Positions 1 through 64,000 of a stretch of DNA of 64,000 nt are shown here, piece by piece (within the stretch, counting starts at the first letter, position 1; every line of letters begins with the position of its first letter). Under the pieces are notes generated by a model. That model was not told the origin of the DNA and made no database searches. It worked only from the letters and a program-made list of their open reading frames with translations. This DNA is from an uncultured Gammaproteobacteria bacterium (lineage in GTDB: Bacteria > Patescibacteriota > Patescibacteriia > S139-126). The position numbers and the translations under genes were made by a program. The DNA lies in assembly GCA_964493305.1 (NCBI GenBank), contig CAZBLW010000001.1, positions 17,743-81,742 of the forward strand. Direction: 5' to 3'.

Positions 1-492
1 CTTGATCTCGTCTTCGGTTAAAAATTTACTTTCTTTGATTTTAAATAGTTTCAACAGCATTATATTGAAACTTCTTAACAACCAAACTACTGGAAAAAAT
101 AATATATAAATAAAAAATAAAAACGGGGCGAAATTTTGTGCAATTTTAATATTATTTTTTTGGGCAAACGATTTAGGTACAATTTCACCGAATATTAAAA
201 TTATCAAGGTAACCAAACCAGTAGCCAAACCAATACCAAAGCTTCCAAAAAGATTTACTGCGATATAGGTGGCTAAAGACGCAGCTAATATATTAACAAT
301 ATTATTACCGAGTAAAATTGTTATAAGAGTTTTTTGTGGCCATTTTTTTAATTTATAAATTAAATTGGCGTTTTTCTGTTTTTTTTGTAAAAGCAGACGA
401 ACTTGAGCGTGGTTAAGAGAAAACATGGCAATTTCTGCGGCAGAAAAAAAACCGGACAAAATAACTAAAATTATAAAAATAAAATATATCAT
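1..492 (-). CDS. CNNM/CorC/HlyC-family (DUF21 transmembrane domain) protein, N-terminal part; continues beyond window start
   Basis: Minus-strand frame open to the window edge. The ATG at 490-492 follows an in-frame TAA. Translation MIYFIFIILVILSGFFSAAEIA...SLNHAQVRLLL...ILLGNNIVNILAASLAT matches the DUF21 N-terminal TM pattern (FFSxxExA ... RxxL ... LIGNNxVNIxA). Not in the ORF track, probably because it is partial. Confidence 0.6.
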   Translation of the reverse strand, partial: MIYFIFIILVILSGFFSAAEIAMFSLNHAQVRLLLQKKQKNANLIYKLKKWPQKTLITILLGNNIVNILAASLATYIAVNLFGSFGIGLATGLVTLIILIFGEIVPKSFAQKNNIKIAQNFAPFLFFIYILFFPVVWLLRSFNIMLLKLFKIKESKFLTEDEIK

Positions 493-544
493 AACTAAAT
501 TTTAACATGTCTCACACAATTTTAAATATTATTTTACGACACTT

Positions 545-564
545 AATGTTCTACGTAGAACATT
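545..564. promoter_or_regulatory. 20-nt perfect palindrome AATGTTCTACGTAGAACATT, operator-like site upstream of the DUF21 gene
   Basis: Perfect dyad symmetry read directly from the sequence. It shares the core TGTTCnACGTnGAACA with a second palindrome at 1227-1242. Confidence 0.4.
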
Positions 565-587
565 GTGTTTCTGTTTATAAAGACAAA

Positions 588-607
588 ATCAGGGGCTGGC
601 CCCTGAT
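588..607 (-). terminator. GC-rich hairpin (ATCAGGGG-CTGG-CCCCTGAT), probable terminator of the minus-strand gene 710-1081
   Basis: 8-bp perfect stem in an AT-rich intergenic region. On the minus strand it is followed by a T-rich stretch. Confidence 0.45.
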
Positions 608-709
608 CTTATCGTGTTTATCTTAATACAATTGACAAATTTTGACAAGTGTATATTTACATTTTTTTATTTAATAAACTCTGATAATTGAATTAAAATT
701 ATTTTTTTA

Positions 710-1081
710 CTATTGATTTAATCCTACCCAAAACAAGAAAGCTCCAATTAAAAATATAACTGTACCCCAAAGTATTTGACCACCTTTAAACATTTGCGCT
801 TTTTTATTAACTCGATCGGGAAAACCGATTTTTTCTATACCTTTGAATAATGTAACCCAGCCTAATATTGTAATTGCAACTTCCCAACTCCAAACCCAAA
901 TATTATGAGCCACAACAGTGGCCAAACCGAGTAAAAAGGTAATGTAACCTGTTGAAATGGTTATGGTGCGCTCTTCAGTATATTCAATTATTCTTCCTAA
1001 CAACTTTGAGCCAATTGACATTGCCCCCAGAAGCATAAACAGACTTCCCCAAAATTTGGCTAAAAATATAGATATTTCCAT
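710..1081 (-). CDS. small polytopic membrane protein, function unknown
   Basis: ORF-track entry 710..1243 trimmed to the Met at 1081 (MEISIFLAKFWGSLF...). The upstream part of that frame runs through tRNA-Ala. The protein is hydrophobic with 3-4 predicted helices. Its start lies 23 nt downstream of the tRNA. Confidence 0.5.
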   Translation of the reverse strand: MEISIFLAKFWGSLFMLLGAMSIGSKLLGRIIEYTEERTITISTGYITFLLGLATVVAHNIWVWSWEVAITILGWVTLFKGIEKIGFPDRVNKKAQMFKGGQILWGTVIFLIGAFLFWVGLNQ

Positions 1082-1103
1082 AAAAATGAAAAATAATCTA
1101 ACT

Positions 1104-1180
<77 letters not shown>

Positions 1181-1195
1181 GGATATGCCGTAATA

Positions 1196-1225
1196 ATTAT
1201 GTCTTATCAAAAAAATATTGTCAAA
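1196..1225 (-). promoter_or_regulatory. putative sigma70-type promoter for the tRNA-Ala(GGC) unit
   Basis: Minus-strand TTGACA (plus 1220-1225), a 17-nt spacer, then CATAAT (plus 1196-1201), about 15 nt upstream of the tRNA 5' end. Confidence 0.4.
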
Positions 1226-1226
1226 A

Positions 1227-1242
1227 TGTTCCACGTGGAACA
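1227..1242. promoter_or_regulatory. 16-nt perfect palindrome TGTTCCACGTGGAACA immediately upstream of the -35 element of the tRNA-Ala promoter
   Basis: Perfect dyad. Same half-site family as 545-564 (TGTTCnACGTnGAACA). Confidence 0.4.
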
Positions 1243-1409
1243 ACTAATCAGAAAAATACATAAGTTTAAAGCGGTTACTTAAAAATTAAAATCATAGAAT
1301 AAATCAACGTTTTTATAATTTTAACAAAATAAAAGTAAATATTTGGAATTTATCGGGGGAATTAAATAAATTATTGAATATTTAATGATTTTTAACAAAT
1401 AGCCAAACT

Positions 1410-1742
1410 TTAAAAAATTAAGCTAAATAACCCAATTATCCAGCCGATAATCCCAATCCCAAAAATAACCTTCAAAACAAGTTCTAGCCATCTGTGCTTA
1501 ACCGCTATTATATTAATAACTTTCTGACCTTTTATTAAAAAAATAAAAATCAAGAGAATTATGATCTTTAATCCCCAAGAAAAAACAGGACTTTTAATAA
1601 AATTTTCCAATTTAACCAAATTGTAACCGAAAATTTCAAGTGGGACTACGATAAGCAAAAACCATCCGACAAGGTTTAAAATATATAAAGCAATTTTTAA
1701 TCTTAAAATTATGCTTTCTTTAAACTTTTGTTTCATATTCAA
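1410..1742 (-). CDS. small polytopic membrane protein, function unknown
   Basis: 110-aa ORF, strongly hydrophobic (LLIVVPLEIFG..., IIILLIFIFLI..., GIGIIGWIIGLFSLIF). Its start lies 25 nt downstream of tRNA-Ala(CGC). Confidence 0.5.
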   Translation of the reverse strand: MNMKQKFKESIILRLKIALYILNLVGWFLLIVVPLEIFGYNLVKLENFIKSPVFSWGLKIIILLIFIFLIKGQKVINIIAVKHRWLELVLKVIFGIGIIGWIIGLFSLIF

Positions 1743-1766
1743 CTTAGCTCAAATATTGATCTAGAT

Positions 1767-1843
1767 TGGTGGACCCGAGGGGAGTTGAACCCCTGACCTC
1801 TGCAATGCGAATGCAGCGCTCTAGCCAACTGAGCTACGGGCCC
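1767..1843 (-). tRNA. tRNA-Ala (anticodon CGC), CCA encoded
   Basis: Identical to the 1104-1180 tRNA except for the anticodon arm (CUGCA-UUCGCAU-UGCAG). G3:U70 is present. 77 nt. Confidence 0.9.
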
Positions 1844-1863
1844 AATTACCAATTACTAAGAAA

Positions 1864-1938
1864 TGGTGACCCCACCAGGAATTGAACCTGGATCTAAAAC
1901 TTAGGAGGTTTTTGTTTTATCCGTTAAACTATGGGGTC
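1864..1938 (-). tRNA. tRNA-Arg (anticodon CCT), CCA encoded
   Basis: Fold GACCCCA-UA-GUUU-AACGGAUA-AAAC-A-AAAAC-CUCCUAA-GUUUU-AGAUC-CAGGU-UCAAUUC-CUGGU-GGGGUC-ACCA. Confidence 0.85.
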
Positions 1939-2103
1939 TTTATTTAATATTAGCCAAAATATAAGTGTCGTAAAATATAATAAATTACTTAAACGTTTAT
2001 CAACTCAAAGTTTATCATGGTTTTAGCTTTTTTTCCAGGTCAAAAAACTTTTGTTTTTATGCTAAAAGATTTAAAATAATATTACTAATAATTAAATTAA
2101 AAT

Positions 2104-2460
2104 ATGAAAGATAAAAATTTAAACGAATCTCAAACAATCATCGGTCACGGAGTTAGTGTTGAGGGTGATTTTACTGGTCAAGGCGATGTTATAGTTGAAG
2201 GTAAATTAAAAGGTAATATCAAGACGACACAAGATCTTACTGTTGGTAAGGATGCTGAAATTGAAGCTAATATTAGTGCAGAAAATGCTACAATTTCTGG
2301 CGTGGTAAAAGGTGATGTAAAAATTGCTCACAGTCTTTTAATAACCAAAACCGCTCGAATAGAAGGAAACATCACCTGTGATATTTTAACTATTGAAGCT
2401 GGTAGTTATTTTCAAGGTAATTGCCAAATGTCGACCAAAAAACCAATAGAAAACGCATAA
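2104..2460 (+). CDS. bactofilin-family cytoskeletal protein
   Basis: 118 aa with a repetitive beta-helix pattern (GDxxVEGKLKGNIKT...VGKDAEIEANI...ISGVVKGDVK...ARIEGNITCD) typical of bactofilin (DUF583). Confidence 0.75.
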   Translation: MKDKNLNESQTIIGHGVSVEGDFTGQGDVIVEGKLKGNIKTTQDLTVGKDAEIEANISAENATISGVVKGDVKIAHSLLITKTARIEGNITCDILTIEAGSYFQGNCQMSTKKPIENA

Positions 2461-2476
2461 TAATTGATATTTTTTT

Positions 2477-3232
2477 ATGTACTATTATGTGTACGATCAT
2501 TTTGTTGGCGAAAAAAAATATCAACCGCTGATAGCTAAAATTGAAAATCGATTAACTGATTTGGAAATAAAAGGTAAGATTGGACGTTTAAGTTTATTAA
2601 ACAACCCTCAAGAATTAATTGAGGATGAAATAAAAAAGGGCGCTAAAACAATTGTGGCAGTTGGCGACGACACAACAGTAAGTAAGGTTATAAATGTCTT
2701 AGCTTATCACAGCGATGTTTGTTTAGGTATTATTCCTATCGGTCAAAATTTAAAAATCGCTCAAACCCTTGGTCTTAACAATCCGGTAGAGGCTTGTAAT
2801 GCTTTGGCGTCAAGGATTATAAAAAAAATTGACATGGGTAAAATCAAAAATTTCTTTTTTTTGTCACAATTAGAAGTACAACCGGGTGAAGTTGTTTTAG
2901 AATGTGATGATTCATATAAAATTACAGTTGATCAAAAAAATCAGGTGACAATTTATAATTTTAATTATTGGTCCGATGATCACTTAGCCAACCCTACCGA
3001 CGGTTTGTTGGAAACAACAATTTTCAACTATAAGAAAAATTTTTTGAATAAACTTACAACTAAAAATTTTATACCTACTTTATTAAAAAACAAAAAAATT
3101 ATTATCCAACATAAAAATGAGGCGGTACAAGTAAAAATTGATGGGCAACAGACAATGAAAACGCCACTTTTGGTAGAAGTGGCTAGCGAAAAATTAAAAA
3201 TTATTATGGGAAAAAATAGGATCTTTACCTGA
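2477..3232 (+). CDS. diacylglycerol-kinase catalytic-domain (DAGK_cat, YegS/BmrU-like) lipid kinase
   Basis: VAVGDDTTVSKVINVL...LGIIPIGQNLKIAQTLG matches the DAGK_cat ATP-binding region. Confidence 0.55.
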   Translation: MYYYVYDHFVGEKKYQPLIAKIENRLTDLEIKGKIGRLSLLNNPQELIEDEIKKGAKTIVAVGDDTTVSKVINVLAYHSDVCLGIIPIGQNLKIAQTLGLNNPVEACNALASRIIKKIDMGKIKNFFFLSQLEVQPGEVVLECDDSYKITVDQKNQVTIYNFNYWSDDHLANPTDGLLETTIFNYKKNFLNKLTTKNFIPTLLKNKKIIIQHKNEAVQVKIDGQQTMKTPLLVEVASEKLKIIMGKNRIFT

Positions 3233-3234
3233 TT

Positions 3235-3546
3235 TTATTGGGTAATATCAATAAAAACCACCGGGCTAGGATCTTCTACCGGTGTATTTTTTTGCTTATT
3301 TTTCCTTTTAATAATTTTGACAACATCTTCTTCAACTATCATTTTTGTGCTGTTGATTTCAATTACTTGCCTGGGGGAAATCAATAAAACTGCAGATACA
3401 AATTGACCAAAAGCACTTGACTTGACGGCATACTTTTCAACAATATGTTCTTTTTCATTAATTTCTATAAAACTTACTTTGCCAATTTTTGTTCCGGATT
3501 CAGTGAAAACTGGTAAATTAGTCAGTTGTTTTGAGTTTAGAGTCAT
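3235..3546 (-). CDS. small PRC-barrel-like domain protein (YlmC/YmxH-like)
   Basis: 103 aa with the pattern L..LPVFTESGTKIGKVSFIEINEKEHIVEKYAV. It sits immediately downstream of yidC, where Jag/PRC-type small proteins often occur. Confidence 0.35.
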   Translation of the reverse strand: MTLNSKQLTNLPVFTESGTKIGKVSFIEINEKEHIVEKYAVKSSAFGQFVSAVLLISPRQVIEINSTKMIVEEDVVKIIKRKNKQKNTPVEDPSPVVFIDITQ

Positions 3547-4255
3547 GGTGGTTGTTTTTAAACACGATTAATTGCTGTAAACCGGTTAGAACAGTATTGA
3601 TAAACCAATATAAGGTGAGGCCTGCTGGAAAAGACAAGCCAATAAAAACGGTAAATATCGGCATAACATAAATCATCTGCTTGTTCATAATTGCGGCTAG
3701 GTTTTCATCTTTTGATCCGGGAGTATTTATTTCTGGTCGTTTAGTTGACAACATTCTTCCTTGCCAAAACTGAGCAGCTCCTGCTAGTAAAGCCAACCAA
3801 ATGCTTCTTTGCGACAATTCGATAAAACCAAAAGCCAAGGTATTTAAACTACCGGGATTATGTATAAAAGGATACAAATATTCTAAATAACCATTGGCTA
3901 GTCCGGTACGAAAGACTTGATAAACAGCTATTAAGAAGGGGAGTTGAACCAAAATTGGCAAGCAAGATGAGGCGGGATTAATTTTTTCGTTTTTATATAA
4001 CTCCATGGTGGCCTTGGCTTGAGCTTCTCTATCTTGACCATACTTTTCTTTGATAGCGGTAAGTTTGGGTTGTAATTCTTGTAAGGCCTTTTGTGATATA
4101 ATCGCCTTTTTATTAAGTGGGTACAGTAATAATTTGATTAATATTGTGAGAACTATTATTGCCAAGCCCAAATCAGACCAAGGCAAAACGTCGTATAGCC
4201 AAACCAACAAGTTTAGTAATGGTACATAAAAAATTGTTTTAAAAAATTCAATCAT
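3518..4255 (-). CDS. yidC: membrane protein insertase YidC (short Gram-positive/Oxa1 type)
   Basis: 245 aa with LLYPLNKKAIISQKALQELQPKLTAIKEKYGQD...MELYKNEKINPASSCLPILVQLPFLIAVYQV. Conserved rnpA-yidD-yidC order. Confidence 0.9.
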   Translation of the reverse strand: MIEFFKTIFYVPLLNLLVWLYDVLPWSDLGLAIIVLTILIKLLLYPLNKKAIISQKALQELQPKLTAIKEKYGQDREAQAKATMELYKNEKINPASSCLPILVQLPFLIAVYQVFRTGLANGYLEYLYPFIHNPGSLNTLAFGFIELSQRSIWLALLAGAAQFWQGRMLSTKRPEINTPGSKDENLAAIMNKQMIYVMPIFTVFIGLSFPAGLTLYWFINTVLTGLQQLIVFKNNHHDSKLKTTD

Positions 4256-4259
4256 TTAT

Positions 4260-4517
4260 TTATTTTATAGGATCATAACCTCCCTTGCTAAAAGGGTGAC
4301 ACCGCAACAATCGATAAAAACCAAGCCCCAGACCTTTTATTAGACCCTTTTTGTTTATAGCATCCACAGTGTATTGTGAACAGGTGGGATAAAAACGGCA
4401 AGTGCCATAAGGTTTTAAAATTTTTATATACCCATGATCAAGCGAAAAAATTTTCTGATAAACTTTTATTATCAAAATAAGGGCCTGGCTTATTTTCTTT
4501 TCTAATTTCAATAACAT
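4260..4517 (-). CDS. yidD: membrane protein insertion efficiency factor YidD
   Basis: [41 protein letters not shown] is the DUF37/YidD signature. Confidence 0.9.
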
Positions 4518-4834
4518 ATTTTATTTAAATCCGCCGAAATCTCTTGATGGGTCTTACCAATAGCTGAATTTTTAACAACCAACATATAATCAAAAGGCGG
4601 AATTTTATCTTTAATCTTATATAAGTCGCTTTTTATCCAACGACGCAATAAATTACGTTTAGTGGCTAGTTTAGATGTTTTCTGGGAAATTACTATACCA
4701 AAACGTGGGTTTTTTTGTTCTGGTTTTGATTTATAAATATAAAAAATAAAAAAGTTTGAATGTCTTTTTTTTCCTTTTTTAGCCACTTGGGCAAAATCCG
4801 CTTGCCTTTGTAAACGATAGGCCGGTGATAACAT
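4508..4834 (-). CDS. rnpA: ribonuclease P protein component RnpA
   Basis: 108 aa, basic, with the [17 protein letters not shown]...[10 protein letters not shown] pattern. Sits between rpmH and yidD. Confidence 0.9.
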
Positions 4835-4838
4835 AGCT

Positions 4839-4979
4839 TTAACTAACGCTCAATCGTTGTCTTTGTTTGTTTCTTCTTCTTTTTAGGACTTTTTTGCCTT
4901 TGGTTGAAGAGTTTCTTGCTCTAAAACCGTGTGTTTTTATTCTTTTTCTTTTTTTTGGTTGATAGGTTCTTTTAGGCAT
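4839..4979 (-). CDS. rpmH: 50S ribosomal protein L34
   Basis: Not in the ORF track. Hand translation of the minus strand gives [46 protein letters not shown] (46 aa), the canonical L34 pattern. It lies immediately upstream of rnpA. Confidence 0.9.
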
Positions 4980-5169
4980 ATTTTTAATTAGTAAAATAAA
5001 TATATCAAGAAGTTATCATTAGGTCAAAAAAATAATTTTGTTTTTGTTTTTTCAGTTTTCACAATTTTTCAACATCTTATCACCTTTTTAAATTAATTGG
5101 ATGGTTTTTAAAAATAATCAGCAATGCTATAATGTGAAACGTTATTAGTAAAAAATAATTAAAACAAAT

Positions 5170-6540
5170 ATGGACTCAAAACAACTTTGGGAGGCAATCT
5201 TAGGCGAACTAGAACTCAGTCTGAGCAAAGCTAATTTCACTACCTGGTTCAAAAATACTTTTATTTTACAAATGAATGATCACGAAATTATTGTGGCCGT
5301 TCCAAACGCTTTCACCAAAGCTTGGTTAGAAAAAAAATATCACAAATATATTACTGATGCTCTAAAAAATGTTAGTGATAAAACCTTTACCAAGGTTAAT
5401 TATGTCGTAGAAACCAAAGAAAAACAAGCTGTTAACCCAAACACTGAAAATGATTTTGGTCTAATAGAAAATCAGCCCGTCTCTACACCAAATAATCACC
5501 CGGTTACCAATAATAAAGTCGGTCTAAATCCAAAATACACATTTGAAAGTTTCGTGGTTGGTAAGGGTAATGAGTTGGCACACGCTGCTTGTTTGGCAGT
5601 AGCAAAAAAACCGGGTGAAGTTTATAACCCGCTTTTTATTTATGGAGGGGTGGGTTTAGGTAAAACCCATTTAATGCAAGCGGTGGGTAATTTTATTTTA
5701 AACGAACAAACCAACAAAAAGGTCCTTTATGTTACCAGTGAAAAATTTACCAATGACTTCATACAACTAGTGCAACAAGGTGAAGCCAAAAAATTCAAAG
5801 AAAAATATCGCAACATTGATGTTTTGTTGGTTGATGATATCCAATTTTTAGCTGGCAAAGAGCAAACTCAAGAAGAATTTTTCCATACCTTCAATACCCT
5901 TCATCAAGAAAACAAACAAATAATTATTTCTTCTGATCGACCACCCAAAGCTATTCCTGCGCTGGAACAAAGGCTTATTTCTCGTTTTGAATGGGGGATG
6001 ATTGTTGATGTAAATGCCCCTGATTTAGAGACCAGAATTGCTATTATTGCTACTAAAATGAAGGAAAAAAACCTATCTTTATCTGATGAAATTGTCCGTA
6101 TAATTGCTACTTCGGTACAAAATAATGTGCGGGAATTGGAAGGAATCCTAAATAAAATTATTGCCTTTCATCAACTTAATAACACCCCACCGACAGAAGA
6201 CAGTGTAAAAAGTATAATTTCCTCCTTGTCCACTAATATTAAAAGAAGTCATATTACTCCTAAAAAATTAATTCAGACTGTTGCTGCTTACTTTGATATT
6301 GATACTGATGGTCTGGTGGGGAATAGCAGAAAAAAAGAATTGGTAGTGCCTAGACAAATAGTCATGTTTTTAATGAGAGAAGAATTAGACGCGTCTTATC
6401 CTAATATCGGACAAGAGTTGGGAGGAAGGGATCATACTACTGCAATGCATGCTTGTAACAAAATTAGTAAGGAAGTTGAAAGTGATGAAAAGATTGCTCG
6501 TGACATCGAAATGATTAAACAGCGCTTATACAATGGTTAA
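5170..6540 (+). CDS. dnaA: chromosomal replication initiator DnaA
   Basis: 456 aa. N-terminal MDSKQLWEAILGELELSLSKANFTTWF, AAA+ Walker A GGVGLGKTHL, Walker B LLVDDIQFL, and a C-terminal DNA-binding domain. Confidence 0.95.
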   Translation: MDSKQLWEAILGELELSLSKANFTTWFKNTFILQMNDHEIIVAVPNAFTKAWLEKKYHKYITDALKNVSDKTFTKVNYVVETKEKQAVNPNTENDFGLIENQPVSTPNNHPVTNNKVGLNPKYTFESFVVGKGNELAHAACLAVAKKPGEVYNPLFIYGGVGLGKTHLMQAVGNFILNEQTNKKVLYVTSEKFTNDFIQLVQQGEAKKFKEKYRNIDVLLVDDIQFLAGKEQTQEEFFHTFNTLHQENKQIIISSDRPPKAIPALEQRLISRFEWGMIVDVNAPDLETRIAIIATKMKEKNLSLSDEIVRIIATSVQNNVRELEGILNKIIAFHQLNNTPPTEDSVKSIISSLSTNIKRSHITPKKLIQTVAAYFDIDTDGLVGNSRKKELVVPRQIVMFLMREELDASYPNIGQELGGRDHTTAMHACNKISKEVESDEKIARDIEMIKQRLYNG

Positions 6541-6775
6541 TTTATTTAAAAGCTGTTAATAAGTTACTGAAAGGTTTGTTATTTTCTTTTGATAATTTTT
6601 AGATAAAAGGTTAACAAAAAAATAAAAAAAATAAAAAAATTTCTTTTCAATATTTTATACACTTTTTTTACTAGGAGAAGCAAAAAATTTTTTTACTTAA
6701 GATTATATAAAATTTTTTATTTTCCACTGTTTCCACAACACCTATTATTATTGCTTTTAAAATTATTTATAATAT

Positions 6776-7879
6776 ATGAAATTCATATGCACTCAAGAAA
6801 ATTTAAAAAGAGGTTTGGGTTTGGTTTCACACCTAGCAGGTAGAAATCAAAATTTACCAATTCTTAATAACGTTTTATTGGAAGCCAAGGGTGGTGGTTT
6901 AATTTTATCAACTACTAATTTAGAAATAGGTATTAAAAGCAATATTAGAGGCAAGGTAGAAAAAGAAGGTTCGCTGACGGTACCTGCGCGTTTATTTTTT
7001 GATTATATTCAAAGTATTAGAGGTGAAAAAATTGAGATCGAAAGCAAAGGAAACAATTTGGAAATAAAAACGGAAAGTTCCCAAACAGTACTCAAAGGGC
7101 TGGATTATTCAGAGTTTCCACTTATTCCAGAAATTGAAAAAAAAATATCAATAACCCTAAACGCAGGTGAACTCAAGGAAGCCCTTAACCTAGTTTTATT
7201 TGCTACAGCAATGGACAACGCCAGGCCAGAAATAAGCGGAGTATTATTTAATTTTGAAAACAATCAACTTACTCTTGCTGCCACTGACAGCTATCGTTTG
7301 GCCGAAAAGAAAATTAATATAAAAAATAGTTTGGAAAAAGAAAAAAAATTAATAATTCCCGCCTTTACCTTACAAGAATTAAGCAGACTAATAAGTGAGG
7401 TTGATAAAAAAGAAAGTTTACAAATGAATATCAATGAAAACCAAGTGAGCTTTGAGTGTGATGCTACCGTTATGATATCTCGTATAACCGAAGGGGAATA
7501 TCCTGATTATAAACAAATAATACCTCAAGACACCAAAACCAAAGTAACCGTGGATAAAAATATTTTACAACAGAACATAAAAGCAGCGAGTTTGTTTTGT
7601 AGACAAGGAATCAATGATCTTAATTTATTTTTTTATGAAAATAAAATTGAAATCAGGGCGCTAAACGACCAGTTGGGTGAAAGTAAAAACGTTGTTGAGG
7701 GCAAAATAGAAGGAGAAAAAAACCAAATTATTTTTAATTATCATTACTTACTAGATGTTTTATCTAGTATGAGTTCTAACGAAGTGGTAATAAAAATAAA
7801 TAATCCCGAAATGCCGGGATTAATAAAGCCTTTAGCCGGAGAGGATTATTTGTATATAATTATGCCAATTAAACAATAA
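6776..7879 (+). CDS. dnaN: DNA polymerase III beta sliding clamp DnaN
   Basis: 367 aa with a three-domain clamp pattern. Directly downstream of dnaA. Confidence 0.9.
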   Translation: MKFICTQENLKRGLGLVSHLAGRNQNLPILNNVLLEAKGGGLILSTTNLEIGIKSNIRGKVEKEGSLTVPARLFFDYIQSIRGEKIEIESKGNNLEIKTESSQTVLKGLDYSEFPLIPEIEKKISITLNAGELKEALNLVLFATAMDNARPEISGVLFNFENNQLTLAATDSYRLAEKKINIKNSLEKEKKLIIPAFTLQELSRLISEVDKKESLQMNINENQVSFECDATVMISRITEGEYPDYKQIIPQDTKTKVTVDKNILQQNIKAASLFCRQGINDLNLFFYENKIEIRALNDQLGESKNVVEGKIEGEKNQIIFNYHYLLDVLSSMSSNEVVIKINNPEMPGLIKPLAGEDYLYIIMPIKQ

Positions 7880-7880
7880 A

Positions 7881-10442
7881 CTATTCCTTGATAATTTTAA
7901 GCCAGGCTAGGGCCGAGTTTTCATACTCATCATAAATTACTACTTTCAAATAATGGTCGCCACTGGCAAAAGAAGACAAATCAATTGATAATTGTGTTGT
8001 ACCCACCGAGATGTTTTCCCAGGATTTGATTAATAAATCGTCAACAAAAACCTCTAGTTTTTTAAAGGGGTTTTTTGTTTGCCAATTTAATCTAATAAGC
8101 AAATTATTATCAACCACTTGATCTGGCCAAGGTTCAAGTATATCCACCCATGGCTTGCTGTCGCTGGTGTGTAAATTATCAAACTCAGTTGGCGGTTTTT
8201 CATTGGTTATTATGTTGTTTTCTTTTGCCCAGCGCATGACCGCCTCTTCCCAGTTAGCGTATTGAGGGTCGTTTGATTGTGATCCAGGAATTGGCCCCAG
8301 GGGGTTGTTAATATTTACAAAATACAAAATATTATGAATCTCTCGATAGGTTTTTTTTACCTTTAAATTTTCCGGAGTATAATCTGTAGCCAGTAAACCA
8401 CTTAGCGAATCAATAGTAACCACTGTCTCTGCCCCAACCGAACCATTTAGCATGGGTTTATCAGAAATTTCATACTCTGGTTGTTTAAATGTTTCTACTG
8501 GCGTTCCTTGTAAGACTCGGTTCATAAAATTATGCCAAATTGGAGCGGCGATAATTGAACCATCAGCGCCTCTTTTCATTTCTGAGAAGTCGTTGTTACC
8601 CACCCAAACTCCGGTTACTAATGAAGGCGTATAACCCACCGTCCAAGCATCGCGGTAGTCATTAGTTGTTCCTGTTTTAACTGCTACTGGCCTGTCAGGT
8701 AAAGTTAAAATGCCACCAGTGCCAAAAACAAAAGATCTTGCTTGGTCGTCAGATAAAACCGAATTGGTGATTCTGGCAACCTTCTCATCTACCACTTGAG
8801 TGGGTTCTTTTGGTTGATGTTCAAAAATAGTATTACCCTCATTATCTACCACCTTCAAAATAGCTACAGTATCTGCTTTTTTTCCTTCTCTGGCTAATGC
8901 CCCAAAAGCCGCAGTGTGTTCTATTAGTTTTACCTCTCCACCACCCAACACTAAAGACAGACCAAAGCGCGAACGATCAGAAAAAGTGGTGTAGCCCATT
9001 TTTTCTGCCAAATCCAAAACGCTATTGATACCAGTTAAATACAGAGTTTTAACGGCCGGAATATTTAGAGAGCCCTGCAGTGCTTGGCGTAAAGAAATCG
9101 GACCATGTTCTTTAAGATCATAGTTTTTTGGTTCATAATCTTTTCCAATTTCAGTTTTGAATTTGGTAACCACATCATAAACAACCGTTTCGGGCACAAA
9201 ACCTTTAAGCCAAGCTGCGGTATAGACAATTGGTTTAAAAGAAGACCCGGGTTGCCTTGGTCGCAAAACAACATTTACTTGACCGTCAATAGACTCATCA
9301 AAAAAATCTTTGGAACCAACCATAGCTAAAATTTCACCAGTTTTCGGATCAAGTGACACCAGAGCGGCATTACTAGCTTGCCAATTTTTTTGATTGATTT
9401 CAGCTTGGGTTTTTACAACTTCTTCAGCAATATTTTGTTTATAGAGATCAAGAGTGGTGTAGACCTTAAGACCACCTTGTTCCACCAAACGTTCACCATA
9501 AATTTGTGTTAGCAATTCTTTAACATACAAAACAAAGTGAGGAGCTTTAATATTTCCTAACGATTTTTTAAATTCCACCGGTGCTTGACTGGCCGCCTCA
9601 GCTTCTTCTTTGGTAATAAAATTCATATCAACCATTTCGTTTAAAACAAATTTTTGTCTGGCTAACAATTCCTCGACGTGATTGCCGTAAGGAGAATAAT
9701 AAGTTGGCCTTTGTATCATAGCTGCTAAAATAGCGCTTTCTGACAAGTTTAAATCACGAGCAGACTTGCCAAAATAAGTTTGGGCTGCTGACTCAATGCC
9801 ATATGCCGTTGAACCAAAAGGAATATCATTGAAATAGAGCTCTAAGATTTCTTGTTTGGTGTATTTTTTTTCGATTTGATAAGAGAGTATCCATTCTTTC
9901 ATTTTTCTTACAGCCGTTTTTTCATTGGTGAGAATAGAGTTTTTAACAAATTGTTGAGTCAAAGTAGAACCACCAGGAACCAACCCATTGTATAGACCAA
10001 TCTTGTTTAAACCGTAAAGAAAAATTGCTTTGACGATATGTTTAATAGACAGACCTTTGTGTTCAAAAAAGTTTTTATCTTCCAGAGCGATAAAAGCATC
10101 AATGGTGTGTTGGGGTATCTCATCAATTTTAATCAAGGTTCTTTTTTGATCGCCATGAATTTCGTACAATAAATTTTCGCCGGTACGATCATATATTTTG
10201 GTGCTTTCCACAACTAAACGTTGTTGCAATTTTCCTGGTTCTGGCAAACTGCGAGAAATCCAGGCAAACATAATCAGCGCTCCTAGCATGCCAACAACTA
10301 GTAGTAGAGAACCCAAAATTAATAAATTTTTAAAAAGGTTTTTTTTGCTAAATTTTAACCAACTTAAAAAACGGGCGGAAGGTTTGTTCTTCTTACCACG
10401 CCAGTTATTGGGAGAATAGATGTTGTGGGTATTATTTAACAT
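7881..10442 (-). CDS. class A penicillin-binding protein (PBP1A-type transglycosylase/transpeptidase) with a C-terminal extension
   Basis: N-terminal TM segment. GT51 motifs EDKNFFEHKG and GGSTLTQQ. Transpeptidase SxxK (GSSFKP), SLN and KTGTT motifs. Confidence 0.9.
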   Translation of the reverse strand: MLNNTHNIYSPNNWRGKKNKPSARFLSWLKFSKKNLFKNLLILGSLLLVVGMLGALIMFAWISRSLPEPGKLQQRLVVESTKIYDRTGENLLYEIHGDQKRTLIKIDEIPQHTIDAFIALEDKNFFEHKGLSIKHIVKAIFLYGLNKIGLYNGLVPGGSTLTQQFVKNSILTNEKTAVRKMKEWILSYQIEKKYTKQEILELYFNDIPFGSTAYGIESAAQTYFGKSARDLNLSESAILAAMIQRPTYYSPYGNHVEELLARQKFVLNEMVDMNFITKEEAEAASQAPVEFKKSLGNIKAPHFVLYVKELLTQIYGERLVEQGGLKVYTTLDLYKQNIAEEVVKTQAEINQKNWQASNAALVSLDPKTGEILAMVGSKDFFDESIDGQVNVVLRPRQPGSSFKPIVYTAAWLKGFVPETVVYDVVTKFKTEIGKDYEPKNYDLKEHGPISLRQALQGSLNIPAVKTLYLTGINSVLDLAEKMGYTTFSDRSRFGLSLVLGGGEVKLIEHTAAFGALAREGKKADTVAILKVVDNEGNTIFEHQPKEPTQVVDEKVARITNSVLSDDQARSFVFGTGGILTLPDRPVAVKTGTTNDYRDAWTVGYTPSLVTGVWVGNNDFSEMKRGADGSIIAAPIWHNFMNRVLQGTPVETFKQPEYEISDKPMLNGSVGAETVVTIDSLSGLLATDYTPENLKVKKTYREIHNILYFVNINNPLGPIPGSQSNDPQYANWEEAVMRWAKENNIITNEKPPTEFDNLHTSDSKPWVDILEPWPDQVVDNNLLIRLNWQTKNPFKKLEVFVDDLLIKSWENISVGTTQLSIDLSSFASGDHYLKVVIYDEYENSALAWLKIIKE

Positions 10443-10495
10443 AGCTCTCTTTTTATTATAACAATATTTAGATATAATAAAAAAGAAGTAATTTT

Positions 10496-11695
10496 ATGGC
10501 CAAAGTATCAACTGATTCTCAAAAAATTAAAGCATTACTATCACTTGGTGTAAGTGAGGTTTTGGTGAAGAATGACTTGCAGAAAAAATTGGCAAGCGGC
10601 AAGGTATTGCGTATCAAACACGGAGTAGACCCCACCTCCAAAGACCTGCACCTTGGTTACGGAGTAGTTTATCATAAATTGAGAGAATTTCAAGAACTGG
10701 GGCACCAGATTGTCTTTTTGATTGGTGGGTTTACCGGTCGTTTTGGTGACCCAACTGACAAAGACAAAAAAAGAGAATTAAGGTCAAAAACAGAGGTGCA
10801 CGCGCTGACCAAAAATTACTTAAAACAATTGTCCAAAATTTTAGACATAGATCGAGTAGAGGTAAGAGACAACAGTGAGTGGTATGACCAATGGAGTTTT
10901 GAAAGAGGCTTACAGCTTTTATCCAATTTTACCGTAGCCCGAATGTTAGAAAGAGACATGTTTGTTAAAAGACAAGCCCAGGCCAAAGAAATATATTATC
11001 ATGAACCCGTTTATCCTATGTTACAAGGCTGGGATTCGGTAGAAATTAAAAGTGATGCCACAGTAATTGGTTTGGATCAAAAATTTAATGAGTTGCAAGC
11101 TAGACCGCTTCAAGAAGCGCAAGGTCAAGCGCCACAAGATATAGTTGCGGTACCATTATTGGTTGGTACTGATGGTAGGGTAAAAATGAGCCAATCCCTA
11201 GGCAATCACGTTGGGCTTAACGACTCACCGGCTGATCAATTTGGTAAGATCATGTCCATACCCGACGAGGCTTTATTGTCTTATTTTGAGTTAGCTGCCC
11301 GCTATAGTGATGCGGAACTCTCAAGGGTTAGGCGCGAATTAAAAGAAGGTAAAAACCCCAAAGAATTGAAAATTGAGTTAGCACAGGCGGTTGTTGCCAT
11401 GTATCATTCTCAATTAGCTGCCAGTCAGGCGGCTAAAGATTTTCACAATCTTTTTTCTCAAAAAAATATACCTAACAATTTACCCATTGTACAGTTAAAA
11501 AATAAGCAGGTTAGTTTGTTGGATTTTTTAACCAGCCAGCAATTTTGTGCTTCCAAAGGAGAAGCTAGAAGATTGATTCAACAAGGCGGTTTAAAAATAA
11601 ACAATAAAAAGATTTTACAGTACGAACAAACGTTTAATTTTCAATCAGACGATATAGTACAAATTGGTAAAAGAAAATTTGTAAAAATTAAATGA
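10496..11695 (+). CDS. tyrS: tyrosine--tRNA ligase
   Basis: HLGY HIGH-type region, KMSQS (KMSKS) motif and a C-terminal S4 domain. Confidence 0.9.
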   Translation: MAKVSTDSQKIKALLSLGVSEVLVKNDLQKKLASGKVLRIKHGVDPTSKDLHLGYGVVYHKLREFQELGHQIVFLIGGFTGRFGDPTDKDKKRELRSKTEVHALTKNYLKQLSKILDIDRVEVRDNSEWYDQWSFERGLQLLSNFTVARMLERDMFVKRQAQAKEIYYHEPVYPMLQGWDSVEIKSDATVIGLDQKFNELQARPLQEAQGQAPQDIVAVPLLVGTDGRVKMSQSLGNHVGLNDSPADQFGKIMSIPDEALLSYFELAARYSDAELSRVRRELKEGKNPKELKIELAQAVVAMYHSQLAASQAAKDFHNLFSQKNIPNNLPIVQLKNKQVSLLDFLTSQQFCASKGEARRLIQQGGLKINNKKILQYEQTFNFQSDDIVQIGKRKFVKIK

Positions 11696-12084
11696 AGGTA
11701 AAAGCAAAAAAGTATTTCTTGATTTTATTTACCATCGCCTGTTTCCACGCTTTAGGCGTATTTTTTTTATACGACATTTTTCCCAACTATGATATTTTTA
11801 TGCACGGCGGTACTGGTATCGCCCTAAGTTATATTTTAGCTGACCACTGGGGACGACAAATTAATCAGCGCAGTATTAGATATGTTTTTATTTTTAGTGT
11901 CCTAGTTTGTTTGGGGGTAATTTGGGAATTAGGAGAGTATGTTTGGGACCAAACTATTTCCACCTCTTTCAATTTAACTTTTTTACAATTGAGTCTGCGC
12001 GACACCATGGGCGATTTAGCTTTGGATATGGCGGGATCGTTAATTTTTTTGCTTTATTATCATCAGCACAGACTTGACAAATAA
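11692..12084 (+). CDS. hypothetical membrane protein
   Basis: 130 aa, hydrophobic. Its ATGA start overlaps the tyrS stop. Confidence 0.45.
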   Translation: MKVKAKKYFLILFTIACFHALGVFFLYDIFPNYDIFMHGGTGIALSYILADHWGRQINQRSIRYVFIFSVLVCLGVIWELGEYVWDQTISTSFNLTFLQLSLRDTMGDLALDMAGSLIFLLYYHQHRLDK

Positions 12085-12143
12085 TTATTTTTTGCTAAAA
12101 TTAGACATTAAAATTGTTCATTTAAAAATCAAGGAGGCGCGTT

Positions 12144-12716
12144 ATGAGTTTGGTTAAGGAAGTAAAAAAATTGCCCTGGAATTTATCCACGGCTATCACT
12201 TTATTTGGCTTTTTATTGTGGCCATTGGTTTTAAAAACCGTTGGCAAATTCGATTTCTATTTATGGTCAGCTCTATCAGTTTTAGTTGACTTACTGGACG
12301 GAGGAATTGCCGTAATTTTAAAAGAAGAAAATTACAGCCGTCGTTTGGTTGACACCATTAGAGATAAGCTAATTTTTTTTAGCACCCTGACGTTATTGTT
12401 TTATTATGACTATGTTCCTGGTTTTCTTTTTTGGTGGGTAATTGCTTATTTTTCTATTCTTACAGTTGGAGGCTATTTATCTCACGTTTATATAAATTAC
12501 CTACCGGCCTCTGACCACCTGGGTCGTATTTCTCTGATTATTTTATTATTTTTGATAGGCTACTATTATACCACCAGCGTAAACAACCCTGCTCGTTTAT
12601 TTGTCTTTGATTCTCAATTAAATACAGTATTAATATTAATTACCTTAGTTTTGAATATTAGTTGTATTATTAATTACGGCTTTAAAATTTTAGCGGCCAA
12701 AAATAAACCTCTCTGA
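12144..12716 (+). CDS. hypothetical polytopic membrane protein (weak CDP-alcohol phosphatidyltransferase-like DxxDGxxA motif)
   Basis: 190 aa with multiple TM helices. DLLDGGIAV...RRLVDTIRDKL resembles the CDP-OH transferase motif, but the match is incomplete. Confidence 0.4.
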   Translation: MSLVKEVKKLPWNLSTAITLFGFLLWPLVLKTVGKFDFYLWSALSVLVDLLDGGIAVILKEENYSRRLVDTIRDKLIFFSTLTLLFYYDYVPGFLFWWVIAYFSILTVGGYLSHVYINYLPASDHLGRISLIILLFLIGYYYTTSVNNPARLFVFDSQLNTVLILITLVLNISCIINYGFKILAAKNKPL

Positions 12717-12744
12717 TCTAGAGAGGTTTTTTAAATGATATAAA

Positions 12745-13680
12745 TTATTTTTTTCGGTAAAAACGGGCAGCCGTTTCTGGGGGAATAGAATTAATAACTA
12801 GTCCCGCGCCTAGTTCTAGTCCGGCCCAAATAGACTCGCGCGGTTGAATTTTTATATAGAAGTGTTGACTACGATCGGGAATTGATTGGTGCATAAAAAA
12901 GTTATAGGGCATGTTATATCTATTTAGTTTTGCCAAAATCATTTTCATGCCTTTAGCTAAGGAGGCCAATTCACCTTTAGTCAGCTCGGTAATATTATCC
13001 CTTTGTTTATAGGGAAAAATCCAAACCTCATAATGATACAGTGATGCGTAAGGGCAAAAAATAATAATATTTTTGTCATCCCAAACAAAACGAGCAGAAT
13101 TTTTTTCTTTATTTATTATGTCTTGATAGACACTGTGGCCGTGTCTAATTTTATACTCCTGGGCTTTATCAAGTTCATGAAATACATCCGGCGGGGTTTT
13201 TTTGCTAGCAAAAATTTGTGAATGAGCGTGCAATAGCGATGCTCCGGCTGGACCACCCATGTTTTTAAAAATAAGAATATACTCAATATCTTTGATAGTA
13301 CTTAATTTTTTTGTCCGACGACGGTACATATTTAAAACTTGTAAAATTTCTTTATAACTCATATCGCCCAACTCACGACCGTGAATGGGTGTTTCCACTA
13401 CCACTTCTTGTTGCCCGTAGGCTTTAGGGTTGGACAAAGATACGGCCGGAAATTTATTGAGCAAAGTAATTACTTGCCAATTTTTTTTGCCGCCCCACCG
13501 GTCGGTGATTAAATCTTTTTCAATCATAGTAGGACAAAGCACACAGGCTTTGCCTGGTTCACGATGTGAGGTTTCAGTAACGTCTCGGGGACGTTTGGTT
13601 CTGGCCGGCGTTATAATAACATAACGATCTAAAAAATAATCTTTTCTTATTTGAGTTTTGTGATCATAAACAATGGGCAT
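12745..13680 (-). CDS. GalT-like HIT-superfamily nucleotidyltransferase (galactose-1-P uridylyltransferase / ADP-glucose phosphorylase family)
   Basis: 311 aa. N-terminal zinc knuckle CVLCP plus HxHxQ (LHAHSQ), the GalT class I pattern. Last gene of the glycogen-type operon. Confidence 0.6.
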   Translation of the reverse strand: MPIVYDHKTQIRKDYFLDRYVIITPARTKRPRDVTETSHREPGKACVLCPTMIEKDLITDRWGGKKNWQVITLLNKFPAVSLSNPKAYGQQEVVVETPIHGRELGDMSYKEILQVLNMYRRRTKKLSTIKDIEYILIFKNMGGPAGASLLHAHSQIFASKKTPPDVFHELDKAQEYKIRHGHSVYQDIINKEKNSARFVWDDKNIIIFCPYASLYHYEVWIFPYKQRDNITELTKGELASLAKGMKMILAKLNRYNMPYNFFMHQSIPDRSQHFYIKIQPRESIWAGLELGAGLVINSIPPETAARFYRKK

Positions 13681-13687
13681 AAAAAAA

Positions 13688-15121
13688 TTATTTTTTTATT
13701 AATTGTTCATAAAGTAATGCATATTTACGCGCGGATTGTTTCCAGGAAAAATCTTTTTGCAAGCAGTTAATTTGTAGTTCTCGCCAATCGTTTTTATTAT
13801 TGTATACTTTTAGAGCTTTGACAATCGTTTTGTATAATGCCAGTGAGTTTTCTTGTTTAAACATAAAACCAGTGCCATAAATTTTATTTTTTAATTTTTT
13901 GTATTGATCGACAGTATCCTTTAGTCCGCCGGTTGATCGCACAATCGGTATAGCACCATAACGCATGGCTATCAATTGGGTTAAACCACACGGTTCAAAG
14001 CGAGAGGGCACCAAAAACACATCACTGCCCGCATAAATTTTTTGCGCTAAAGCAGGGTCAAAATCAATAATTGATTTTAATGTTGCGGGATATTTTTTTG
14101 CTTGGCTGATTAATTTATTTTCAATATTTTTATCACCAGTTCCTAAAACTACCACCTGGATTTGGTGTTTAGCTAATTTAGGTATAACGCTGATTAACCA
14201 ATCCAGCCCTTTTTGTTCAAACAGTCTAGAAACAACACCAACGAGCATCTTGTCTTGGTTGGTTGTAAATCCCAATTCTTTTTGTAAAGCAGATTTATTG
14301 ACGTTTTTATTGTTGATACTTTTTATAGTGTAATTTTTTTTAATTAATTTGTCGGTAGCAGGGTTGAATTCATCCGTATCAATACCGTTTAAAATCCCAC
14401 TTATTTTTTGCCGTTCAATTTGTAATAGCGAGGCAAGGTTATAACCGAATTTTTTGGTCAAAATTTCTTTAGCATAGGTTTCACTGACAGTATTGACATG
14501 GTCCGAATAAATTACGGCCAACTTCATAAAGTTAATATGTTGAGAATTTATTTTTTCAATTGGCAGACCAATTTTTTGAGCAGATGATTTTCGCCATACA
14601 CCCTGATTGGCAATATTGTGAATAGTAAATAAAGTTTTAATATGGCTTAAAGCAGGATCTTTTTTTATAAGTAAAGGCAACAATCCAGCATGCCAGTCGT
14701 GACAGTGTAAAACAGCTGTGGTTGGTTGGTATTTTTTTATAAACTCTTTAACTGCCAGATTGAATAGGGCGAAGCGACCCTGGTTGGTGTCCGAAGAGTG
14801 CCCGTGTCCGTGTAAATAAATCGGTCCCCGAGAAAGACTGGGGTGATAGAATAAATATAAATTAACCCGAGTGCCTGGTAGGAAAGTTTTGTAGATTTTT
14901 ATATATCCGAAATTGTCTAATTTAAATTCTCCTACAAAGTTAGTTGGTTTTTTGAAATTGGTTAGTTGTTCATAAAGAGGCAAACAAACAGAAACTTTGA
15001 GACTTTTTATTTTAATTAATGCTTTTGGTAATGCACCGACCACATCCGCCAGCCCTCCAACCTTAGCAAGCGGATTTAATTCAGCGGCTACCATTAGAAT
15101 GTTTATTTTTTTTCTAACCAT
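13688..15121 (-). CDS. glgA: glycogen/starch synthase (GlgA-like, GT5)
   Basis: N-terminal KVGGLADVVGALPKAL (K-x-G-G-L) motif and a GT-B C-terminal domain. Confidence 0.85.
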   Translation of the reverse strand: MVRKKINILMVAAELNPLAKVGGLADVVGALPKALIKIKSLKVSVCLPLYEQLTNFKKPTNFVGEFKLDNFGYIKIYKTFLPGTRVNLYLFYHPSLSRGPIYLHGHGHSSDTNQGRFALFNLAVKEFIKKYQPTTAVLHCHDWHAGLLPLLIKKDPALSHIKTLFTIHNIANQGVWRKSSAQKIGLPIEKINSQHINFMKLAVIYSDHVNTVSETYAKEILTKKFGYNLASLLQIERQKISGILNGIDTDEFNPATDKLIKKNYTIKSINNKNVNKSALQKELGFTTNQDKMLVGVVSRLFEQKGLDWLISVIPKLAKHQIQVVVLGTGDKNIENKLISQAKKYPATLKSIIDFDPALAQKIYAGSDVFLVPSRFEPCGLTQLIAMRYGAIPIVRSTGGLKDTVDQYKKLKNKIYGTGFMFKQENSLALYKTIVKALKVYNNKNDWRELQINCLQKDFSWKQSARKYALLYEQLIKK

Positions 15122-15684
15122 GTTATTATTTGATTTAAAATTTTTTTATTGGGTAAATTGGTGGTATTTATCTGCAAACAAGGTAGTTGACTCTTTTGTA
15201 AGAAAAAATCGTAATTTTTTTGTTGGACAATGTATTGTTTGGGCGTTTGTTTGATGCGATTATAGTGGGGGTATAATTGTAACCTTTCTTCTAAGCGGTG
15301 TTGAAAAAGCCCGACATCATTGTCAACAGATAAATAGATTATTTTAAAGTTTAATTTTTTTAAAATTTTTTCAACATTTTTATAATCCACTTTTTTATGT
15401 CGATATAACCAAGAGTACACTTGATCGCTGATGTGAAATTTTTCAAAAATTAGGTTGTCAGGCCTTAATTTTTTAGCCATATCAAGATAACTGTTGATTA
15501 GTGCTTTTCCTTTAGTTGATCCAAAAATGCCAATGTCAGCATTGATCCAGAAACAGCCATCCAATAAATATGGATATTTTTTGGAAGAATATTTTTTTTC
15601 TAAATAATTATAAACTTGGCTAATTACATAACTTTTACCGGTTAATTCAGCACCCTCAAAAATTAAATGGTATGGTTTAGTCAT
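15103..15684 (-). CDS. P-loop nucleoside/nucleotide kinase-like protein
   Basis: 193 aa with Walker A FEGAELTGKS. Overlaps neighbours on both sides and is operonic with the glycogen genes. Confidence 0.4.
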   Translation of the reverse strand: MTKPYHLIFEGAELTGKSYVISQVYNYLEKKYSSKKYPYLLDGCFWINADIGIFGSTKGKALINSYLDMAKKLRPDNLIFEKFHISDQVYSWLYRHKKVDYKNVEKILKKLNFKIIYLSVDNDVGLFQHRLEERLQLYPHYNRIKQTPKQYIVQQKNYDFFLQKSQLPCLQINTTNLPNKKILNQIITWLEKK

Positions 15685-17731
15685 GTTTTTGGGTTAATAT
15701 TTTTTTTACCAATCGTAAATTTTCAACCGGATCATTGGTTATATTTTTATATAAATAGCTAATTTTTTTTAAGTCATAAACCACCAGCTCGAACTTTTTT
15801 TCCAAAAAATTAAGATTAATATTTTTTATAATCCCCATAATAATATAAAAATTTAGACTAGTAATTATATCCCGATCAAGTTTTATGTTATTGAGTTTGA
15901 GATAAGTAGCTAAAAATTGACGACGCAAATATATCGAATTTTTATAAAGAATATTTTTATAGTTAATTTGATTTAAAAAATTCCCGACATCGATTAATGG
16001 GTCGTTTATTTCCGCATTGTCAAAATCAATCAATTTTAATTTGTTTCGATATAAAATTAGGTTTTGTAACTGGAAATCACCGTGGATAAATTTATATTTA
16101 TTTTTTCTAAATCGACTGACTTTCGCTTGTAAAGTTAATAAATTTTTTAGTAAAGTGATATTTTTTTTATTATTGAAACGCTTGTTTTTTTTGATATTAT
16201 TTGAGAACCAGTTTAATTGTTCCGAAATATTATAATTATTGGTAAATTTAATATTGCTAAAATTTTTAGTAGGTAACTTATGTAAGATTGACATTGTTTG
16301 GGCTGATTTTTTGATTAGGGGAGTCAGGTTTTTTTTAGTTTGATAATTTTTATTGGTGATTAAATCGGCCAAAGAACGACCTAAGGTTTTTTCGTAAATA
16401 TATAATTTTTGTTGAGGAAAGTAACCAAGCGGTTGACTTATTAATTTATGACCATTAGGTGAAAGCCAGATAGTTTTAATTATTTGGTATGATTGTCGAG
16501 CTAAATCGTCACCTCGTTCCCAGCGAATTTTTCCCATTATGCTCGTAGTTTTTTTGCCGTTACTGAATAAATATTCGGTTATCAATTTTTGATCACCGGT
16601 TCTAACTACCAGACGGTGGTTAATAATTTCTTTTAAATGCCAAGCTTTTTTTAAGCCAAATATTTTTTTATATTTATTTATGAAATGGTTCGCTGATTTA
16701 AAAGTTGATAAGGTTTCTATTGATCTTACTGTTGAATTGGGTTTTTGCCAGAGTGATAAGTATTCGGAAATTCTTTCTGCCTCTTCAACGTAATAAGCAA
16801 TAGCCTGCCGAGCAATTTTTTTAAATTTAATTTCTGTATTCGGTAAGATGTGTTTGTTTTTTCTATCCAGCTTCAAGCCGGTTATAGAGTTTTCCATTAT
16901 CCGAATATTGCGGGGAATCAATAGTAGTCTATTGAGTAAAAATAGGTGATAAGGGTTATCAATTTCTGGAAAACCATTGGCAATATTGGATTTAATGTCT
17001 TGTTTTATTTCTGGTCTATTCCAAGCAAATAAATACAAGCAACTCAAATCATACAAAGGATTGTTGAGGTGTGCTTCTGACCAATCGATTAAAGCTAATT
17101 TACGATCAGTCAAGATGAGGTTTTTAGGATTTATATCACCGTGGGTCAATACCAACGAAGTGTTGTTTAAAAAGTTTTTTTGTTGTCTCAACAAATTTGT
17201 AACAGTTTGAAAAAGATTTTGGCTAGCATATTTATGAAAATAAACTTTGTTTTTATTGAAGGTGGTAAAATTTGATTTAAAAAACTTTTTTTCCAAAAAT
17301 AATTTATTAGGAATTTTGACTCGTTGTAGTTTTTTTAAAACTTGAAAGAAATTTGTAGCTAAAAAATTTTTTGTAGCTCGTTGACCAATATTAATATAAA
17401 AACCATTTAGGGGATAACCGTTGATATATTTGTACAGTAGATATTCCGGTTGGTTGGCTATATTGCTACTAAAAATTTTTGCGGTTACCAGTCCCTTGAT
17501 TGATTTTTTTTCTAAAAATTTGATTAACTCTATTTCATTTGTAAATTTTTTTTGTGCAACCGCCTGATTATTTAGCCTAATTTTTATTAAAAATTTTTGT
17601 TTTCCGTGTTGCAACATCATAACTAAAAATTCACCACTAGTGCTCATAATGTGTTTTGGTTTTAAATCATATTTTTGCAAAACTTTATTGAGTACGTTAT
17701 TAACCGCATTTGTTGAGAATTTATTGACCAT
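15677..17731 (-). CDS. protein with tandem aminoglycoside-phosphotransferase/choline-kinase-like (APH-family) kinase domains
   Basis: 684 aa. Two Brenner/APH motifs, HGDINPKNLIL...IDWSEA and IHGDFQLQNLILY...LIDFDNAEINDP. Maltokinase-like enzymes of glucan metabolism belong to this fold. Confidence 0.6.
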   Translation of the reverse strand: MVNKFSTNAVNNVLNKVLQKYDLKPKHIMSTSGEFLVMMLQHGKQKFLIKIRLNNQAVAQKKFTNEIELIKFLEKKSIKGLVTAKIFSSNIANQPEYLLYKYINGYPLNGFYINIGQRATKNFLATNFFQVLKKLQRVKIPNKLFLEKKFFKSNFTTFNKNKVYFHKYASQNLFQTVTNLLRQQKNFLNNTSLVLTHGDINPKNLILTDRKLALIDWSEAHLNNPLYDLSCLYLFAWNRPEIKQDIKSNIANGFPEIDNPYHLFLLNRLLLIPRNIRIMENSITGLKLDRKNKHILPNTEIKFKKIARQAIAYYVEEAERISEYLSLWQKPNSTVRSIETLSTFKSANHFINKYKKIFGLKKAWHLKEIINHRLVVRTGDQKLITEYLFSNGKKTTSIMGKIRWERGDDLARQSYQIIKTIWLSPNGHKLISQPLGYFPQQKLYIYEKTLGRSLADLITNKNYQTKKNLTPLIKKSAQTMSILHKLPTKNFSNIKFTNNYNISEQLNWFSNNIKKNKRFNNKKNITLLKNLLTLQAKVSRFRKNKYKFIHGDFQLQNLILYRNKLKLIDFDNAEINDPLIDVGNFLNQINYKNILYKNSIYLRRQFLATYLKLNNIKLDRDIITSLNFYIIMGIIKNINLNFLEKKFELVVYDLKKISYLYKNITNDPVENLRLVKKILTQKHD

Positions 17732-18884
17732 ATTTTTTCCAGTGGGTAGTCCACAGTAAGTACTTAAGTTGATGATAAATTTTTTCAGCTTTAAATTTTA
17801 TGTTTTTTTTGGTATTTAAGGTGCGGATAGTTTTGACCAGCTCTAAGGCCCCCTTTTCCACCTCTTCTGGATGCCAAGCTGGAGCACCAAATAATTTAAA
17901 ATCTTTGTTTGAGGCCCACCAAAAAGTACAACTCGCTAGTCCGCGATTTAGGTGATTTTCCGCCCAATAGTAATTATTGTCTTGAGGGTTATTGAATAAT
18001 TCTTGACTGGCCAATTTTGCCAGTTGCCACAATAATTGGTGAATTTTATTTTTTTGCCCTCGCCAAAGCGGAAAAATGAATTTTTGTTTTAATTCTTTTT
18101 CCAAACTTTCCCAATTGCCAGCTTGAGGGTCGGCAACAATTTCTTCGTTTAGTTGTTTTAAATATTGGTTTATACTAAGAGTTTGGATTTCTTGGTTTTC
18201 TAAAATTTTTCCTAACCAGCCTTGCCAGTCGATAAATCTCAAGCCATATAATTCAGCATCGGTGGCGGTGACTAAATATGGGGGCAATGGTTTTAGTTCC
18301 AAAGTTTTAACCAATTTTCTGGGTGGATAATCGAGCGACCAATCGCGCGACCGGAATACCAAGTTTAAGTTTGAATTTTTTAACTTATATTTTTTTTGCC
18401 AGTCAACTTGATTTAATTTTCCAGTTAAATTTATTTCGTCTAAAATCAGCCACTTATAATTATAGTCAGCAATCAACTGACCAATTTTTTTATTGTAGGC
18501 CATTTCTGGTAAAAAAAATCCCGATGCTTTAGTAGCAAAGTATTGTTGATTTATCTGTTGTTGTAGTTTTATTTGTTGGTGAACAATTTTTTCATCTACC
18601 AATGGTGCAATAGGATGATGCGACAAAGAGTCAACCAACTCTAACTGGCCGCTGGCAATCAATTTTTTAAAGCGCGTAATAATATCTTGATAACCATGAT
18701 CAACAAGTAGTTTTGTAAGACAGCCCGTCAGGTTTAAGCTAAAATGCCAGTTGGGATATTTTTCTGCCATCAACAAAATCCATTCGTAACTTTTTTTTAC
18801 CGCCTCATCTAATTTATCTTGGTCGGTGGTGGGTGGTAGATAAAAGTGTAAAAAATTTACCCAATAGTAAGTATTTTTTTTCAT
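17721..18884 (-). CDS. glycoside hydrolase family 57 (GH57) alpha-glucan-active enzyme
   Basis: Matches GH57 region II (GQLELVDSLSHHPIAPL) and region III (FFLPEMAY, candidate nucleophile Glu). Confidence 0.65.
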   Translation of the reverse strand: MKKNTYYWVNFLHFYLPPTTDQDKLDEAVKKSYEWILLMAEKYPNWHFSLNLTGCLTKLLVDHGYQDIITRFKKLIASGQLELVDSLSHHPIAPLVDEKIVHQQIKLQQQINQQYFATKASGFFLPEMAYNKKIGQLIADYNYKWLILDEINLTGKLNQVDWQKKYKLKNSNLNLVFRSRDWSLDYPPRKLVKTLELKPLPPYLVTATDAELYGLRFIDWQGWLGKILENQEIQTLSINQYLKQLNEEIVADPQAGNWESLEKELKQKFIFPLWRGQKNKIHQLLWQLAKLASQELFNNPQDNNYYWAENHLNRGLASCTFWWASNKDFKLFGAPAWHPEEVEKGALELVKTIRTLNTKKNIKFKAEKIYHQLKYLLWTTHWKKYGQ

Positions 18885-18888
18885 TGTT

Positions 18889-20376
18889 TTATTTTGAACG
18901 CAAGGCTTTTCTAAAAAGCAATAAATATTTTTCAGCTGGTATTTCCCAAGAAAAAGATTGTTGCATGGCTTGTCTGACCATTTTTAGCCAGCTTTCTCGG
19001 TGCCGATGATTGACAATAGCTCTGGTAATAGCTATCAACAAGTCGCGGGAATCATATTTTTTGAAAACAAAACCATTACCTTTATTGTTGCGGGGATTGT
19101 AATCAGAAATAGTATCAACTAACCCGCCGACCGCATGCACCACTGGAATAGCGCCGTAACGTAAGCTTTTAAGTTGAGCGAGGCCACAGGGTTCAAACCT
19201 AGAGGGTAAAAGAAAAATATCAGCCCCAGCTAAAACCATGGTTTCTTTTTGATTATCAAAGTCAAAAATTGCTGCGATTTTTTTGGGATGTTGTTTGCTT
19301 ATCTTAGTAAAATAATCAGTATATTTTTTTGCTCCCTCGCCCAAAATTACTAATTGAATATCCATTCTTAGTAGCGGTTCAATTATTTCTATTATAAGTT
19401 CAATGCCTTTTTGTTCAGTCAGACGTGAAGTCCAGCCGATTAAAGGTATTTTGGGATTTTGTGGCAAACCAACCAATTCTTGCAAATGTAATTTATCTTT
19501 TGTTTTATTGGCCAGTGAATCATAATCATATCTTTCAACCAGACCCGGATCAGTTGAAGGATTCCAATCGGCGTAATCGATGCCATTGACTATACCAAAT
19601 ACCCGATGTTTTTTTTGTTTTAATATTCCGTGCAAACCGTTGCCGAATTTTTTAGTCATAATTTCCTCAGCGTATTTTTCTGACACCGTATTGATTATGT
19701 CCGCATTGGCAATACCTCTTTTGGCAAAATTTACTTTATTAATTAATTCTTCATTTTGAAACAAAGGCAAAGGACGGCGTTCGTCATCCCTAGTGGTTGA
19801 AGGGATTTCCCACCAGTTACCACCCATTTGATAAGTTAGGTTATGAATGGTAAAAATTGTGGCTGCATCCGCGAATCTAGCTTCATTGTGATAACGAGTT
19901 TTTAAATAATAAGGAAGTAAACCCGCTTGCCAATCATGACACTGAATTATATCTGGTTTGATGTCCAACAATTTCATACTTTCGATTACAGCCAAATTAA
20001 AAATTATAAACCTTTGGTTGTCTCTTTTGCCCAAGTAAATATCACTGGGTTTTTTTTGTTCCGGATATAAACGCGATAAAAATTCAGATTCTTCGATTAA
20101 ATAAATAGGTAAGCCGTCACTTAACCACCCTTGCCAGACGGAAAAACTCACAGTTTTACTGTCATCAATCTGTAAAGGAATGTTTTGATAAAGTAATTTT
20201 AATTGAAATTTTGATTTATCAATTTGTGGATACAAGGGCATAAACACACGAACAAAATGCCCCTGTCTTTTTAAGGCTTTTGGTAATGATCTGGCCACAT
20301 CAGCCATACCACCGGTTTTGGCAAAGGGGTCAACTTCACTACAAACTGAAATTATTTTAAGTTTGTTACTTTTCAT
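18889..20376 (-). CDS. glgA: glycogen/starch synthase (second GlgA-like GT5 paralog)
   Basis: KTGGMADVARSLPKAL motif and a GT-B fold C-terminus. Confidence 0.85.
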   Translation of the reverse strand: MKSNKLKIISVCSEVDPFAKTGGMADVARSLPKALKRQGHFVRVFMPLYPQIDKSKFQLKLLYQNIPLQIDDSKTVSFSVWQGWLSDGLPIYLIEESEFLSRLYPEQKKPSDIYLGKRDNQRFIIFNLAVIESMKLLDIKPDIIQCHDWQAGLLPYYLKTRYHNEARFADAATIFTIHNLTYQMGGNWWEIPSTTRDDERRPLPLFQNEELINKVNFAKRGIANADIINTVSEKYAEEIMTKKFGNGLHGILKQKKHRVFGIVNGIDYADWNPSTDPGLVERYDYDSLANKTKDKLHLQELVGLPQNPKIPLIGWTSRLTEQKGIELIIEIIEPLLRMDIQLVILGEGAKKYTDYFTKISKQHPKKIAAIFDFDNQKETMVLAGADIFLLPSRFEPCGLAQLKSLRYGAIPVVHAVGGLVDTISDYNPRNNKGNGFVFKKYDSRDLLIAITRAIVNHRHRESWLKMVRQAMQQSFSWEIPAEKYLLLFRKALRSK

Positions 20377-20392
20377 TGCTAGTAAAAGTCAG

Positions 20393-20917
20393 CTATTTAT
20401 AGGATTTAATGGCTTGTAGTCCACAATAGGCGATCGCCAGCGCATCGGCGGCATCATCTGGTTTGGGTAAAGTGGGCAAAGAGAAAATCAACTGTACCAT
20501 TTTTTGGATTTGTTTTTTTTCTGCCCGACCGTGACCGACCAACGCTTGTTTTACTTGCAGGGGTGTGTAATTGAAAATTTTTAGTTTAGCCAACGTAGCC
20601 ACCAATAGGATTACCCCCCTAGCTTCACCAACCAATAAGGCAGTTTTGGCGTTATTGTAAAAATAAATATTTTCAATAGCCAAAATATCAGGTTGATAGT
20701 GTTTAATAATTTTTTCCAATTCATTTTTGATGAAAATAAGCCGATCGGTAAAAGCCTCTTTGGCGTGAGTAACGATCACACCGTGATCTAAATGAGAGAT
20801 TTTTTGGCCATCAGTTTTGATAACCCCATAGCCAGTTAAGGCATAACCAGGATCAATACCTAGAATTGTGTGATATTTATTCTTCACCATTGGTGTAATA
20901 GTTTTGGATATCATCAT
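20393..20917 (-). CDS. ruvC: crossover junction endodeoxyribonuclease RuvC
   Basis: ILGIDPGYALTGYGV N-terminal motif with conserved acidic residues. The true start is probably the Met of MVKNKYH (about 20890). Confidence 0.85.
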   Translation of the reverse strand: MMISKTITPMVKNKYHTILGIDPGYALTGYGVIKTDGQKISHLDHGVIVTHAKEAFTDRLIFIKNELEKIIKHYQPDILAIENIYFYNNAKTALLVGEARGVILLVATLAKLKIFNYTPLQVKQALVGHGRAEKKQIQKMVQLIFSLPTLPKPDDAADALAIAYCGLQAIKSYK

Positions 20918-21602
20918 CCTGATCTAATTCGTCAATAAAACCTTGCCATTTATTTGAATCTTGAATCTTAATCGTTTCTTTAGGTAAATACTCTAGTTCA
21001 TTGGAAAAAATTGTTTCGGAATTTTTTTCTAAAACCGAGATAACTTTTTGCATGTTGGTTGGCTGGCAATAAACAATCAATTTGTTTTCTTGATCGGATT
21101 GATTTTGTTCCCAGTCTTCAGCGCCAGCATCAATCAGTTGGAGTTGTAAGTTATCGTCCAGCGCTTTAGTTAGACTGCTTACCACCACTCCTTTTCTATC
21201 AAACATCCAAAGCAATGATCCGTTGGCTGCCAATTGACCACCGTGTTTTCCTAGGATGTGTTTAAGATTAGATACGGTGCGGTTACGATTGTCTGTAATC
21301 GCTTCTATTATAATAGCTAATTTTTCTGGCCCTAACCCCTCATAGGTTAGTTGTTCCAGTTGAGCTTCATTACTTTTGCCGCTACCTCTACTAATTGCCC
21401 GTTCAATATTACTTTTCGGCATATTGGCAGTTTTGGCTTTATCAATAGCAATCTTTAGTTTGAAATTACTATTAGGATCAGAACCGCCTTCGCGCACCGC
21501 TAAAGCAATAATATTTGATAGTTTGGTAAAGGCATTGGCTTTTTTAGCATCAACTACTGCCTTTTGTCTTTTAGTGGTGGCCCACTTAGAATGACCTGAC
21601 AT
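20877..21602 (-). CDS. yebC: YebC/PmpR-family transcriptional regulator
   Basis: MSGHSKWATTKRQKAVVDAKKANAFTKL is the canonical YebC N-terminus. Confidence 0.9.
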   Translation of the reverse strand: MSGHSKWATTKRQKAVVDAKKANAFTKLSNIIALAVREGGSDPNSNFKLKIAIDKAKTANMPKSNIERAISRGSGKSNEAQLEQLTYEGLGPEKLAIIIEAITDNRNRTVSNLKHILGKHGGQLAANGSLLWMFDRKGVVVSSLTKALDDNLQLQLIDAGAEDWEQNQSDQENKLIVYCQPTNMQKVISVLEKNSETIFSNELEYLPKETIKIQDSNKWQGFIDELDQDDDIQNYYTNGEE

Positions 21603-21759
21603 AAAAAAAACCCCAAAAAATGGTGGTAAATTAATAATCTGATAAATTTATTATAACAAAAATGTCCAAAAAAATCAATATTTGTTAATTGTTTTGCCAA
21701 ATATTTTTTTATCGTGTAAGCTGAAGATTGCCTATTGTTAATCACTAAAATATTGTTCT

Positions 21760-23040
21760 ATGGATTATACTATTCAAGATAATGGTCACAGCGTCAAAAT
21801 TATTACAGTTAATTTACCACCAACTTATTTTCAGCCCTGGTTAGATAAGGCGGCAAAAAATTTAAGCAGTCAAAAACCAATTGCTGGTTTTAGGCCGGGC
21901 CAAGCACCGAGAAATTTGGTAGAGAAAAAATTTGGCACCATGGCGCTGTTAGAAAATGTAATTGATGAAATTTTATCACAAAGTTATTATGACATTCTTC
22001 AAAAAGAAAAGTTGATGGTGGTGGGTAAGCCGAAAATTGAGATTAAAAAAATGACGCCAGACGAAACCCTGACCTATACCGCGGAGATATCGTTGTTGCC
22101 AGAAGTTACCTTGGGGGAGCTGTCAAATTTGAAAATCAATATGGAAAAACCGGTTGTGACCGAGAAAGATATTGATGAGGTTTTATTGGATTTAAGAAAA
22201 TCGCGCGTTGAGGAAAAAATAATTGATGAGCCAGCGAAAATGGGTGACAAAACAATTATTGATTTTACAGTTAAATTGGACGGGGTTGTTATTGAGGGCG
22301 GACAAGGCAAGGATTATCCCTTAGTTTTGGGCGAAGGAGTATTTATTCCTGGATTTGAGGAAAAATTAGTTGGTAAAAAAGCTAAGGACAAAATCGATTT
22401 TAAACTAAACTTTCCCCAAGATTATAAAGCTGATCTGGCTGGCAAAGAAGCAGATTTTTCGGTAGAAATAAAGTCTGTTCTGCAAAGAATATTACCGGAA
22501 ATAAACCAAGACTGGTTAAATTCATTAGGCAATTACCAGAGTCTTGATGAGTTAAAAGCGCAGATTAAACAGAATTTGTTATTGGATAAAGAACAAAAAG
22601 CTGATCAAAAATTTGAAATCAATTTATTTGAAGAATTGATAAAAAACTCTACCTTTACTGACATCCCGGAGGTATTAATTGACAATGAATTACACCGCAT
22701 GAAACACGAACTAACTGACAGTTTACAACCTCAAGGACTAACCCTCGGCGATTATTTGCAACGTTTAGGTAAGACCGAGGCAGATTTAAAAAAAGAATGG
22801 CGTGAGGCTGCTATAAAAAGGATAAAAACCGCATTGGTGGCTAGAAAGTATGCTGAAGAAAATAAAATCGCAGCAACCAAAGAGGATATTGATCAAGAAA
22901 TAGCCGTTTTAGAAAAAAATTATCAACAACAGCCAGAAATTTTGAAAAATATTCAGTCTCCAGAATTTCGTGACTACCTTTTTCACACCTTAACCAATCG
23001 TCAGGTAGTCAATCATTTAAAGAAAATAGTAATTAAATAG
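21760..23040 (+). CDS. tig: trigger factor
   Basis: 426 aa. The GFRPGQAP ribosome-binding signature and a PPIase-like middle domain. Confidence 0.85.
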   Translation: MDYTIQDNGHSVKIITVNLPPTYFQPWLDKAAKNLSSQKPIAGFRPGQAPRNLVEKKFGTMALLENVIDEILSQSYYDILQKEKLMVVGKPKIEIKKMTPDETLTYTAEISLLPEVTLGELSNLKINMEKPVVTEKDIDEVLLDLRKSRVEEKIIDEPAKMGDKTIIDFTVKLDGVVIEGGQGKDYPLVLGEGVFIPGFEEKLVGKKAKDKIDFKLNFPQDYKADLAGKEADFSVEIKSVLQRILPEINQDWLNSLGNYQSLDELKAQIKQNLLLDKEQKADQKFEINLFEELIKNSTFTDIPEVLIDNELHRMKHELTDSLQPQGLTLGDYLQRLGKTEADLKKEWREAAIKRIKTALVARKYAEENKIAATKEDIDQEIAVLEKNYQQQPEILKNIQSPEFRDYLFHTLTNRQVVNHLKKIVIK

Positions 23041-23042
23041 TT

Positions 23043-23897
23043 ATGAAAATTGGCGTACACGTATCAGCCGCTGGTGGTTTAGTAAACGCCCCGCTTAATG
23101 CCAAAACTCTTGGTTGTGAAACCTTTCAATTTTTTTCACGTTCTCCTAGAGGAGGCAAGCCAACTCCATTGACCAAGTCTACTGTTAAGGAATTTAAACA
23201 GCGTTGTATGGAGTATGGTTTGGTTGATTATTATATTCACACTCCTTATTATATTAATTTTGCCTCAAGTAATCAGCGTATACGTCACGGTTCGATTGAG
23301 GTGGTGAGACAAGAATTAGAACGGGGAGAACTCTTGGGGGTTAGGGCCACTATGACCCACTTAGGCAGTGCCAAGGATTTATCACCCCAACCAGCTTTGA
23401 AACTGGTTGCTCAGGGAATTATCGAAGTTTTGGCTAATTATAAAGGAAAAAATAGATTATTGCTGGAAATATCAGCCGGTAGTGGGCAGGTAATCGGTGC
23501 AAATTTTACTGAACTTGCTGAGCTAATAAAATTGATAGAACAGAAAATAAAACATCATCAGGTTGGTGTGTGTTTTGATACTGCGCATGCTTTTGCTTCG
23601 GGTTATGATTTGCGTAATGATGCCAAGGTTAAACAAACTTTAAAAAAATTTGATCAAATAATCGGATTAAATCGTTTGGTATTAATTCACGCCAATGACT
23701 CGAAAGCCGATTTTAATTCTCATAAAGATAGACACGAAAATATTGGTCAAGGTAAAATTGGTCGTCAGGGTTTTGCCGCCTTGGTAAGTTATCCCAAATT
23801 GAAAAAAGTTAATTTTATTCTGGAAACACCCTGGGATAATGAAAATATAGTCAAAAAAGATTTGCACACCCTCAAAAAATTGCGTGATAAAAAATAG
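23043..23897 (+). CDS. nfo: deoxyribonuclease IV (endonuclease IV)
   Basis: MKIGVHVSAAGG... TIM-barrel AP endonuclease 2 pattern with His/Asp/Glu metal ligands. Confidence 0.85.
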   Translation: MKIGVHVSAAGGLVNAPLNAKTLGCETFQFFSRSPRGGKPTPLTKSTVKEFKQRCMEYGLVDYYIHTPYYINFASSNQRIRHGSIEVVRQELERGELLGVRATMTHLGSAKDLSPQPALKLVAQGIIEVLANYKGKNRLLLEISAGSGQVIGANFTELAELIKLIEQKIKHHQVGVCFDTAHAFASGYDLRNDAKVKQTLKKFDQIIGLNRLVLIHANDSKADFNSHKDRHENIGQGKIGRQGFAALVSYPKLKKVNFILETPWDNENIVKKDLHTLKKLRDKK

Positions 23898-23978
23898 TGT
23901 GCTAAGATAAGGACAAGAAAATTTTCCCCATGCCTATGTTGCCTATCAGCCAAAGAAAGGAGGTTATATTTTTTTACT

Positions 23979-24003
23979 AACGGGTTTATGCGCCCGTTTT
24001 TTG
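23979..24003 (+). terminator. rho-independent terminator after nfo
   Basis: AACGGG-tttatgcg-CCCGTT followed by a T-run. Confidence 0.5.
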
Positions 24004-24036
24004 TTATTTAAAAATCCATTTATTCCAGGAGGAGTT

Positions 24037-24549
24037 ATGTTATCAGATAACAACAGCCCCGCTAGTAGCGGTGAGTCGTCGGTTGTTCTACCGCCTTTGA
24101 CCAATATTGTCTTTTTTGACGTTAATGTTTGGTTTACTAAGGATACGATGACCGAAATTGAGAAAATTCTCTCCACTATGAAGGTTTTTTTAAACCAACA
24201 ACTGTCCGTCAATAAATTCATTGATATGAAAGATGAAGAGATATTTACTTGGTTACTATTGAACTATCCCACCAAACGAATTTGGTTATTTACTAGAGAC
24301 AAAAAGATGTTTCGCCATGTACCTAGAGAGTATGAAAATAATGTTGCCCTATTTCACCAGTTAGTTAAAGGGAAAAACTATGAACCCTTAAAGCAAAGTT
24401 TATTGATTATTGTCGTAATTGAAGATTTGCAAAGCTTTTTCTTTCGCAAAAAGCCCAAAGAAAAAATTTTTTACAACAAACAAAATCTAGTAACTTTAAT
24501 TACTGATATTCATAACCAACTTATCAAGCCACTTCTACAGGCTGCCTAA
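24037..24549 (+). CDS. hypothetical protein
   Basis: ORF-track entry 24001..24549 trimmed to the ATG at 24037 (MLSDNN...), which has an AGGAGG 7 nt upstream. The region upstream of 24037 overlaps the nfo terminator. Confidence 0.4.
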   Translation: MLSDNNSPASSGESSVVLPPLTNIVFFDVNVWFTKDTMTEIEKILSTMKVFLNQQLSVNKFIDMKDEEIFTWLLLNYPTKRIWLFTRDKKMFRHVPREYENNVALFHQLVKGKNYEPLKQSLLIIVVIEDLQSFFFRKKPKEKIFYNKQNLVTLITDIHNQLIKPLLQAA

Positions 24550-24615
24550 TATTTTGGGGAAGGTTATAAACCTTCCCATTTTTTGTTACAATAATAATAG
24601 TTAATTTATTAATTT

Positions 24616-25116
24616 ATGTTGATTGGAATATTTTCTGATTCACATGACAATTTAGTAAATATCCAAAAATTTTTAGATTATGCCGAAAACAACAATTTTG
24701 CGGAACTTATTTTTTGTGGAGATTTATGCGCACCAGCAACTTTGAAAAAAGCGATTGCTCCCAATTTTAAAAAAACTATCCATATGATTATGGGAAATGT
24801 GGCCGATAGAGATTTGCTTCCCCAAGTGGCCGCAAGTATACCCCAAGTAAAATTTTATGGTGATCAAGGTGAATTTGTAATTGATGATTTGAAAATTGCC
24901 ATCAATCACTATCCTCAAGCAGCTAAAGAATTAGCCAGTAGCGGAAAATATGACTTTGTTTTTTATGGTCACAATCACACTCCTTGGGAAGAAAAAATTG
25001 GCCAAACGGTTTTAGCTAACCCCGGTACTCTAGCCGGACTATTCAATAAAGCCACTTTTGCCGTACTAGATACCAAAACAAAAAATTTATCATTAAAAAT
25101 TTTAGAAAAATTATGA
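24616..25116 (+). CDS. YfcE/MJ0936-family metallophosphoesterase
   Basis: The ligand set D-x-H-D...GDL...GNV/H...GHNH is the calcineurin-like phosphoesterase pattern. Confidence 0.8.
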   Translation: MLIGIFSDSHDNLVNIQKFLDYAENNNFAELIFCGDLCAPATLKKAIAPNFKKTIHMIMGNVADRDLLPQVAASIPQVKFYGDQGEFVIDDLKIAINHYPQAAKELASSGKYDFVFYGHNHTPWEEKIGQTVLANPGTLAGLFNKATFAVLDTKTKNLSLKILEKL

Positions 25117-25910
25117 ATGGCAGTATCAACAAACAAGCTCACAATCTAGCTGTACAGGCACTCAAACAAGCTGGTTATGAATTGAAAAAAATATACAATA
25201 AAACGGAAAGAATAAATACCGGACTAAAAAGTAAACACCAAGTAGTTACCAAGGCTGACCGAGTGGCTGAAAAAATAATAATAGATAAAATTAGAAAAAA
25301 ATTTAGAAACCACTCAATATTATCTGAAGAAATTGGGTCAATTAATGCTGGAAAGGATTATTTATGGATTATTGACCCCCTAGATGGAACAACCAATTTT
25401 GTTATGAAAAACCCCTTGTTTGCCACCACAGTATCTTTAGTTTATAAAAATAAAACCAGCTTTGGTTTAATTTATGCACCACTATTGAATGAGTTTTACC
25501 AAGCATTGGCTGGGGAAGGTGCTTATTTCAATCAACATAAAATTAAGGTGTCCAACGTCAAACAAACAAATAAAGGTTTTCATACTTATTGCTACGGTAG
25601 TGCCAAAAGTAAATTTGCTAAACAAGCTCTTAATTATTACCAAACTATGTTCAATCAAGGTAATGAAATTCGTCAGTTGGGAGCTGCTACTTTAGAATTA
25701 GCTCGAGTGGCTCGTGGTATTACTGACAGTATAGTGATACCTGGAGCTAATGCTTGGGATGTAGCCGCCGGCGCTTTGCTAGTTAGTGAAGCAGGTGGTC
25801 GAGTAACTGATTTCAAAAATCAGCGTTGGCAATTAGGCAGTGGTGATATTATTGCTTCCAACGGATTTATTCATTCGCAATTATTGAAGATTATCAATGG
25901 AAAAAAATAG
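25113..25910 (+). CDS. inositol monophosphatase family protein (SuhB-like)
   Basis: WIIDPLDGTTNFV metal-binding motif and a WDVAAG C-terminal motif. Confidence 0.85.
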   Translation: MNGSINKQAHNLAVQALKQAGYELKKIYNKTERINTGLKSKHQVVTKADRVAEKIIIDKIRKKFRNHSILSEEIGSINAGKDYLWIIDPLDGTTNFVMKNPLFATTVSLVYKNKTSFGLIYAPLLNEFYQALAGEGAYFNQHKIKVSNVKQTNKGFHTYCYGSAKSKFAKQALNYYQTMFNQGNEIRQLGAATLELARVARGITDSIVIPGANAWDVAAGALLVSEAGGRVTDFKNQRWQLGSGDIIASNGFIHSQLLKIINGKK

Positions 25911-26172
25911 TCAGCAAATCTTATTGCCTGTTAAAGTTATTACCAAAGCTAAAAATAATAAAATCATAGGTTGGCAGGGAGAATTTTTGAAGATTCAAAT
26001 AAATACTTCGCCCGTTAAGGGTAAAGCCAACGACCAATTGATTAATTTACTGGCTGATTATTTAGATTTACCGAAAAAACAAATAACAATTGTCAGAGGT
26101 AACACCACTAAAACAAAGTATATTGATTTACCCAAGGATAGTTTGGTTAGGTTGCAGAAAACAATATTTTAA
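25897..26172 (+). CDS. DUF167/YggU-family protein
   Basis: 91 aa with the KVKPxAKxNxL...LPKxxIxIxxGxTSRxK pattern. Confidence 0.65.
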   Translation: MEKNSQQILLPVKVITKAKNNKIIGWQGEFLKIQINTSPVKGKANDQLINLLADYLDLPKKQITIVRGNTTKTKYIDLPKDSLVRLQKTIF

Positions 26173-26212
26173 AAGAGAAAACCCTGTTATTTTTACAGGG
26201 CTTTCTCTTTTA
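26172..26212 (+). terminator. 15-bp hairpin (AAAGAGAAAACCCTG / CAGGGCTTTCTCTTT), probable terminator of the suhB-DUF167 unit
   Basis: Near-perfect inverted repeat read directly from the sequence. Confidence 0.5.
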
Positions 26213-26375
26213 ATCTGTCGGTCAGACTGAAAGGACAAAAATAAATTGTCTTACTGTCAGTGTACTGATAGATCGACAGAAAAATTTTAAGGGCGCATTT
26301 GTTTGCGCTATTTTTTTGGTGAGAAGCTTAGCTTCCCATGATTGATAATTAAAGTATTTTTTTGTTTTGTTTACG

Positions 26376-26462
26376 TGGTGCCGGGAGGGAGAATCGAACT
26401 CCCACGAGATTGCTCTCATTGGATTTTAAGTCCAACGCGTCTGCCAATTCCGCCATCCCGGC
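26376..26462 (-). tRNA. tRNA-Leu (anticodon TAA), class II long variable arm, CCA encoded
   Basis: Fold GCCGGGA...UUGGA-CUUAAAA-UCCAA-UGAGAGCAAUCUCGUG-GGAG-UUCGAUU-CUCC-UCCCGGC-A-CCA. Confidence 0.9.
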
Positions 26463-26480
26463 AAATATAAATTCGATTTA

Positions 26481-26510
26481 ATAATATTGTAAGTTAGCTA
26501 ATTTTGTCAA
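26481..26510 (-). promoter_or_regulatory. putative sigma70-type promoter for tRNA-Leu
   Basis: Minus-strand TTGACA (plus 26505-26510), an 18-nt spacer, then TATTAT (plus 26481-26486). Confidence 0.3.
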
Positions 26511-26594
26511 TTATATTTATTTAAATTTAAAACAGCTTAGCAAAGCTGTTTATATAAGCCAACTGACAACAACAAATTATAAGTGACAAATAAC

Positions 26595-26640
26595 TGGAGC
26601 GGGTGATCCCGCGTCCGCGGGACGACCTTTTCCTTAAAGG
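26595..26640 (-). pseudogene. partial copy of the tRNA-Gly 3' half (anticodon-loop 3' side to CCA) with the T-arm replaced by a GC hairpin CCCGCG-ga-CGCGGG
   Basis: Minus-strand sense CUUUAAGGAAAAGGUCG-UCCCGCGGACGCGGGA-UCACCCGCUCCA compared with the intact tRNA-Gly CCAAGGAAAAGGUCG-CCGGUUCGAAUCCGG-UCACCCGCUCCA. It lies 11 nt downstream of the intact gene. Confidence 0.7.
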
Positions 26641-26651
26641 TAATAAATAAA

Positions 26652-26728
26652 TGGAGCGGGTGACCGGATTCGAACCGGCGACCTTTTCCTTGGCAAGGAA
26701 ACGTTCTAGCCAACTGAACTACACCCGC
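26652..26728 (-). tRNA. tRNA-Gly (anticodon GCC), CCA encoded
   Basis: GCGGGUG-UA-GUUC-AGUUGGCUA-GAAC-G-UUUCC-UUGCCAA-GGAAA-AGGUC-GCCGG-UUCGAAU-CCGGU-CACCCGC-U-CCA. Confidence 0.9.
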
Positions 26729-26823
26729 CTACGCTGAAGCTCGGCGGGCAGGCCCGCCAAACTATTACTTATTTTGAAAGCTAATTTATTTTAGCAATTA
26801 AAACAAATTAGTCAATAATATTA

Positions 26824-28677
26824 TCAATTAACAACCGTCTCGGTATTGGTAGCGGTTTGTTCTTCGGTTTGTGGTTCTGATATTTTTTCTACTCCAATCA
26901 AGCAAACTGCACCCCAGGGACGATAATGACTTTTAAAAATTTCTTGTTTAGTCTCACCAGTTGGATAAGTTACAGTATAGGTAAATTCAGCATCAGCACC
27001 AGCGTGAGCACTTTCCGTGCATTTTTTTTGTCCCACAGCCAAGTCAGTAGTCTCTATATAAGTTGTAGCTGGCGCCGGTGTTATATTATAAATTTTGGGA
27101 TCAGTTTGTTCTACTTTTCTGCCATCCTTAGTACCCCAAAATTCAAAAATTAGATCATCACCTTCAATTCTGGTTTGGATCAAAACATGGTTGGGTGTGT
27201 CGTTAAGAAATCTATAGTCAGGTTTAGGATCGTATATAGTAGCATCAGTACCAGCTGGTTCATAGTAGCTAACCCGATAAGAGTGATTGCGTCTTTCTAA
27301 AATAGGCAAACCAGTGGCCAAAGTAGCCCGGAAGGTAGTAGTACCTATTTGACACAAACCCCCACCATATTCAGGCACAGTTTTAGTGCCTTTGATTACC
27401 AATTCTGGCAAATATCCACTAGCCGCATCAATTTCACCAAGCGCAGAAATCAAAGAAAATTCTTCACCCGGTTTAATAATTATTCCATTTAAGGTATCAG
27501 CTCCTACTTTTATGTTGTGTCGACGGTTGGTTGGACTGCCAGCAAAATTTGATTTACCCACCCCAATTATTTCGGTGATACCCAAATTGTTGATATCTTT
27601 GGTCGTCACTCTAGCTTTGTCAGGGCTGACAATCAAATTTGTTTTATATTCACCCGCAATAAAATTTTGATTAATTTTTTCTATTGTTTCTGAAATATTT
27701 AAAATTTGTCCGTCGCGACTACCTTGAAATTCAACCACCCGACCATTGGTTATTTCTAATTTGGCATTTTGTGCCGGTTGGTTAACGCTGTTTTTTATTT
27801 CATCTTCCAAATAGTTGGTTAATTTATTTTTATCTAAAACCAAAGCAACTGTATCTTTTTGTTTACTAAAAATTAACCAAGTTGATAGAGTTGACCAATC
27901 AATATTCCAATTTTCTTTTTCATAACTCAGAGTCAAGGTAGGTTTTAAAGCAATTAAGTCTGCCACTTTTTCGGCGTGTTGACTGGCTTGTCCATAATCA
28001 ATTTCTGCTTTTTGATCAATTAGCACTAGCGGAATATTGACAATATCAAGATTGGCTAGTTGTAAGGATAAATTTTTTTCTAGCACCAGCCAGTCGATTG
28101 TTTGTCCGTCAACTTCAGGCTTAACTACAAAAGTATTGTTAGTGATGGTCAGACTGGCATTTTGCGGATAGGTGATAATTTGCGACATATCGCGCTCAAT
28201 AATATTTTTTATTTCTGGTAAATTTATATCATAGTCAATCGGTAAATTATAACCCAATAAAATCAGGCGACTAGTTTGTCCAAGACGTTTGAGAGCAGAA
28301 GTATCATGACCTAATGATAAAGCCCGCGCTACGCTGATGGGAATATTAAATTCCACCAATTCTGTGCTTATGTCCGGATCTTCTAAGGACAGTATCGTAT
28401 TGCGAATATTGATTTTTTGTTGATTGTTGGTAAAGGTAAAGCCAGCTGCCAGGACACTTTCCGTTTGTTGCCGAATTTTAGTCAGAGCCGCGGTCTTATC
28501 AAGTCCACCGACTTGGACATTGCCAATTTTTATGTTGGGTAATATTTTATTTTCGTAGCGCCAATTAAAGTACAAATCAAAAGAAAAAACCATTAAAAGT
28601 AATATGCTAAAAAGGGTTAATATAAATATTAACCCCAACTTGTTTACTGGCAAATTCTTTTTGATATCTTTAGTCAT
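26824..28677 (-). CDS. VanW-family protein (N-terminal TM anchor, peptidoglycan-associated)
   Basis: 617 aa. N-terminal TM helix and a C-terminal YGGGLCQIGTTTFRATLATGLPILERRNHS VanW signature. Confidence 0.7.
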   Translation of the reverse strand: MTKDIKKNLPVNKLGLIFILTLFSILLLMVFSFDLYFNWRYENKILPNIKIGNVQVGGLDKTAALTKIRQQTESVLAAGFTFTNNQQKINIRNTILSLEDPDISTELVEFNIPISVARALSLGHDTSALKRLGQTSRLILLGYNLPIDYDINLPEIKNIIERDMSQIITYPQNASLTITNNTFVVKPEVDGQTIDWLVLEKNLSLQLANLDIVNIPLVLIDQKAEIDYGQASQHAEKVADLIALKPTLTLSYEKENWNIDWSTLSTWLIFSKQKDTVALVLDKNKLTNYLEDEIKNSVNQPAQNAKLEITNGRVVEFQGSRDGQILNISETIEKINQNFIAGEYKTNLIVSPDKARVTTKDINNLGITEIIGVGKSNFAGSPTNRRHNIKVGADTLNGIIIKPGEEFSLISALGEIDAASGYLPELVIKGTKTVPEYGGGLCQIGTTTFRATLATGLPILERRNHSYRVSYYEPAGTDATIYDPKPDYRFLNDTPNHVLIQTRIEGDDLIFEFWGTKDGRKVEQTDPKIYNITPAPATTYIETTDLAVGQKKCTESAHAGADAEFTYTVTYPTGETKQEIFKSHYRPWGAVCLIGVEKISEPQTEEQTATNTETVVN

Positions 28678-28886
28678 GATTGCATTATTTTATTTAGAAC
28701 CTCTTGGGCAGTTTGATTTTGTTTTTGTTTGTACTCAGCTTGAGTTGTAAATTCAATCACTATATTATCGCCAACAGTAATCTGCGCAGGCAAAATAGAT
28801 GTGCTAACAGTAATTTGTTCGCCGTTACTTAGTTGAATTTGTGCTTGCTGGTTATTGATTTGTTTGATAGTGGCTTCAATCATCAA
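28674..28886 (-). CDS. small hypothetical protein
   Basis: 70 aa. Overlaps both neighbours by 4 and 11 nt (translational coupling). No recognisable motif. Confidence 0.35.
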   Translation of the reverse strand: MMIEATIKQINNQQAQIQLSNGEQITVSTSILPAQITVGDNIVIEFTTQAEYKQKQNQTAQEVLNKIMQS

Positions 28887-29355
28887 TTTTTACTTTTATA
28901 GAAACAGCTTTAGTTGGTTTGGCTTTTGGCAAGATAACTGTCAAAATGCCATTTTTTAATTCAGCTTTGGTTTCTTCGATTTTTACTTCTACTGGCAAAA
29001 TTATAGAACGAGAAAATGAACCCCAATAACATTCTTGATAAAAATAATCTTCTTGTTTGATACTAGTATCGGCTTCACGTTTTCCCTTGATAGTCAGCAG
29101 ATCGTTTTGTAAAGATATATCAATATCTTCAGGTTTGACACCGGCAATGGTAGATTTGATAATAATATTATCCTTATCTTGAAATACATCGACCGACAAC
29201 TGACCTTCAACGTCTTCATCTAACCATTCTTGGTTATTGTTGGCGGTAGTAGCAGTAGGAGTAAGTTGGGAAAAATCATCTGACTCATTGGTCTTTTCAT
29301 CGACCAGGTCGTTTTGGTCTTTGGCTTTGCTAAATAGATTTTTAATTTTGGCCAT
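28876..29355 (-). CDS. Hsp20/alpha-crystallin-family small heat-shock protein
   Basis: Alpha-crystallin domain pattern: LSVDVFQDKDNIIIKSTIAGVKPEDIDISLQNDLLTIKGKRE...GSFSRSIILPVEV...NGILTVILPK. Confidence 0.85.
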   Translation of the reverse strand: MAKIKNLFSKAKDQNDLVDEKTNESDDFSQLTPTATTANNNQEWLDEDVEGQLSVDVFQDKDNIIIKSTIAGVKPEDIDISLQNDLLTIKGKREADTSIKQEDYFYQECYWGSFSRSIILPVEVKIEETKAELKNGILTVILPKAKPTKAVSIKVKIDD

Positions 29356-29499
29356 AAAATTTATTTAATAAATAAAATGTATATACATTATAATAAATAT
29401 GTAAGTTACAGGCAAACGTTCTAGGCTAGGGTTGATTTATTTTAAATTTTTGTTAGTATAATTAGGTTATAGCTTAGTTTACGGTTGAGAAATGATTAT

Positions 29500-29590
29500 G
29501 GCGCCATCGTCCCCGCCTCGCCTTGACGAGCAAGGCGAGTCGAGGCGGGCCAGCCTCGACTAGACTGCGAGGCTAGGCGGGTAGGAGGTT
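29500..29590 (+). repeat. GC-rich nested-hairpin module beginning with a 12-nt copy of the tRNA-Glu 5' end (GGCGCCATCGTC) and ending in AGGAGG
   Basis: Perfect 9-bp stem CTCGCCTTG/CAAGGCGAG and 7-bp stem AGCCTCG/CGAGGCT, strongly GC-rich in an AT-rich window. The 16-nt stretch ttatGGCGCCATCGTC is identical at 29496-29511 and at 29856-29871, the start of the real tRNA-Glu. Confidence 0.7.
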
Positions 29591-29609
29591 AGATAAAATC
29601 TACTTTTTT

Positions 29610-29855
29610 ATGTATACTATTTACTGGTTAATAAATGAACAAAGAAATAAAACCTACATTGGTTTAAGTAAAAATTTTAAACAAAGAATATTGGAACATA
29701 AAAGTAAAAAAGTTAAAACTACGATTAATTTTGGAAATTTTACTTACCACATATTGGAAAAGATAGATGTTATAACTAAAGCACGGCAAAGAGAAAAATA
29801 TTGGAAATCATCTGCCGGTAGAAGAAAATTGAAAAATTTATATAAAAATATTTAG
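29610..29855 (+). CDS. small GIY-YIG nuclease-superfamily protein (YhbQ/UPF0213-like)
   Basis: 81 aa. N-terminal YTIYWL...KTYIGLSKNFKQRILEHK (GIY-YIG ... R ... H) and C-terminal REKYWKSSAGRRKLKNL. It is a paralog of the 54707-54979 protein. Confidence 0.75.
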   Translation: MYTIYWLINEQRNKTYIGLSKNFKQRILEHKSKKVKTTINFGNFTYHILEKIDVITKARQREKYWKSSAGRRKLKNLYKNI

Positions 29856-29859
29856 TTAT

Positions 29860-29934
29860 GGCGCCATCGTCTAGGGGTTAGGACACCAGGTTTTCATCCT
29901 GGTAACCGGGGTTCGATTCCCCGTGGCGCTACCA
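29860..29934 (+). tRNA. tRNA-Glu (anticodon TTC), CCA encoded
   Basis: GGCGCCA-UC-GUCU-AGGGGUUAGGAC-ACCAGG-UUUUCAU-CCUGGU-AACCGGGG-UUCGAUU-CCCCG-UGGCGCU-A-CCA. Confidence 0.85.
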
Positions 29935-29943
29935 TAAAAAATT

Positions 29944-29970
29944 CATTCATTTTGTGAATGGATTTTTTAT
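29944..29970 (+). terminator. rho-independent terminator after tRNA-Glu
   Basis: CATTCA-tttgt-TGAATG followed by GATTTTTTATTTG. Confidence 0.55.
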
Positions 29971-29978
29971 TTGTAATA

Positions 29979-30121
29979 GCAGGGGAATCGAACGGGCAGG
30001 AATGAGCAACGAAATTTAGTTCGGAAGCGAATGTCGCACAAAGCGAGCGAGCGTAGCTTTGTGCGCTGCCCAGGGCAAGTCCCGCTAATAGCGGGACGCG
30101 GAATTCCCCGTGGCGCTACCA
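29979..30121 (+). repeat. second GC-rich nested-hairpin module ending in a 20-nt copy of the tRNA-Glu 3' end including CCA
   Basis: 10-bp perfect inverted repeat CGCACAAAGC/GCTTTGTGCG (30035-30065) and 7-bp GTCCCGC/GCGGGAC (30079-30097). 30102-30121 (ATTCCCCGTGGCGCTACCA) matches the tRNA-Glu 3' end. The 24-nt motif AGGGGAATCGAAC(C)GGGCAGGAATG is repeated at 29981-30004 and 30176-30198. Confidence 0.7.
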
Positions 30122-30273
30122 AGAGAAAAGGATTTAATTTTGAATTATGTCCTTTTTTCTTTGTCAGATTTTAGAGGGGAATCGAACCGGCAGGAATGCC
30201 CGCAGGCTGGCTTTTGTAAATTTTTTTAATAAAAAACTGCTGGCATTTGTGTCAGCAGTATAAAAGATTATAG

Positions 30274-30507
30274 TTATAAAATAATATAAAGTGTGGAAAT
30301 AATAAGAAAAAATCCGACGATTTCCATCCAGATGGAATTTTCTATTTTTTTGATCGGCCCAAACCAGCCATAAAAAAATGAAAACAAACCGATTAGCAAA
30401 CCAATATAACTTGAAATATTTATTATATTCACTGGTATCTCCTGTAAAATAATTGTTAAGGAAATTGATTGATACAAAATCTTAGTAAGATTTACATAAC
30501 TTGTCAA
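30274..30507 (-). CDS. small membrane protein (2 TM helices)
   Basis: 77 aa, hydrophobic. A 7-bp hairpin plus T-rich tract lies downstream (30238-30265 on the minus strand). Confidence 0.4.
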   Translation of the reverse strand: MTSYVNLTKILYQSISLTIILQEIPVNIINISSYIGLLIGLFSFFYGWFGPIKKIENSIWMEIVGFFLIISTLYIIL

Positions 30508-30597
30508 ATTTGATTAGCAATATTTTTTTACCTTGACGAGGGTTAATTTTAATGTTATTTTAAGTTGAATTTTCTTTAAAAATCAAAAGGTAAAAAT

Positions 30598-30906
30598 ATG
30601 TTATTAGTGAAATCAGATTTCGATAGATTGGAGGAACACGCCGCCATGCATTTGGCTGACGATGAGGAAGTAGGTATAATCTGGCGTTGTCTTCAGACCA
30701 AGGCAACAATTTTATTTGTAGACTTTGAGCTTGAGGTTGATTATGGCATAGCAATAAAATCAGTGACAATTGATCGTCCGTATTGCCCCGAGTGCAATCC
30801 CCAAGCCAAAGACAAACCAGATATATTTTTACCCAGTTTAATCGAACCGTTACCTTACCAATATTTGATAAGCATACCTCGCCATCCAAATTTAAAACCG
30901 ATTTAA
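30598..30906 (+). CDS. hypothetical acidic protein with a CPEC motif
   Basis: 102 aa with AAAGG 10 nt upstream of the ATG. Preferred over the overlapping antisense ORF 30560..30889, which is W/C-rich and not protein-like. Confidence 0.35.
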   Translation: MLLVKSDFDRLEEHAAMHLADDEEVGIIWRCLQTKATILFVDFELEVDYGIAIKSVTIDRPYCPECNPQAKDKPDIFLPSLIEPLPYQYLISIPRHPNLKPI

Positions 30907-31092
30907 AAAAATCGGTTTTTCTTATGTTAAATTATGTAAAATAGGTTCACACTAGGTGCTATTTTGTAATCCCTTGATTGAAGAGTTAAAGTTGTGGGTT
31001 GAGTCAATGGTAATGTGTTAATATTGACTTTTTCGTGAAAATATGCTATTATATCAAATTAAAGTTTTTTAAAAATAAAAAGGAATAAAGTA

Positions 31093-31383
31093 ATGATAGA
31101 AAAAAAATTAAAAATATTATTAAGCAATAATCAAACAAAAGAAATAATTTTTGAAATTGATGAAAACGGTTATACTCGTTTTCAAAGTGTAGCAATTAAA
31201 ATTTTAAACAAACAAAATCAATATGCTAGTAGGTATGTAGACGGTGCCTTCGGAGAATATCCAAATTTAGGAGAAGGATTAAGAATTAAAGGTAAATCTG
31301 ATGATTACCACGAAATGAAAATACATATTGATGATATTGAAGAATTCTGTAAAAGATATTTTGATTATATAAAAAATAGCTAA
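31093..31383 (+). CDS. hypothetical protein
   Basis: 96 aa with a good AAGGA RBS. Followed by a hairpin and T-run terminator at 31388-31416. Confidence 0.45.
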   Translation: MIEKKLKILLSNNQTKEIIFEIDENGYTRFQSVAIKILNKQNQYASRYVDGAFGEYPNLGEGLRIKGKSDDYHEMKIHIDDIEEFCKRYFDYIKNS

Positions 31384-31439
31384 ATTTAAACCGCCCTTCT
31401 CGGAGCGGTTTTTTCTATGTAAAACTATATAAAATGGAG

Positions 31440-31830
31440 TAGCTAGCGGAAATCGAAATGGTATGAATTATTGACTAATTTTTAACCCTGATATATAAAT
31501 AATACACAAAAAGTTCATTGCATTTTGCCAAAAGCATGGAAAGAGGAAAGTACCACTGACACCATTTCACAGGGAGGGTTTAGCTAGACTGAGACTAAAC
31601 CTGAAACAGGCCAGGCCGGGAAGTTCCCTCTGGAGCTGGATAACTGAAAATTTAGTAGGTTATCACGGGCGTTCCCGTTACAGAACTAACATATTTCTTT
31701 TTGAGTATGTGAAAGCGTTCTGAAAATTTTTTCAGAAAAATTAAGGTGGTACCGCGGATAGCGTTTGGAAAAGCGCTCTTCGTCCTTAAGTCAAATCTTG
31801 GATTTGAGGACAAAGAGCGCTTTTTATTTT
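31440..31830 (+). promoter_or_regulatory. T-box riboswitch leader (stem III, F-box, T-box sequence, terminator)
   Basis: T-box core AAGGTGGTACCGCGG at 31743-31757 against the consensus AGGGUGGNACCGCG. F-box CCGTTA at 31675-31680. Stem III TTCTGAAAA/TTTTCAGAA at 31718-31737. A 14-bp terminator stem GCGCTCTTCGTCCT/AGGACAAAGAGCGC plus T-run at 31773-31830 overlaps the antiterminator 3' side. Confidence 0.7.
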
Positions 31831-31862
31831 GCACATTAACAAACTAAATGTAAGGAGTAGTT

Positions 31863-32057
31863 ATGGAAAAGGTAGAAAAAAAACAAGCCGAATCACTTTT
31901 GATCAATCAATCCCATCAGTCGGATACCAAATTAAAACCAGAATTCAGACAAGGTATTTGTTCGGAAAAATACAATCAGAAATTGGTTGATCAATATAAA
32001 GAAGTGATTGAAAAAATCTTAGCAGAAGTGAGAGGCAAAAATTCACACGCCTGCTAA
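31863..32057 (+). CDS. small ORF (64 aa) downstream of the T-box leader, function unknown
   Basis: AGGAG RBS 8 nt upstream. Followed by the bidirectional terminator 32061-32088 (9-bp stem CCCCTCAAG/CTTGAGGGG). Confidence 0.4.
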   Translation: MEKVEKKQAESLLINQSHQSDTKLKPEFRQGICSEKYNQKLVDQYKEVIEKILAEVRGKNSHAC

Positions 32058-32103
32058 CAAAAACCCCTCAAGAGTCTTGAGGGGTTTTAATATTGGGAAA
32101 AAT

Positions 32104-33618
32104 TTATTCCAACAGATCGCCAGTTTGGTAAGTGTCCAGATCTTTAGCAGAGACTATGCCAATTGGTTGATATTGTAGATTGTTGTTAGATAAGGCAGTG
32201 CTATTTTTGATAGGTCTTTTAAGGCTTTCTTGCAATAAATAAACAGTTGGTTTATTGGCTTCTTTAACCAATACAATGTCAGGATAAGCCGCTAGGTCGT
32301 TTTCACTGATAGTAATAACTTTTTTGAAAGAATTATCGCGGTAAGAGTAAAAAGCATTTTCGCTCAAAATAACTTTTTTTCTTTGGTAATTATGATAAAG
32401 AAAATAAACAGCCGAACTATCTGGAGTTTTTACTAGTTTAGCCTCAGGGTATCTAGCTAATTCTTTAGCGCTTATAGTTTTGACCTGTGACCAGCTAAAA
32501 CCATAACCAGTAAAGATACTAGGGGATTTGATTAAATATTTTTGGTTTTTGACAAGGACATAAATGTTATTATCCCCACTAGCTTTAACTAGTTGATAGC
32601 TTTGTCCGTAAAAATTTTTTTGGCTATCATTTCCATATTCGTATCCCAAAACTTTTGGAGTTCTGGTTTGAAAAGAGATATCATTGGTTTCAAATTTTTT
32701 GCCAAACACATCACGACAGTATATCCGATATTGGTAGTCAGTACCAGTTTTTAGATCCTCAGCGATAAAGGAGTGTTCCCAAGTTTCATATCCAGTTTCC
32801 ACCAACTTTTTTTTGTATTTATTTTTCTCACCATATAAAAACTCACAATAAGCGGGTCGGGAAGTTAACCAGCTGGCCTTAATACTAACATCCGTAATAA
32901 AAGAGTCATTGTTGGACAAGGGTTTTTGGTTAAGCAGTTTTAAAGCCTCACTATCTGCTTGAGACCTAGTTGTAAAGTTGAGTACAGCGGTTTTGGTGGT
33001 GTTTTTACTAGTATCAGTGATAGTTACTTCATAATAATAAGTAGTATTTGGCTGCAGGCGGGATAAATTAATTTTAGCTTGAAAATCTTTGTTTTTATCA
33101 GAACTGGTACGAGCAGATTTGCTTTGTGATAAATCAGAGTAAAGGCTGTATTTTACTTCCGCACTTGTTTGTTCATTGGTTTGCCAAATTAAAAATGCAT
33201 TTGTATTATCAACGTATAAAATTTTCGGTATCGCCAAAAATGTCGGTGCTTTAGTATCAACAAATTTTTCTACTTTATAGTTGAAGGCAAATGAAATAAC
33301 TCTTTCTCCGGTAGCACTTTCGGCAATCACCCGATAATGATAAGTAGTTTTTTCTTTGGGCAATAAAATAGTTGCCTCTTGATAAGTGTTAAGGGTATTG
33401 GCGTGACTTACCCATAAATATTTTTCTGGTTCCAGTCCCACCTGTAACCAACCTTGAGCCGGTTGACTGGTTGTCCACTGGATAGTCAATTGGTTGTTAT
33501 CCAATTCTTTTACACCAATATTTAAAAATTCCAAATTAGCCGCTTGTGCTTGATAAACATCAAAATTACTAGCGGTTAAAATAAATAATATTAATAAAAT
33601 TGTTTTAAGTGATTTCAT
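32104..33618 (-). CDS. secreted protein with tandem fibronectin-type-III-like beta-sandwich repeats
   Basis: 504 aa. N-terminal signal peptide (MKSLKTILLILFILTASNFDVYQAQA) and repeated TTYYYEVTI / TTYHYRVIA motifs. Confidence 0.5.
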   Translation of the reverse strand: MKSLKTILLILFILTASNFDVYQAQAANLEFLNIGVKELDNNQLTIQWTTSQPAQGWLQVGLEPEKYLWVSHANTLNTYQEATILLPKEKTTYHYRVIAESATGERVISFAFNYKVEKFVDTKAPTFLAIPKILYVDNTNAFLIWQTNEQTSAEVKYSLYSDLSQSKSARTSSDKNKDFQAKINLSRLQPNTTYYYEVTITDTSKNTTKTAVLNFTTRSQADSEALKLLNQKPLSNNDSFITDVSIKASWLTSRPAYCEFLYGEKNKYKKKLVETGYETWEHSFIAEDLKTGTDYQYRIYCRDVFGKKFETNDISFQTRTPKVLGYEYGNDSQKNFYGQSYQLVKASGDNNIYVLVKNQKYLIKSPSIFTGYGFSWSQVKTISAKELARYPEAKLVKTPDSSAVYFLYHNYQRKKVILSENAFYSYRDNSFKKVITISENDLAAYPDIVLVKEANKPTVYLLQESLKRPIKNSTALSNNNLQYQPIGIVSAKDLDTYQTGDLLE

Positions 33619-33698
33619 ATTTATATTCTAAAAACATTCAATCTTAGCATATTTTTTGGCTTTTGTCAAGACTAGTTGGTTTGTGCTAACTTAATTAT

Positions 33699-34739
33699 AT
33701 GGCATATATTTTAGGTATAGAAACATCTTGTGATGAAACCGCGGCGGCGGTAATTGCAGCTAATAAAAAACAGATTACTGTTTTGTCGCACGTAGTTAAT
33801 TCACAAATAAAAATTCACGAACAATTTGGTGGCGTTGTCCCCGAAGTGGCGGCCCGACAACACATAGTCAACATTTTGCCGATAATCAACCAAGCTTTAA
33901 AACAAGCTGATTTAAATATAGAAAAAATAACTGCCATCGCCGGAACACAAGGACCGGGTTTGGTTGGTTCTTTGATGGTTGGTTTTGAAACTGCCAAAAC
34001 TTTAGCGTGGTTAAAAAACTTACCTTTATATGAAGTTAATCACTTAGTAGGTCATCTGTGGTCGTGGTTATTGCCAACAGCAGGTGAATCAAAACCCCTA
34101 CAAATTATTTATCCGTTTTTAGCTTTGGTGGTTTCGGGTGGTCATACAGAATTGGTTTTGGTCAAAAGCGCAACTGACTATCAAATAGTCGGACAAACCC
34201 TGGATGATGCTGCTGGTGAAGCTTTTGATAAAGCTGCTAAAATTTTGAATTTAGGTTATCCGGGTGGACCTATTTTAAGCAAACGTGCTGTTACTGGCGA
34301 TCCGCAAGCTCATTCCTTTCCCCGGCCGCTACTACAACATAAGGATTTTAATTTTTCTTTTTCTGGTTTAAAAACATCTTTGCTATACAGATTAAAAGAC
34401 TTTACTGAATTGGATGATCAATTGATAAATGATTTGTGTGCCAGTTGGCAAGCTGCTGTAGTCGAAGTATTGGTTGAAAAAACCATCCGGGCAGCCGCAT
34501 TTTATCAGGTTAAAGCCGTAGCTGTAGTAGGCGGAGTAAGTGCCAACCAATCTCTGCGTCAAGCCATGGCTATTCGCTGTCAGGAAAATGATTGGGAATT
34601 ATTGTTGCCAGCTCTAACCTACACTGGCGACAATGCCACCATGATTGCTTTGGCCGGATTTATGACTTATGATATAGGACAAACTAAGTTAAATAAAAAT
34701 TTTATCTCATCAGCAGTTAATCCGAATTTAAATATATGA
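33699..34739 (+). CDS. tsaD: tRNA N6-adenosine threonylcarbamoyltransferase TsaD (Kae1/Gcp family)
   Basis: ILGIETSCDETAAAV N-terminus and HxxGH metal motif (VNHLVGHLW). Confidence 0.9.
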   Translation: MAYILGIETSCDETAAAVIAANKKQITVLSHVVNSQIKIHEQFGGVVPEVAARQHIVNILPIINQALKQADLNIEKITAIAGTQGPGLVGSLMVGFETAKTLAWLKNLPLYEVNHLVGHLWSWLLPTAGESKPLQIIYPFLALVVSGGHTELVLVKSATDYQIVGQTLDDAAGEAFDKAAKILNLGYPGGPILSKRAVTGDPQAHSFPRPLLQHKDFNFSFSGLKTSLLYRLKDFTELDDQLINDLCASWQAAVVEVLVEKTIRAAAFYQVKAVAVVGGVSANQSLRQAMAIRCQENDWELLLPALTYTGDNATMIALAGFMTYDIGQTKLNKNFISSAVNPNLNI

Positions 34740-35158
34740 TTAGAACTAGTTATTCTATCCACGATACCAGAAGAATCGCCAGAGAAATTTTACGTCAGCT
34801 GGGTAGGCGCCATATTATTTTATTGAGCGGTCAGTTGGGTACTGGAAAAACCGTCACCGTCCAAGCCATGGCTGAAGAATTAGGTGTTAACGATGATGTC
34901 AACAGTCCAACTTATGTTTTAATGAAAATTTATCCCTTAAACAACCGTGAATTTGATCGTTTGGTACATGTTGATTTATATCGAATTGAGTACAATCAAG
35001 ATACAGATGAGTTGGGGCTAACTGATTACTTACAAGATGAGCGCTCCCTGGTTATGGTTGAATGGCCCGAACGGATTTTAGGCAGTTGGCCCAGTGATGC
35101 TTTGTTGGTTCAATTTGATTATGGTGACAAAGAAACTATTCGTACCATTGACTTTTGA
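34736..35158 (+). CDS. tsaE: tRNA threonylcarbamoyladenosine biosynthesis ATPase TsaE
   Basis: 140 aa, P-loop LSGQLGTGKT. Overlaps the tsaD stop. Confidence 0.8.
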   Translation: MIRTSYSIHDTRRIAREILRQLGRRHIILLSGQLGTGKTVTVQAMAEELGVNDDVNSPTYVLMKIYPLNNREFDRLVHVDLYRIEYNQDTDELGLTDYLQDERSLVMVEWPERILGSWPSDALLVQFDYGDKETIRTIDF

Positions 35159-35164
35159 TAGGCA

Positions 35165-35382
35165 ATTTAATAATCTGTTAGTACAAGTAAATAACAGACC
35201 TTCATTGGGAGTTAATGTCGCCCAATGTGTCGGCAGCAGAAAATTTATTTTAAATTAGTAGACCTGCCCGGGGTACGCCCGTTACAGCGTCCAAATCAAG
35301 TTTTTCAATTTTTTGAAAAATCGAGATGGTACCGTCCCTGTTTTGGGACTCTCGAAACACCTTAGGGGTGTTTTATTTTTTT
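35165..35382 (+). promoter_or_regulatory. T-box riboswitch leader of valS
   Basis: F-box CCGTTA at 35279-35284. Stem III TTTTCAA/TTGAAAA at 35302-35319. T-box-like GATGGTACCGTC at 35324-35336. Terminator AACACC-ttag-GGTGTT plus T9 at 35356-35382. Confidence 0.55.
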
Positions 35383-35416
35383 AGAGTAAAATTACTAAAT
35401 ATGCTAGGATAAATCT

Positions 35417-38053
35417 ATGGAAATACCAAAAGCTTATGAAGCAAAAAATTATGAAAATGATATTTACGCTCGTTGGGAACAAAGCGGTTATTTTAACCCT
35501 GATGTATTGATTGAAAATAAGCTAATTAAATCAACCGCCCCGGTATTTACTATTATTTTGCCCCCGCCCAATGTTACCGGTCAGCTTCACTTAGGTCATG
35601 CGGCTATGTTGGCATATGAAGATTTGATGATTCGTTACCACCGTCTGCAAGGTTACCAAGCTTTGTGGTTACCGGGTACTGACCATGCCGCTATTGCCAC
35701 GCAAACTAAAGTCGAGAAAATAATTTCTGCCCAAGGCCAAAAAAAAGAAGATTTGGGTAGAGAAAAATTTTTACAAACTGTCCGAAATTATGTTGACGAA
35801 TCAAAAACAACTATTCGCAATCAAATTAGAAAAATGGGTTCATCACTTGATTGGTCGCGAGAAAAATACACTCTAGATGAAGACATTTCACAGACCGTTT
35901 ATCAGGTTTTTAAAAAAATGTATGATGACGGTTTGATTTATCGAGGCAATAGAATCGTCAACTGGTGCCCTCGTTGTCAATCAACTTTGGCTGATGATGA
36001 AGTTGAATACGAACAACAACAAGCCAATCTTTATTATCTTAAATACGGACCCGTAGTCATTGCCACTACCAGGCCAGAAACCAAACTAGGTGATACTGGA
36101 CTAGCTGTTAATCCAACTGATAAACGCTACCAACATTTATTGGGAAAAGAGTTAGAAATAAATTTTGGGGTAAGCAGTATTAGAGTAAAAGTTTTTGCTG
36201 ACAGCGAAGTAGATCCAGAATTTGGTACAGGGGCAATTGGCGTGACCCCGGCGCATTCGCAAGTAGATTTTGCTTGGGCAGAAAAATATCAATTGCCGAT
36301 AGTAAAAATAATCGATGAACAAGGAAAAATGACAGCTCAAGCCGGAAAATACGTAGGACAAGATGTTCTAGTTTGTCGTGACAATTTTTTAGCGGATTTA
36401 AAGCAAGCGGGTTTGTTGGGAAAAATAGAACCAATAACCAACAACATTTCTCTTTGTTATCGCTGTCATACTCCGATTGAACCGCTCACTTCACGTCAAT
36501 GGTTTATTGCTGTCAATAAAAAAATTCCTAAGTTAAATAAATCTTTGAAAGAGTTGTCACTAGACGCAGTCCGAACTGGACTAGCTAACAGGAGTGACAA
36601 AAAAATTGAAATTATACCAGAACGTTTTAACAAAGTTTATTTTCACTGGATGGAAAATTTACGTGACTGGTGTATTTCCCGACAAATTTGGTGGGGTCAT
36701 CGCATCCCCGTGTGGTACAAAAATCAAGAACAAGGAGTAAACAATCAGGGACAAGTAGATCAGGCAGCAGAAATTTATGTTGGCGTTGAGCCACCTCCAG
36801 GTGAGGGCTGGGTGCAAGATGAGGATACTTTAGATACTTGGTTTTCTTCGGCTCTGTGGACGTTTTCTACATTAGGTTGGCCACAAGGCAATGATTTTAA
36901 ACGTTTTCATCCTACGCAAGTCTTGGAAACAGGTTATGATATTTTATTTTTTTGGGTAGCGCGAATGATTATTATGACCACTTATACTACTGGACAGATT
37001 CCTTTTCACAAAGTTTATTTGCACGGCTTGGTACGCGATCGGCAGGGGCGGAAAATGAGTAAATCTTTAGGCAACGGTATTGATCCCTTGGCGATGATTG
37101 ATAAGTTCGGCGCTGATGCTTTGCGACTGTCGATGATAATTGGCGTAACTCCAGGAAATGATTTAAGTTTATATGAAGAAAAAATTGCTGGTTATCGAAA
37201 TTTCGTCAATAAACTTTGGAACATATCGCGTTATATATTGATGAATTTATCTGAACCGAAATTGACTGATAAATTTCCCCCAGCAAAAACTTTAGCTGAT
37301 GAATGGCTATTGTCAGAATTTAACAATTTAATTTTCCAAGTAACTACTGAACTAAATAAATATAGATTTTCTCAAGCTATAGAAATACTGTATGAATTTG
37401 TCTGGTCAAAGTTGGCTGATTGGTATTTGGAAATTGCCAAAATTGAAACTGATAAAGAAGAAATATTGAATTACATTTTACAAAAACTGTTAATTCTAAT
37501 ACATCCGTTTGTACCCTTTGTCAGTGAAGCAATATGGACTGAAGTTTTCAATCCGTCTAAGCAAAACAGGTTGTTGCTGATGGTACAAAGTTGGCCCCAA
37601 GCAGAAAAAGTCAAAACCACCAAACAAGTAAAATTGTTTTCAGTCTTACAAAAGTTAATCGTCAATATAAGATCAATAAAAAATAGCAGTGGTTTATCCA
37701 GTAGTCAAATTGTACCTGTAGATATTTTCACTACTGATTATTTAGTCGTTTTCCAACAACATCAAGAGATTATTGAAAAATTAGCTCGAGTAAAGATTAG
37801 TTGGTTGAAAAAAAATCCGACCAAAAATAATCAACTTATAATTGCTCCCGAGTATAGCTTTATTTTTAAGTTGGATATAAAACCTAAAGATCAAAGCAAG
37901 GAAATAGAAAATTTAGAAAAATTTATTAATGGTTTAGAAAAAAAGTTAAACAATAAAGAATTTACAAAAAAAGCACCAGCAGAAGTGGTTGCCAAAGAAA
38001 AGAAAAAATTGGCAGAAGCTAAGAAAAAATTAAAACAAATAAAAAACCCTTAG
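35417..38053 (+). CDS. valS: valine--tRNA ligase
   Basis: 878 aa. PPPNVTGQLHLGHA (HIGH), KMSKSLGN and a C-terminal coiled-coil. Confidence 0.95.
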   Translation: MEIPKAYEAKNYENDIYARWEQSGYFNPDVLIENKLIKSTAPVFTIILPPPNVTGQLHLGHAAMLAYEDLMIRYHRLQGYQALWLPGTDHAAIATQTKVEKIISAQGQKKEDLGREKFLQTVRNYVDESKTTIRNQIRKMGSSLDWSREKYTLDEDISQTVYQVFKKMYDDGLIYRGNRIVNWCPRCQSTLADDEVEYEQQQANLYYLKYGPVVIATTRPETKLGDTGLAVNPTDKRYQHLLGKELEINFGVSSIRVKVFADSEVDPEFGTGAIGVTPAHSQVDFAWAEKYQLPIVKIIDEQGKMTAQAGKYVGQDVLVCRDNFLADLKQAGLLGKIEPITNNISLCYRCHTPIEPLTSRQWFIAVNKKIPKLNKSLKELSLDAVRTGLANRSDKKIEIIPERFNKVYFHWMENLRDWCISRQIWWGHRIPVWYKNQEQGVNNQGQVDQAAEIYVGVEPPPGEGWVQDEDTLDTWFSSALWTFSTLGWPQGNDFKRFHPTQVLETGYDILFFWVARMIIMTTYTTGQIPFHKVYLHGLVRDRQGRKMSKSLGNGIDPLAMIDKFGADALRLSMIIGVTPGNDLSLYEEKIAGYRNFVNKLWNISRYILMNLSEPKLTDKFPPAKTLADEWLLSEFNNLIFQVTTELNKYRFSQAIEILYEFVWSKLADWYLEIAKIETDKEEILNYILQKLLILIHPFVPFVSEAIWTEVFNPSKQNRLLLMVQSWPQAEKVKTTKQVKLFSVLQKLIVNIRSIKNSSGLSSSQIVPVDIFTTDYLVVFQQHQEIIEKLARVKISWLKKNPTKNNQLIIAPEYSFIFKLDIKPKDQSKEIENLEKFINGLEKKLNNKEFTKKAPAEVVAKEKKKLAEAKKKLKQIKNP

Positions 38054-38071
38054 TAGTTGCTAAGGGTTTTT
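38045..38071 (+). terminator. rho-independent terminator after valS
   Basis: AACCCTTAG-tagttg-CTAAGGGTT followed by TTTT. Confidence 0.6.
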
Positions 38072-38074
38072 GAT

Positions 38075-38248
38075 TTATCTTTTAGTCAGCTCAGAGGCTG
38101 CCTGAATAATTTGTGCGTGAGTAAGGTTTAATGTTTTTTTTATTTGCTCCATTTCAGCGGTAGGGGTAAGAGAATTATTCTCTCTTTTATTTTTGGCAGC
38201 CAAAGCAACATATTTTAAAATCAACTGATTTTTATTGTTGGTTGTCAT
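38075..38248 (-). CDS. small ORF (57 aa), hypothetical
   Basis: Below the ORF-track threshold. Hand translation gives MTTNNKNQLILKYVALAAKNKRENNSLTPTAEMEQIKKTLNLTHAQIIQAASELTKR. Its start overlaps the stop of the upstream gene by 17 nt. Confidence 0.25.
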   Translation of the reverse strand: MTTNNKNQLILKYVALAAKNKRENNSLTPTAEMEQIKKTLNLTHAQIIQAASELTKR

Positions 38249-38708
38249 TGGTATTTTCCTTATATTTTAAAAGTTCTAAATAGGTATTTTGTAAAGCAAG
38301 ACCTGCGTAGGCAGCTCGGTTTTCTTTGGGTGGCAATTTAGCTAACATATCTTTATTTGCCAAATTTCTAATTAATATATTGACACTATCGATCATCGCG
38401 TTGTGCGTATAATGCTGAATTTCATCCCAATTTTTTTTCTGTTCTTTAATTTCTTCCCCTTCTAAATTTTTATCCGAAATAATTTTATATTCACAAACCG
38501 ATTCAGTATATTTAAAAAAGTAATCAATCATTTCACTTAGTAATTTTTCTAGTTTTTCATCGTTTTCACAAAGTTGTTTAAGTTCATCTATCGTAATTAT
38601 TGGTTTAATTTCGTGTTTGCCAAACTCAACTTCAATATCTTCGCTTTCTTTAGGAAACCTTTTTTTAAAATCCTGGGTATGATTTTTTATGAATTCTTCA
38701 TTGAACAT
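38232..38708 (-). CDS. hypothetical protein
   Basis: 158 aa, acidic/helical, no recognisable motif. Confidence 0.4.
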   Translation of the reverse strand: MFNEEFIKNHTQDFKKRFPKESEDIEVEFGKHEIKPIITIDELKQLCENDEKLEKLLSEMIDYFFKYTESVCEYKIISDKNLEGEEIKEQKKNWDEIQHYTHNAMIDSVNILIRNLANKDMLAKLPPKENRAAYAGLALQNTYLELLKYKENTNDNQQ

Positions 38709-38841
38709 AGCGGTTTAATATAGCAGCTAATTAAAAGCTTGTCAATATTATTATAAAATAGTCTTGACAGCTAGCCAAATAAATAATACCATAAAATCAA
38801 GCTAGTATTTATACTAGTTTTTTTTATTCTAAAAATATTTT

Positions 38842-40152
38842 ATGAGTACCAATCCTATCATGGCCGCAATTCAGCAGATTTGTGATGAAAAAGGCCTAAA
38901 AAAAGAATTAGTCATTGAAACTATTGAAGCGGCCCTGGCAGCAGCTTTTCGCAAAGATTTTGGCAACAAAGAACAAAATATAAAGGTGCAGTTTAATCCC
39001 GAAACTGGCGGGGCTAGAGTGTTTGATGAGAAAACCGTGGTTGAGGATATTGATTTGGAAGAATTGGAAAAACAACGCGAAGAATTGCGTTTACAAAAAG
39101 AAGATTGGCTGACACGCAAGAAAGAGGCTGAAAGTCAGGATAAAAATTTTGACGAACCAGATCCCATGGAAATTTCTGATATAAAAAAATATAATCCCAA
39201 AACTGACATTATGTTGTCGGCTGCCAAAAAAATTGATAAAAAAGCCGACATTGGTGATGTCTTAACTCAAGAACTGGAAGTACCAGCTGATTACGGTCGT
39301 GTGGCAGCCCAAACCGCCAAACAAGTAATTATACAAAAGTTGAGAGAGGTGGAAAGGGATACTATTTTCAATGATTATAAAACCAAAGAAGGTGAGCTGG
39401 TCAATGGTACTATTCAAAGGATAGAAGGTCGCCTGATATTTATTGATTTGGGGAAAGCTTTTGCTTTGTTGCCACCAGAAGAGCAAATTCCCAATGAGCA
39501 GTATCGTCCCGGTATGAGAATCAAAATTTATATTGTTTCGGTTACTCGTGGCAATAAAGGGCCCGAAATTATTGCTTCCCGCTCTCATCCGGAAATTTTA
39601 CGTAAATTATTTGCTTTGGAAGTACCAGAAATTATGGCCGAAACCGTAGAAATCAAAGCAGTCTCCCGAGAGGCAGGAGCAAGAGCTAAAATCGCTGTTG
39701 TAGCTCATCAGGAAAATATTGATCCGATTGGTTCTTGCGTGGGTCAACGCGGCACTCGAGTACAAACTGTTATCAATGAACTCAATGGAGAAAAAATAGA
39801 TATTATTGAGTGGAACGAACAACCCGAAGAATTTATTAGTAACGCTTTATCACCAGCTCAAGTCCTAACAGTTGAACTTGATGAGGCTGAGCACAAAGCA
39901 GTAGCCACCGTCAAAGAAGATCAATTATCTTTGGCAATTGGTAAATCTGGACAAAATGTTAGGTTAGCTGCTAAGTTGACCGGTTGGAAAATTGACATTG
40001 CCTCTGATAAAGGTGAAGTCGTACAAACCTCAACTGAAAACAAAGCTGCTGAAACTGAAGAAAAAGATGAAGCTGCAGTCGAGCCGACCGATGAGGCGAC
40101 AGTAGAAACAGCAACGGAAGATAGTCAAGCCGAAGATTCAAATAAACAATAA
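38842..40152 (+). CDS. nusA: transcription termination/antitermination factor NusA
   Basis: 436 aa with N-terminal, S1 and two KH domains (GxxG loops) and an acidic C-terminal tail. Confidence 0.85.
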   Translation: MSTNPIMAAIQQICDEKGLKKELVIETIEAALAAAFRKDFGNKEQNIKVQFNPETGGARVFDEKTVVEDIDLEELEKQREELRLQKEDWLTRKKEAESQDKNFDEPDPMEISDIKKYNPKTDIMLSAAKKIDKKADIGDVLTQELEVPADYGRVAAQTAKQVIIQKLREVERDTIFNDYKTKEGELVNGTIQRIEGRLIFIDLGKAFALLPPEEQIPNEQYRPGMRIKIYIVSVTRGNKGPEIIASRSHPEILRKLFALEVPEIMAETVEIKAVSREAGARAKIAVVAHQENIDPIGSCVGQRGTRVQTVINELNGEKIDIIEWNEQPEEFISNALSPAQVLTVELDEAEHKAVATVKEDQLSLAIGKSGQNVRLAAKLTGWKIDIASDKGEVVQTSTENKAAETEEKDEAAVEPTDEATVETATEDSQAEDSNKQ

Positions 40153-40192
40153 TTTGCGCAGAGCGCATTTAAATAATTATTAATCTTTTATT

Positions 40193-42154
40193 ATGCATTA
40201 CATGTATGGGGTATTAGCTGGGGCAGTTGGCTTAATCTATGCCGGTATCCTAGCTTACCAAATCAAACAGATAAAAGTGGAGAGTGAAAAAGTCAAAGAG
40301 ATTGCTGGTTATATTCACGAAGGATCAATGGCTTTTTTGAATAAAGAGTATCGTATTTTAATCGCCTTTGTACTAATTGTGGCTTTGGTGATTGGTTTTT
40401 CACCCTTGGGTTGGGTACAGGCTGGTTGTTTTTTGTTGGGTTCAGTTATTTCAGCTTTAGCTGGCAATATTGGTATGCGGATTGCAACCCTGGCCAATGC
40501 CCGAACCGCTGAATCAGCCAAGGAGAGCTTATTTGCGGGATTGAAAGTCGCTTTTTCTTCCGGTTCAGTCATGGGTTTATCAGTAACTGGTCTGTCTCTG
40601 GTAGCGATTGGTATTTTGTACGCTCTAATTAAAGACCCCAATGTAATTTATAGTTTTGGTTTTGGTGCTTCGTCAGTAGCTTTGTTTGCCAGAGTGGGCG
40701 GAGGCATTTATACCAAAGCAGCCGATGTGGGAGCTGACTTAGTAGGTAAAGTTGAAGCCGGAATTCCTGAAGATGATCCCAGAAATCCAGCCACTATTGC
40801 TGATAATGTTGGTGACAACGTTGGTGATGTTGCTGGTATGGGAGCAGATTTATTTGAGTCTTATAGTGATTCCTTGATTGCCGCTATGGCTTTGGGAGCA
40901 GCCGCTACTTATTTACTTGGTGATGAGGCAGTAGTTTTACCTTTGCTAATTTCTGGACTCGGGGTGATTGCTTCTTTGATTGGTAATGTAGTTATCAAAG
41001 TAAGAAAATCAGGAGCAGTACACAATATTTTGAATTCAGGTATTTGGGTAGCAGCAATTGTGGTGGCAATTTTTTCTTTTTTTATAGTCAAATATACAGT
41101 TGGTAATCTAGGTGTTTATTGGTCCATTTTAGTCGGTCTAGTATCTGGTATTGTGATTGGTTTAGCAACTGAGTTTTATACTTCAGAAAAAAATAAACCA
41201 GCCCGAGGTATTGCTGAGGCTTCAAAAACTGGTCCGGCCACCAATATTATCGCTGGTTTTTCTCTAGGATTGATGTCTACGGTTATTCCGGTATTGGCTG
41301 TTTGTGTGGCAATCTGGATATCTTATGCGCAAGCAGGTATTTATGGTATTGCTATTGCTGCCGTTGGTATGTTAGCAACTTTGGGAATTACTTTAGCTAC
41401 TGATACTTACGGTCCGGTAGCTGACAATGCCGCTGGTATTGCTGAAATGGCTGGCTTGGGTCATGAAGCCAGAGCTAGAGCTGAAGAGCTTGATGCGGTT
41501 GGTAATACCACTGCCGCTATTGGTAAAGGATTTGCAATTGGTAGTGCAGCTTTGACCGCCTTGGTATTACTTATTACTTACGGTCATGTGGTCAATTTAA
41601 ATACAGTTGATGTGCTTGATCCCAAAGTATTAATCGGTTTGTTTATTGGAGCATTGTTGCCTGCTGTTTTTTCTGCATTGACTATGAAATCAGTCGGTAC
41701 TTCTGCCCAAGAGATGGTGACAGAAGTCAGACGACAATTCAAAGAAATTCCTGGTATTATGGACGGTTCTGCCAAACCTGAGTATGCCAAGTGTGTAGCT
41801 ATTTCTACCGCCAGTGCTTTGAAACATATGATTGTGCCGGGAGTACTTGCAGTCTTGATGCCTTTGTTGGTTGGTTTGATTTTAGGTAAAGCTTCTTTGG
41901 CTGGTATGTTAGCTGGTTCAACCATTACCGGATTTTTATTGGCGGTAATTATGGCCAATGCTGGTGGCGCTTGGGACAATGCAAAAAAATATGTAGAAGC
42001 TGGCAACTTAGGTGGAAAAGGTAGCGATGTTCATAAAGCAGCAGTCGTGGGTGATACGGTGGGTGATCCGTTTAAAGACACTTCTGGACCCAGCTTGAAT
42101 ATATTGATTAAATTGATGGCGATAGTAGCGATTGTGATCGCGCCCTTACTCTAA
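40193..42154 (+). CDS. hppA: membrane-bound proton/sodium-translocating pyrophosphatase
   Basis: 653 aa. [20 protein letters not shown] and DNVGDNVGD signatures, about 15 TM helices. Confidence 0.95.
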
Positions 42155-42164
42155 ACTTAATTTA

Positions 42165-42197
42165 AATTCCCGCCTTACAGACAGGCGGGAATTTTTA
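42165..42197 (+). terminator. rho-independent terminator after hppA
   Basis: 10-bp stem AATTCCCGCC/GGCGGGAATT plus T-run. Confidence 0.6.
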
Positions 42198-42225
42198 TTA
42201 TACAATTAGTTTAGAAATAATTTTT

Positions 42226-42939
42226 ATGCTTTATATAATTTTGCCAACCTATAATGAAAAAGAAAATATCCAAGAATTGTTGACGGCTATTTTTTCTTTG
42301 TCCATTATTGATTTAAAAGTAGTTGTAATTGATGACAACTCACCGGATGGCACAGCTGCTGTCGTGAAACAAATGCAGTCTCAGTATAATCTTGAGTTGA
42401 TTGAGCGACCCGGTAAAATGGGCTTGGGTAGTGCTTATGTAACTGGTTTTCAAAAAGCTTTATCTTCGGGAGCTAGTTATATCATGGAAATGGATGCTGA
42501 TTTTTCTCACCTGCCAACTGATATACCAAAGTTGTTAGCAGCGGTTGAGAGTGGAGCTGATTTAGCAATTGGTTCCAGGCGGGTACCGGGTGGGCAAATT
42601 ATCGGTTGGAGTTGGTGGCGGTTGTTTATGAGTTGGGGCGCTATGAGTTTTTCTAGAGTTTTATTGGGACTAAAAACCAAAGATGTAACCGCTGGCTTTC
42701 GTTGTTACCGACGGGAAGTACTGCAACAGATTCCTTTGGCTAAAATCAAAAGCAATGGTTATTCTTTTCAAGAAGAAATGTTGTTTTTAGTAGAGAAGCT
42801 GGGCGCCAAAGTGGTTGAAGTGCCAGTGGTTTTCAATGATCGCCAAAAAGGTAAATCAAAACTAGCCAAAAAAGATATCTTAGATTTTTTTCTGATTGTA
42901 TTTAAATTAAAGTGGCAGCATGTTAAAAAATATCATTAA
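42226..42939 (+). CDS. GT2 polyprenol-phosphate glycosyltransferase (dolichol-phosphate mannosyltransferase-like)
   Basis: 237 aa with MLYIILPTYNEKENI, VVVIDDNSPDGT and a DxD-containing core. Confidence 0.8.
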   Translation: MLYIILPTYNEKENIQELLTAIFSLSIIDLKVVVIDDNSPDGTAAVVKQMQSQYNLELIERPGKMGLGSAYVTGFQKALSSGASYIMEMDADFSHLPTDIPKLLAAVESGADLAIGSRRVPGGQIIGWSWWRLFMSWGAMSFSRVLLGLKTKDVTAGFRCYRREVLQQIPLAKIKSNGYSFQEEMLFLVEKLGAKVVEVPVVFNDRQKGKSKLAKKDILDFFLIVFKLKWQHVKKYH

Positions 42940-44566
42940 AAATTGGACCAAACAGGAGTGGTGGGGACTGATAATTATTTCAGTGGTTTTATTGCTACTG
43001 ACCTGGTTACCCTATATTTATTTAGCCAGTCAGACACCTGAAGATTTTGTTTACAATTCTTCTACCTTTGTTAACCCTGGTGATAACACGGTTTATTTTT
43101 CTTATATCAGGCAAAGTGCAGAAGGTAAGTGGTTAATGGATAATATGTATACGACTGAATTGACGCAACCAGTCTTACATCCTTTTTGGACATTGCTGGG
43201 TAAGGTTGCTAATATTTTTTCCCTTACCCCGCCGACTATCTTTCATTTAGCTAGATCGGTGTTAATACCAATTTTTATTTTTTTCTCTTGCTTATTTATC
43301 AGTTATTTTTTATCCAACCGCGTGGCCAGGCAGGTGGCTTTGTGGTTTTTTAGTTTGGGGGCCGGTTGGGGATGGTTGTTTGTTTTAGCCAAACCGTTTT
43401 TTTGGTTTGATAATGCTTGGCACAATGTACCGTTTGATTTTTTTATTCCCGATGCTTTCCCGTTTACTAGTATGGTTATCTCACCCCATTTTATTTTGTC
43501 GTGGCTACTACTGCTTATTACTTTAAATTTTGGTTTTTTGGCCTTGCGTTACAATAGTTATTTTTATGCTGGTTGGTCAGGATTGATTGGGGCAGTATTG
43601 ATTTTATTGCATCCTTTTTATATACCGACCATATTTAGTATTTTAGGAATGTATTGGTTGGTTTTGTCACTCAGACAAAAAACTTTTTTGTGGTCGGGGA
43701 CTATAAAAATTTTCTTAATTGTTCTGGCTTTTTTACCCAGCGTGGGGTACTATTTTTATTTGTATTTTTTTGATCCAGTGACCAATATAAAAACTTTACA
43801 AAATTTTTTACCATCACCCAAACTACTCATTACCTTTTTGAGTTTTGGCATAACTTTTTTACTATCTTTGGTAGGTTATTGGTGGTGGCAACGACAGCAG
43901 AAAAATTCGCAAGACATAGAATTTTTGTTGATTTGGTCAGTACTTACCGCTGGTTTATTGTACACACCGTTTTTGTGGCAACGTCGTTTGGCTGAAGGTT
44001 GGTTTTTTCCCTTGGCCATTTTAGTTAGTTGGTTGTTGGTGGAGGTTGATAAAAAATTATATTTACGGATAAAAGATTTTTATCTTTGGCGGTGGTTTGT
44101 TTGGTTGCCATTGCTTTTAGTTTATCTCATGAGTAATTTGAATTTTTTGGGATTAAATTTTTTTTATATTCAAAAACAGAGCTATGCTTATTTTTATTAT
44201 CCGCAAAAGTTTACTTCACTAGCTAATTGGTTGGCACAAAATACCGATCAAGAGCAAACAATTTTTACCAATTATGATATGTGGTTTAGAACTGCCCCAG
44301 CCCTAGTTAGTCGTAAACAGTACTTAGGACATTTGGTCGAAACGGTTGATTCACATAAAAAATATTTGGAAATGAAATGGTTTTTTCAAAACGATCATCA
44401 AACTGAAAAAAAATACGAATTTTTGCAACAAACCGGAATTGATTATCTGGTGTATTATTCGCATGCACCGGAATTCAATATTTTTCAACCGCAGGAAAAA
44501 GATTTTTTGCAACCAGTTTTTACCGATGGTGATTTTAGTATTTATGAGGTTAAAAACAAATTATGA
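42920..44566 (+). CDS. large polytopic membrane protein, putative GT-C fold glycosyltransferase (paralog A)
   Basis: 548 aa with more than 10 TM helices. N- and C-terminal regions are clearly homologous to the next gene (…PGDNTVYFSYIRQ… / …DYLVYYSHAPEFNIFQPQEKDFLQPVF…). Confidence 0.45.
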   Translation: MLKNIIKNWTKQEWWGLIIISVVLLLLTWLPYIYLASQTPEDFVYNSSTFVNPGDNTVYFSYIRQSAEGKWLMDNMYTTELTQPVLHPFWTLLGKVANIFSLTPPTIFHLARSVLIPIFIFFSCLFISYFLSNRVARQVALWFFSLGAGWGWLFVLAKPFFWFDNAWHNVPFDFFIPDAFPFTSMVISPHFILSWLLLLITLNFGFLALRYNSYFYAGWSGLIGAVLILLHPFYIPTIFSILGMYWLVLSLRQKTFLWSGTIKIFLIVLAFLPSVGYYFYLYFFDPVTNIKTLQNFLPSPKLLITFLSFGITFLLSLVGYWWWQRQQKNSQDIEFLLIWSVLTAGLLYTPFLWQRRLAEGWFFPLAILVSWLLVEVDKKLYLRIKDFYLWRWFVWLPLLLVYLMSNLNFLGLNFFYIQKQSYAYFYYPQKFTSLANWLAQNTDQEQTIFTNYDMWFRTAPALVSRKQYLGHLVETVDSHKKYLEMKWFFQNDHQTEKKYEFLQQTGIDYLVYYSHAPEFNIFQPQEKDFLQPVFTDGDFSIYEVKNKL

Positions 44567-46236
44567 TTTTTAACCCATTTAAAAAAATAGCTCTTAATAA
44601 ATCTGAGTGGCATTTTATTTGGTGGTTAAGCGGAGTAGTTATAATTATTACCAGTGTACCCTATTTGTTGGGTTATTTTTTTACACCAGAGGGTAGTTTT
44701 TACAATGGTTTGCACGCACTTAGTCCTGGTGATATACCGGTTTATTATTCTTATTTGCGTCAGATTAAGTTGGGTAATTTTTTATTATACGATTTTTTTA
44801 CTTCTGAACCGCAGACCATGGGTACTTTAAATGTTTGGTGGTTGTTGGTGGGTTTATTGGCGAAATGGTTTAATTTATCGTTGCCGATAATTTTTCAACT
44901 CAGTAGAATTCTAATGATACCCGTACTGGTTATAACAGCCTATATTTTTTTTAGTTATTTTTTTATTAGTCAGCAGGTTAGACGTTTGGCAATAATATTT
45001 TTATCATTTTCGGCTGGTATTGGCGCTAGTCTAGCTCCTTTTTTACAAACTAGCAATCCTACCAGAGATGCTTTAGCCTGGCCAATAGATTTATGGATTA
45101 CTGAGGCCACGACCTTTACTGCCCTTTATCATTCATCACACATGATTGCTTCGTTGACCTTGATGTTAATAATCTTATTATTGATTTATTTAGGACTCAA
45201 TCAGTTGAAATTTATTTTCGCCATAGTTTGTGGATTGGTGTCATTGATATATTTTAATTTTCATCCTTATTATTTGCCAGTGATTTATGGAGTCTTGTTG
45301 CTTTATTTATTTTTTTTAACCCTAAAACAGAGAAAAATAATTTGGCAACAAGTAACCTGGTCACTGATTGTCATAGTAATATCGATTCCCTCAGCTTGGT
45401 ATCATATCTGGTTAATCGCTTCTGATCCAGTTATTTTCCTACGCGCAATGCAAAACGTTACCCCGCTATCTCCTTGGTTTTATGTGTTGGTAGGTTATGG
45501 TTGGCTGTGGGTGGGGTTGTTATTTAGTTTGTTAATTAGAATAAAAAAAAGGAAAATCACTCAACCTTATTTATTTATGATCAGTTGGTTATTGGTAAAT
45601 TTAACTCTTTTAATTTTGCCATTACCTTTTAGTAGTCGTTATACTCAAGGCCTGCAAGTAATTTTGGTATATTTTACTATCGACGCTTTAGTTTATGTTT
45701 ATCATTATGGTCAAGTAAATTTTAACGGTTGGTGGCAAAAATATATTCATAAAAATTTTGTCTTGCTTGGTATTTTATTTATTTTATTTTTTGCTATGAG
45801 TACCATTTTCCATTTAGTTAGAGATAGCTATTATTTTACCGCCCAACCAAATAACACAGCTAAAATATTTTATTTACCCAATGATTTAGAGAGAGCTTTC
45901 TATTGGCTTGATCAACAACCAGATGAGCAAATAGTGTTGGCAGCTGATATTCCAGCTAAATTTATACCCGGTTACGCTGGACAAATTGCTTATGTAGCCC
46001 ATAATCATGAAACCATTTTCTATTACCCTAAAGCTTTGTTTACTCGTTGGTTTTATGCTGACAATGATTTTAAAAATGACGAAAAAAAACACGCCTGGTT
46101 ACAGCGTGAAAAAATTGACTATATAATCTATTCTCCTTACGAGAAAGAGTTGGGTGATTTTCAACCCCAAGAAAAAGATTATTTACAACCCGTTTTTTCC
46201 AGTGGCGAGACAACTGTTTATCAAGTTTTACCTTAG
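44563..46236 (+). CDS. large polytopic membrane protein, putative GT-C fold glycosyltransferase (paralog B)
   Basis: 557 aa. Tandem paralog of 42920-44566 (…PGDIPVYYSYLRQ… / …DYIIYSPYEKELGDFQPQEKDYLQPVF…). Confidence 0.45.
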   Translation: MIFNPFKKIALNKSEWHFIWWLSGVVIIITSVPYLLGYFFTPEGSFYNGLHALSPGDIPVYYSYLRQIKLGNFLLYDFFTSEPQTMGTLNVWWLLVGLLAKWFNLSLPIIFQLSRILMIPVLVITAYIFFSYFFISQQVRRLAIIFLSFSAGIGASLAPFLQTSNPTRDALAWPIDLWITEATTFTALYHSSHMIASLTLMLIILLLIYLGLNQLKFIFAIVCGLVSLIYFNFHPYYLPVIYGVLLLYLFFLTLKQRKIIWQQVTWSLIVIVISIPSAWYHIWLIASDPVIFLRAMQNVTPLSPWFYVLVGYGWLWVGLLFSLLIRIKKRKITQPYLFMISWLLVNLTLLILPLPFSSRYTQGLQVILVYFTIDALVYVYHYGQVNFNGWWQKYIHKNFVLLGILFILFFAMSTIFHLVRDSYYFTAQPNNTAKIFYLPNDLERAFYWLDQQPDEQIVLAADIPAKFIPGYAGQIAYVAHNHETIFYYPKALFTRWFYADNDFKNDEKKHAWLQREKIDYIIYSPYEKELGDFQPQEKDYLQPVFSSGETTVYQVLP

Positions 46237-48053
46237 GGTAAGTTTACAATTTCACTAACCGGAGTGATTTTAAAATTGGCATCCGTGCCGCGCCAACTGT
46301 CAATTTCAATATAACCATCTAGCTCTACAATTTGCAGAGATATTTTTTGTTCGGGCATGATTGGCAGTAGGGAATTATAAGAGTATTTATTTTCCCAGGT
46401 GCTGGTAGGATAAAAATACAATAACGGCCTTATGTAACTTTGGTCCTGATTGTCAGTTATTTGTAAAAAATAATCTTTGGTGGTTGTAGTTTGCTTTTGC
46501 CAACTAAGTTCTAGTAGATTATTTTTCTTGTTTATATTTAGAGAAAAATCTCCTAGATTATATTTATCTCCAACTTGATCAGTATAGGCATAAACCGATT
46601 CAAAAATAGTTGCTTGGTCATTATTTTGCCAGACCATAATATCTTGGTTAAAATATTTCAATTCATAACCACTAAGTAATTTTCTGATATTTTGAAAACC
46701 AGCCGGGTAATACTGATGATAAGATTTTGAAGACGGAAACTGCAGGGCATAATATAACATGTCATCAGGATCCAGCACTATATAGTCAGGTTTAGTAAAG
46801 TCGTATTTTTTTGTTGAGAATTGTTGGTGATCGGTAAATATATAGTGCAAGGAAAAAATATTTTCTCGACTGGAAAGATTGGGTAAATATTTATAACCAG
46901 CAGCGATACTTGCTTGCGCTGGAATATTTTCTAAAATTTTTAATTGATAGTTTGGTTTGGTTATGTGTTTTATAATTCCCCACCCAGGTCCCAAAAAAAA
47001 CACTAAGTAAACCAAACTCACTGCCACTATCAATTTAGTCAAACCAATATCAAAATATAACCACTTGGCTAGTTTGGTTTTTCTGTTTTGGATATTTTGG
47101 ATTGCCCAAATCGAGCTGATGATCAGACTGGGTATAAATAGTGCTGAGTAATGAGTATCGATTATAATATTGCTCCCGCCGGGTTCACCTAAAATAAACT
47201 GTACTAGTGGCCCTAAAGCCAATACTAAATATCGGCTAGCCAGTAGGGGTAAAAATAAAAAGGCCAAAAGTAAGCCCAGTAACATTTCTACATTGCCCAA
47301 AGAAAAAAAGTGCAAGATAATCTGTCCCAAATTAGTATTGAGGAGCCATTCATAGTAGACGCTAAAGCGAGATCCGCCAGTATTGAAATAGGCGATTATT
47401 GCATTGCTAATTGTAAAATATATTAAACTGCTAAGCAGGGGCGTTAACCACCAGCGCCATGATTTTTTTTCTAGCCAGGCTAGGAGAAAAAATCCTCCCA
47501 CAGCCAAAGCCACATCTTCTCTGACTAGCAGGGCTAGTAATAGAAAAACAAAATAGTATTTAAAATTGTTTTTTAAATAAAAATAATATGCTAGTAGCAA
47601 AAGGGGAATAGCCAGGGGAAGCAGATGCCACTCGTGTAAATTTATGTTCCAAGTTAGGGGATTTATCAGCCAAGCTAAAGCCAAAATAACAGCCAGTTTT
47701 TTATTTAGAGTATTTTTGGCAATGAAATAAATTGGCACGGCGGCGCTGGCTAGAATAATACTCTGCCAAAACAGCAGATTGAGTGGTGATCTAAACAGCC
47801 AATAAAAAGGCAGTAGTAGATAAAGCAGAGGTTCAAAGTGATCAGCAAAGTAGTGATGTCCTTGGATACTGGACCAGAAGCCATTATCATTAACGGCATT
47901 GAAAAAAGCATTGTTATAAATTGCCAAATCCAGAGCATTGTAGCCCAGTTGCCAATATTTATACCAGCAAATGGTCGTCAGGGTTAACACATAAATTATC
48001 ATGCCAACAGGCAGGGTATATTTTTTGTCTAAAATTTGGCTAAGCTTATTCAT
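46233..48053 (-). CDS. polytopic membrane protein, DUF2079-like (putative polyprenol-dependent glycosyltransferase)
   Basis: 606 aa with GYNALDLAIYNNAF...GHHYFADHFEPLLYLLLP in the N-terminal region and about 12 TM helices. Confidence 0.4.
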   Translation of the reverse strand: MNKLSQILDKKYTLPVGMIIYVLTLTTICWYKYWQLGYNALDLAIYNNAFFNAVNDNGFWSSIQGHHYFADHFEPLLYLLLPFYWLFRSPLNLLFWQSIILASAAVPIYFIAKNTLNKKLAVILALAWLINPLTWNINLHEWHLLPLAIPLLLLAYYFYLKNNFKYYFVFLLLALLVREDVALAVGGFFLLAWLEKKSWRWWLTPLLSSLIYFTISNAIIAYFNTGGSRFSVYYEWLLNTNLGQIILHFFSLGNVEMLLGLLLAFLFLPLLASRYLVLALGPLVQFILGEPGGSNIIIDTHYSALFIPSLIISSIWAIQNIQNRKTKLAKWLYFDIGLTKLIVAVSLVYLVFFLGPGWGIIKHITKPNYQLKILENIPAQASIAAGYKYLPNLSSRENIFSLHYIFTDHQQFSTKKYDFTKPDYIVLDPDDMLYYALQFPSSKSYHQYYPAGFQNIRKLLSGYELKYFNQDIMVWQNNDQATIFESVYAYTDQVGDKYNLGDFSLNINKKNNLLELSWQKQTTTTKDYFLQITDNQDQSYIRPLLYFYPTSTWENKYSYNSLLPIMPEQKISLQIVELDGYIEIDSWRGTDANFKITPVSEIVNLP

Positions 48054-48169
48054 AATCTAATCATACTGACAAATCAATTCATTGACAAATACTTAAAAAT
48101 AAGTTATATTGATATGATTTCTTAGTAGATTAATAATTTAATTATCAAAAAAATAATAGGAGATATGTC

Positions 48170-48559
48170 ATGAAAAATTTATTGATTTTGTTGGTTGCTT
48201 TAGTAGCTGTTAGTTTGTTGGTTGGCTGTGCTTCAACTGTTGAATATACAATTAAGACTTCAAATTCTGAAGTCAAAGGAAATCTCAAAGCTTTCAACAG
48301 CGAAGAAATTAATGCTACTACTAAACAGGTAGCTACTTTGATTACTATTAATGATTCTTCATTAACTGCCTCTGACCGGGCATTGCAACTTATGTATATT
48401 ACGACGATGAAGGACAGAGATGTCCAAATTATAGTTCCTTACGGAAATTATGGTGGTGGCTACTACGGTTACCAAGGCTCGCGGCAACAGACGAGAGATA
48501 TGGAAATCGATGCTATCAATCGGTATCAACAATACAAACAAAAGCAACTAAATAAATAA
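48170..48559 (+). CDS. lipoprotein, function unknown
   Basis: Signal peptide with lipobox LLVGC. 129 aa. Followed by the terminator 48575-48601 (AAAGCGGAAA/TTTCCGCTTT). Confidence 0.55.
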   Translation: MKNLLILLVALVAVSLLVGCASTVEYTIKTSNSEVKGNLKAFNSEEINATTKQVATLITINDSSLTASDRALQLMYITTMKDRDVQIIVPYGNYGGGYYGYQGSRQQTRDMEIDAINRYQQYKQKQLNK

Positions 48560-48617
48560 TTTTTCAAAATAAAAAAAGCGGAAAAAAATTTCCGCTTTTT
48601 AGTTTGTTTGAAAAAAA

Positions 48618-49037
48618 TTAGTAATACGGTTGATAAGTGGCCCACAGAATTGATCTAAAAATCCAAGTTGATAGCGCGTAAGCCAGTACCACAATCAATA
48701 GCCCAATAGTGGCTTGGGTCAAAATTTTTCTAGCTTTTTCTACTTGTTGATCATTACCGGCTGCAGTCATCCACAAAAAACCACCGTAGATAATAAGTAC
48801 CGTAAATAAAACTCCCAAAAATCCAAGCAGGGCATTGATAATCAATGCCACAACTTCGCGTACGTCAGTATCAGCATTGCCTAGTTCAGCTGCTACACCA
48901 GTATCAATAATACCTTGTTTGATTTTAGTACCAGCATTTTGTCCAGTGGTCGTGGCTAGCGCTGGTAAAGCAGCCGGGAATATCAACAATCCGAGAATAA
49001 AAGTAGTGATAATTATGGAAAAGATATTTTTTTTCAT
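48618..49037 (-). CDS. two-helix pilin-like membrane protein, paralog 1 (T4SS-pilin/VirB2-like topology)
   Basis: ORF trimmed to MKKNIFSIIITTFILG (signal-like). Conserved core LGFLGVLFTVLIIYGGFLWMTAAGNDQQVEKARKILTQATIGLLIVVLAYALSTWIF. Confidence 0.55.
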   Translation of the reverse strand: MKKNIFSIIITTFILGLLIFPAALPALATTTGQNAGTKIKQGIIDTGVAAELGNADTDVREVVALIINALLGFLGVLFTVLIIYGGFLWMTAAGNDQQVEKARKILTQATIGLLIVVLAYALSTWIFRSILWATYQPYY

Positions 49038-49041
49038 ATTT

Positions 49042-49425
49042 TTAAACTGAGCCGGTAGCTGAGAGTATAACATTGATAATAAATAATGATAAACCATAAG
49101 CCAAAATCACTATCAACAGTCCTACTGTGGAACTGGTTAAAATCTTCCTCGCCTTATCAATTTGTTGATCATTGCCAGCTGCGGTCATCCACAAAAAACC
49201 ACCGTAGATAATAAGGACCAAAAAAATCGTACCCACAAAACCCAGGGCATATTTGATAATATTACCGACTAAAAATGCCGGATCTTCAGCTTCAGCAAGT
49301 CTGGCTTTATCGTTGGTCGCTTGGGCAGTAGTTAAGGCATCTTGCAGTACGGAAGCTTTTACTAAGCTAGGCCAGGTAAATAGGAGGCCAACAAGTAAAT
49401 AAAATTTAATTTTTAGTTGATTCAT
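49042..49425 (-). CDS. two-helix pilin-like membrane protein, paralog 2
   Basis: ORF trimmed to MNQLKIKFYLLVGLLFTWPSLVKA, with GGGGGT upstream. Core FLVLIIYGGFLWMTAAGNDQQIDKARKILTSSTVGLLIVILAYGLS. A 40-nt stretch is nearly identical to paralog 1. Confidence 0.55.
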   Translation of the reverse strand: MNQLKIKFYLLVGLLFTWPSLVKASVLQDALTTAQATNDKARLAEAEDPAFLVGNIIKYALGFVGTIFLVLIIYGGFLWMTAAGNDQQIDKARKILTSSTVGLLIVILAYGLSLFIINVILSATGSV

Positions 49426-49427
49426 AA

Positions 49428-49757
49428 TTATACCCCCGAAGCAATTAAGGTTTTTAAAACAAATTGAGTGATAGCAAAAGCCAGGGCCACAATCAGTAAA
49501 CCAATAGTAGAAGAGCGGATAGTTTTTTGGGCTTTTTGAATTTTCTCCTCGTTGCCCGCTGCAGTCATCCAATTAAAACCAGCATAAATAATCAAAACCA
49601 AAAAAACTGTACCCAAAATTCCTAAAATAGAGTTAATAATTCCTCCCACTACATCTGGAAGTGATGGATTGGTAAGACCAGTAGCACGTTGAGCATCAGA
49701 TAGCTGTTGGTCCATCGAAGGGATTTGAGCGTAAGCTTGCTTAATAAATTTAAACAT
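49428..49757 (-). CDS. two-helix pilin-like membrane protein, paralog 3 (no N-terminal signal segment)
   Basis: Core GTVFLVLIIYAGFNWMTAAGNEEKIQKAQKTIRSSTIGLLIVALAFAITQF. Confidence 0.5.
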   Translation of the reverse strand: MFKFIKQAYAQIPSMDQQLSDAQRATGLTNPSLPDVVGGIINSILGILGTVFLVLIIYAGFNWMTAAGNEEKIQKAQKTIRSSTIGLLIVALAFAITQFVLKTLIASGV

Positions 49758-49760
49758 AAA

Positions 49761-50369
49761 TTAAATACAGATATAAAGACTACTACACAGTTCAGCACAA
49801 GTAGCGTTTGGTCGAAAAAGATCGCCATTGGTGCAGCTAGCACTAGTTTGTCCATTTAGACAAGTATATTCAGTAGTATTAACCGGATGTAGACAAGCGC
49901 CAGTGGTAGTTGTACCCCCACTGCCAGAAGAAGCCTTATTGTAAGATTGGATAAAAAAGTTTGTCAAAGCAAAAGATAAAAATACCAATATAAAACCAAC
50001 TACCGCACTAGCTAAAATTTTGGTAGCTTGTCTAACTTTTTCTTCATTGCCACCAGCAGTCATCCAAGTAAAACCGCCATAGATAAATAGTACCAGCATC
50101 ACCACCCCGATAATACTTAAAATCCCGTTGATAATCGTGCCAATTCTAGTACCCAAAGAAACGTCAGATTTTAAACTACCAGCCGCTTTATCAAGATTTG
50201 ATAGGGCATCAGCGCGGGCTAGTAAAGTATAATTTGTGTTTGTTTCAGCGGCCGATACCTCAGTCGCTAAGACAAACAATCCACCAATAAACACGGTGGC
50301 TATCAAAATGACAGCCACCGTGTTGTGGAATATAAGTTCTTTTATTTTATTTGAAAAATAAAAATTCAT
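49761..50369 (-). CDS. two-helix pilin-like membrane protein, paralog 4, with a Cys-rich C-terminal extension
   Basis: ORF trimmed to MNFYFSNKIKELIF... (TM/signal). Core VVMLVLFIYGGFTWMTAGGNEEKVRQATKILASAVVGFILVFLSFALT. Tail ...TGACLHPVNTTEYTCLNGQTSASCTNGDLFRPNATCAELCSSLYICI. Confidence 0.5.
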   Translation of the reverse strand: MNFYFSNKIKELIFHNTVAVILIATVFIGGLFVLATEVSAAETNTNYTLLARADALSNLDKAAGSLKSDVSLGTRIGTIINGILSIIGVVMLVLFIYGGFTWMTAGGNEEKVRQATKILASAVVGFILVFLSFALTNFFIQSYNKASSGSGGTTTTGACLHPVNTTEYTCLNGQTSASCTNGDLFRPNATCAELCSSLYICI

Positions 50370-50377
50370 TACAGTAA

Positions 50378-50731
50378 TTATGTAGTAGCACCAATGATTA
50401 CGCTGAAGATCCAAGTAGAAAGTGCGTAAGCGATGATAATAATTAATAAACCAATTACGCCAGCGCTGATAATTTTCTTAGCCTGTGCAACAGCTTCTTC
50501 GTTACCACCTGCGGTCATCCAACGGAAACCACCAGCAATGATAATCAAAGTCACTACGATACCCAAAATGCCTAAAACTACATTGATAATACGAGCGATG
50601 GTTTCTCGGACGTCTTGAGTGCCAAGACCGATTAAGCTACCATAGCCAGTACCAAATGGGTCACCAGCCATAGCGGCGACTGGAGCTAATAAAAGTGACA
50701 AAAGACCAAAAGCTAAAAGTTGTTTTTTCAT
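50378..50731 (-). CDS. two-helix pilin-like membrane protein, paralog 5
   Basis: Strong AAGGAGG RBS and signal peptide MKKQLLAFGLLSLLLAPVAAMA. Core GIVVTLIIIAGGFRWMTAGGNEEAVAQAKKIISAGVIGLLIIIIAYALSTWIF. Confidence 0.6.
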   Translation of the reverse strand: MKKQLLAFGLLSLLLAPVAAMAGDPFGTGYGSLIGLGTQDVRETIARIINVVLGILGIVVTLIIIAGGFRWMTAGGNEEAVAQAKKIISAGVIGLLIIIIAYALSTWIFSVIIGATT

Positions 50732-50829
50732 AATGTCACCTCCTTTCTAAAGTATAATTTTTAATTTTAATACCTCAATACCTTGAGGTATATATTTATT
50801 ATAATATATTTTTATGATTTTGTAAATAG

Positions 50830-51396
50830 CTAATTGGTTTTGGGCATACAACAACTTCTATCTAGCCCGCCCGTACACAAATTGGGAACAAAATCACAAT
50901 TGTTTGTATATTGATTTGGTTGAGTACAAGGAATAGGTTGACCTTGAGTATCAATACAGTTGACGCACTGGCCGCCGTTTTCAATACAACCTATTTCCGG
51001 ATTATTACTGGGTTCCAGTTGATAAACATTTTTTACGCCAATAAATTTTTGTAAGTTGACCACAACCACGTAGCTACCTAGTACAATTGCTAGTCCCACC
51101 ACAGTACCTACCATAATTTGTTTTCCTCTAGTAATTCTTTCTTGATTGCCACCGGAAGTAATAAACATCACCCCACCAATTACCAGTAATAGTAGCCCTA
51201 GTGCTCCCAGGTATTTAACTAAAAAAGTATAAAAGTTGGCAAACATTTGTACCAAATCCACCAGATCACATTTTTCTGCATTGCCTACTAAGCAATCAGA
51301 GGGAATAATAGCCGAAGTTTGAGCAAAAGCAACCAGTGGCAAAATGCCCAGTAATATTAGCACTAAAATCACAATTGACTTGGTTTTAATTGGCAT
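50830..51396 (-). CDS. two-helix pilin-like membrane protein, paralog 6, with a Cys-rich C-terminal extension
   Basis: Signal peptide MPIKTKSIVILVLILLGILPLVAFA. Core LGLLLLVIGGVMFITSGGNQERITRGKQIMVGTVVGLAIVLGSYVV. Tail with 10 Cys (…CIENGGQCVNCIDTQGQPIPCTQ…CDFVPNLCTGGLDRSCCMP). Confidence 0.55.
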   Translation of the reverse strand: MPIKTKSIVILVLILLGILPLVAFAQTSAIIPSDCLVGNAEKCDLVDLVQMFANFYTFLVKYLGALGLLLLVIGGVMFITSGGNQERITRGKQIMVGTVVGLAIVLGSYVVVVNLQKFIGVKNVYQLEPSNNPEIGCIENGGQCVNCIDTQGQPIPCTQPNQYTNNCDFVPNLCTGGLDRSCCMPKTN

Positions 51397-52792
51397 AAGT
51401 TGGTTTTATATAAGTTTGTTTAAGTTGTTCTACACTGTTGCGCAATAGTAAGTTTAGATTGGAGAAATTGCCTTGGTTGATAGCGGCAATTAGTTGTTTC
51501 AAGATTTCTTCAGCGGCGACTGAGTTGTAACCTCGATACCAACTATCAGCAGTTAAGGCTTGTTGAGTAAAGACTGAAGCGTTGGGTTCGGTTTGTTGTT
51601 TGGCAATCAATTCTTTCAAAGCCGGTGCTTTACCTGCTTTGGTTAAATAAGTTTCGTTTTGTTCTGGTTTGGTAGTAGCAAACAAAATAAAATCCCAAGC
51701 CGTGTCTTTAACTTGTTGTTCACCTCGAGGCGAAACTCCTAACATCCAGTAGTTAGCGAAGTTGAATTTTTTTGCCAAGGGATCAATTTGTGGTAGCGGA
51801 GCAATACCAAAATCTATTTTTGGACCCCGGGCTCTAATCAGCGGGGCGTGATAGGAGTAGCCAAACATCATAGCTGTGCGACCTTGGGCAAAAGCTTCCA
51901 AGGAGTTCGGGAAAGTTTGATTCCAAGTATAAACTTCTTTGATGGGGTTGGCAAAATCAGTATAAAAAATCAAAGCTTGTTGACCAGGGTTATAGTCTTG
52001 ACCGCCACCGGGGGGGATTTTGTCAAAAGCTGGTAAATTGTCAGAGCCAATCATTTGGGCGCCATTTTGCATCATCAAAACTGACAATAAATCAGTCCCG
52101 CGTTCTACATTGTCACCTCTGCCCATAGCTACTGCACTTCTGACGATATTGTTATTTTCATCCAATCTGGTTAGAGACAGAACTGCTTGTTTGAACTCAG
52201 CCCAAGTAGAAGGAGGAGTAGGGATATTAGCATCACTAAATAAGGTTTTATTGTAAAAAAGTGCCAAAGTATCAAGTCCCAAGGGTAGTCCGTAAATTTT
52301 ATTGTCCCTGATCGCATCATCTTTGACCACTTTGACAAATTTTTCATCCACTTGCGCTGGAGTCAAAGTAGGGAAATTTTTTAGTTCCCAAATCACTTCT
52401 TTTTTAAAACTGCCTTTCACAGTTTGCACTGGCAAAGCAATAGTAGCAGGTAGTGGTTCTAATTTTGTTTGGTAGGCAGTTATCCAGGTATTGTGGACCA
52501 TAAAAATATCAGGGCCGCGGTTTTCTGCCCAAGCTTCTAGCAGGGCTCGTTCGTATTCTTCAATCCTTAGTTTACGGTATTCAAAACTGACATTGGGTCG
52601 GGTTTTTTTGTATTCAGTAAAAATATCTTGCAATAAATCTTGTTCGTCCCAGACGCCCCAGATTTTTAAGGTAATAGGTACCGCTGCTTTTTGTGCTTCG
52701 GGATCACCACCTTTGCAGCCCACGCCCAGCAAGGGCAATGGCAACATGATAATCACTAGACCAATTAATTTTATTTTAGTCAGCTGTTTCAT
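51386..52792 (-). CDS. extracellular solute-binding lipoprotein (ABC-transporter SBP family 1-like), orphan
   Basis: 468 aa. Lipobox LLGVGCKG and an SBP_bac_1-like fold pattern. No adjacent permease or ATPase genes. It overlaps the first pilin-like gene by 11 nt. Confidence 0.55.
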   Translation of the reverse strand: MKQLTKIKLIGLVIIMLPLPLLGVGCKGGDPEAQKAAVPITLKIWGVWDEQDLLQDIFTEYKKTRPNVSFEYRKLRIEEYERALLEAWAENRGPDIFMVHNTWITAYQTKLEPLPATIALPVQTVKGSFKKEVIWELKNFPTLTPAQVDEKFVKVVKDDAIRDNKIYGLPLGLDTLALFYNKTLFSDANIPTPPSTWAEFKQAVLSLTRLDENNNIVRSAVAMGRGDNVERGTDLLSVLMMQNGAQMIGSDNLPAFDKIPPGGGQDYNPGQQALIFYTDFANPIKEVYTWNQTFPNSLEAFAQGRTAMMFGYSYHAPLIRARGPKIDFGIAPLPQIDPLAKKFNFANYWMLGVSPRGEQQVKDTAWDFILFATTKPEQNETYLTKAGKAPALKELIAKQQTEPNASVFTQQALTADSWYRGYNSVAAEEILKQLIAAINQGNFSNLNLLLRNSVEQLKQTYIKPTYAN

Positions 52793-52802
52793 AAAAATAA
52801 AT

Positions 52803-53687
52803 TTAAATTAATTTTTGCAAATATTTTTTTAACTCAGTTTTGGTTTCTTTGTCTTTAAGACCAAAAGCGATATTGGCTTTCAACCAAGTCAACTTGTTGC
52901 CGGTATCATAGTAGACCCCATCTACAATTTTGGAATAAATTGGGCGTTTTTTACCCAAAGCATCCACGGCATCAACCAACCAGAGTTCATTGCCTTTGCC
53001 CAGTTTAGTTTTTTCCAATATCGGGAAAATATCAGGCGTTAGTACATAGCCACCCAGATTGGCAATCAGCGAGGGGGTATTTTGGGGCCCTGGTTTTTCT
53101 ACTATTTTTTCTACTTGGTAAACAGTTGGTTCTACTTTTATGCCTTTGAGCATGCCGTATTTAGCCGCATCATTACGGGGGACTTGATAGCCAGTAGTTA
53201 CGGGGTCACCGTATTTTTGAAATACCTCAATCAGTTGTAACAGTCTGGGTTTTTTGGGGCAGTCAAATACTTCATCGCCCCAGAGCATGGCAAAAGGTTC
53301 GTTACCAACAATAGGTTTGGCATTTAAAATCGGGGTGCCGTTGCCATAGGGGCCTTTTTGTCGGATATAAATAAAATTGGCTTGGCGGGAAATATTTCTG
53401 ATTTTTTCGTATAAATCTTTTTTAGCAGGATTGTTTTTCAAGGTTTCTTCCAGTTCGGGGGAGCGATCAAAGTGATCTTCACAAGCCCGCTTGGTATAAG
53501 AGGTAACAAAGATAATATCAGTAATTCCCGAGGCGACTGCTTCTTCCACGACGTATTGCAAAATCGGTTTATCCAAAATTGGCAACATCTCTTTGGGGAT
53601 GGCTTTGGTGGCTGGTAAAAATCTAGTACCCAAGCCGGCTACTGGGATCACTACTTTTCTGATCGGATGAGTAAATTTTTTGGTCAT
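52803..53687 (-). CDS. galU: UTP--glucose-1-phosphate uridylyltransferase
   Basis: VIPVAGLGTRFLPATKAIPKEMLPILDKP N-terminal signature. Confidence 0.9.
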   Translation of the reverse strand: MTKKFTHPIRKVVIPVAGLGTRFLPATKAIPKEMLPILDKPILQYVVEEAVASGITDIIFVTSYTKRACEDHFDRSPELEETLKNNPAKKDLYEKIRNISRQANFIYIRQKGPYGNGTPILNAKPIVGNEPFAMLWGDEVFDCPKKPRLLQLIEVFQKYGDPVTTGYQVPRNDAAKYGMLKGIKVEPTVYQVEKIVEKPGPQNTPSLIANLGGYVLTPDIFPILEKTKLGKGNELWLVDAVDALGKKRPIYSKIVDGVYYDTGNKLTWLKANIAFGLKDKETKTELKKYLQKLI

Positions 53688-53742
53688 GAATAAACAATTA
53701 GTTTAATTTATTATAACAAAAAACAACACTTTTATCCAAATT

Positions 53743-53764
53743 AACCCCGCCAGCTGGCGGGGTT
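53743..53764. terminator. palindromic GC hairpin AACCCCGCCAG/CTGGCGGGGTT, bidirectional terminator
   Basis: 11-bp perfect palindrome between galU (minus) and the SDR gene (minus). Confidence 0.5.
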
Positions 53765-53829
53765 AATTAATTTACTCTGTTTTAATTTTTACTTATGCAG
53801 AAAATTCGCGGAAATTTAAGAAAAATATT

Positions 53830-54570
53830 TTAACGCAAAGTCCAACCACCATCCACCACAATAGTTTGGCCAGTGATATAGCTAGCTTGGGGGGAAGCTA
53901 AAAATATAACCGCTCCAGCAATATCTTCTGGTTGACCCATGCGTGCCAGAGGAATCATCGCCACGGTTTGTTTGATAGTTTCTTCTGAAGAGGAGCTACT
54001 AGCACCCGGAGTTGAGATAGCACCTGGAGCTACGTTGTTTACAGTAATATTTTTATCAGCCACTTCCAAGGCCAAGGCTCGGATCATAGCATTGAGTGCT
54101 CCTTTGGTAGCACAGTAATGGGTAAGCCCTGCAAAACCTACCACACTGGCAATCGATGAGATGTTGATAATCCGACCACCTTTGGGCATAACTGGTAAAA
54201 CCATTTGGCTGGTAAAATAAACACTTTTGAGATTGACATTCATCACTTTGTCCCAATCACTCTCGGTCATATTGGCAAAAGGGACAAACGGGAAAATGCC
54301 AGCGTTGTTTACCAAGACGTCAACTTGTTTAAATTTTTTTACGGTTAAATTAATCATAGCTTTGACCTCAGTTTTTTTGGAGACATCACATTTAACTGCC
54401 AATGCATCTCCTCCTATTTTTTTGATTTCTTTGACTACTTGTTGGCAGGCTACTAAATCTAGGTCAGCCACTACCACGTTGTATTTATTTTTAGCCAGCA
54501 TTAGAGCAATGCCTTTGCCAATGCCTTGTTTGGCACCGGTGACAATTGCATTTTTTTTATTGGTGGGCAT
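53830..54570 (-). CDS. short-chain dehydrogenase/reductase (FabG-like 3-oxoacyl-ACP reductase family)
   Basis: [12 protein letters not shown] Rossmann motif, NNAG, catalytic S...YxxxK. Confidence 0.85.
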
Positions 54571-54610
54571 AAATTTTTTGGTTAATAATTAATATTTTGA
54601 ATAAATTTAT

Positions 54611-54700
54611 TGGCGGAGGCGGAAGGATTCGAACCTTCGATACCCGTTAAGGTATACCGCATTTCGAGTGCGGCCCATTCAACCACTCTGGCACGCCTCC
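54611..54700 (-). tRNA. tRNA-Ser (anticodon CGA), class II, CCA encoded
   Basis: GGAGGCG-UG-CCAG-AGUGGUUGAAUGG-...-CCGCA-CUCGAAA-UGCGG-UAUACCUUAACGGGUAUC-GAAGG-UUCGAAU-CCUUC-CGCCUCC-G-CCA. Confidence 0.9.
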
Positions 54701-54706
54701 TTAGTA

Positions 54707-54979
54707 CTAACTTTTTTTAATGATATCTTTATATTGTAATCGTAACAACCGGTTACCTTCTGTGGTTTTTAAATATTTTTCTCTTCTTAAAGCATCACTT
54801 TTTAATAAATAAGCTTCATAACCAATTATTTTAAATGGTCGATAGTTTTTAGTAGATTTTACCTGACCAGATTGGTGTTGCTTTAATCTAATTTTTAAGT
54901 CAGTACATGAACCTTTATAAATATCTTTGTTTGATAATAATAAAAAATAGACGTAGTGCATAGATATTATTAAAATCAT
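54707..54979 (-). CDS. small GIY-YIG nuclease-superfamily protein (YhbQ/UPF0213-like), paralog of 29610-29855
   Basis: 90 aa with YVYFLLLSNKDIYKGSCTDLKIRLKQHQ (GIY-YIG..R..H) and REKYLKTTEGNRLLRLQ. Lies 6 nt upstream of tRNA-Ser on the same strand. Confidence 0.75.
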   Translation of the reverse strand: MILIISMHYVYFLLLSNKDIYKGSCTDLKIRLKQHQSGQVKSTKNYRPFKIIGYEAYLLKSDALRREKYLKTTEGNRLLRLQYKDIIKKS

Positions 54980-54981
54980 TT

Positions 54982-55057
54982 CGTCACGTCATGCGACGTG
55001 ACGCCCCGTCGAATGATGGGGCGAGTGCGGCGCCTTCAACCACTCAGCCACCTCTCC
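54982..55057 (-). repeat. GC-rich hairpin module plus degenerate 36-nt copy of the tRNA-Ser 5' half
   Basis: 9-bp perfect hairpin CGTCACGTC-atgc-GACGTGACG (54982-55003) and CGCCCC/GGGGCG (55002-55023). 55022-55057 matches tRNA-Ser positions 1-36 (acceptor, D-arm, anticodon 5' side) at 30/36 identities. Confidence 0.7.
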
Positions 55058-55251
55058 GGATTAGTATTATGAATTACGAATTAAGAATTAAGAATTAAGG
55101 TTTATTAATTATAAATCATTAGTAATTTATATTATATCTTTAAAATAATATTAAGACAAAGATTGACAAAATGCCAAAAAAATGCTAATATTGTTGGTCA
55201 TTTAGTTTTTTAAAAAATATTTTTTTATTCACCAAACAAAAGGAGATAAAA

Positions 55252-55728
55252 ATGTTCGAGAAATCTATTTTTGAAAAATTACCTCTCAGGGTAGTAGTAT
55301 TTGAAGACACGCCAGCTGAGCAAGTAGCCGCTGGCAAAGCATTGGAAGCCGTTGGCTTAAAATGTGAAATTGTTGATCACTTTGAAACAGATGCTATCAG
55401 TGATGATAGCTCAGTAGTCGGAGTACTAACCGATGTATTTTTAACCGCTGAGCCTGAAGGTTTTGGGATTGCAGCTCATTGTGCCAAGTACAATATCCCG
55501 TGTTGTGTTGTTACACAACAAGTCAATCATAATTTTTCTCCCTGGCAAAGAGCGGTGTTGGAAGTATGGGATATGATAAATATCCAAATTTTTGTATCAT
55601 CTACTTCTCCCAAAAATTGGGAAAGCGCAGCACTATATTTAGCGGAAAAAATTCATAACGAGTTATTAAAATCATCCACACCACTGGGTAAAAGTTATCA
55701 AAGATATTTTTATCACCTCACTCAATAA
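55252..55728 (+). CDS. hypothetical protein
   Basis: 158 aa with an AAAAGGAG RBS. Followed by a hairpin and T-run terminator (55734-55766). Confidence 0.45.
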   Translation: MFEKSIFEKLPLRVVVFEDTPAEQVAAGKALEAVGLKCEIVDHFETDAISDDSSVVGVLTDVFLTAEPEGFGIAAHCAKYNIPCCVVTQQVNHNFSPWQRAVLEVWDMINIQIFVSSTSPKNWESAALYLAEKIHNELLKSSTPLGKSYQRYFYHLTQ

Positions 55729-55821
55729 AAAATAAAGGACTCTAATTATAGGGTCCTTTTTTTTTATATTAATTGAATTTAAATCCACCCAGTGTCATAC
55801 TAAAAATATAATCAAAAATAT

Positions 55822-56217
55822 ATGAACTCTTACAATTGGTATCAAACTCTTATCAAACCAGCCTGGGCACCGCCGTCTTATTTGTTTGGTCCCGTCTGGA
55901 CGGCACTCTATACTATTATCGCCATCTCTTTTGGCACGGTGTTTTACAAAATTTTCACCAAACAATTACCCCTGACTCTGGCTTGGCCGTTTGCTTTGAA
56001 TTTAGTTTTCAACTTTGCTTTCACTCCCTTGCAGTTTGGTTTGAAAAACAATCTGCTGGCGGCAATAGATATTGTATTAGTGTTAGCTACCTTGGTCTGG
56101 GCACTAGTGGCGATTTATCCGCATCTCAAATGGGTAACTTGGGTCAATATTCCTTATTTACTCTGGGTGTGTTTTGCGACGGTTTTACAACTTACTATCA
56201 CTTATTTAAATAAGTAG
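55822..56217 (+). CDS. tspO: TspO/MBR-family tryptophan-rich membrane protein
   Basis: WYQTLIKPAWAPPSYLFGPVWTALY N-terminal signature. 131 aa, about 4-5 TM helices. Confidence 0.75.
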   Translation: MNSYNWYQTLIKPAWAPPSYLFGPVWTALYTIIAISFGTVFYKIFTKQLPLTLAWPFALNLVFNFAFTPLQFGLKNNLLAAIDIVLVLATLVWALVAIYPHLKWVTWVNIPYLLWVCFATVLQLTITYLNK

Positions 56218-56270
56218 CTTACTTATATATAAGGAGTATAATTAAGCTATAAGTATTAAAATTAATAAAT

Positions 56271-56528
56271 ATGAAATTCAAAAAAAATGAAGGTACAATT
56301 GACCGAATTATTCGCGTAGTAGTGGGACTAGCGCTTATTGCTTTGGGTATGCAATATGGTACGACTTGGATGTGGATTTTGGGATTGGTGGTACTAGCCA
56401 CCGGAGCAATTGGTTGGTGTGGAATATATCAGGTACTTGGTATTTCCACCTGCAAAGTAAAACCTGCTGAAGTCAAAGATCAAACACCGCCCACTGAACC
56501 ACCTACCAACACCCCACCAGTGATGTAA
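56271..56528 (+). CDS. DUF2892 (YgaP-like) small membrane protein
   Basis: DRIIRVVVGLALIALG ... LVVLATGAIGWCGIY pattern. Followed by a terminator (56550-56576). Confidence 0.55.
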   Translation: MKFKKNEGTIDRIIRVVVGLALIALGMQYGTTWMWILGLVVLATGAIGWCGIYQVLGISTCKVKPAEVKDQTPPTEPPTNTPPVM

Positions 56529-56639
56529 AATTATTTTTCGACAAACAAAAACTACGGTTGACGCCGTAGTTTTTTTGTGCTAATTTATTCTATTCTTTCT
56601 TTAATAATAAATATTCATTCATAAAAAAAGAGGTGTCTC

Positions 56640-57086
56640 ATGCAATTTATAGATTTAACTCTGAAAGAAGTCATGGTTCCGTACTATGAAGTAAAAGGTA
56701 TACCAATGCTTATTACTTCCATAATTGTGTTTATTGGACTTATCGCCGCAATGGCGTTTCTACCTGGACCCAAGGTCGGTCCTACTCCTCCAACTTTAAT
56801 TCATATTTTTTGGTCTTTATTTACATTTATTTTTTTAATCGCCATAATTTTTTGGGCTCTGTATCTATGGATACGAAGTTTTTGGTGGCGAAAGGTACAA
56901 AAAAATTTAGATCAGGAACAATATGTTTTAGCCAAAGAGTATGGCCTGATTGCTAAATCTGAAGCAACAAAAAAAATACTGCAAGATTTTCCTGATATTG
57001 AACAACAAACAGAAAATGTTGGCTTAGTGCTCATTCTCTACAAAGGAAAATATTTACTCTACCAAAAAGTTTGGGGGATAAAATGA
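56640..57086 (+). CDS. hypothetical membrane protein (2 TM helices)
   Basis: 148 aa. Its end overlaps the cupin gene start. Confidence 0.4.
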   Translation: MQFIDLTLKEVMVPYYEVKGIPMLITSIIVFIGLIAAMAFLPGPKVGPTPPTLIHIFWSLFTFIFLIAIIFWALYLWIRSFWWRKVQKNLDQEQYVLAKEYGLIAKSEATKKILQDFPDIEQQTENVGLVLILYKGKYLLYQKVWGIK

Positions 57087-57421
57087 AACTCGTAGCTCAT
57101 GAATGGTTAAACAATCCAATTACCTCCTCTACCGGAGAAAAAATTTTTGAAATAATTGGTCTACCCCAGATATTGGGTGGTAGTAAAGAAGTTAGTGTAG
57201 CCAAAGTAGAGTTGGCTCCGGGTGTAAAATCACCCAGACATATAAACAAAGGCGCTGAAGTATATATTATGATTGAGGGCATTGCCGACATTTATGTTGA
57301 TACTTATAAAGGTATTATGCACGCTGGCGATGTTTTGTACATTGCCCCTCAAGAACCTCACCAAATTGTAAATAATACTTTAGTACCAGTAAAATTTTAT
57401 GTCATCTCCGCTCCGGCTTGA
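57071..57421 (+). CDS. cupin-domain protein
   Basis: 116 aa. G(X)5HXH-like and GDVLYIAPQEPHQIVN cupin motif 2. Confidence 0.55.
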   Translation: MGDKMKLVAHEWLNNPITSSTGEKIFEIIGLPQILGGSKEVSVAKVELAPGVKSPRHINKGAEVYIMIEGIADIYVDTYKGIMHAGDVLYIAPQEPHQIVNNTLVPVKFYVISAPA

Positions 57422-57454
57422 CGCGCTGAAGACCAAATTATTTTATGAAAAAAT

Positions 57455-57483
57455 AAAGGACTCAAAAATTTGAGTCCTTTTTA
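57455..57483. terminator. bidirectional terminator between the convergent cupin and radical-SAM genes
   Basis: 9-bp stem AAGGACTCA/TGAGTCCTT, flanked by A-run and T-run. Confidence 0.6.
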
Positions 57484-57485
57484 AT

Positions 57486-58913
57486 TTATTCGCAACAAGG
57501 TTGACATGATATATCACAGCGTTCACAACCATCACAACGAGTATCGCAAGATTGGCAGTTTTGTTCACATCGTGATTGACAGCGATATTCACAAGTAGTC
57601 TCACAGTTATTATCGCAGCCACCTTGGCAAGTGTAACAATTTTGGCAAGTATTACATTCTTCACAATCCTCACAGCGATAACAATTTTGGCAAGTGTAAC
57701 AGGTGCCACACATTTTCATATCTTGTTCATTTTCTTGATTATTGTCGCAACTGGTGACACAAAAACCATCGCAGTATTCACAGCCTTGGCAAAAATATTC
57801 GCAGTTATTATGAGTGATAGCTTTGTTCGCTTGTGGTTGTGGAGATAGGTGTTGCCCAATCTGTTTGGCAGTCAAAATACGTAGAGCACATTCGATAGGT
57901 ACCGGTGAAGTTGAAAGTTTGTTAGTCAGATAGTTGTCAGCCCAACAGCCGCCGTTGCAAAACTCCAGCGCGGGACAGTTTTGGCAAGTTTCGTTTATTG
58001 ATTTGTCACTGGGTGGGAGAGTTGATTTTTTGATTGCTAAGGTAATTTCTTCTGGAGTAGCTGTCGCTGCATCAATAATCATATTTGCACGATTATTAGT
58101 TAAATGGTGACAATGATACAGTCCACCTTCAATATCTAGAGCCCATAGGCCCCGGCCAGCTCCGCAATAAGTGAATTCACTTTTTTTGCCATGATATTTA
58201 ATCAGGGTGCTAATTTTTTTTCTGCCATAGCGTTCAAAACATTGTTTGATTTGTTCCCCCCAAATATTGAGAGTTTCTTCAGTCCAGTTCATATTGAAAG
58301 CAGGAAAAAGTCCTACGACTTTGAAACCTTGATTAAGTAAAAATTCTGATATTTCCATCAGATAATAAACGCTATCAGGAGTGACAGTGACACGAGCGGT
58401 ATCATTGGGGGTAATATTTAGGGCAAAAGGAATATTTTTAACAACATCAGCAAATGAACCACGACCATTGACATAGGGTCGTTGTTTATCTTGAATATGA
58501 GCCGGTCCATCAATTGAGCAGTGAATGCCCGCTCCTTGTGATATCATCACTTTCATTTTTTGTTCATCTAACGCTATTAAATTTGAAGTCATGCCCCAAC
58601 TGAATTTTATTTTTTGTAAATCAAATGATTGTTTAGCTAGAGTGTTGAGTTGTTGAATTTCATCCCAAGCTAACATAGGCTCGCCCCCCATATAATAGAA
58701 GCTGACTTCTTTTAATGTTGATAGTTGTGCTGCTAAAAAATTTTGTACGGCTTGCCAAACTTTAAATACATTCATTTTGCGTTTACCTTTGTCACCGAAG
58801 TAACAATAAGTACATAGTAGTTGGCAGATATTGGTAGCATCAATCATAAAGTTGATACTTGCTTGATTGTTTTTAGCCAAGGTTTTGGCGGGTTGTTTGA
58901 CCATGGTTTTCAT
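57486..58913 (-). CDS. radical SAM / SPASM-domain enzyme with a fused ~105-aa CxxC-repeat tail
   Basis: CxxxCxxC (CQLLCTYCYF) radical-SAM cluster motif. SPASM CQNCPALEFCNGGCWADNY. The final ~105 residues contain about 38 Cys in a period-3 CxxC pattern (…CGTCYTCQNCYRCEDCEECNTCQNCYTCQGGCDNNCETTCEYRCQSRCEQNCQSCDTRCDGCERCDISCQPCC). Confidence 0.75.
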   Translation of the reverse strand: MKTMVKQPAKTLAKNNQASINFMIDATNICQLLCTYCYFGDKGKRKMNVFKVWQAVQNFLAAQLSTLKEVSFYYMGGEPMLAWDEIQQLNTLAKQSFDLQKIKFSWGMTSNLIALDEQKMKVMISQGAGIHCSIDGPAHIQDKQRPYVNGRGSFADVVKNIPFALNITPNDTARVTVTPDSVYYLMEISEFLLNQGFKVVGLFPAFNMNWTEETLNIWGEQIKQCFERYGRKKISTLIKYHGKKSEFTYCGAGRGLWALDIEGGLYHCHHLTNNRANMIIDAATATPEEITLAIKKSTLPPSDKSINETCQNCPALEFCNGGCWADNYLTNKLSTSPVPIECALRILTAKQIGQHLSPQPQANKAITHNNCEYFCQGCEYCDGFCVTSCDNNQENEQDMKMCGTCYTCQNCYRCEDCEECNTCQNCYTCQGGCDNNCETTCEYRCQSRCEQNCQSCDTRCDGCERCDISCQPCCE

Positions 58914-59057
58914 GGTATTTCTCCTTTCTTTGGAATTTAGTTGTTAAATAGCAAATCAGCTTATCTTAGCACTAAATTTGCTTTTGTAAAGAGGTAAGAT
59001 TTGGTTAGAGTAAAATTTGCTAGAATGATTTTTTTGTGAAACAATAAAATAAATTTT

Positions 59058-59963
59058 ATGAAACTAAACCCCTTAACTCCAGCTGAAAAGCAGATTATCA
59101 TCGACAAAGGCACAGAACTGCCTGGCAGTGGCGAGTATGATAATTTTTTTCAAGAAGGCATCTATACTTGTAGGCAGTGCAACGCCTGGCTTTATCGTTC
59201 GGCTGATAAATTTTCCGCCCACTGCGGTTGGCCCAGTTTTGATCAAGAAATTGCGGGAGCGGTTAAAAGACAAACTGATGCTGATGGTACGCGCACGGAG
59301 ATTTTGTGTGCGCGCTGTGGGGGACACTTGGGACATGTGTTTACGGGCGAAAAATTTACGCCTCGTGATACGCGGCACTGTGTGAACTCTTTGTCTTTGC
59401 GTTTTGTACCTGCTGAAAAATTACCTAGCAACAAACAAACTATTGTTTTGGGCGGCGGGTGTTTTTGGTGTTTGGAAGCTTATTTTTCCCAAGTGCGAGG
59501 AATACTGGAAGTGAAATCAGGTTATGCTGGCGGCAATATTGCCAATCCCACTTATGAGCAGGTTTGCAGAGGTAAGACCAATCATGCGGAAGTGGTAGAA
59601 ATAACTTTTGACCAAACTCAAGTTGCTTTGGAAATGATTCTGCAAATATTTTTCACTCTGCATGATCCTACCACGCGCAATCGCCAGGGTGCTGATGTAG
59701 GGAGTCAGTATCGCTCGATCATTTTGGCAAGTGATGATGAACAAAAAGAAATTGTGGAAAATTTTATTGCCAAACTAACTGCAGAAAAATTTTATTCTGA
59801 ACCGATTGTCACTGAAGTAAAACTTTTGGCTAAATTTTATCAGGCGGAAGATTATCACCAAGAGTATTTTAAAAATCATCCTGAAGCCGCTTACTGTCAG
59901 GCGGTGATTTCGCCAAAAATGGCCAAACTTAGAAAGCATTTCTCCACCCTTTTAAAACCCTAA
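59058..59963 (+). CDS. msrAB: bifunctional peptide-methionine sulfoxide reductase MsrB-MsrA fusion
   Basis: N-terminal SelR/MsrB zinc motifs (CRQCNAWL...CARCGGHLGHVF). C-terminal MsrA GGGCFWCLEAYF active site. Confidence 0.9.
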   Translation: MKLNPLTPAEKQIIIDKGTELPGSGEYDNFFQEGIYTCRQCNAWLYRSADKFSAHCGWPSFDQEIAGAVKRQTDADGTRTEILCARCGGHLGHVFTGEKFTPRDTRHCVNSLSLRFVPAEKLPSNKQTIVLGGGCFWCLEAYFSQVRGILEVKSGYAGGNIANPTYEQVCRGKTNHAEVVEITFDQTQVALEMILQIFFTLHDPTTRNRQGADVGSQYRSIILASDDEQKEIVENFIAKLTAEKFYSEPIVTEVKLLAKFYQAEDYHQEYFKNHPEAAYCQAVISPKMAKLRKHFSTLLKP

Positions 59964-59964
59964 A

Positions 59965-59990
59965 ACTGCTCTAAAATAAGAGCAGTTTTT
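59965..59990 (+). terminator. rho-independent terminator after msrAB
   Basis: ACTGCTCT-aaaata-AGAGCAGT followed by TTTT. Confidence 0.55.
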
Positions 59991-60184
59991 GGTTGATTTT
60001 TATGGTCAAAAATGGTGAAATAAAGACAAGAAGATAATTATTAATTACTAATAACTAATTACGAATCAATTAATTAATTTTTAATTATTTAACTTCTAAT
60101 TCTTTATTCGTAATACGTAATTCTTAATTCCTAATTCTTATCGTAATTCGTAATACGTAATTCTTAATTCTTAAATTTATTAAC

Positions 60185-60934
60185 ATGCGAAAAAATATAT
60201 ATATCATAGTTGTTCTTTTGCTTCTCCTTCTTTTGGGGGTGATAGCTTTTTGGTGGTGGCAGCAAGCAAACAATAAAAAAGTTTCCGATTCAACCAGTCA
60301 AACTGATAGTCAAACAGTCCAAGTGGTTGAACCAGAAGAGTTTACCCCAACAGAAGATATTGTAGTGGATGATGCAACTGAAACAGGTGAGGTGGTGATA
60401 GTAGATGAACCAGTAAATAATGAACCAGTGGTAACAGACAACCAACCGCAACAGAACAATCAAGACAATCAAGCTCCCAACAATCAGCCCCCAGCTCAAG
60501 AACCGCCAAGCAATGTTTGCCAAACTGACACTGACTGCCAAACCAATTTTTATTGTGAATATGCCAAAGGCCAGTGTGGTGGTAGTGGTGAGTGTGTAGC
60601 CAAATCTGAGGCATGTACTTTGCAGTATGCTCCAGTGTGTGGTTGTGATGGTAAAACCTATGGCAATTCTTGTCAGGCTAGAGCCGCGGGAGTGAGTGTC
60701 GAGTATGACGGGCAGTGTCAAAATACTTGTCAGTCAAGTAATGATTGTGACGCCAATGAATATTGTGCCAAAGAAGTAGGACAGTGTAACCAAGTAGGTG
60801 AGTGTAAAACCAAACCCCAAACTTGTACGATTATTTATTCTCCAGTCTGCGGGTGTGATGGTGAAACTTATGGCAACAGTTGTCAAGCAACCCTGGCTGG
60901 TATGACTGTTTCCTCCGCCGGCGCTTGTCAGTAG
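60185..60934 (+). CDS. secreted/membrane-anchored protein with two Kazal-type protease-inhibitor-like domains
   Basis: N-terminal TM/signal, a Pro/Gln/Asn-rich linker, then two copies of C-x-Y-x-PVCGCDG-x-TYGNSCQA (the Kazal signature). Confidence 0.75.
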   Translation: MRKNIYIIVVLLLLLLLGVIAFWWWQQANNKKVSDSTSQTDSQTVQVVEPEEFTPTEDIVVDDATETGEVVIVDEPVNNEPVVTDNQPQQNNQDNQAPNNQPPAQEPPSNVCQTDTDCQTNFYCEYAKGQCGGSGECVAKSEACTLQYAPVCGCDGKTYGNSCQARAAGVSVEYDGQCQNTCQSSNDCDANEYCAKEVGQCNQVGECKTKPQTCTIIYSPVCGCDGETYGNSCQATLAGMTVSSAGACQ

Positions 60935-60993
60935 TTTACCTGTCTAAGATTGTCATTCCGTATTTAGTACGGAATCTAAAAAAAAGAATTTCT

Positions 60994-61046
60994 GAATTTA
61001 TTCCTGAATTAATTCAAGAGCTATTACTTTCAACTTTATAAACTTT
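60994..61046 (+). repeat. copy 1 of a 52-nt direct repeat (leader of the NYN gene)
   Basis: GAATTTATTCCTGAATTAATTCAAGAGCTATTACTTTCAACTTTATAAACTT is identical to 61679-61730, and each copy ends about 20 nt before an ATG. Confidence 0.8.
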
Positions 61047-61065
61047 CTAACTTTAAACTAAATTA

Positions 61066-61567
61066 ATGTCGACAAAAGAAAAAAAATTACGCCTTTATAG
61101 ATAGTCAAAATTTAAATCTTGGCATTCAAAGTTTAGGTTGGAAACTTGATTATAGAAGGTTCAGAAGATATCTAAAAGAAAAGTATCAAGTTGACGTTGC
61201 GTATTTATTTATTGGTTATATGCCTGAGAATCAGGATTTGTATTCGGCTTTGCAGTCATATGGATATGTCTTGATATTTAAACCGACTTTGTCAGATAAA
61301 GATGGAAATGTGAAAGGCAATGTGGATGCAGATTTGGTTTTACAAGCTATGATTGATTATGAAAAATATGATAAAGCATTAATAGTATCTAGCGACGGAG
61401 ATTTTTATTGTTTAGTAAAATATTTATATAAACAAGAGAAATTAAAAGTAGTTATTAGTCCTTATGTAAAAACCTGCTCTATTTTATTGAAAAAAACTGC
61501 TAAAGAAAAAATAATATTTATGGATAATCTGCAAAATAAATTGGCCTATAAAGAAAAACACCGCTAG
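61066..61567 (+). pseudogene. NYN/LabA-like domain protein gene disrupted by a frameshift in an A8 homopolymer (61079-61086)
   Basis: The ATG at 61066 reads MSTKEKKLRLYR*. The +1 frame has no start codon but reads ...YAFIDSQNLNLGIQSLGWKLDYRRFRRYLKEKYQVDVAYLFIGY... into ORF 61220..61567 (NVDADLVLQAMIDY...IVSSDGDFYCLVKYL is the NYN motif). Removing one A restores a single ~166-codon ORF. Confidence 0.65.
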
Positions 61568-61634
61568 GGGACAAAACCCAAAGAGGTGTTCTTCAATGTG
61601 TATTCTGTAGATATTATATATTTTTTTAATAAAT

Positions 61635-61666
61635 TTGTCAATATTAGGGTATATAAATGTTATAAT
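61635..61666 (+). promoter_or_regulatory. near-consensus sigma70 promoter with extended -10 (TTGTCA-17-TGtTATAAT)
   Basis: -35 TTGTCA at 61635-61640, TG at 61658-61659 and -10 TATAAT at 61661-61666. It lies 13 nt upstream of repeat copy 2. Confidence 0.5.
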
Positions 61667-61678
61667 TAAAATATTCAC

Positions 61679-61730
61679 GAATTTATTCCTGAATTAATTC
61701 AAGAGCTATTACTTTCAACTTTATAAACTT
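61679..61730 (+). repeat. copy 2 of the 52-nt direct repeat (leader of the AbrB-like gene)
   Basis: Identical to 60994-61045. Confidence 0.8.
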
Positions 61731-61750
61731 TTAACTTTTAACTAATTACC

Positions 61751-61936
61751 ATGGGCCGTCGTGTACTAAATCAAAATAATATACGCAAACTAACAAAAAC
61801 AGGTGGTGGTAAGTCCATCGCGGTGACTATTCCCATTGAAATGGTGAGGGAATTGAAGTGGCGGGAAAGGCAGAAGGTAGTGGTGACAAAACGAGGAAAG
61901 AGTATTATTATAAAGGATTGGAAAAAAATAATATGA
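61751..61936 (+). CDS. AbrB/MazE/SpoVT-family (swapped-hairpin) DNA-binding protein
   Basis: 61 aa with GGGKSIAVTIPIEMVRELKWRERQKVVVTKRGKSIIIK, the swapped-hairpin barrel pattern. Confidence 0.6.
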   Translation: MGRRVLNQNNIRKLTKTGGGKSIAVTIPIEMVRELKWRERQKVVVTKRGKSIIIKDWKKII

Positions 61937-61993
61937 CAAATTTTATTCATAGTGCAAATAGCAAGGTATAAAGTGAAATATTAAAATTTAATA

Positions 61994-64000
61994 ATGTTAA
62001 ATTTAAAAAATATTGAAATAAAAAAGAATTATGATTCAGATAAGGACGATCTTCTTAAAGATTTTTTTATTCCTGTATTATCAACAGCCGTACTCTACAG
62101 AAGACTTGCGGGATTTTTTTCTTCAGGTATATTTTCCGCAGCTTCTAGGGGCATTAAAGAGCTAATTGATAATAATGGTAAAATGCAGTTGATTATAGGC
62201 GTTCAAGTTAATGAAGAAGACTATTTGATGTTAAAAAAAATAGTTAAAGAATCAAAAGAATTGCCTGAGAAGTACATAACAAATAAAATTGATAATTTAG
62301 AGGAATTTTTAAAAAGTGAACATGTTGAAGCTATGGGATGGATGATTTTAAATAATTTATTAGATATAAAATTTGCAGTTACTAACCGTGGTGGTATTTT
62401 TCATATGAAGGTAGGAATAGTTACTGATAAAAATGGTGATAGTTTATCATTTAGTGGTAGTGATAATGAAACTCCTTCTGGTTGGAAGCATAATGTTGAG
62501 GAGTTTAAAGTGTTTCGTAAATGGATAGATTCAGAAGCTGACTATTTTAATGCCGATGAAGAAAAGTTTAATCGTTTTTGGAATGATAAAGGTAATAATG
62601 TAACTATTTTTGAATTACCAAAAGCAATAAAGGAAAAAATTGTTAAAAGTGTACCAAAAGAACAAAGTGATTTAAAAATATTTAAAAATGAAAATAATTT
62701 AGATAGTAATATATATTTAAATACTCCTGTTGAAATTAAATTAAGACCTCACCAAAAGGAAGCAATAAAAAAATGGGAAAATAATAGTTATAAAGGAATA
62801 TTAGCCATGGCTACTGGTTCAGGAAAAACAAAATCAGCATTATATGCAGTTAAAAATTTATTAAATAATGACAAATCTCTATGTGTAATTATTGCTGTTC
62901 CATTTGGTCATTTAATAAATCAATGGATAACTAATGATATTAGACTTCAATTTCCAGATATTTCTATTATTGAAGCGAGTTCAGAAAATACTAAATGGCG
63001 AAGTCAATTAAAATTGATGTTAGAAGGATATTCAAAAAATATTACAAAAGTTTTTTTTATTGTAACTACATATGCAACCTTATCGTCAGATGATTTTATT
63101 AATATTTTTCTACATAAATATAATAATAACCTAAATTATTTTTTAATTGCTGATGAAGTCCATAATCTTGGAGCAAAAGAAACTCAACGAGCAATGTTAG
63201 TAGAGTATAACTATAGAATGGGATTAACCGCTACACCTAAACGACACTTTGATGATCTAGGAACGGATAAAATAATTAAATATTTTAATAAGATTGTGTA
63301 TGAGTATGAATTAAAAGACGCAATAAGAGATGGTTATCTCGTAAAGTATAAATATTATCCTATTATTATTGAGATGACAGATGAAGAATATGATGAGTAT
63401 AATAATATATCACAAAAGATAAGTAAGCGGGCGGCTATATTAAATTTACGAAAATCAGATATATTAATAAATAATGATTTAAGTTTACAAATTTTATTAC
63501 AAAAAAGAAGTAAAATAATAAAGGAGTCATCTGCAAAAATTCCAATATTAGATAAGACTTTAAAAGAAATGAAAAAAAAGGGATCAATCGATCATTTGTT
63601 AATTTATTGTGATAATATTAAACAATTAGAAAAAGTACAAGTAATACTATATAATGAAGGTATAATTAGTCATCAGTTTACGAAAGAGGAAAGTCTAAAA
63701 GAAAGAAGAAATATACTTGATCATTTTATACAAGGTAATTATAAGTGTTTGGTAGCTATTAAATGTCTTGATGAAGGTGTTGACGTACCTTCTATAAAAA
63801 CAGCAATTATTATAGCTAGTACAACCAATCCTCGGGAGTATATACAAAGAAGAGGGAGAGTATTAAGAAAAGAGCAAAATAAAGAAAATGCCATAATATA
63901 CGATTTTATAGTAATACCTAAGCTTGCAAGAAGTAGTGAAATAGATCAATATGAAAAACAGATATTACGAAAAGAATTAACTAGAGTATTAGATTTTATA
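61994..64000 (+). CDS. PLD-family (HKD) nuclease domain fused to an SF2 DEAH/ResIII-type helicase; partial, continues beyond window end
   Basis: Frame from the ATG at 61994 (MLNLKNIEIKK...). The ATG at 62031 is out of frame and hits a stop. HKD motif IFHMKVGIVTD. Helicase motif I AMATGSGKT, II IADEVHNL, III GLTATP, VI QRRGRVLR. Confidence 0.7.
   Translation, partial: MLNLKNIEIKKNYDSDKDDLLKDFFIPVLSTAVLYRRLAGFFSSGIFSAASRGIKELIDNNGKMQLIIGVQVNEEDYLMLKKIVKESKELPEKYITNKIDNLEEFLKSEHVEAMGWMILNNLLDIKFAVTNRGGIFHMKVGIVTDKNGDSLSFSGSDNETPSGWKHNVEEFKVFRKWIDSEADYFNADEEKFNRFWNDKGNNVTIFELPKAIKEKIVKSVPKEQSDLKIFKNENNLDSNIYLNTPVEIKLRPHQKEAIKKWENNSYKGILAMATGSGKTKSALYAVKNLLNNDKSLCVIIAVPFGHLINQWITNDIRLQFPDISIIEASSENTKWRSQLKLMLEGYSKNITKVFFIVTTYATLSSDDFINIFLHKYNNNLNYFLIADEVHNLGAKETQRAMLVEYNYRMGLTATPKRHFDDLGTDKIIKYFNKIVYEYELKDAIRDGYLVKYKYYPIIIEMTDEEYDEYNNISQKISKRAAILNLRKSDILINNDLSLQILLQKRSKIIKESSAKIPILDKTLKEMKKKGSIDHLLIYCDNIKQLEKVQVILYNEGIISHQFTKEESLKERRNILDHFIQGNYKCLVAIKCLDEGVDVPSIKTAIIIASTTNPREYIQRRGRVLRKEQNKENAIIYDFIVIPKLARSSEIDQYEKQILRKELTRVLDFI

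What the first reader, a model, noticed from the sequence alone, without database searches (positions are those of the whole stretch)
61066..64000. Candidate anti-phage/restriction island: NYN RNase-like gene, AbrB-like regulator, PLD-nuclease/SF2-helicase fusion
At the window end a large ORF combines an N-terminal PLD (HKD) nuclease domain with a DEAH/ResIII helicase core (motifs I, II, III, VI seen). PLD plus helicase combinations are building blocks of DISARM-like and type III-like defence systems. It is preceded by a swapped-hairpin AbrB/MazE-type small DNA-binding gene and a phase-variable-looking NYN nuclease gene, and the whole block follows a secreted double-Kazal gene. The ORF continues beyond the window, so the system cannot be classified.
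Basis: partly seen in the sequence, partly recalled or inferred. Interest (0 to 1): 0.6.

Follow-up and report, generated by a model that had tools for sequence, protein, structure and literature searches.

The report
Methylase-linked PbeABCD defence island
The large gene at the window end is PbeA, the first gene of a known four-gene antiviral system (PbeABCD) sitting in a low-GC island of a tiny-genome (CPR) bacterium. Here and in its closest relatives the system sits next to a Dam-type adenine methylase instead of the sulfur-modification genes it was discovered with.

Summary
ORF 61994->64000 encodes an N-terminal HKD/PLD nuclease fused to an SF2 helicase. It is preceded by an AbrB/MazE-fold gene and a frameshifted NYN gene.

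The system can be classified. The ORF is PbeA (PADLOC PbeA, E 4e-227). Identical contigs from three sequencing runs supply the missing downstream DNA: PbeB (58 aa), PbeC (CxC ABC ATPase), PbeD (dnd_assoc_4, DndE-like), a Dam-family adenine methyltransferase, DUF3800 and NUDIX. All of this lies in a roughly 8.5-kb block of about 25% GC in a Patescibacteria chromosome.

No dnd or ssp sulfur-modification gene is found in the 71 kb available. All seven loci with PbeA at least 43% identical carry a D12-class methyltransferase next to pbeA, and none shows dnd genes in the flanks available. More distant relatives (22-36%) are mostly linked to DndCDE or Ssp-like genes.

Best reading: a methylation-coupled PbeABCD restriction system, not DISARM, type III R-M or XPB repair. 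MTase-adjacent "solitary" pbeAC loci were already listed by Xiong et al. 2019, so this is a new member of a known kind.

The NYN gene is a very widespread CPR gene broken here by one extra A. Programmed phase variation is not supported.

The parts
61994..64000 (+). pbeA: N-terminal HKD/PLD nuclease (about residues 12-215) fused to an SF2 helicase (about 247-640). 669 of 693 codons lie in the window; the gene ends 75 nt beyond it.
   Evidence: PADLOC PbeA E 4.3e-227, covering model positions 2-658 of 672. Pfam ResIII and Helicase_C. HKD and helicase motifs invariant in 30 homologs. AF2 model best matches SauUSI. Full-length identical protein P0001.
62402..62470 (+). HKD catalytic signature of PbeA: H137-M-K139 ... 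D145 ... S154-G-S-D-N158-E159.
   Evidence: All of these residues are invariant in alignment A2. Read directly from the sequence.
61751..61936 (+). AbrB/MazE-fold (SpoVT/AbrB) 61-aa gene, 57 nt upstream of pbeA. Candidate transcriptional controller of the operon (inferred).
   Evidence: PF04014, 27.5 bits, above cutoff. No terminator predicted between it and pbeA. Found only in this organism's locus.
61679..61745 (+). Copy 2 of a 68-nt direct repeat, ending 5 nt before the AbrB ATG. Contains the perfect palindrome TGAATTAATTCA (61690-61701). Candidate shared promoter/operator (inferred).
   Evidence: Only two copies in the window (0 expected by chance). No significant RNA fold. No Rfam hit.
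60994..61061 (+). Copy 1 of the same repeat, ending 4 nt before the NYN ATG. Coincides with the left edge of the low-GC block.
61066..61567 (+). NYN (LabA/DUF88-type) nuclease gene, disrupted by a +1 frameshift in the A8 run at 61079-61086. Neighbour of the system; membership not shown.
   Evidence: PF01936. Frames. Removing one A gives a 166-aa product that matches more than 7900 Patescibacteria proteins, most of the best 120 exactly 166 aa. An intact homolog has A7 at this position.

Best explanation
**What it is.** The window ends inside a horizontally acquired, low-GC defence island of a Patescibacteria (CPR) chromosome. The island encodes a PbeABCD-type restriction module together with a Dam-family N6-adenine DNA methyltransferase.

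**Shown.** The gene order is abrB-like, pbeA (HKD nuclease + SF2 helicase), pbeB (58 aa), pbeC (CxC ABC ATPase), pbeD (dnd_assoc_4, DndE-like), Dam-family MTase, DUF3800, NUDIX.

**Inferred mechanism.**
- The methyltransferase marks the host chromosome. The site is probably GATC, because the enzyme's closest solved relatives are DpnM and E. coli Dam.
- The PbeC-PbeD pair (an ATPase dimer with a zinc hook plus a DNA-binding subunit) scans DNA and reads whether sites are modified.
- On unmodified incoming DNA it licenses PbeA, which translocates with its helicase motor. PbeA then blocks replication and/or cuts with its HKD nuclease.
- PbeB is a small regulatory or adaptor subunit.
- The AbrB-like protein is a locus-specific transcriptional controller. 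It acts on a promoter/operator that is duplicated in front of the neighbouring NYN gene.

In this lineage, adenine methylation has replaced DNA phosphorothioation as the self-mark.
For: **Component identities.**
- PbeA: PADLOC E 4e-227.
- PbeC: PADLOC E 4e-81. CxC at about residue 329 and the Walker A motif are conserved in five clade members.
- PbeD: PF27807 and TIGR04062 dnd_assoc_4.
- PbeB: a 58-aa ORF overlapping the pbeC start, 33-54% identical across five relatives.
- These roles match Xiong 2019 (PMC6459918) and Rakesh et al. 2024 (PMC10853773).

**Same DNA.** L002, L003 and L004 are 100% identical to the window over the overlap.

**Methyltransferase.**
- TIGR00571 dam, 275 bits against a cutoff of 115.
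- The FxGxG and DPPY motifs are present.
- Best PDB matches are DpnM (E 6e-60) and E. coli Dam. Dam residues N120, R124 and P134 are conserved.

**Linkage.**
- In 7 of 7 loci with PbeA at least 43% identical, a PF02086 MTase is adjacent to pbeA. In L006 the two genes overlap by 4 nt.
- None of these loci shows dnd genes in the flanks available: 8-10 kb on both sides in L007, L008 and L182, less on one side in L001, L005 and L006.
- tblastn with DndC, DndE, cysteine desulfurase and Ssp-like queries finds nothing in the window plus 7 kb.
- More distant relatives (22-36%) are mostly linked to DndCDE or Ssp-like genes. The modification partner therefore switches between clades.

**Nuclease competence.** The HKD residues are invariant, and the fold matches the ATP-dependent restriction enzyme SauUSI.

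**Island character.**
- GC is 21-30% from about 61.0 to 69.5 kb (window-equivalent), against 33-45% in the flanks.
- Relatives sit next to tRNA genes or an integrase.
Against: - No experiment or methylome supports the methylation coupling.
- The rest of the 558-kb genome could not be read, so distant dnd or ssp genes are not excluded.
- In this locus the MTase lies at the 3' end, 128 nt after pbeD and behind a terminator-like hairpin. In relatives it lies in the operon's first position. It could therefore be a separate unit.
- MTase identity to the clade's MTases (35-41%, and a different D12 subtype in L008) is lower than PbeA identity (43-52%). This suggests partner exchange rather than strict co-evolution.
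- PADLOC models do not hit PbeB or PbeD.
- TIGR04095 and TIGR04062 score below their curated cutoffs.
- In the only tested Pbe system no DNA cleavage was seen (PMC6459918), so the nuclease step is contested.
- GATC is not notably depleted in the window (observed/expected 0.83), and GATC specificity is not proven.
Confidence: 0.65

Rival explanations
1. Classical phosphorothioate-dependent Pbe. The pbeABCD module depends on PT modification made by dnd or ssp genes located elsewhere in the genome. The neighbouring Dam-family MTase is unrelated (an orphan, or part of another R-M pair).
For: The only experimentally characterised PbeABCD needs PT. Many distant relatives are linked to DndCDE or Ssp-like genes. 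In this locus the MTase is separated from pbeD by a terminator-like hairpin.
Against: There is no dnd or ssp homolog, nor even a cysteine desulfurase, in 71 kb. All 7 loci of the closest clade carry the D12 MTase next to pbeA and none shows dnd genes in the flanks available. The NCBIfam PT-restriction model TIGR04095 scores 433 against a cutoff of 600. Genomes of about 0.56 Mb have little room for a distant five-gene dnd cluster (inference).
Confidence: 0.12
2. Modification-independent suicide/abortive system. The HKD-helicase is held in check by the small protein PbeB and is released on infection, as in the alternative model of Rakesh et al. 2024. The MTase plays no self-marking role for it.
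For: This model is proposed in PMC10853773. Some relatives at about 40% identity have no annotated MTase or dnd gene nearby (L089, L090). Xiong et al. report 320 of 553 pbeAC loci as solitary.
Against: The tight, operonic MTase-pbeA linkage in 7 of 7 closest loci, including a 4-nt overlap in L006, is hard to explain without a functional tie.
Confidence: 0.15
3. One reading: a DISARM-like or type III-like system, or else a housekeeping XPB-type repair helicase.
For: The ResIII Pfam domain is present and the helicase core has an XPB-like fold. PLD plus helicase parts also occur in DISARM.
Against: PbeA and PbeC models win by more than 100 orders of magnitude. No DUF1998 partner appears in the precomputed Pfam annotation of the downstream genes, and the only DISARM-related match of the locus proteins is a very weak DruE2|DruE hit (E 7e-4). 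The MTase is an alpha-class D12 Dam type, not a type III Mod. The XPB equivalog scores 72 bits against a cutoff of 610. The neighbours are defence genes in a low-GC island.
Confidence: 0.03

Closest known systems
DndCDEA-PbeABCD of Haloterrigena jeotgali / Natrinema A29 (Xiong et al. 2019, PMC6459918)
   Same: The same four-gene cassette in the same order, with the same sizes. PbeA is a helicase with an N-terminal HKD domain. PbeB is about 60 aa, PbeC is an ABC ATPase of about 640 aa, and PbeD is about 150 aa. PADLOC PbeA and PbeC models match end to end.
   Different: No dndCDEA is adjacent; a Dam-family m6A methyltransferase is present instead. The host is a Patescibacteria bacterium, not a haloarchaeon. 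An AbrB-fold gene precedes pbeA. The PT motif of the archaeal system is GpsATC, and the MTase here is closest to GATC enzymes. That parallel is suggestive but untested.
CxC ABC-ATPase/DndE-anchored systems with DNA methylases (Rakesh, Aravind & Krishnan 2024, PMC10853773)
   Same: An HKD+SF2 helicase, a small protein, a CxC ATPase, a DndE cognate and a DNA methylase in place of PT genes. The CxC motif is present in PbeC.
   Different: That paper's text mentions only cytosine-5 and cytosine-N4 methylases, plus MTaX1. Here the partner is a D12-class adenine-N6 methylase, and no MTaX1 was seen.
Solitary pbeAC loci near MTases (Xiong et al. 2019, Supplementary Data)
   Same: 155 of 320 dnd-less pbeAC loci were reported within 10 kb of an MTase, and pairing with methylation was proposed.
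   Different: The MTase class and clade structure were not described there, and CPR genomes were not found in the held supplementary text. Here the linkage holds in 7 of 7 loci of one clade.
SauUSI (PDB 7CLG), ATP-dependent type IV restriction enzyme
   Same: An N-terminal PLD-family nuclease followed by an SF2 helicase motor. It is the best structural match, over 647 columns.
   Different: SauUSI has a C-terminal target-recognition domain and works alone on modified cytosine DNA. PbeA lacks that domain (693 aa against 953 aa; SauUSI length from my own knowledge) and comes with PbeBCD.

Membership tests
PbeABCD (Xiong 2019) / CxC ABC-ATPase-DndE system (Rakesh 2024) | PbeA: HKD nuclease domain fused to an SF2 (ResIII-type) helicase | tested here: met
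   PADLOC PbeA E 4.3e-227, near full-length. HKD and helicase motifs invariant. SauUSI-like fold.
PbeABCD / CxC system | PbeB: small (about 60-aa), fast-evolving protein encoded between pbeA and pbeC | tested here: met
   58-aa ORF at L002 2379-2555, 4 nt after pbeA and overlapping the pbeC start. 33-54% identical to the equivalent ORFs in five relatives. No HMM hit.
PbeABCD / CxC system | PbeC: DndD-related ABC ATPase with a CxC zinc hook in the coiled coil | tested here: met
   PADLOC PbeC E 4e-81. The DndD model scores only 92 bits against a cutoff of 246. CIC at residues 329-331 and Walker A GRNKIGKS, both conserved in the clade.
PbeABCD / CxC system | PbeD: DndE-cognate DNA-binding protein (about 150 aa) | tested here: inconclusive
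   PF27807 DNA_S_mod_dnd_assoc_4 hit. TIGR04062 scores 38 bits against a cutoff of 74. No PADLOC hit. The AF2 model was unusable (pLDDT 38). The profile finds no PDB relative.
Dnd-Pbe (PT-based) defence as originally defined | Adjacent dndCDE(A) or another PT-modification cluster | tested here: not met
   No DndC, DndE, cysteine desulfurase or Ssp-like homolog in the window plus 7 kb. None in the flanks available for the seven closest loci. The rest of the genome was not readable.
NCBIfam TIGR04095 'DNA phosphorothioation system restriction enzyme' | Score at or above the curated cutoff (600 bits) | tested here: not met
   433 bits over model positions 3-428 of 451.
Dnd-Pbe | PT-dependent (or modification-dependent) protection against viruses | not testable with these tools
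   Needs expression, phage challenge and a methylome or PT analysis.
Dam-family (D12 class, alpha) N6-adenine DNA methyltransferase | TIGR00571 above cutoff; FxGxG and DPPY motifs | tested here: met
   275 bits against a cutoff of 115. EPFLGGGAVF and YLDPPY read in the sequence. DpnM E 6e-60. GATC specificity is inferred only.
DISARM | DrmA helicase plus DrmB (DUF1998) plus DrmC (PLD) or DrmD, with an MTase | tested here: not met
   No DUF1998 in the precomputed Pfam annotation of the downstream genes. The only DISARM-related PADLOC match of the locus proteins is a very weak DruE2|DruE hit (E 7e-4); otherwise show Pbe models.
Type III R-M | Res with a PD-(D/E)xK nuclease, plus a Mod (beta-class MTase with TRD) | tested here: not met
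   The nuclease is HKD, not PD-(D/E)xK. The MTase is a D12 Dam type.
XPB repair helicase | NF045503 equivalog score at or above 610; Bax1-type partner | tested here: not met
   72 bits. The similarity is limited to the helicase fold. The partners are PbeBCD.

The most novel reading that the evidence does not exclude
The Pbe restriction module may be agnostic to the chemistry of the self-mark. In one clade spread through CPR bacteria it reads N6-methyladenine laid down by a Dam-type enzyme, likely at GATC. That is the same core motif that carries the phosphorothioate (GpsATC) in the characterised archaeal system. If so, PbeCD would be a site-state reader that evolution has re-paired from backbone sulfur to base methylation. 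The AbrB-fold protein would be a new type of R-M controller (a C-protein analogue) in this locus.
Probability: 0.35. Interest if true: 0.6.

Novelty: new member of a known kind. Interest (0 to 1): 0.4.

Why it matters
PbeABCD has been tested in one archaeal system only. Its mechanism (cleavage or replication block) and its dependence on phosphorothioation are both disputed. More than half of the known pbeAC loci lack dnd genes, and the suggestion that they pair with methylation has never been tested.

The clade found here gives a compact cassette with an adenine methylase in or beside the operon in 7 of 7 loci. In relatives it is five genes (MTase-pbeABCD); in this locus an AbrB-like gene is added. 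No sulfur-modification gene is visible around any of them. That makes the suggestion directly testable in E. coli (dam+ against dam-).

It also adds a defined multi-gene defence system to the sparse picture of immunity in ultra-small CPR bacteria. For genome annotation, the 'DEAD/DEAH box helicase' label these proteins currently carry hides a defence system.

Tried and rejected
- **Source genome in GTDB representatives.** Only a 50%-identical Paceibacterota relative was found. The 558-kb NCBI contig carrying P0001 could not be fetched, and only Logan contigs were returned. A genome-wide search for dnd was therefore impossible.
- **PbeD structure.** AF2 with a two-sequence alignment failed (pLDDT 38). 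A PbeD profile against PDB sequences gave no hits. A word-based homolog search for PbeD returned only two proteins.
- **NYN phase variation.**
  - Exact look-up of the 115-aa truncated ORF: not on record.
  - No 100%-identical intact allele among homologs.
  - Other overlapping ORF pairs in the window were checked as possible assembly frameshifts. They are separate genes: RuvC/YebC and tandem pilins.
- **GATC avoidance in the window.** Observed/expected is 0.83, which is uninformative.
- **The 68-nt repeat and the conserved NYN 3' flank as RNA elements.** No Rfam hit, and fold z-scores are about 0.
- **A third repeat copy at the right end of the island.** None found.
- **Viral contigs.** Only distant PbeA relatives (38% or less) were found, and the neighbourhoods were not analysed.
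- **Rejected classifications.** DISARM, type III R-M and XPB were considered and rejected.
Full report

An uninterrupted reading frame starts at ATG 61994 and runs to the last base of the window (669 codons). This DNA is only 26% G+C, where stop codons are frequent, so a frame of that length is not chance.

- Pfam finds ResIII (residues 247-417, E 1.6e-23) and Helicase_C (518-626, E 9.5e-18). PLDc_2 scores only at E 0.0045, below its cutoff.
- The PLD/HKD assignment is nevertheless secure, for three reasons:
  - NCBIfam's 'phospholipase D-like domain-containing anti-phage protein' aligns to residues 12-313 (E 1.4e-33).
  - In an alignment of 30 homologs, H137, K139, G141, D145, S154, G155, S156, N158 and E159 are invariant. 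So are helicase motifs I (G277-K-T), II (D387-E-x-H), III and VI.
  - An AlphaFold2 model (mean pLDDT 82) has as its best PDB match SauUSI, a restriction enzyme built from a PLD nuclease and an SF2 motor (E 3.5e-22, 647 aligned columns). XPB helicases match the motor half only.
- The AbrB/MazE-fold gene (61751-61936; PF04014, 27.5 bits), the NYN gene (PF01936, 54 bits) and the double-Kazal gene (60185-60934) are also confirmed.

**2. What the big ORF is**

PADLOC's PbeA model matches it end to end (E 4.3e-227, model positions 2-658 of 672). NCBIfam TIGR04095 ('DNA phosphorothioation system restriction enzyme') scores 433 bits, below its cutoff of 600. The XPB equivalog scores 72 bits against 610.

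A protein search returned a 693-aa protein identical over all 669 residues (P0001). It is recorded on a 558-kb NCBI contig and on contigs from three independent sequencing runs (L002-L004). Those contigs are 100% identical to the window across the overlap, so they continue the window.

**3. The rest of the system**

In L002 coordinates (position 293 corresponds to window 61994):

| Gene | L002 coordinates | Evidence |
|---|---|---|
| pbeA | 293-2374 | see section 2 |
| 58-aa ORF (PbeB) | 2379-2555 | no HMM hit |
| PbeC | 2552-4480 | PADLOC PbeC E 4e-81; the DndD model scores only 92 bits against 246 |
| 154-aa protein (PbeD) | 4443-4907 | dnd_assoc_4 family: PF27807; TIGR04062 38 bits against a cutoff of 74 |
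| Dam-family MTase | 5035-5886 | TIGR00571 275 bits against a cutoff of 115 |
| DUF3800 | 5945-6568 | PADLOC candidate PDC-M04A |
| NUDIX | 6773-7156 | |
| 158-aa ORF | 7247-7723 | |

- PbeC has a Walker A motif and a C-I-C motif at residues 329-331. Both are conserved in four relatives. This is the CxC zinc hook that Rakesh et al. use to define the clade (PMC10853773).
- The 58-aa ORF is a real gene. The ORF in the same position in five relatives is 33-54% identical to it.
- Sizes, order and families match PbeABCD as defined by Xiong et al. (PbeB 66 aa, PbeD 152 aa; PMC6459918). They also match the re-annotation by Rakesh et al.: HKD-SF2, small protein, CxC ABC ATPase, DndE cognate.

**4. Context**

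- The window is chromosomal. It carries dnaA, dnaN, a PBP, TyrRS and glycogen-metabolism genes.
- The organism is a Patescibacteria/CPR bacterium:
  - The nearest PbeA in GTDB representatives is from a Ca. Paceibacterota MAG.
  - The NYN gene's named close homologs are all Patescibacteria.
- G+C falls from 33-45% to 21-30% between about 61.0 kb and about 69.5 kb in window-equivalent coordinates, then rises again. This fits a horizontally acquired island of about 8.5 kb.
- Related cassettes lie next to tRNA-Tyr (L001), tRNA-Gln (L008) or an integrase gene (L005).

**5. Which modification does it pair with?**

The characterised system depends on phosphorothioation by DndCDEA. Here the evidence points elsewhere.

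- tblastn used DndC, DndE, cysteine desulfurase, a PAPS-reductase variant and two Ssp-like families, all taken from Pbe-linked metagenome loci. It finds nothing in the window plus 7 kb. Pfam scans of other window genes show only housekeeping functions.
- The closest clade tells the same story. Seven loci have PbeA at 43-100% identity: the window, L001, L005, L006, L007, L008 and L182.
  - All seven carry a PF02086 (D12-class) methyltransferase directly beside pbeA.
  - In the six relatives it lies immediately upstream. In L006 it overlaps pbeA by 4 nt.
  - None shows a dnd gene in the flanks available. These reach 8-10 kb on both sides in L007, L008 and L182, and are shorter on one side in L001, L005 and L006.
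- At about 40% identity the partner varies. L091 has a C5 methylase. L089 has DndB only. L090 has tandem Pbe cassettes with no annotated MTase.
- Among 41 metagenome loci at 22-36% identity, those with long flanks mostly carry one of two sets:
  - DndC/DndD/DndE;
  - a set of a 292-aa protein, a roughly 1180-aa ATPase, a PAPS-reductase-type protein and a cysteine desulfurase. I read this as SspABCD-like; it is named from memory and only DndC, DndE and the desulfurase were confirmed by HMM.

The modification partner therefore switches between clades, and this clade uses a Dam-type enzyme.

**6. The methyltransferase**

- It has the SAM loop (EPFLGGGAVF) and the catalytic DPPY motif (YLDPPY).
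- Its best solved relatives are DpnM/M.DpnIIA (E 5.9e-60) and E. coli Dam (E about 5e-38). Both are GATC enzymes by my own knowledge.
- In the alignment, Dam N120, R124 and P134 are kept. K9 becomes R, L122 becomes V and Y119 becomes F (the residue roles are from my memory of the Dam-DNA structure). GATC specificity is therefore plausible but unproven.
- The PT motif of the archaeal Dnd-Pbe system is GpsATC. This is a suggestive parallel only.
- GATC is not markedly depleted in the window (observed/expected 0.83).

**7. How this locus differs from its relatives**

- The MTase lies at the 3' end, 128 nt after pbeD and behind a 10-bp terminator-like hairpin.
- The 5' position is taken by the AbrB-fold gene, which no relative has.
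- A 68-nt sequence (53 nt exact) ends 4-5 nt before the start codons of both the NYN gene and the AbrB gene, at 60994-61061 and 61679-61745.
  - It contains a perfect 12-bp palindrome, TGAATTAATTCA.
  - It shows no significant RNA structure and no Rfam match.
- I infer a duplicated promoter/operator, with the AbrB-like protein as its likely regulator, by analogy with R-M controller proteins. None of this is shown.

**8. The NYN gene**

- The ATG at 61066 is out of frame with the NYN domain.
- Removing one A from the A8 run at 61079-61086 gives a 166-aa protein. That protein has more than 7900 database homologs. The best 120 are 74-84% identical, and most are exactly 166 aa.
- An 81%-identical intact homolog has A7 at the same place.
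- No intact identical allele is on record.
- The window holds 64 A/T runs of 8 or more, and the genes examined are intact.
- The copy is therefore either a pseudogene or a single assembly error. Programmed phase variation is not supported.
- The gene is not specific to Pbe loci:
  - In L001 it lies before tRNA-Tyr and the MTase-pbe cassette.
  - In L100 it lies before an HKD-SNF2 helicase and a type IIG-like MTase.
  - In L092 it lies before a serpin gene.
- Three of four contexts have a defence island just downstream. That may mark an insertion hot spot. I record it as an aside.

**9. Mechanism**

*Shown:* the gene content, motif integrity, island character and clade-wide MTase linkage.

*Inferred from family knowledge (PMC6459918, PMC10853773):*
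- The MTase marks self DNA.
- PbeC-PbeD scan DNA and read the modification state.
- PbeA translocates, and either blocks replication or cuts with its HKD site.
- PbeB regulates.

Whether DNA is cut is disputed in the literature. No cleavage was seen in Natrinema, yet the HKD residues are invariant and the fold is that of a true restriction nuclease.

**10. Novelty**

- The family is known and is in PADLOC.
- Xiong et al. listed 155 dnd-less pbeAC loci near MTases and proposed pairing with methylation.
- Rakesh et al. described CxC systems with cytosine methylases.
- What is added here:
  - a clade-wide operonic link (7 of 7) to a D12 adenine methylase;
  - its presence in CPR bacteria;
  - a locus-specific AbrB-type gene.
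- I class it as a new member of a known kind, with moderate interest. It makes the untested methylation-pairing hypothesis easy to test.

Noticed in passing
window 61066-61567; L001 8131-8652; L100 5001-5501; L092 4001-4501: The repaired NYN protein (166 aa) belongs to an extremely abundant and unusually conserved Patescibacteria family: more than 7900 hits, the best 120 at 74-84% identity and most exactly 166 aa. In 3 of 4 contexts examined a defence or R-M island lies immediately downstream: Dam-PbeABCD twice, and an HKD-SNF2 helicase plus a type IIG-like MTase once. This may mark a defence-island insertion hot spot or a functional link.
   Followed up: partly
window 60994-61061 and 61679-61745; L100 about 4960-4995 and 5935-5970: The same upstream sequence is duplicated in front of the NYN gene and in front of the first gene of the neighbouring defence operon. 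In the window it is a 68-nt repeat with the palindrome TGAATTAATTCA. In L100 it is a different 35-nt promoter-like sequence, TTGACAAAAGCAGTCTA[A/G]AAATGTAAAATAGAG. This suggests co-regulation of NYN and the adjacent defence genes.
   Followed up: partly
window 61565-61610; L100 5498-5545; L092 about 4500-4545: About 45 nt directly after the NYN stop codon (TAGGGGAC[G/A]AAACCC..AGAGGTGTT.TTC.ATGTGTATTCT) are as conserved as the coding sequence across three CPR genomes. In L001 the reading frame extends into this region. No Rfam hit and no significant fold.
   Followed up: partly
window 61641..61613 (minus strand): A perfect sigma-70 consensus (TTGACA, 17 nt, TATAAT; 12 of 12) points antisense into the 3' end of the NYN gene. 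On the plus strand an extended -10 (TGTTATAAT, about 61658-61666) lies just before repeat copy 2.
   Followed up: no
window 57486-58913 (minus strand): A radical SAM protein (475 aa) has a long C-terminal tail of CxxC/CxxxC repeats (about 40 cysteines in the last roughly 110 residues). It sits next to small membrane-protein genes. Possibly a peptide-maturase-type enzyme with an unusual Cys-rich extension.
   Followed up: no
window 48618-50731 (minus strand): Four tandem genes each carry a T4SS_pilin domain (PF18895). This is a paralogous pilin array in a CPR genome.
   Followed up: partly
window 60036-60180: The AT-rich tract upstream of the Kazal gene contains tandem and inverted copies of a TTCGTAATACGTAATTCTTAATTC motif (D2 and I1).
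   Followed up: no
L090 8001-18025: A Methanobrevibacter contig carries two tandem pbeABC(D) cassettes about 2 kb apart, separated by a B12-binding-domain gene. No methylase or dnd gene is annotated nearby.
   Followed up: no
L089 12320-13291: In one relative the PbeD (dnd_assoc_4) domain is fused to a SLFN/AlbA_2 domain (323 aa), and a DndB gene lies about 1.3 kb downstream without DndCDE.
   Followed up: no
L002 5945-7723 (window-equivalent about 67.6-69.4 kb): Inside the same low-GC block as pbeABCD and the MTase lie DUF3800 (PADLOC candidate PDC-M04A, E 3e-14), a NUDIX hydrolase (PDC-S07, E 1e-11) and a 158-aa ORF. They may be further defence cargo.
   Followed up: partly
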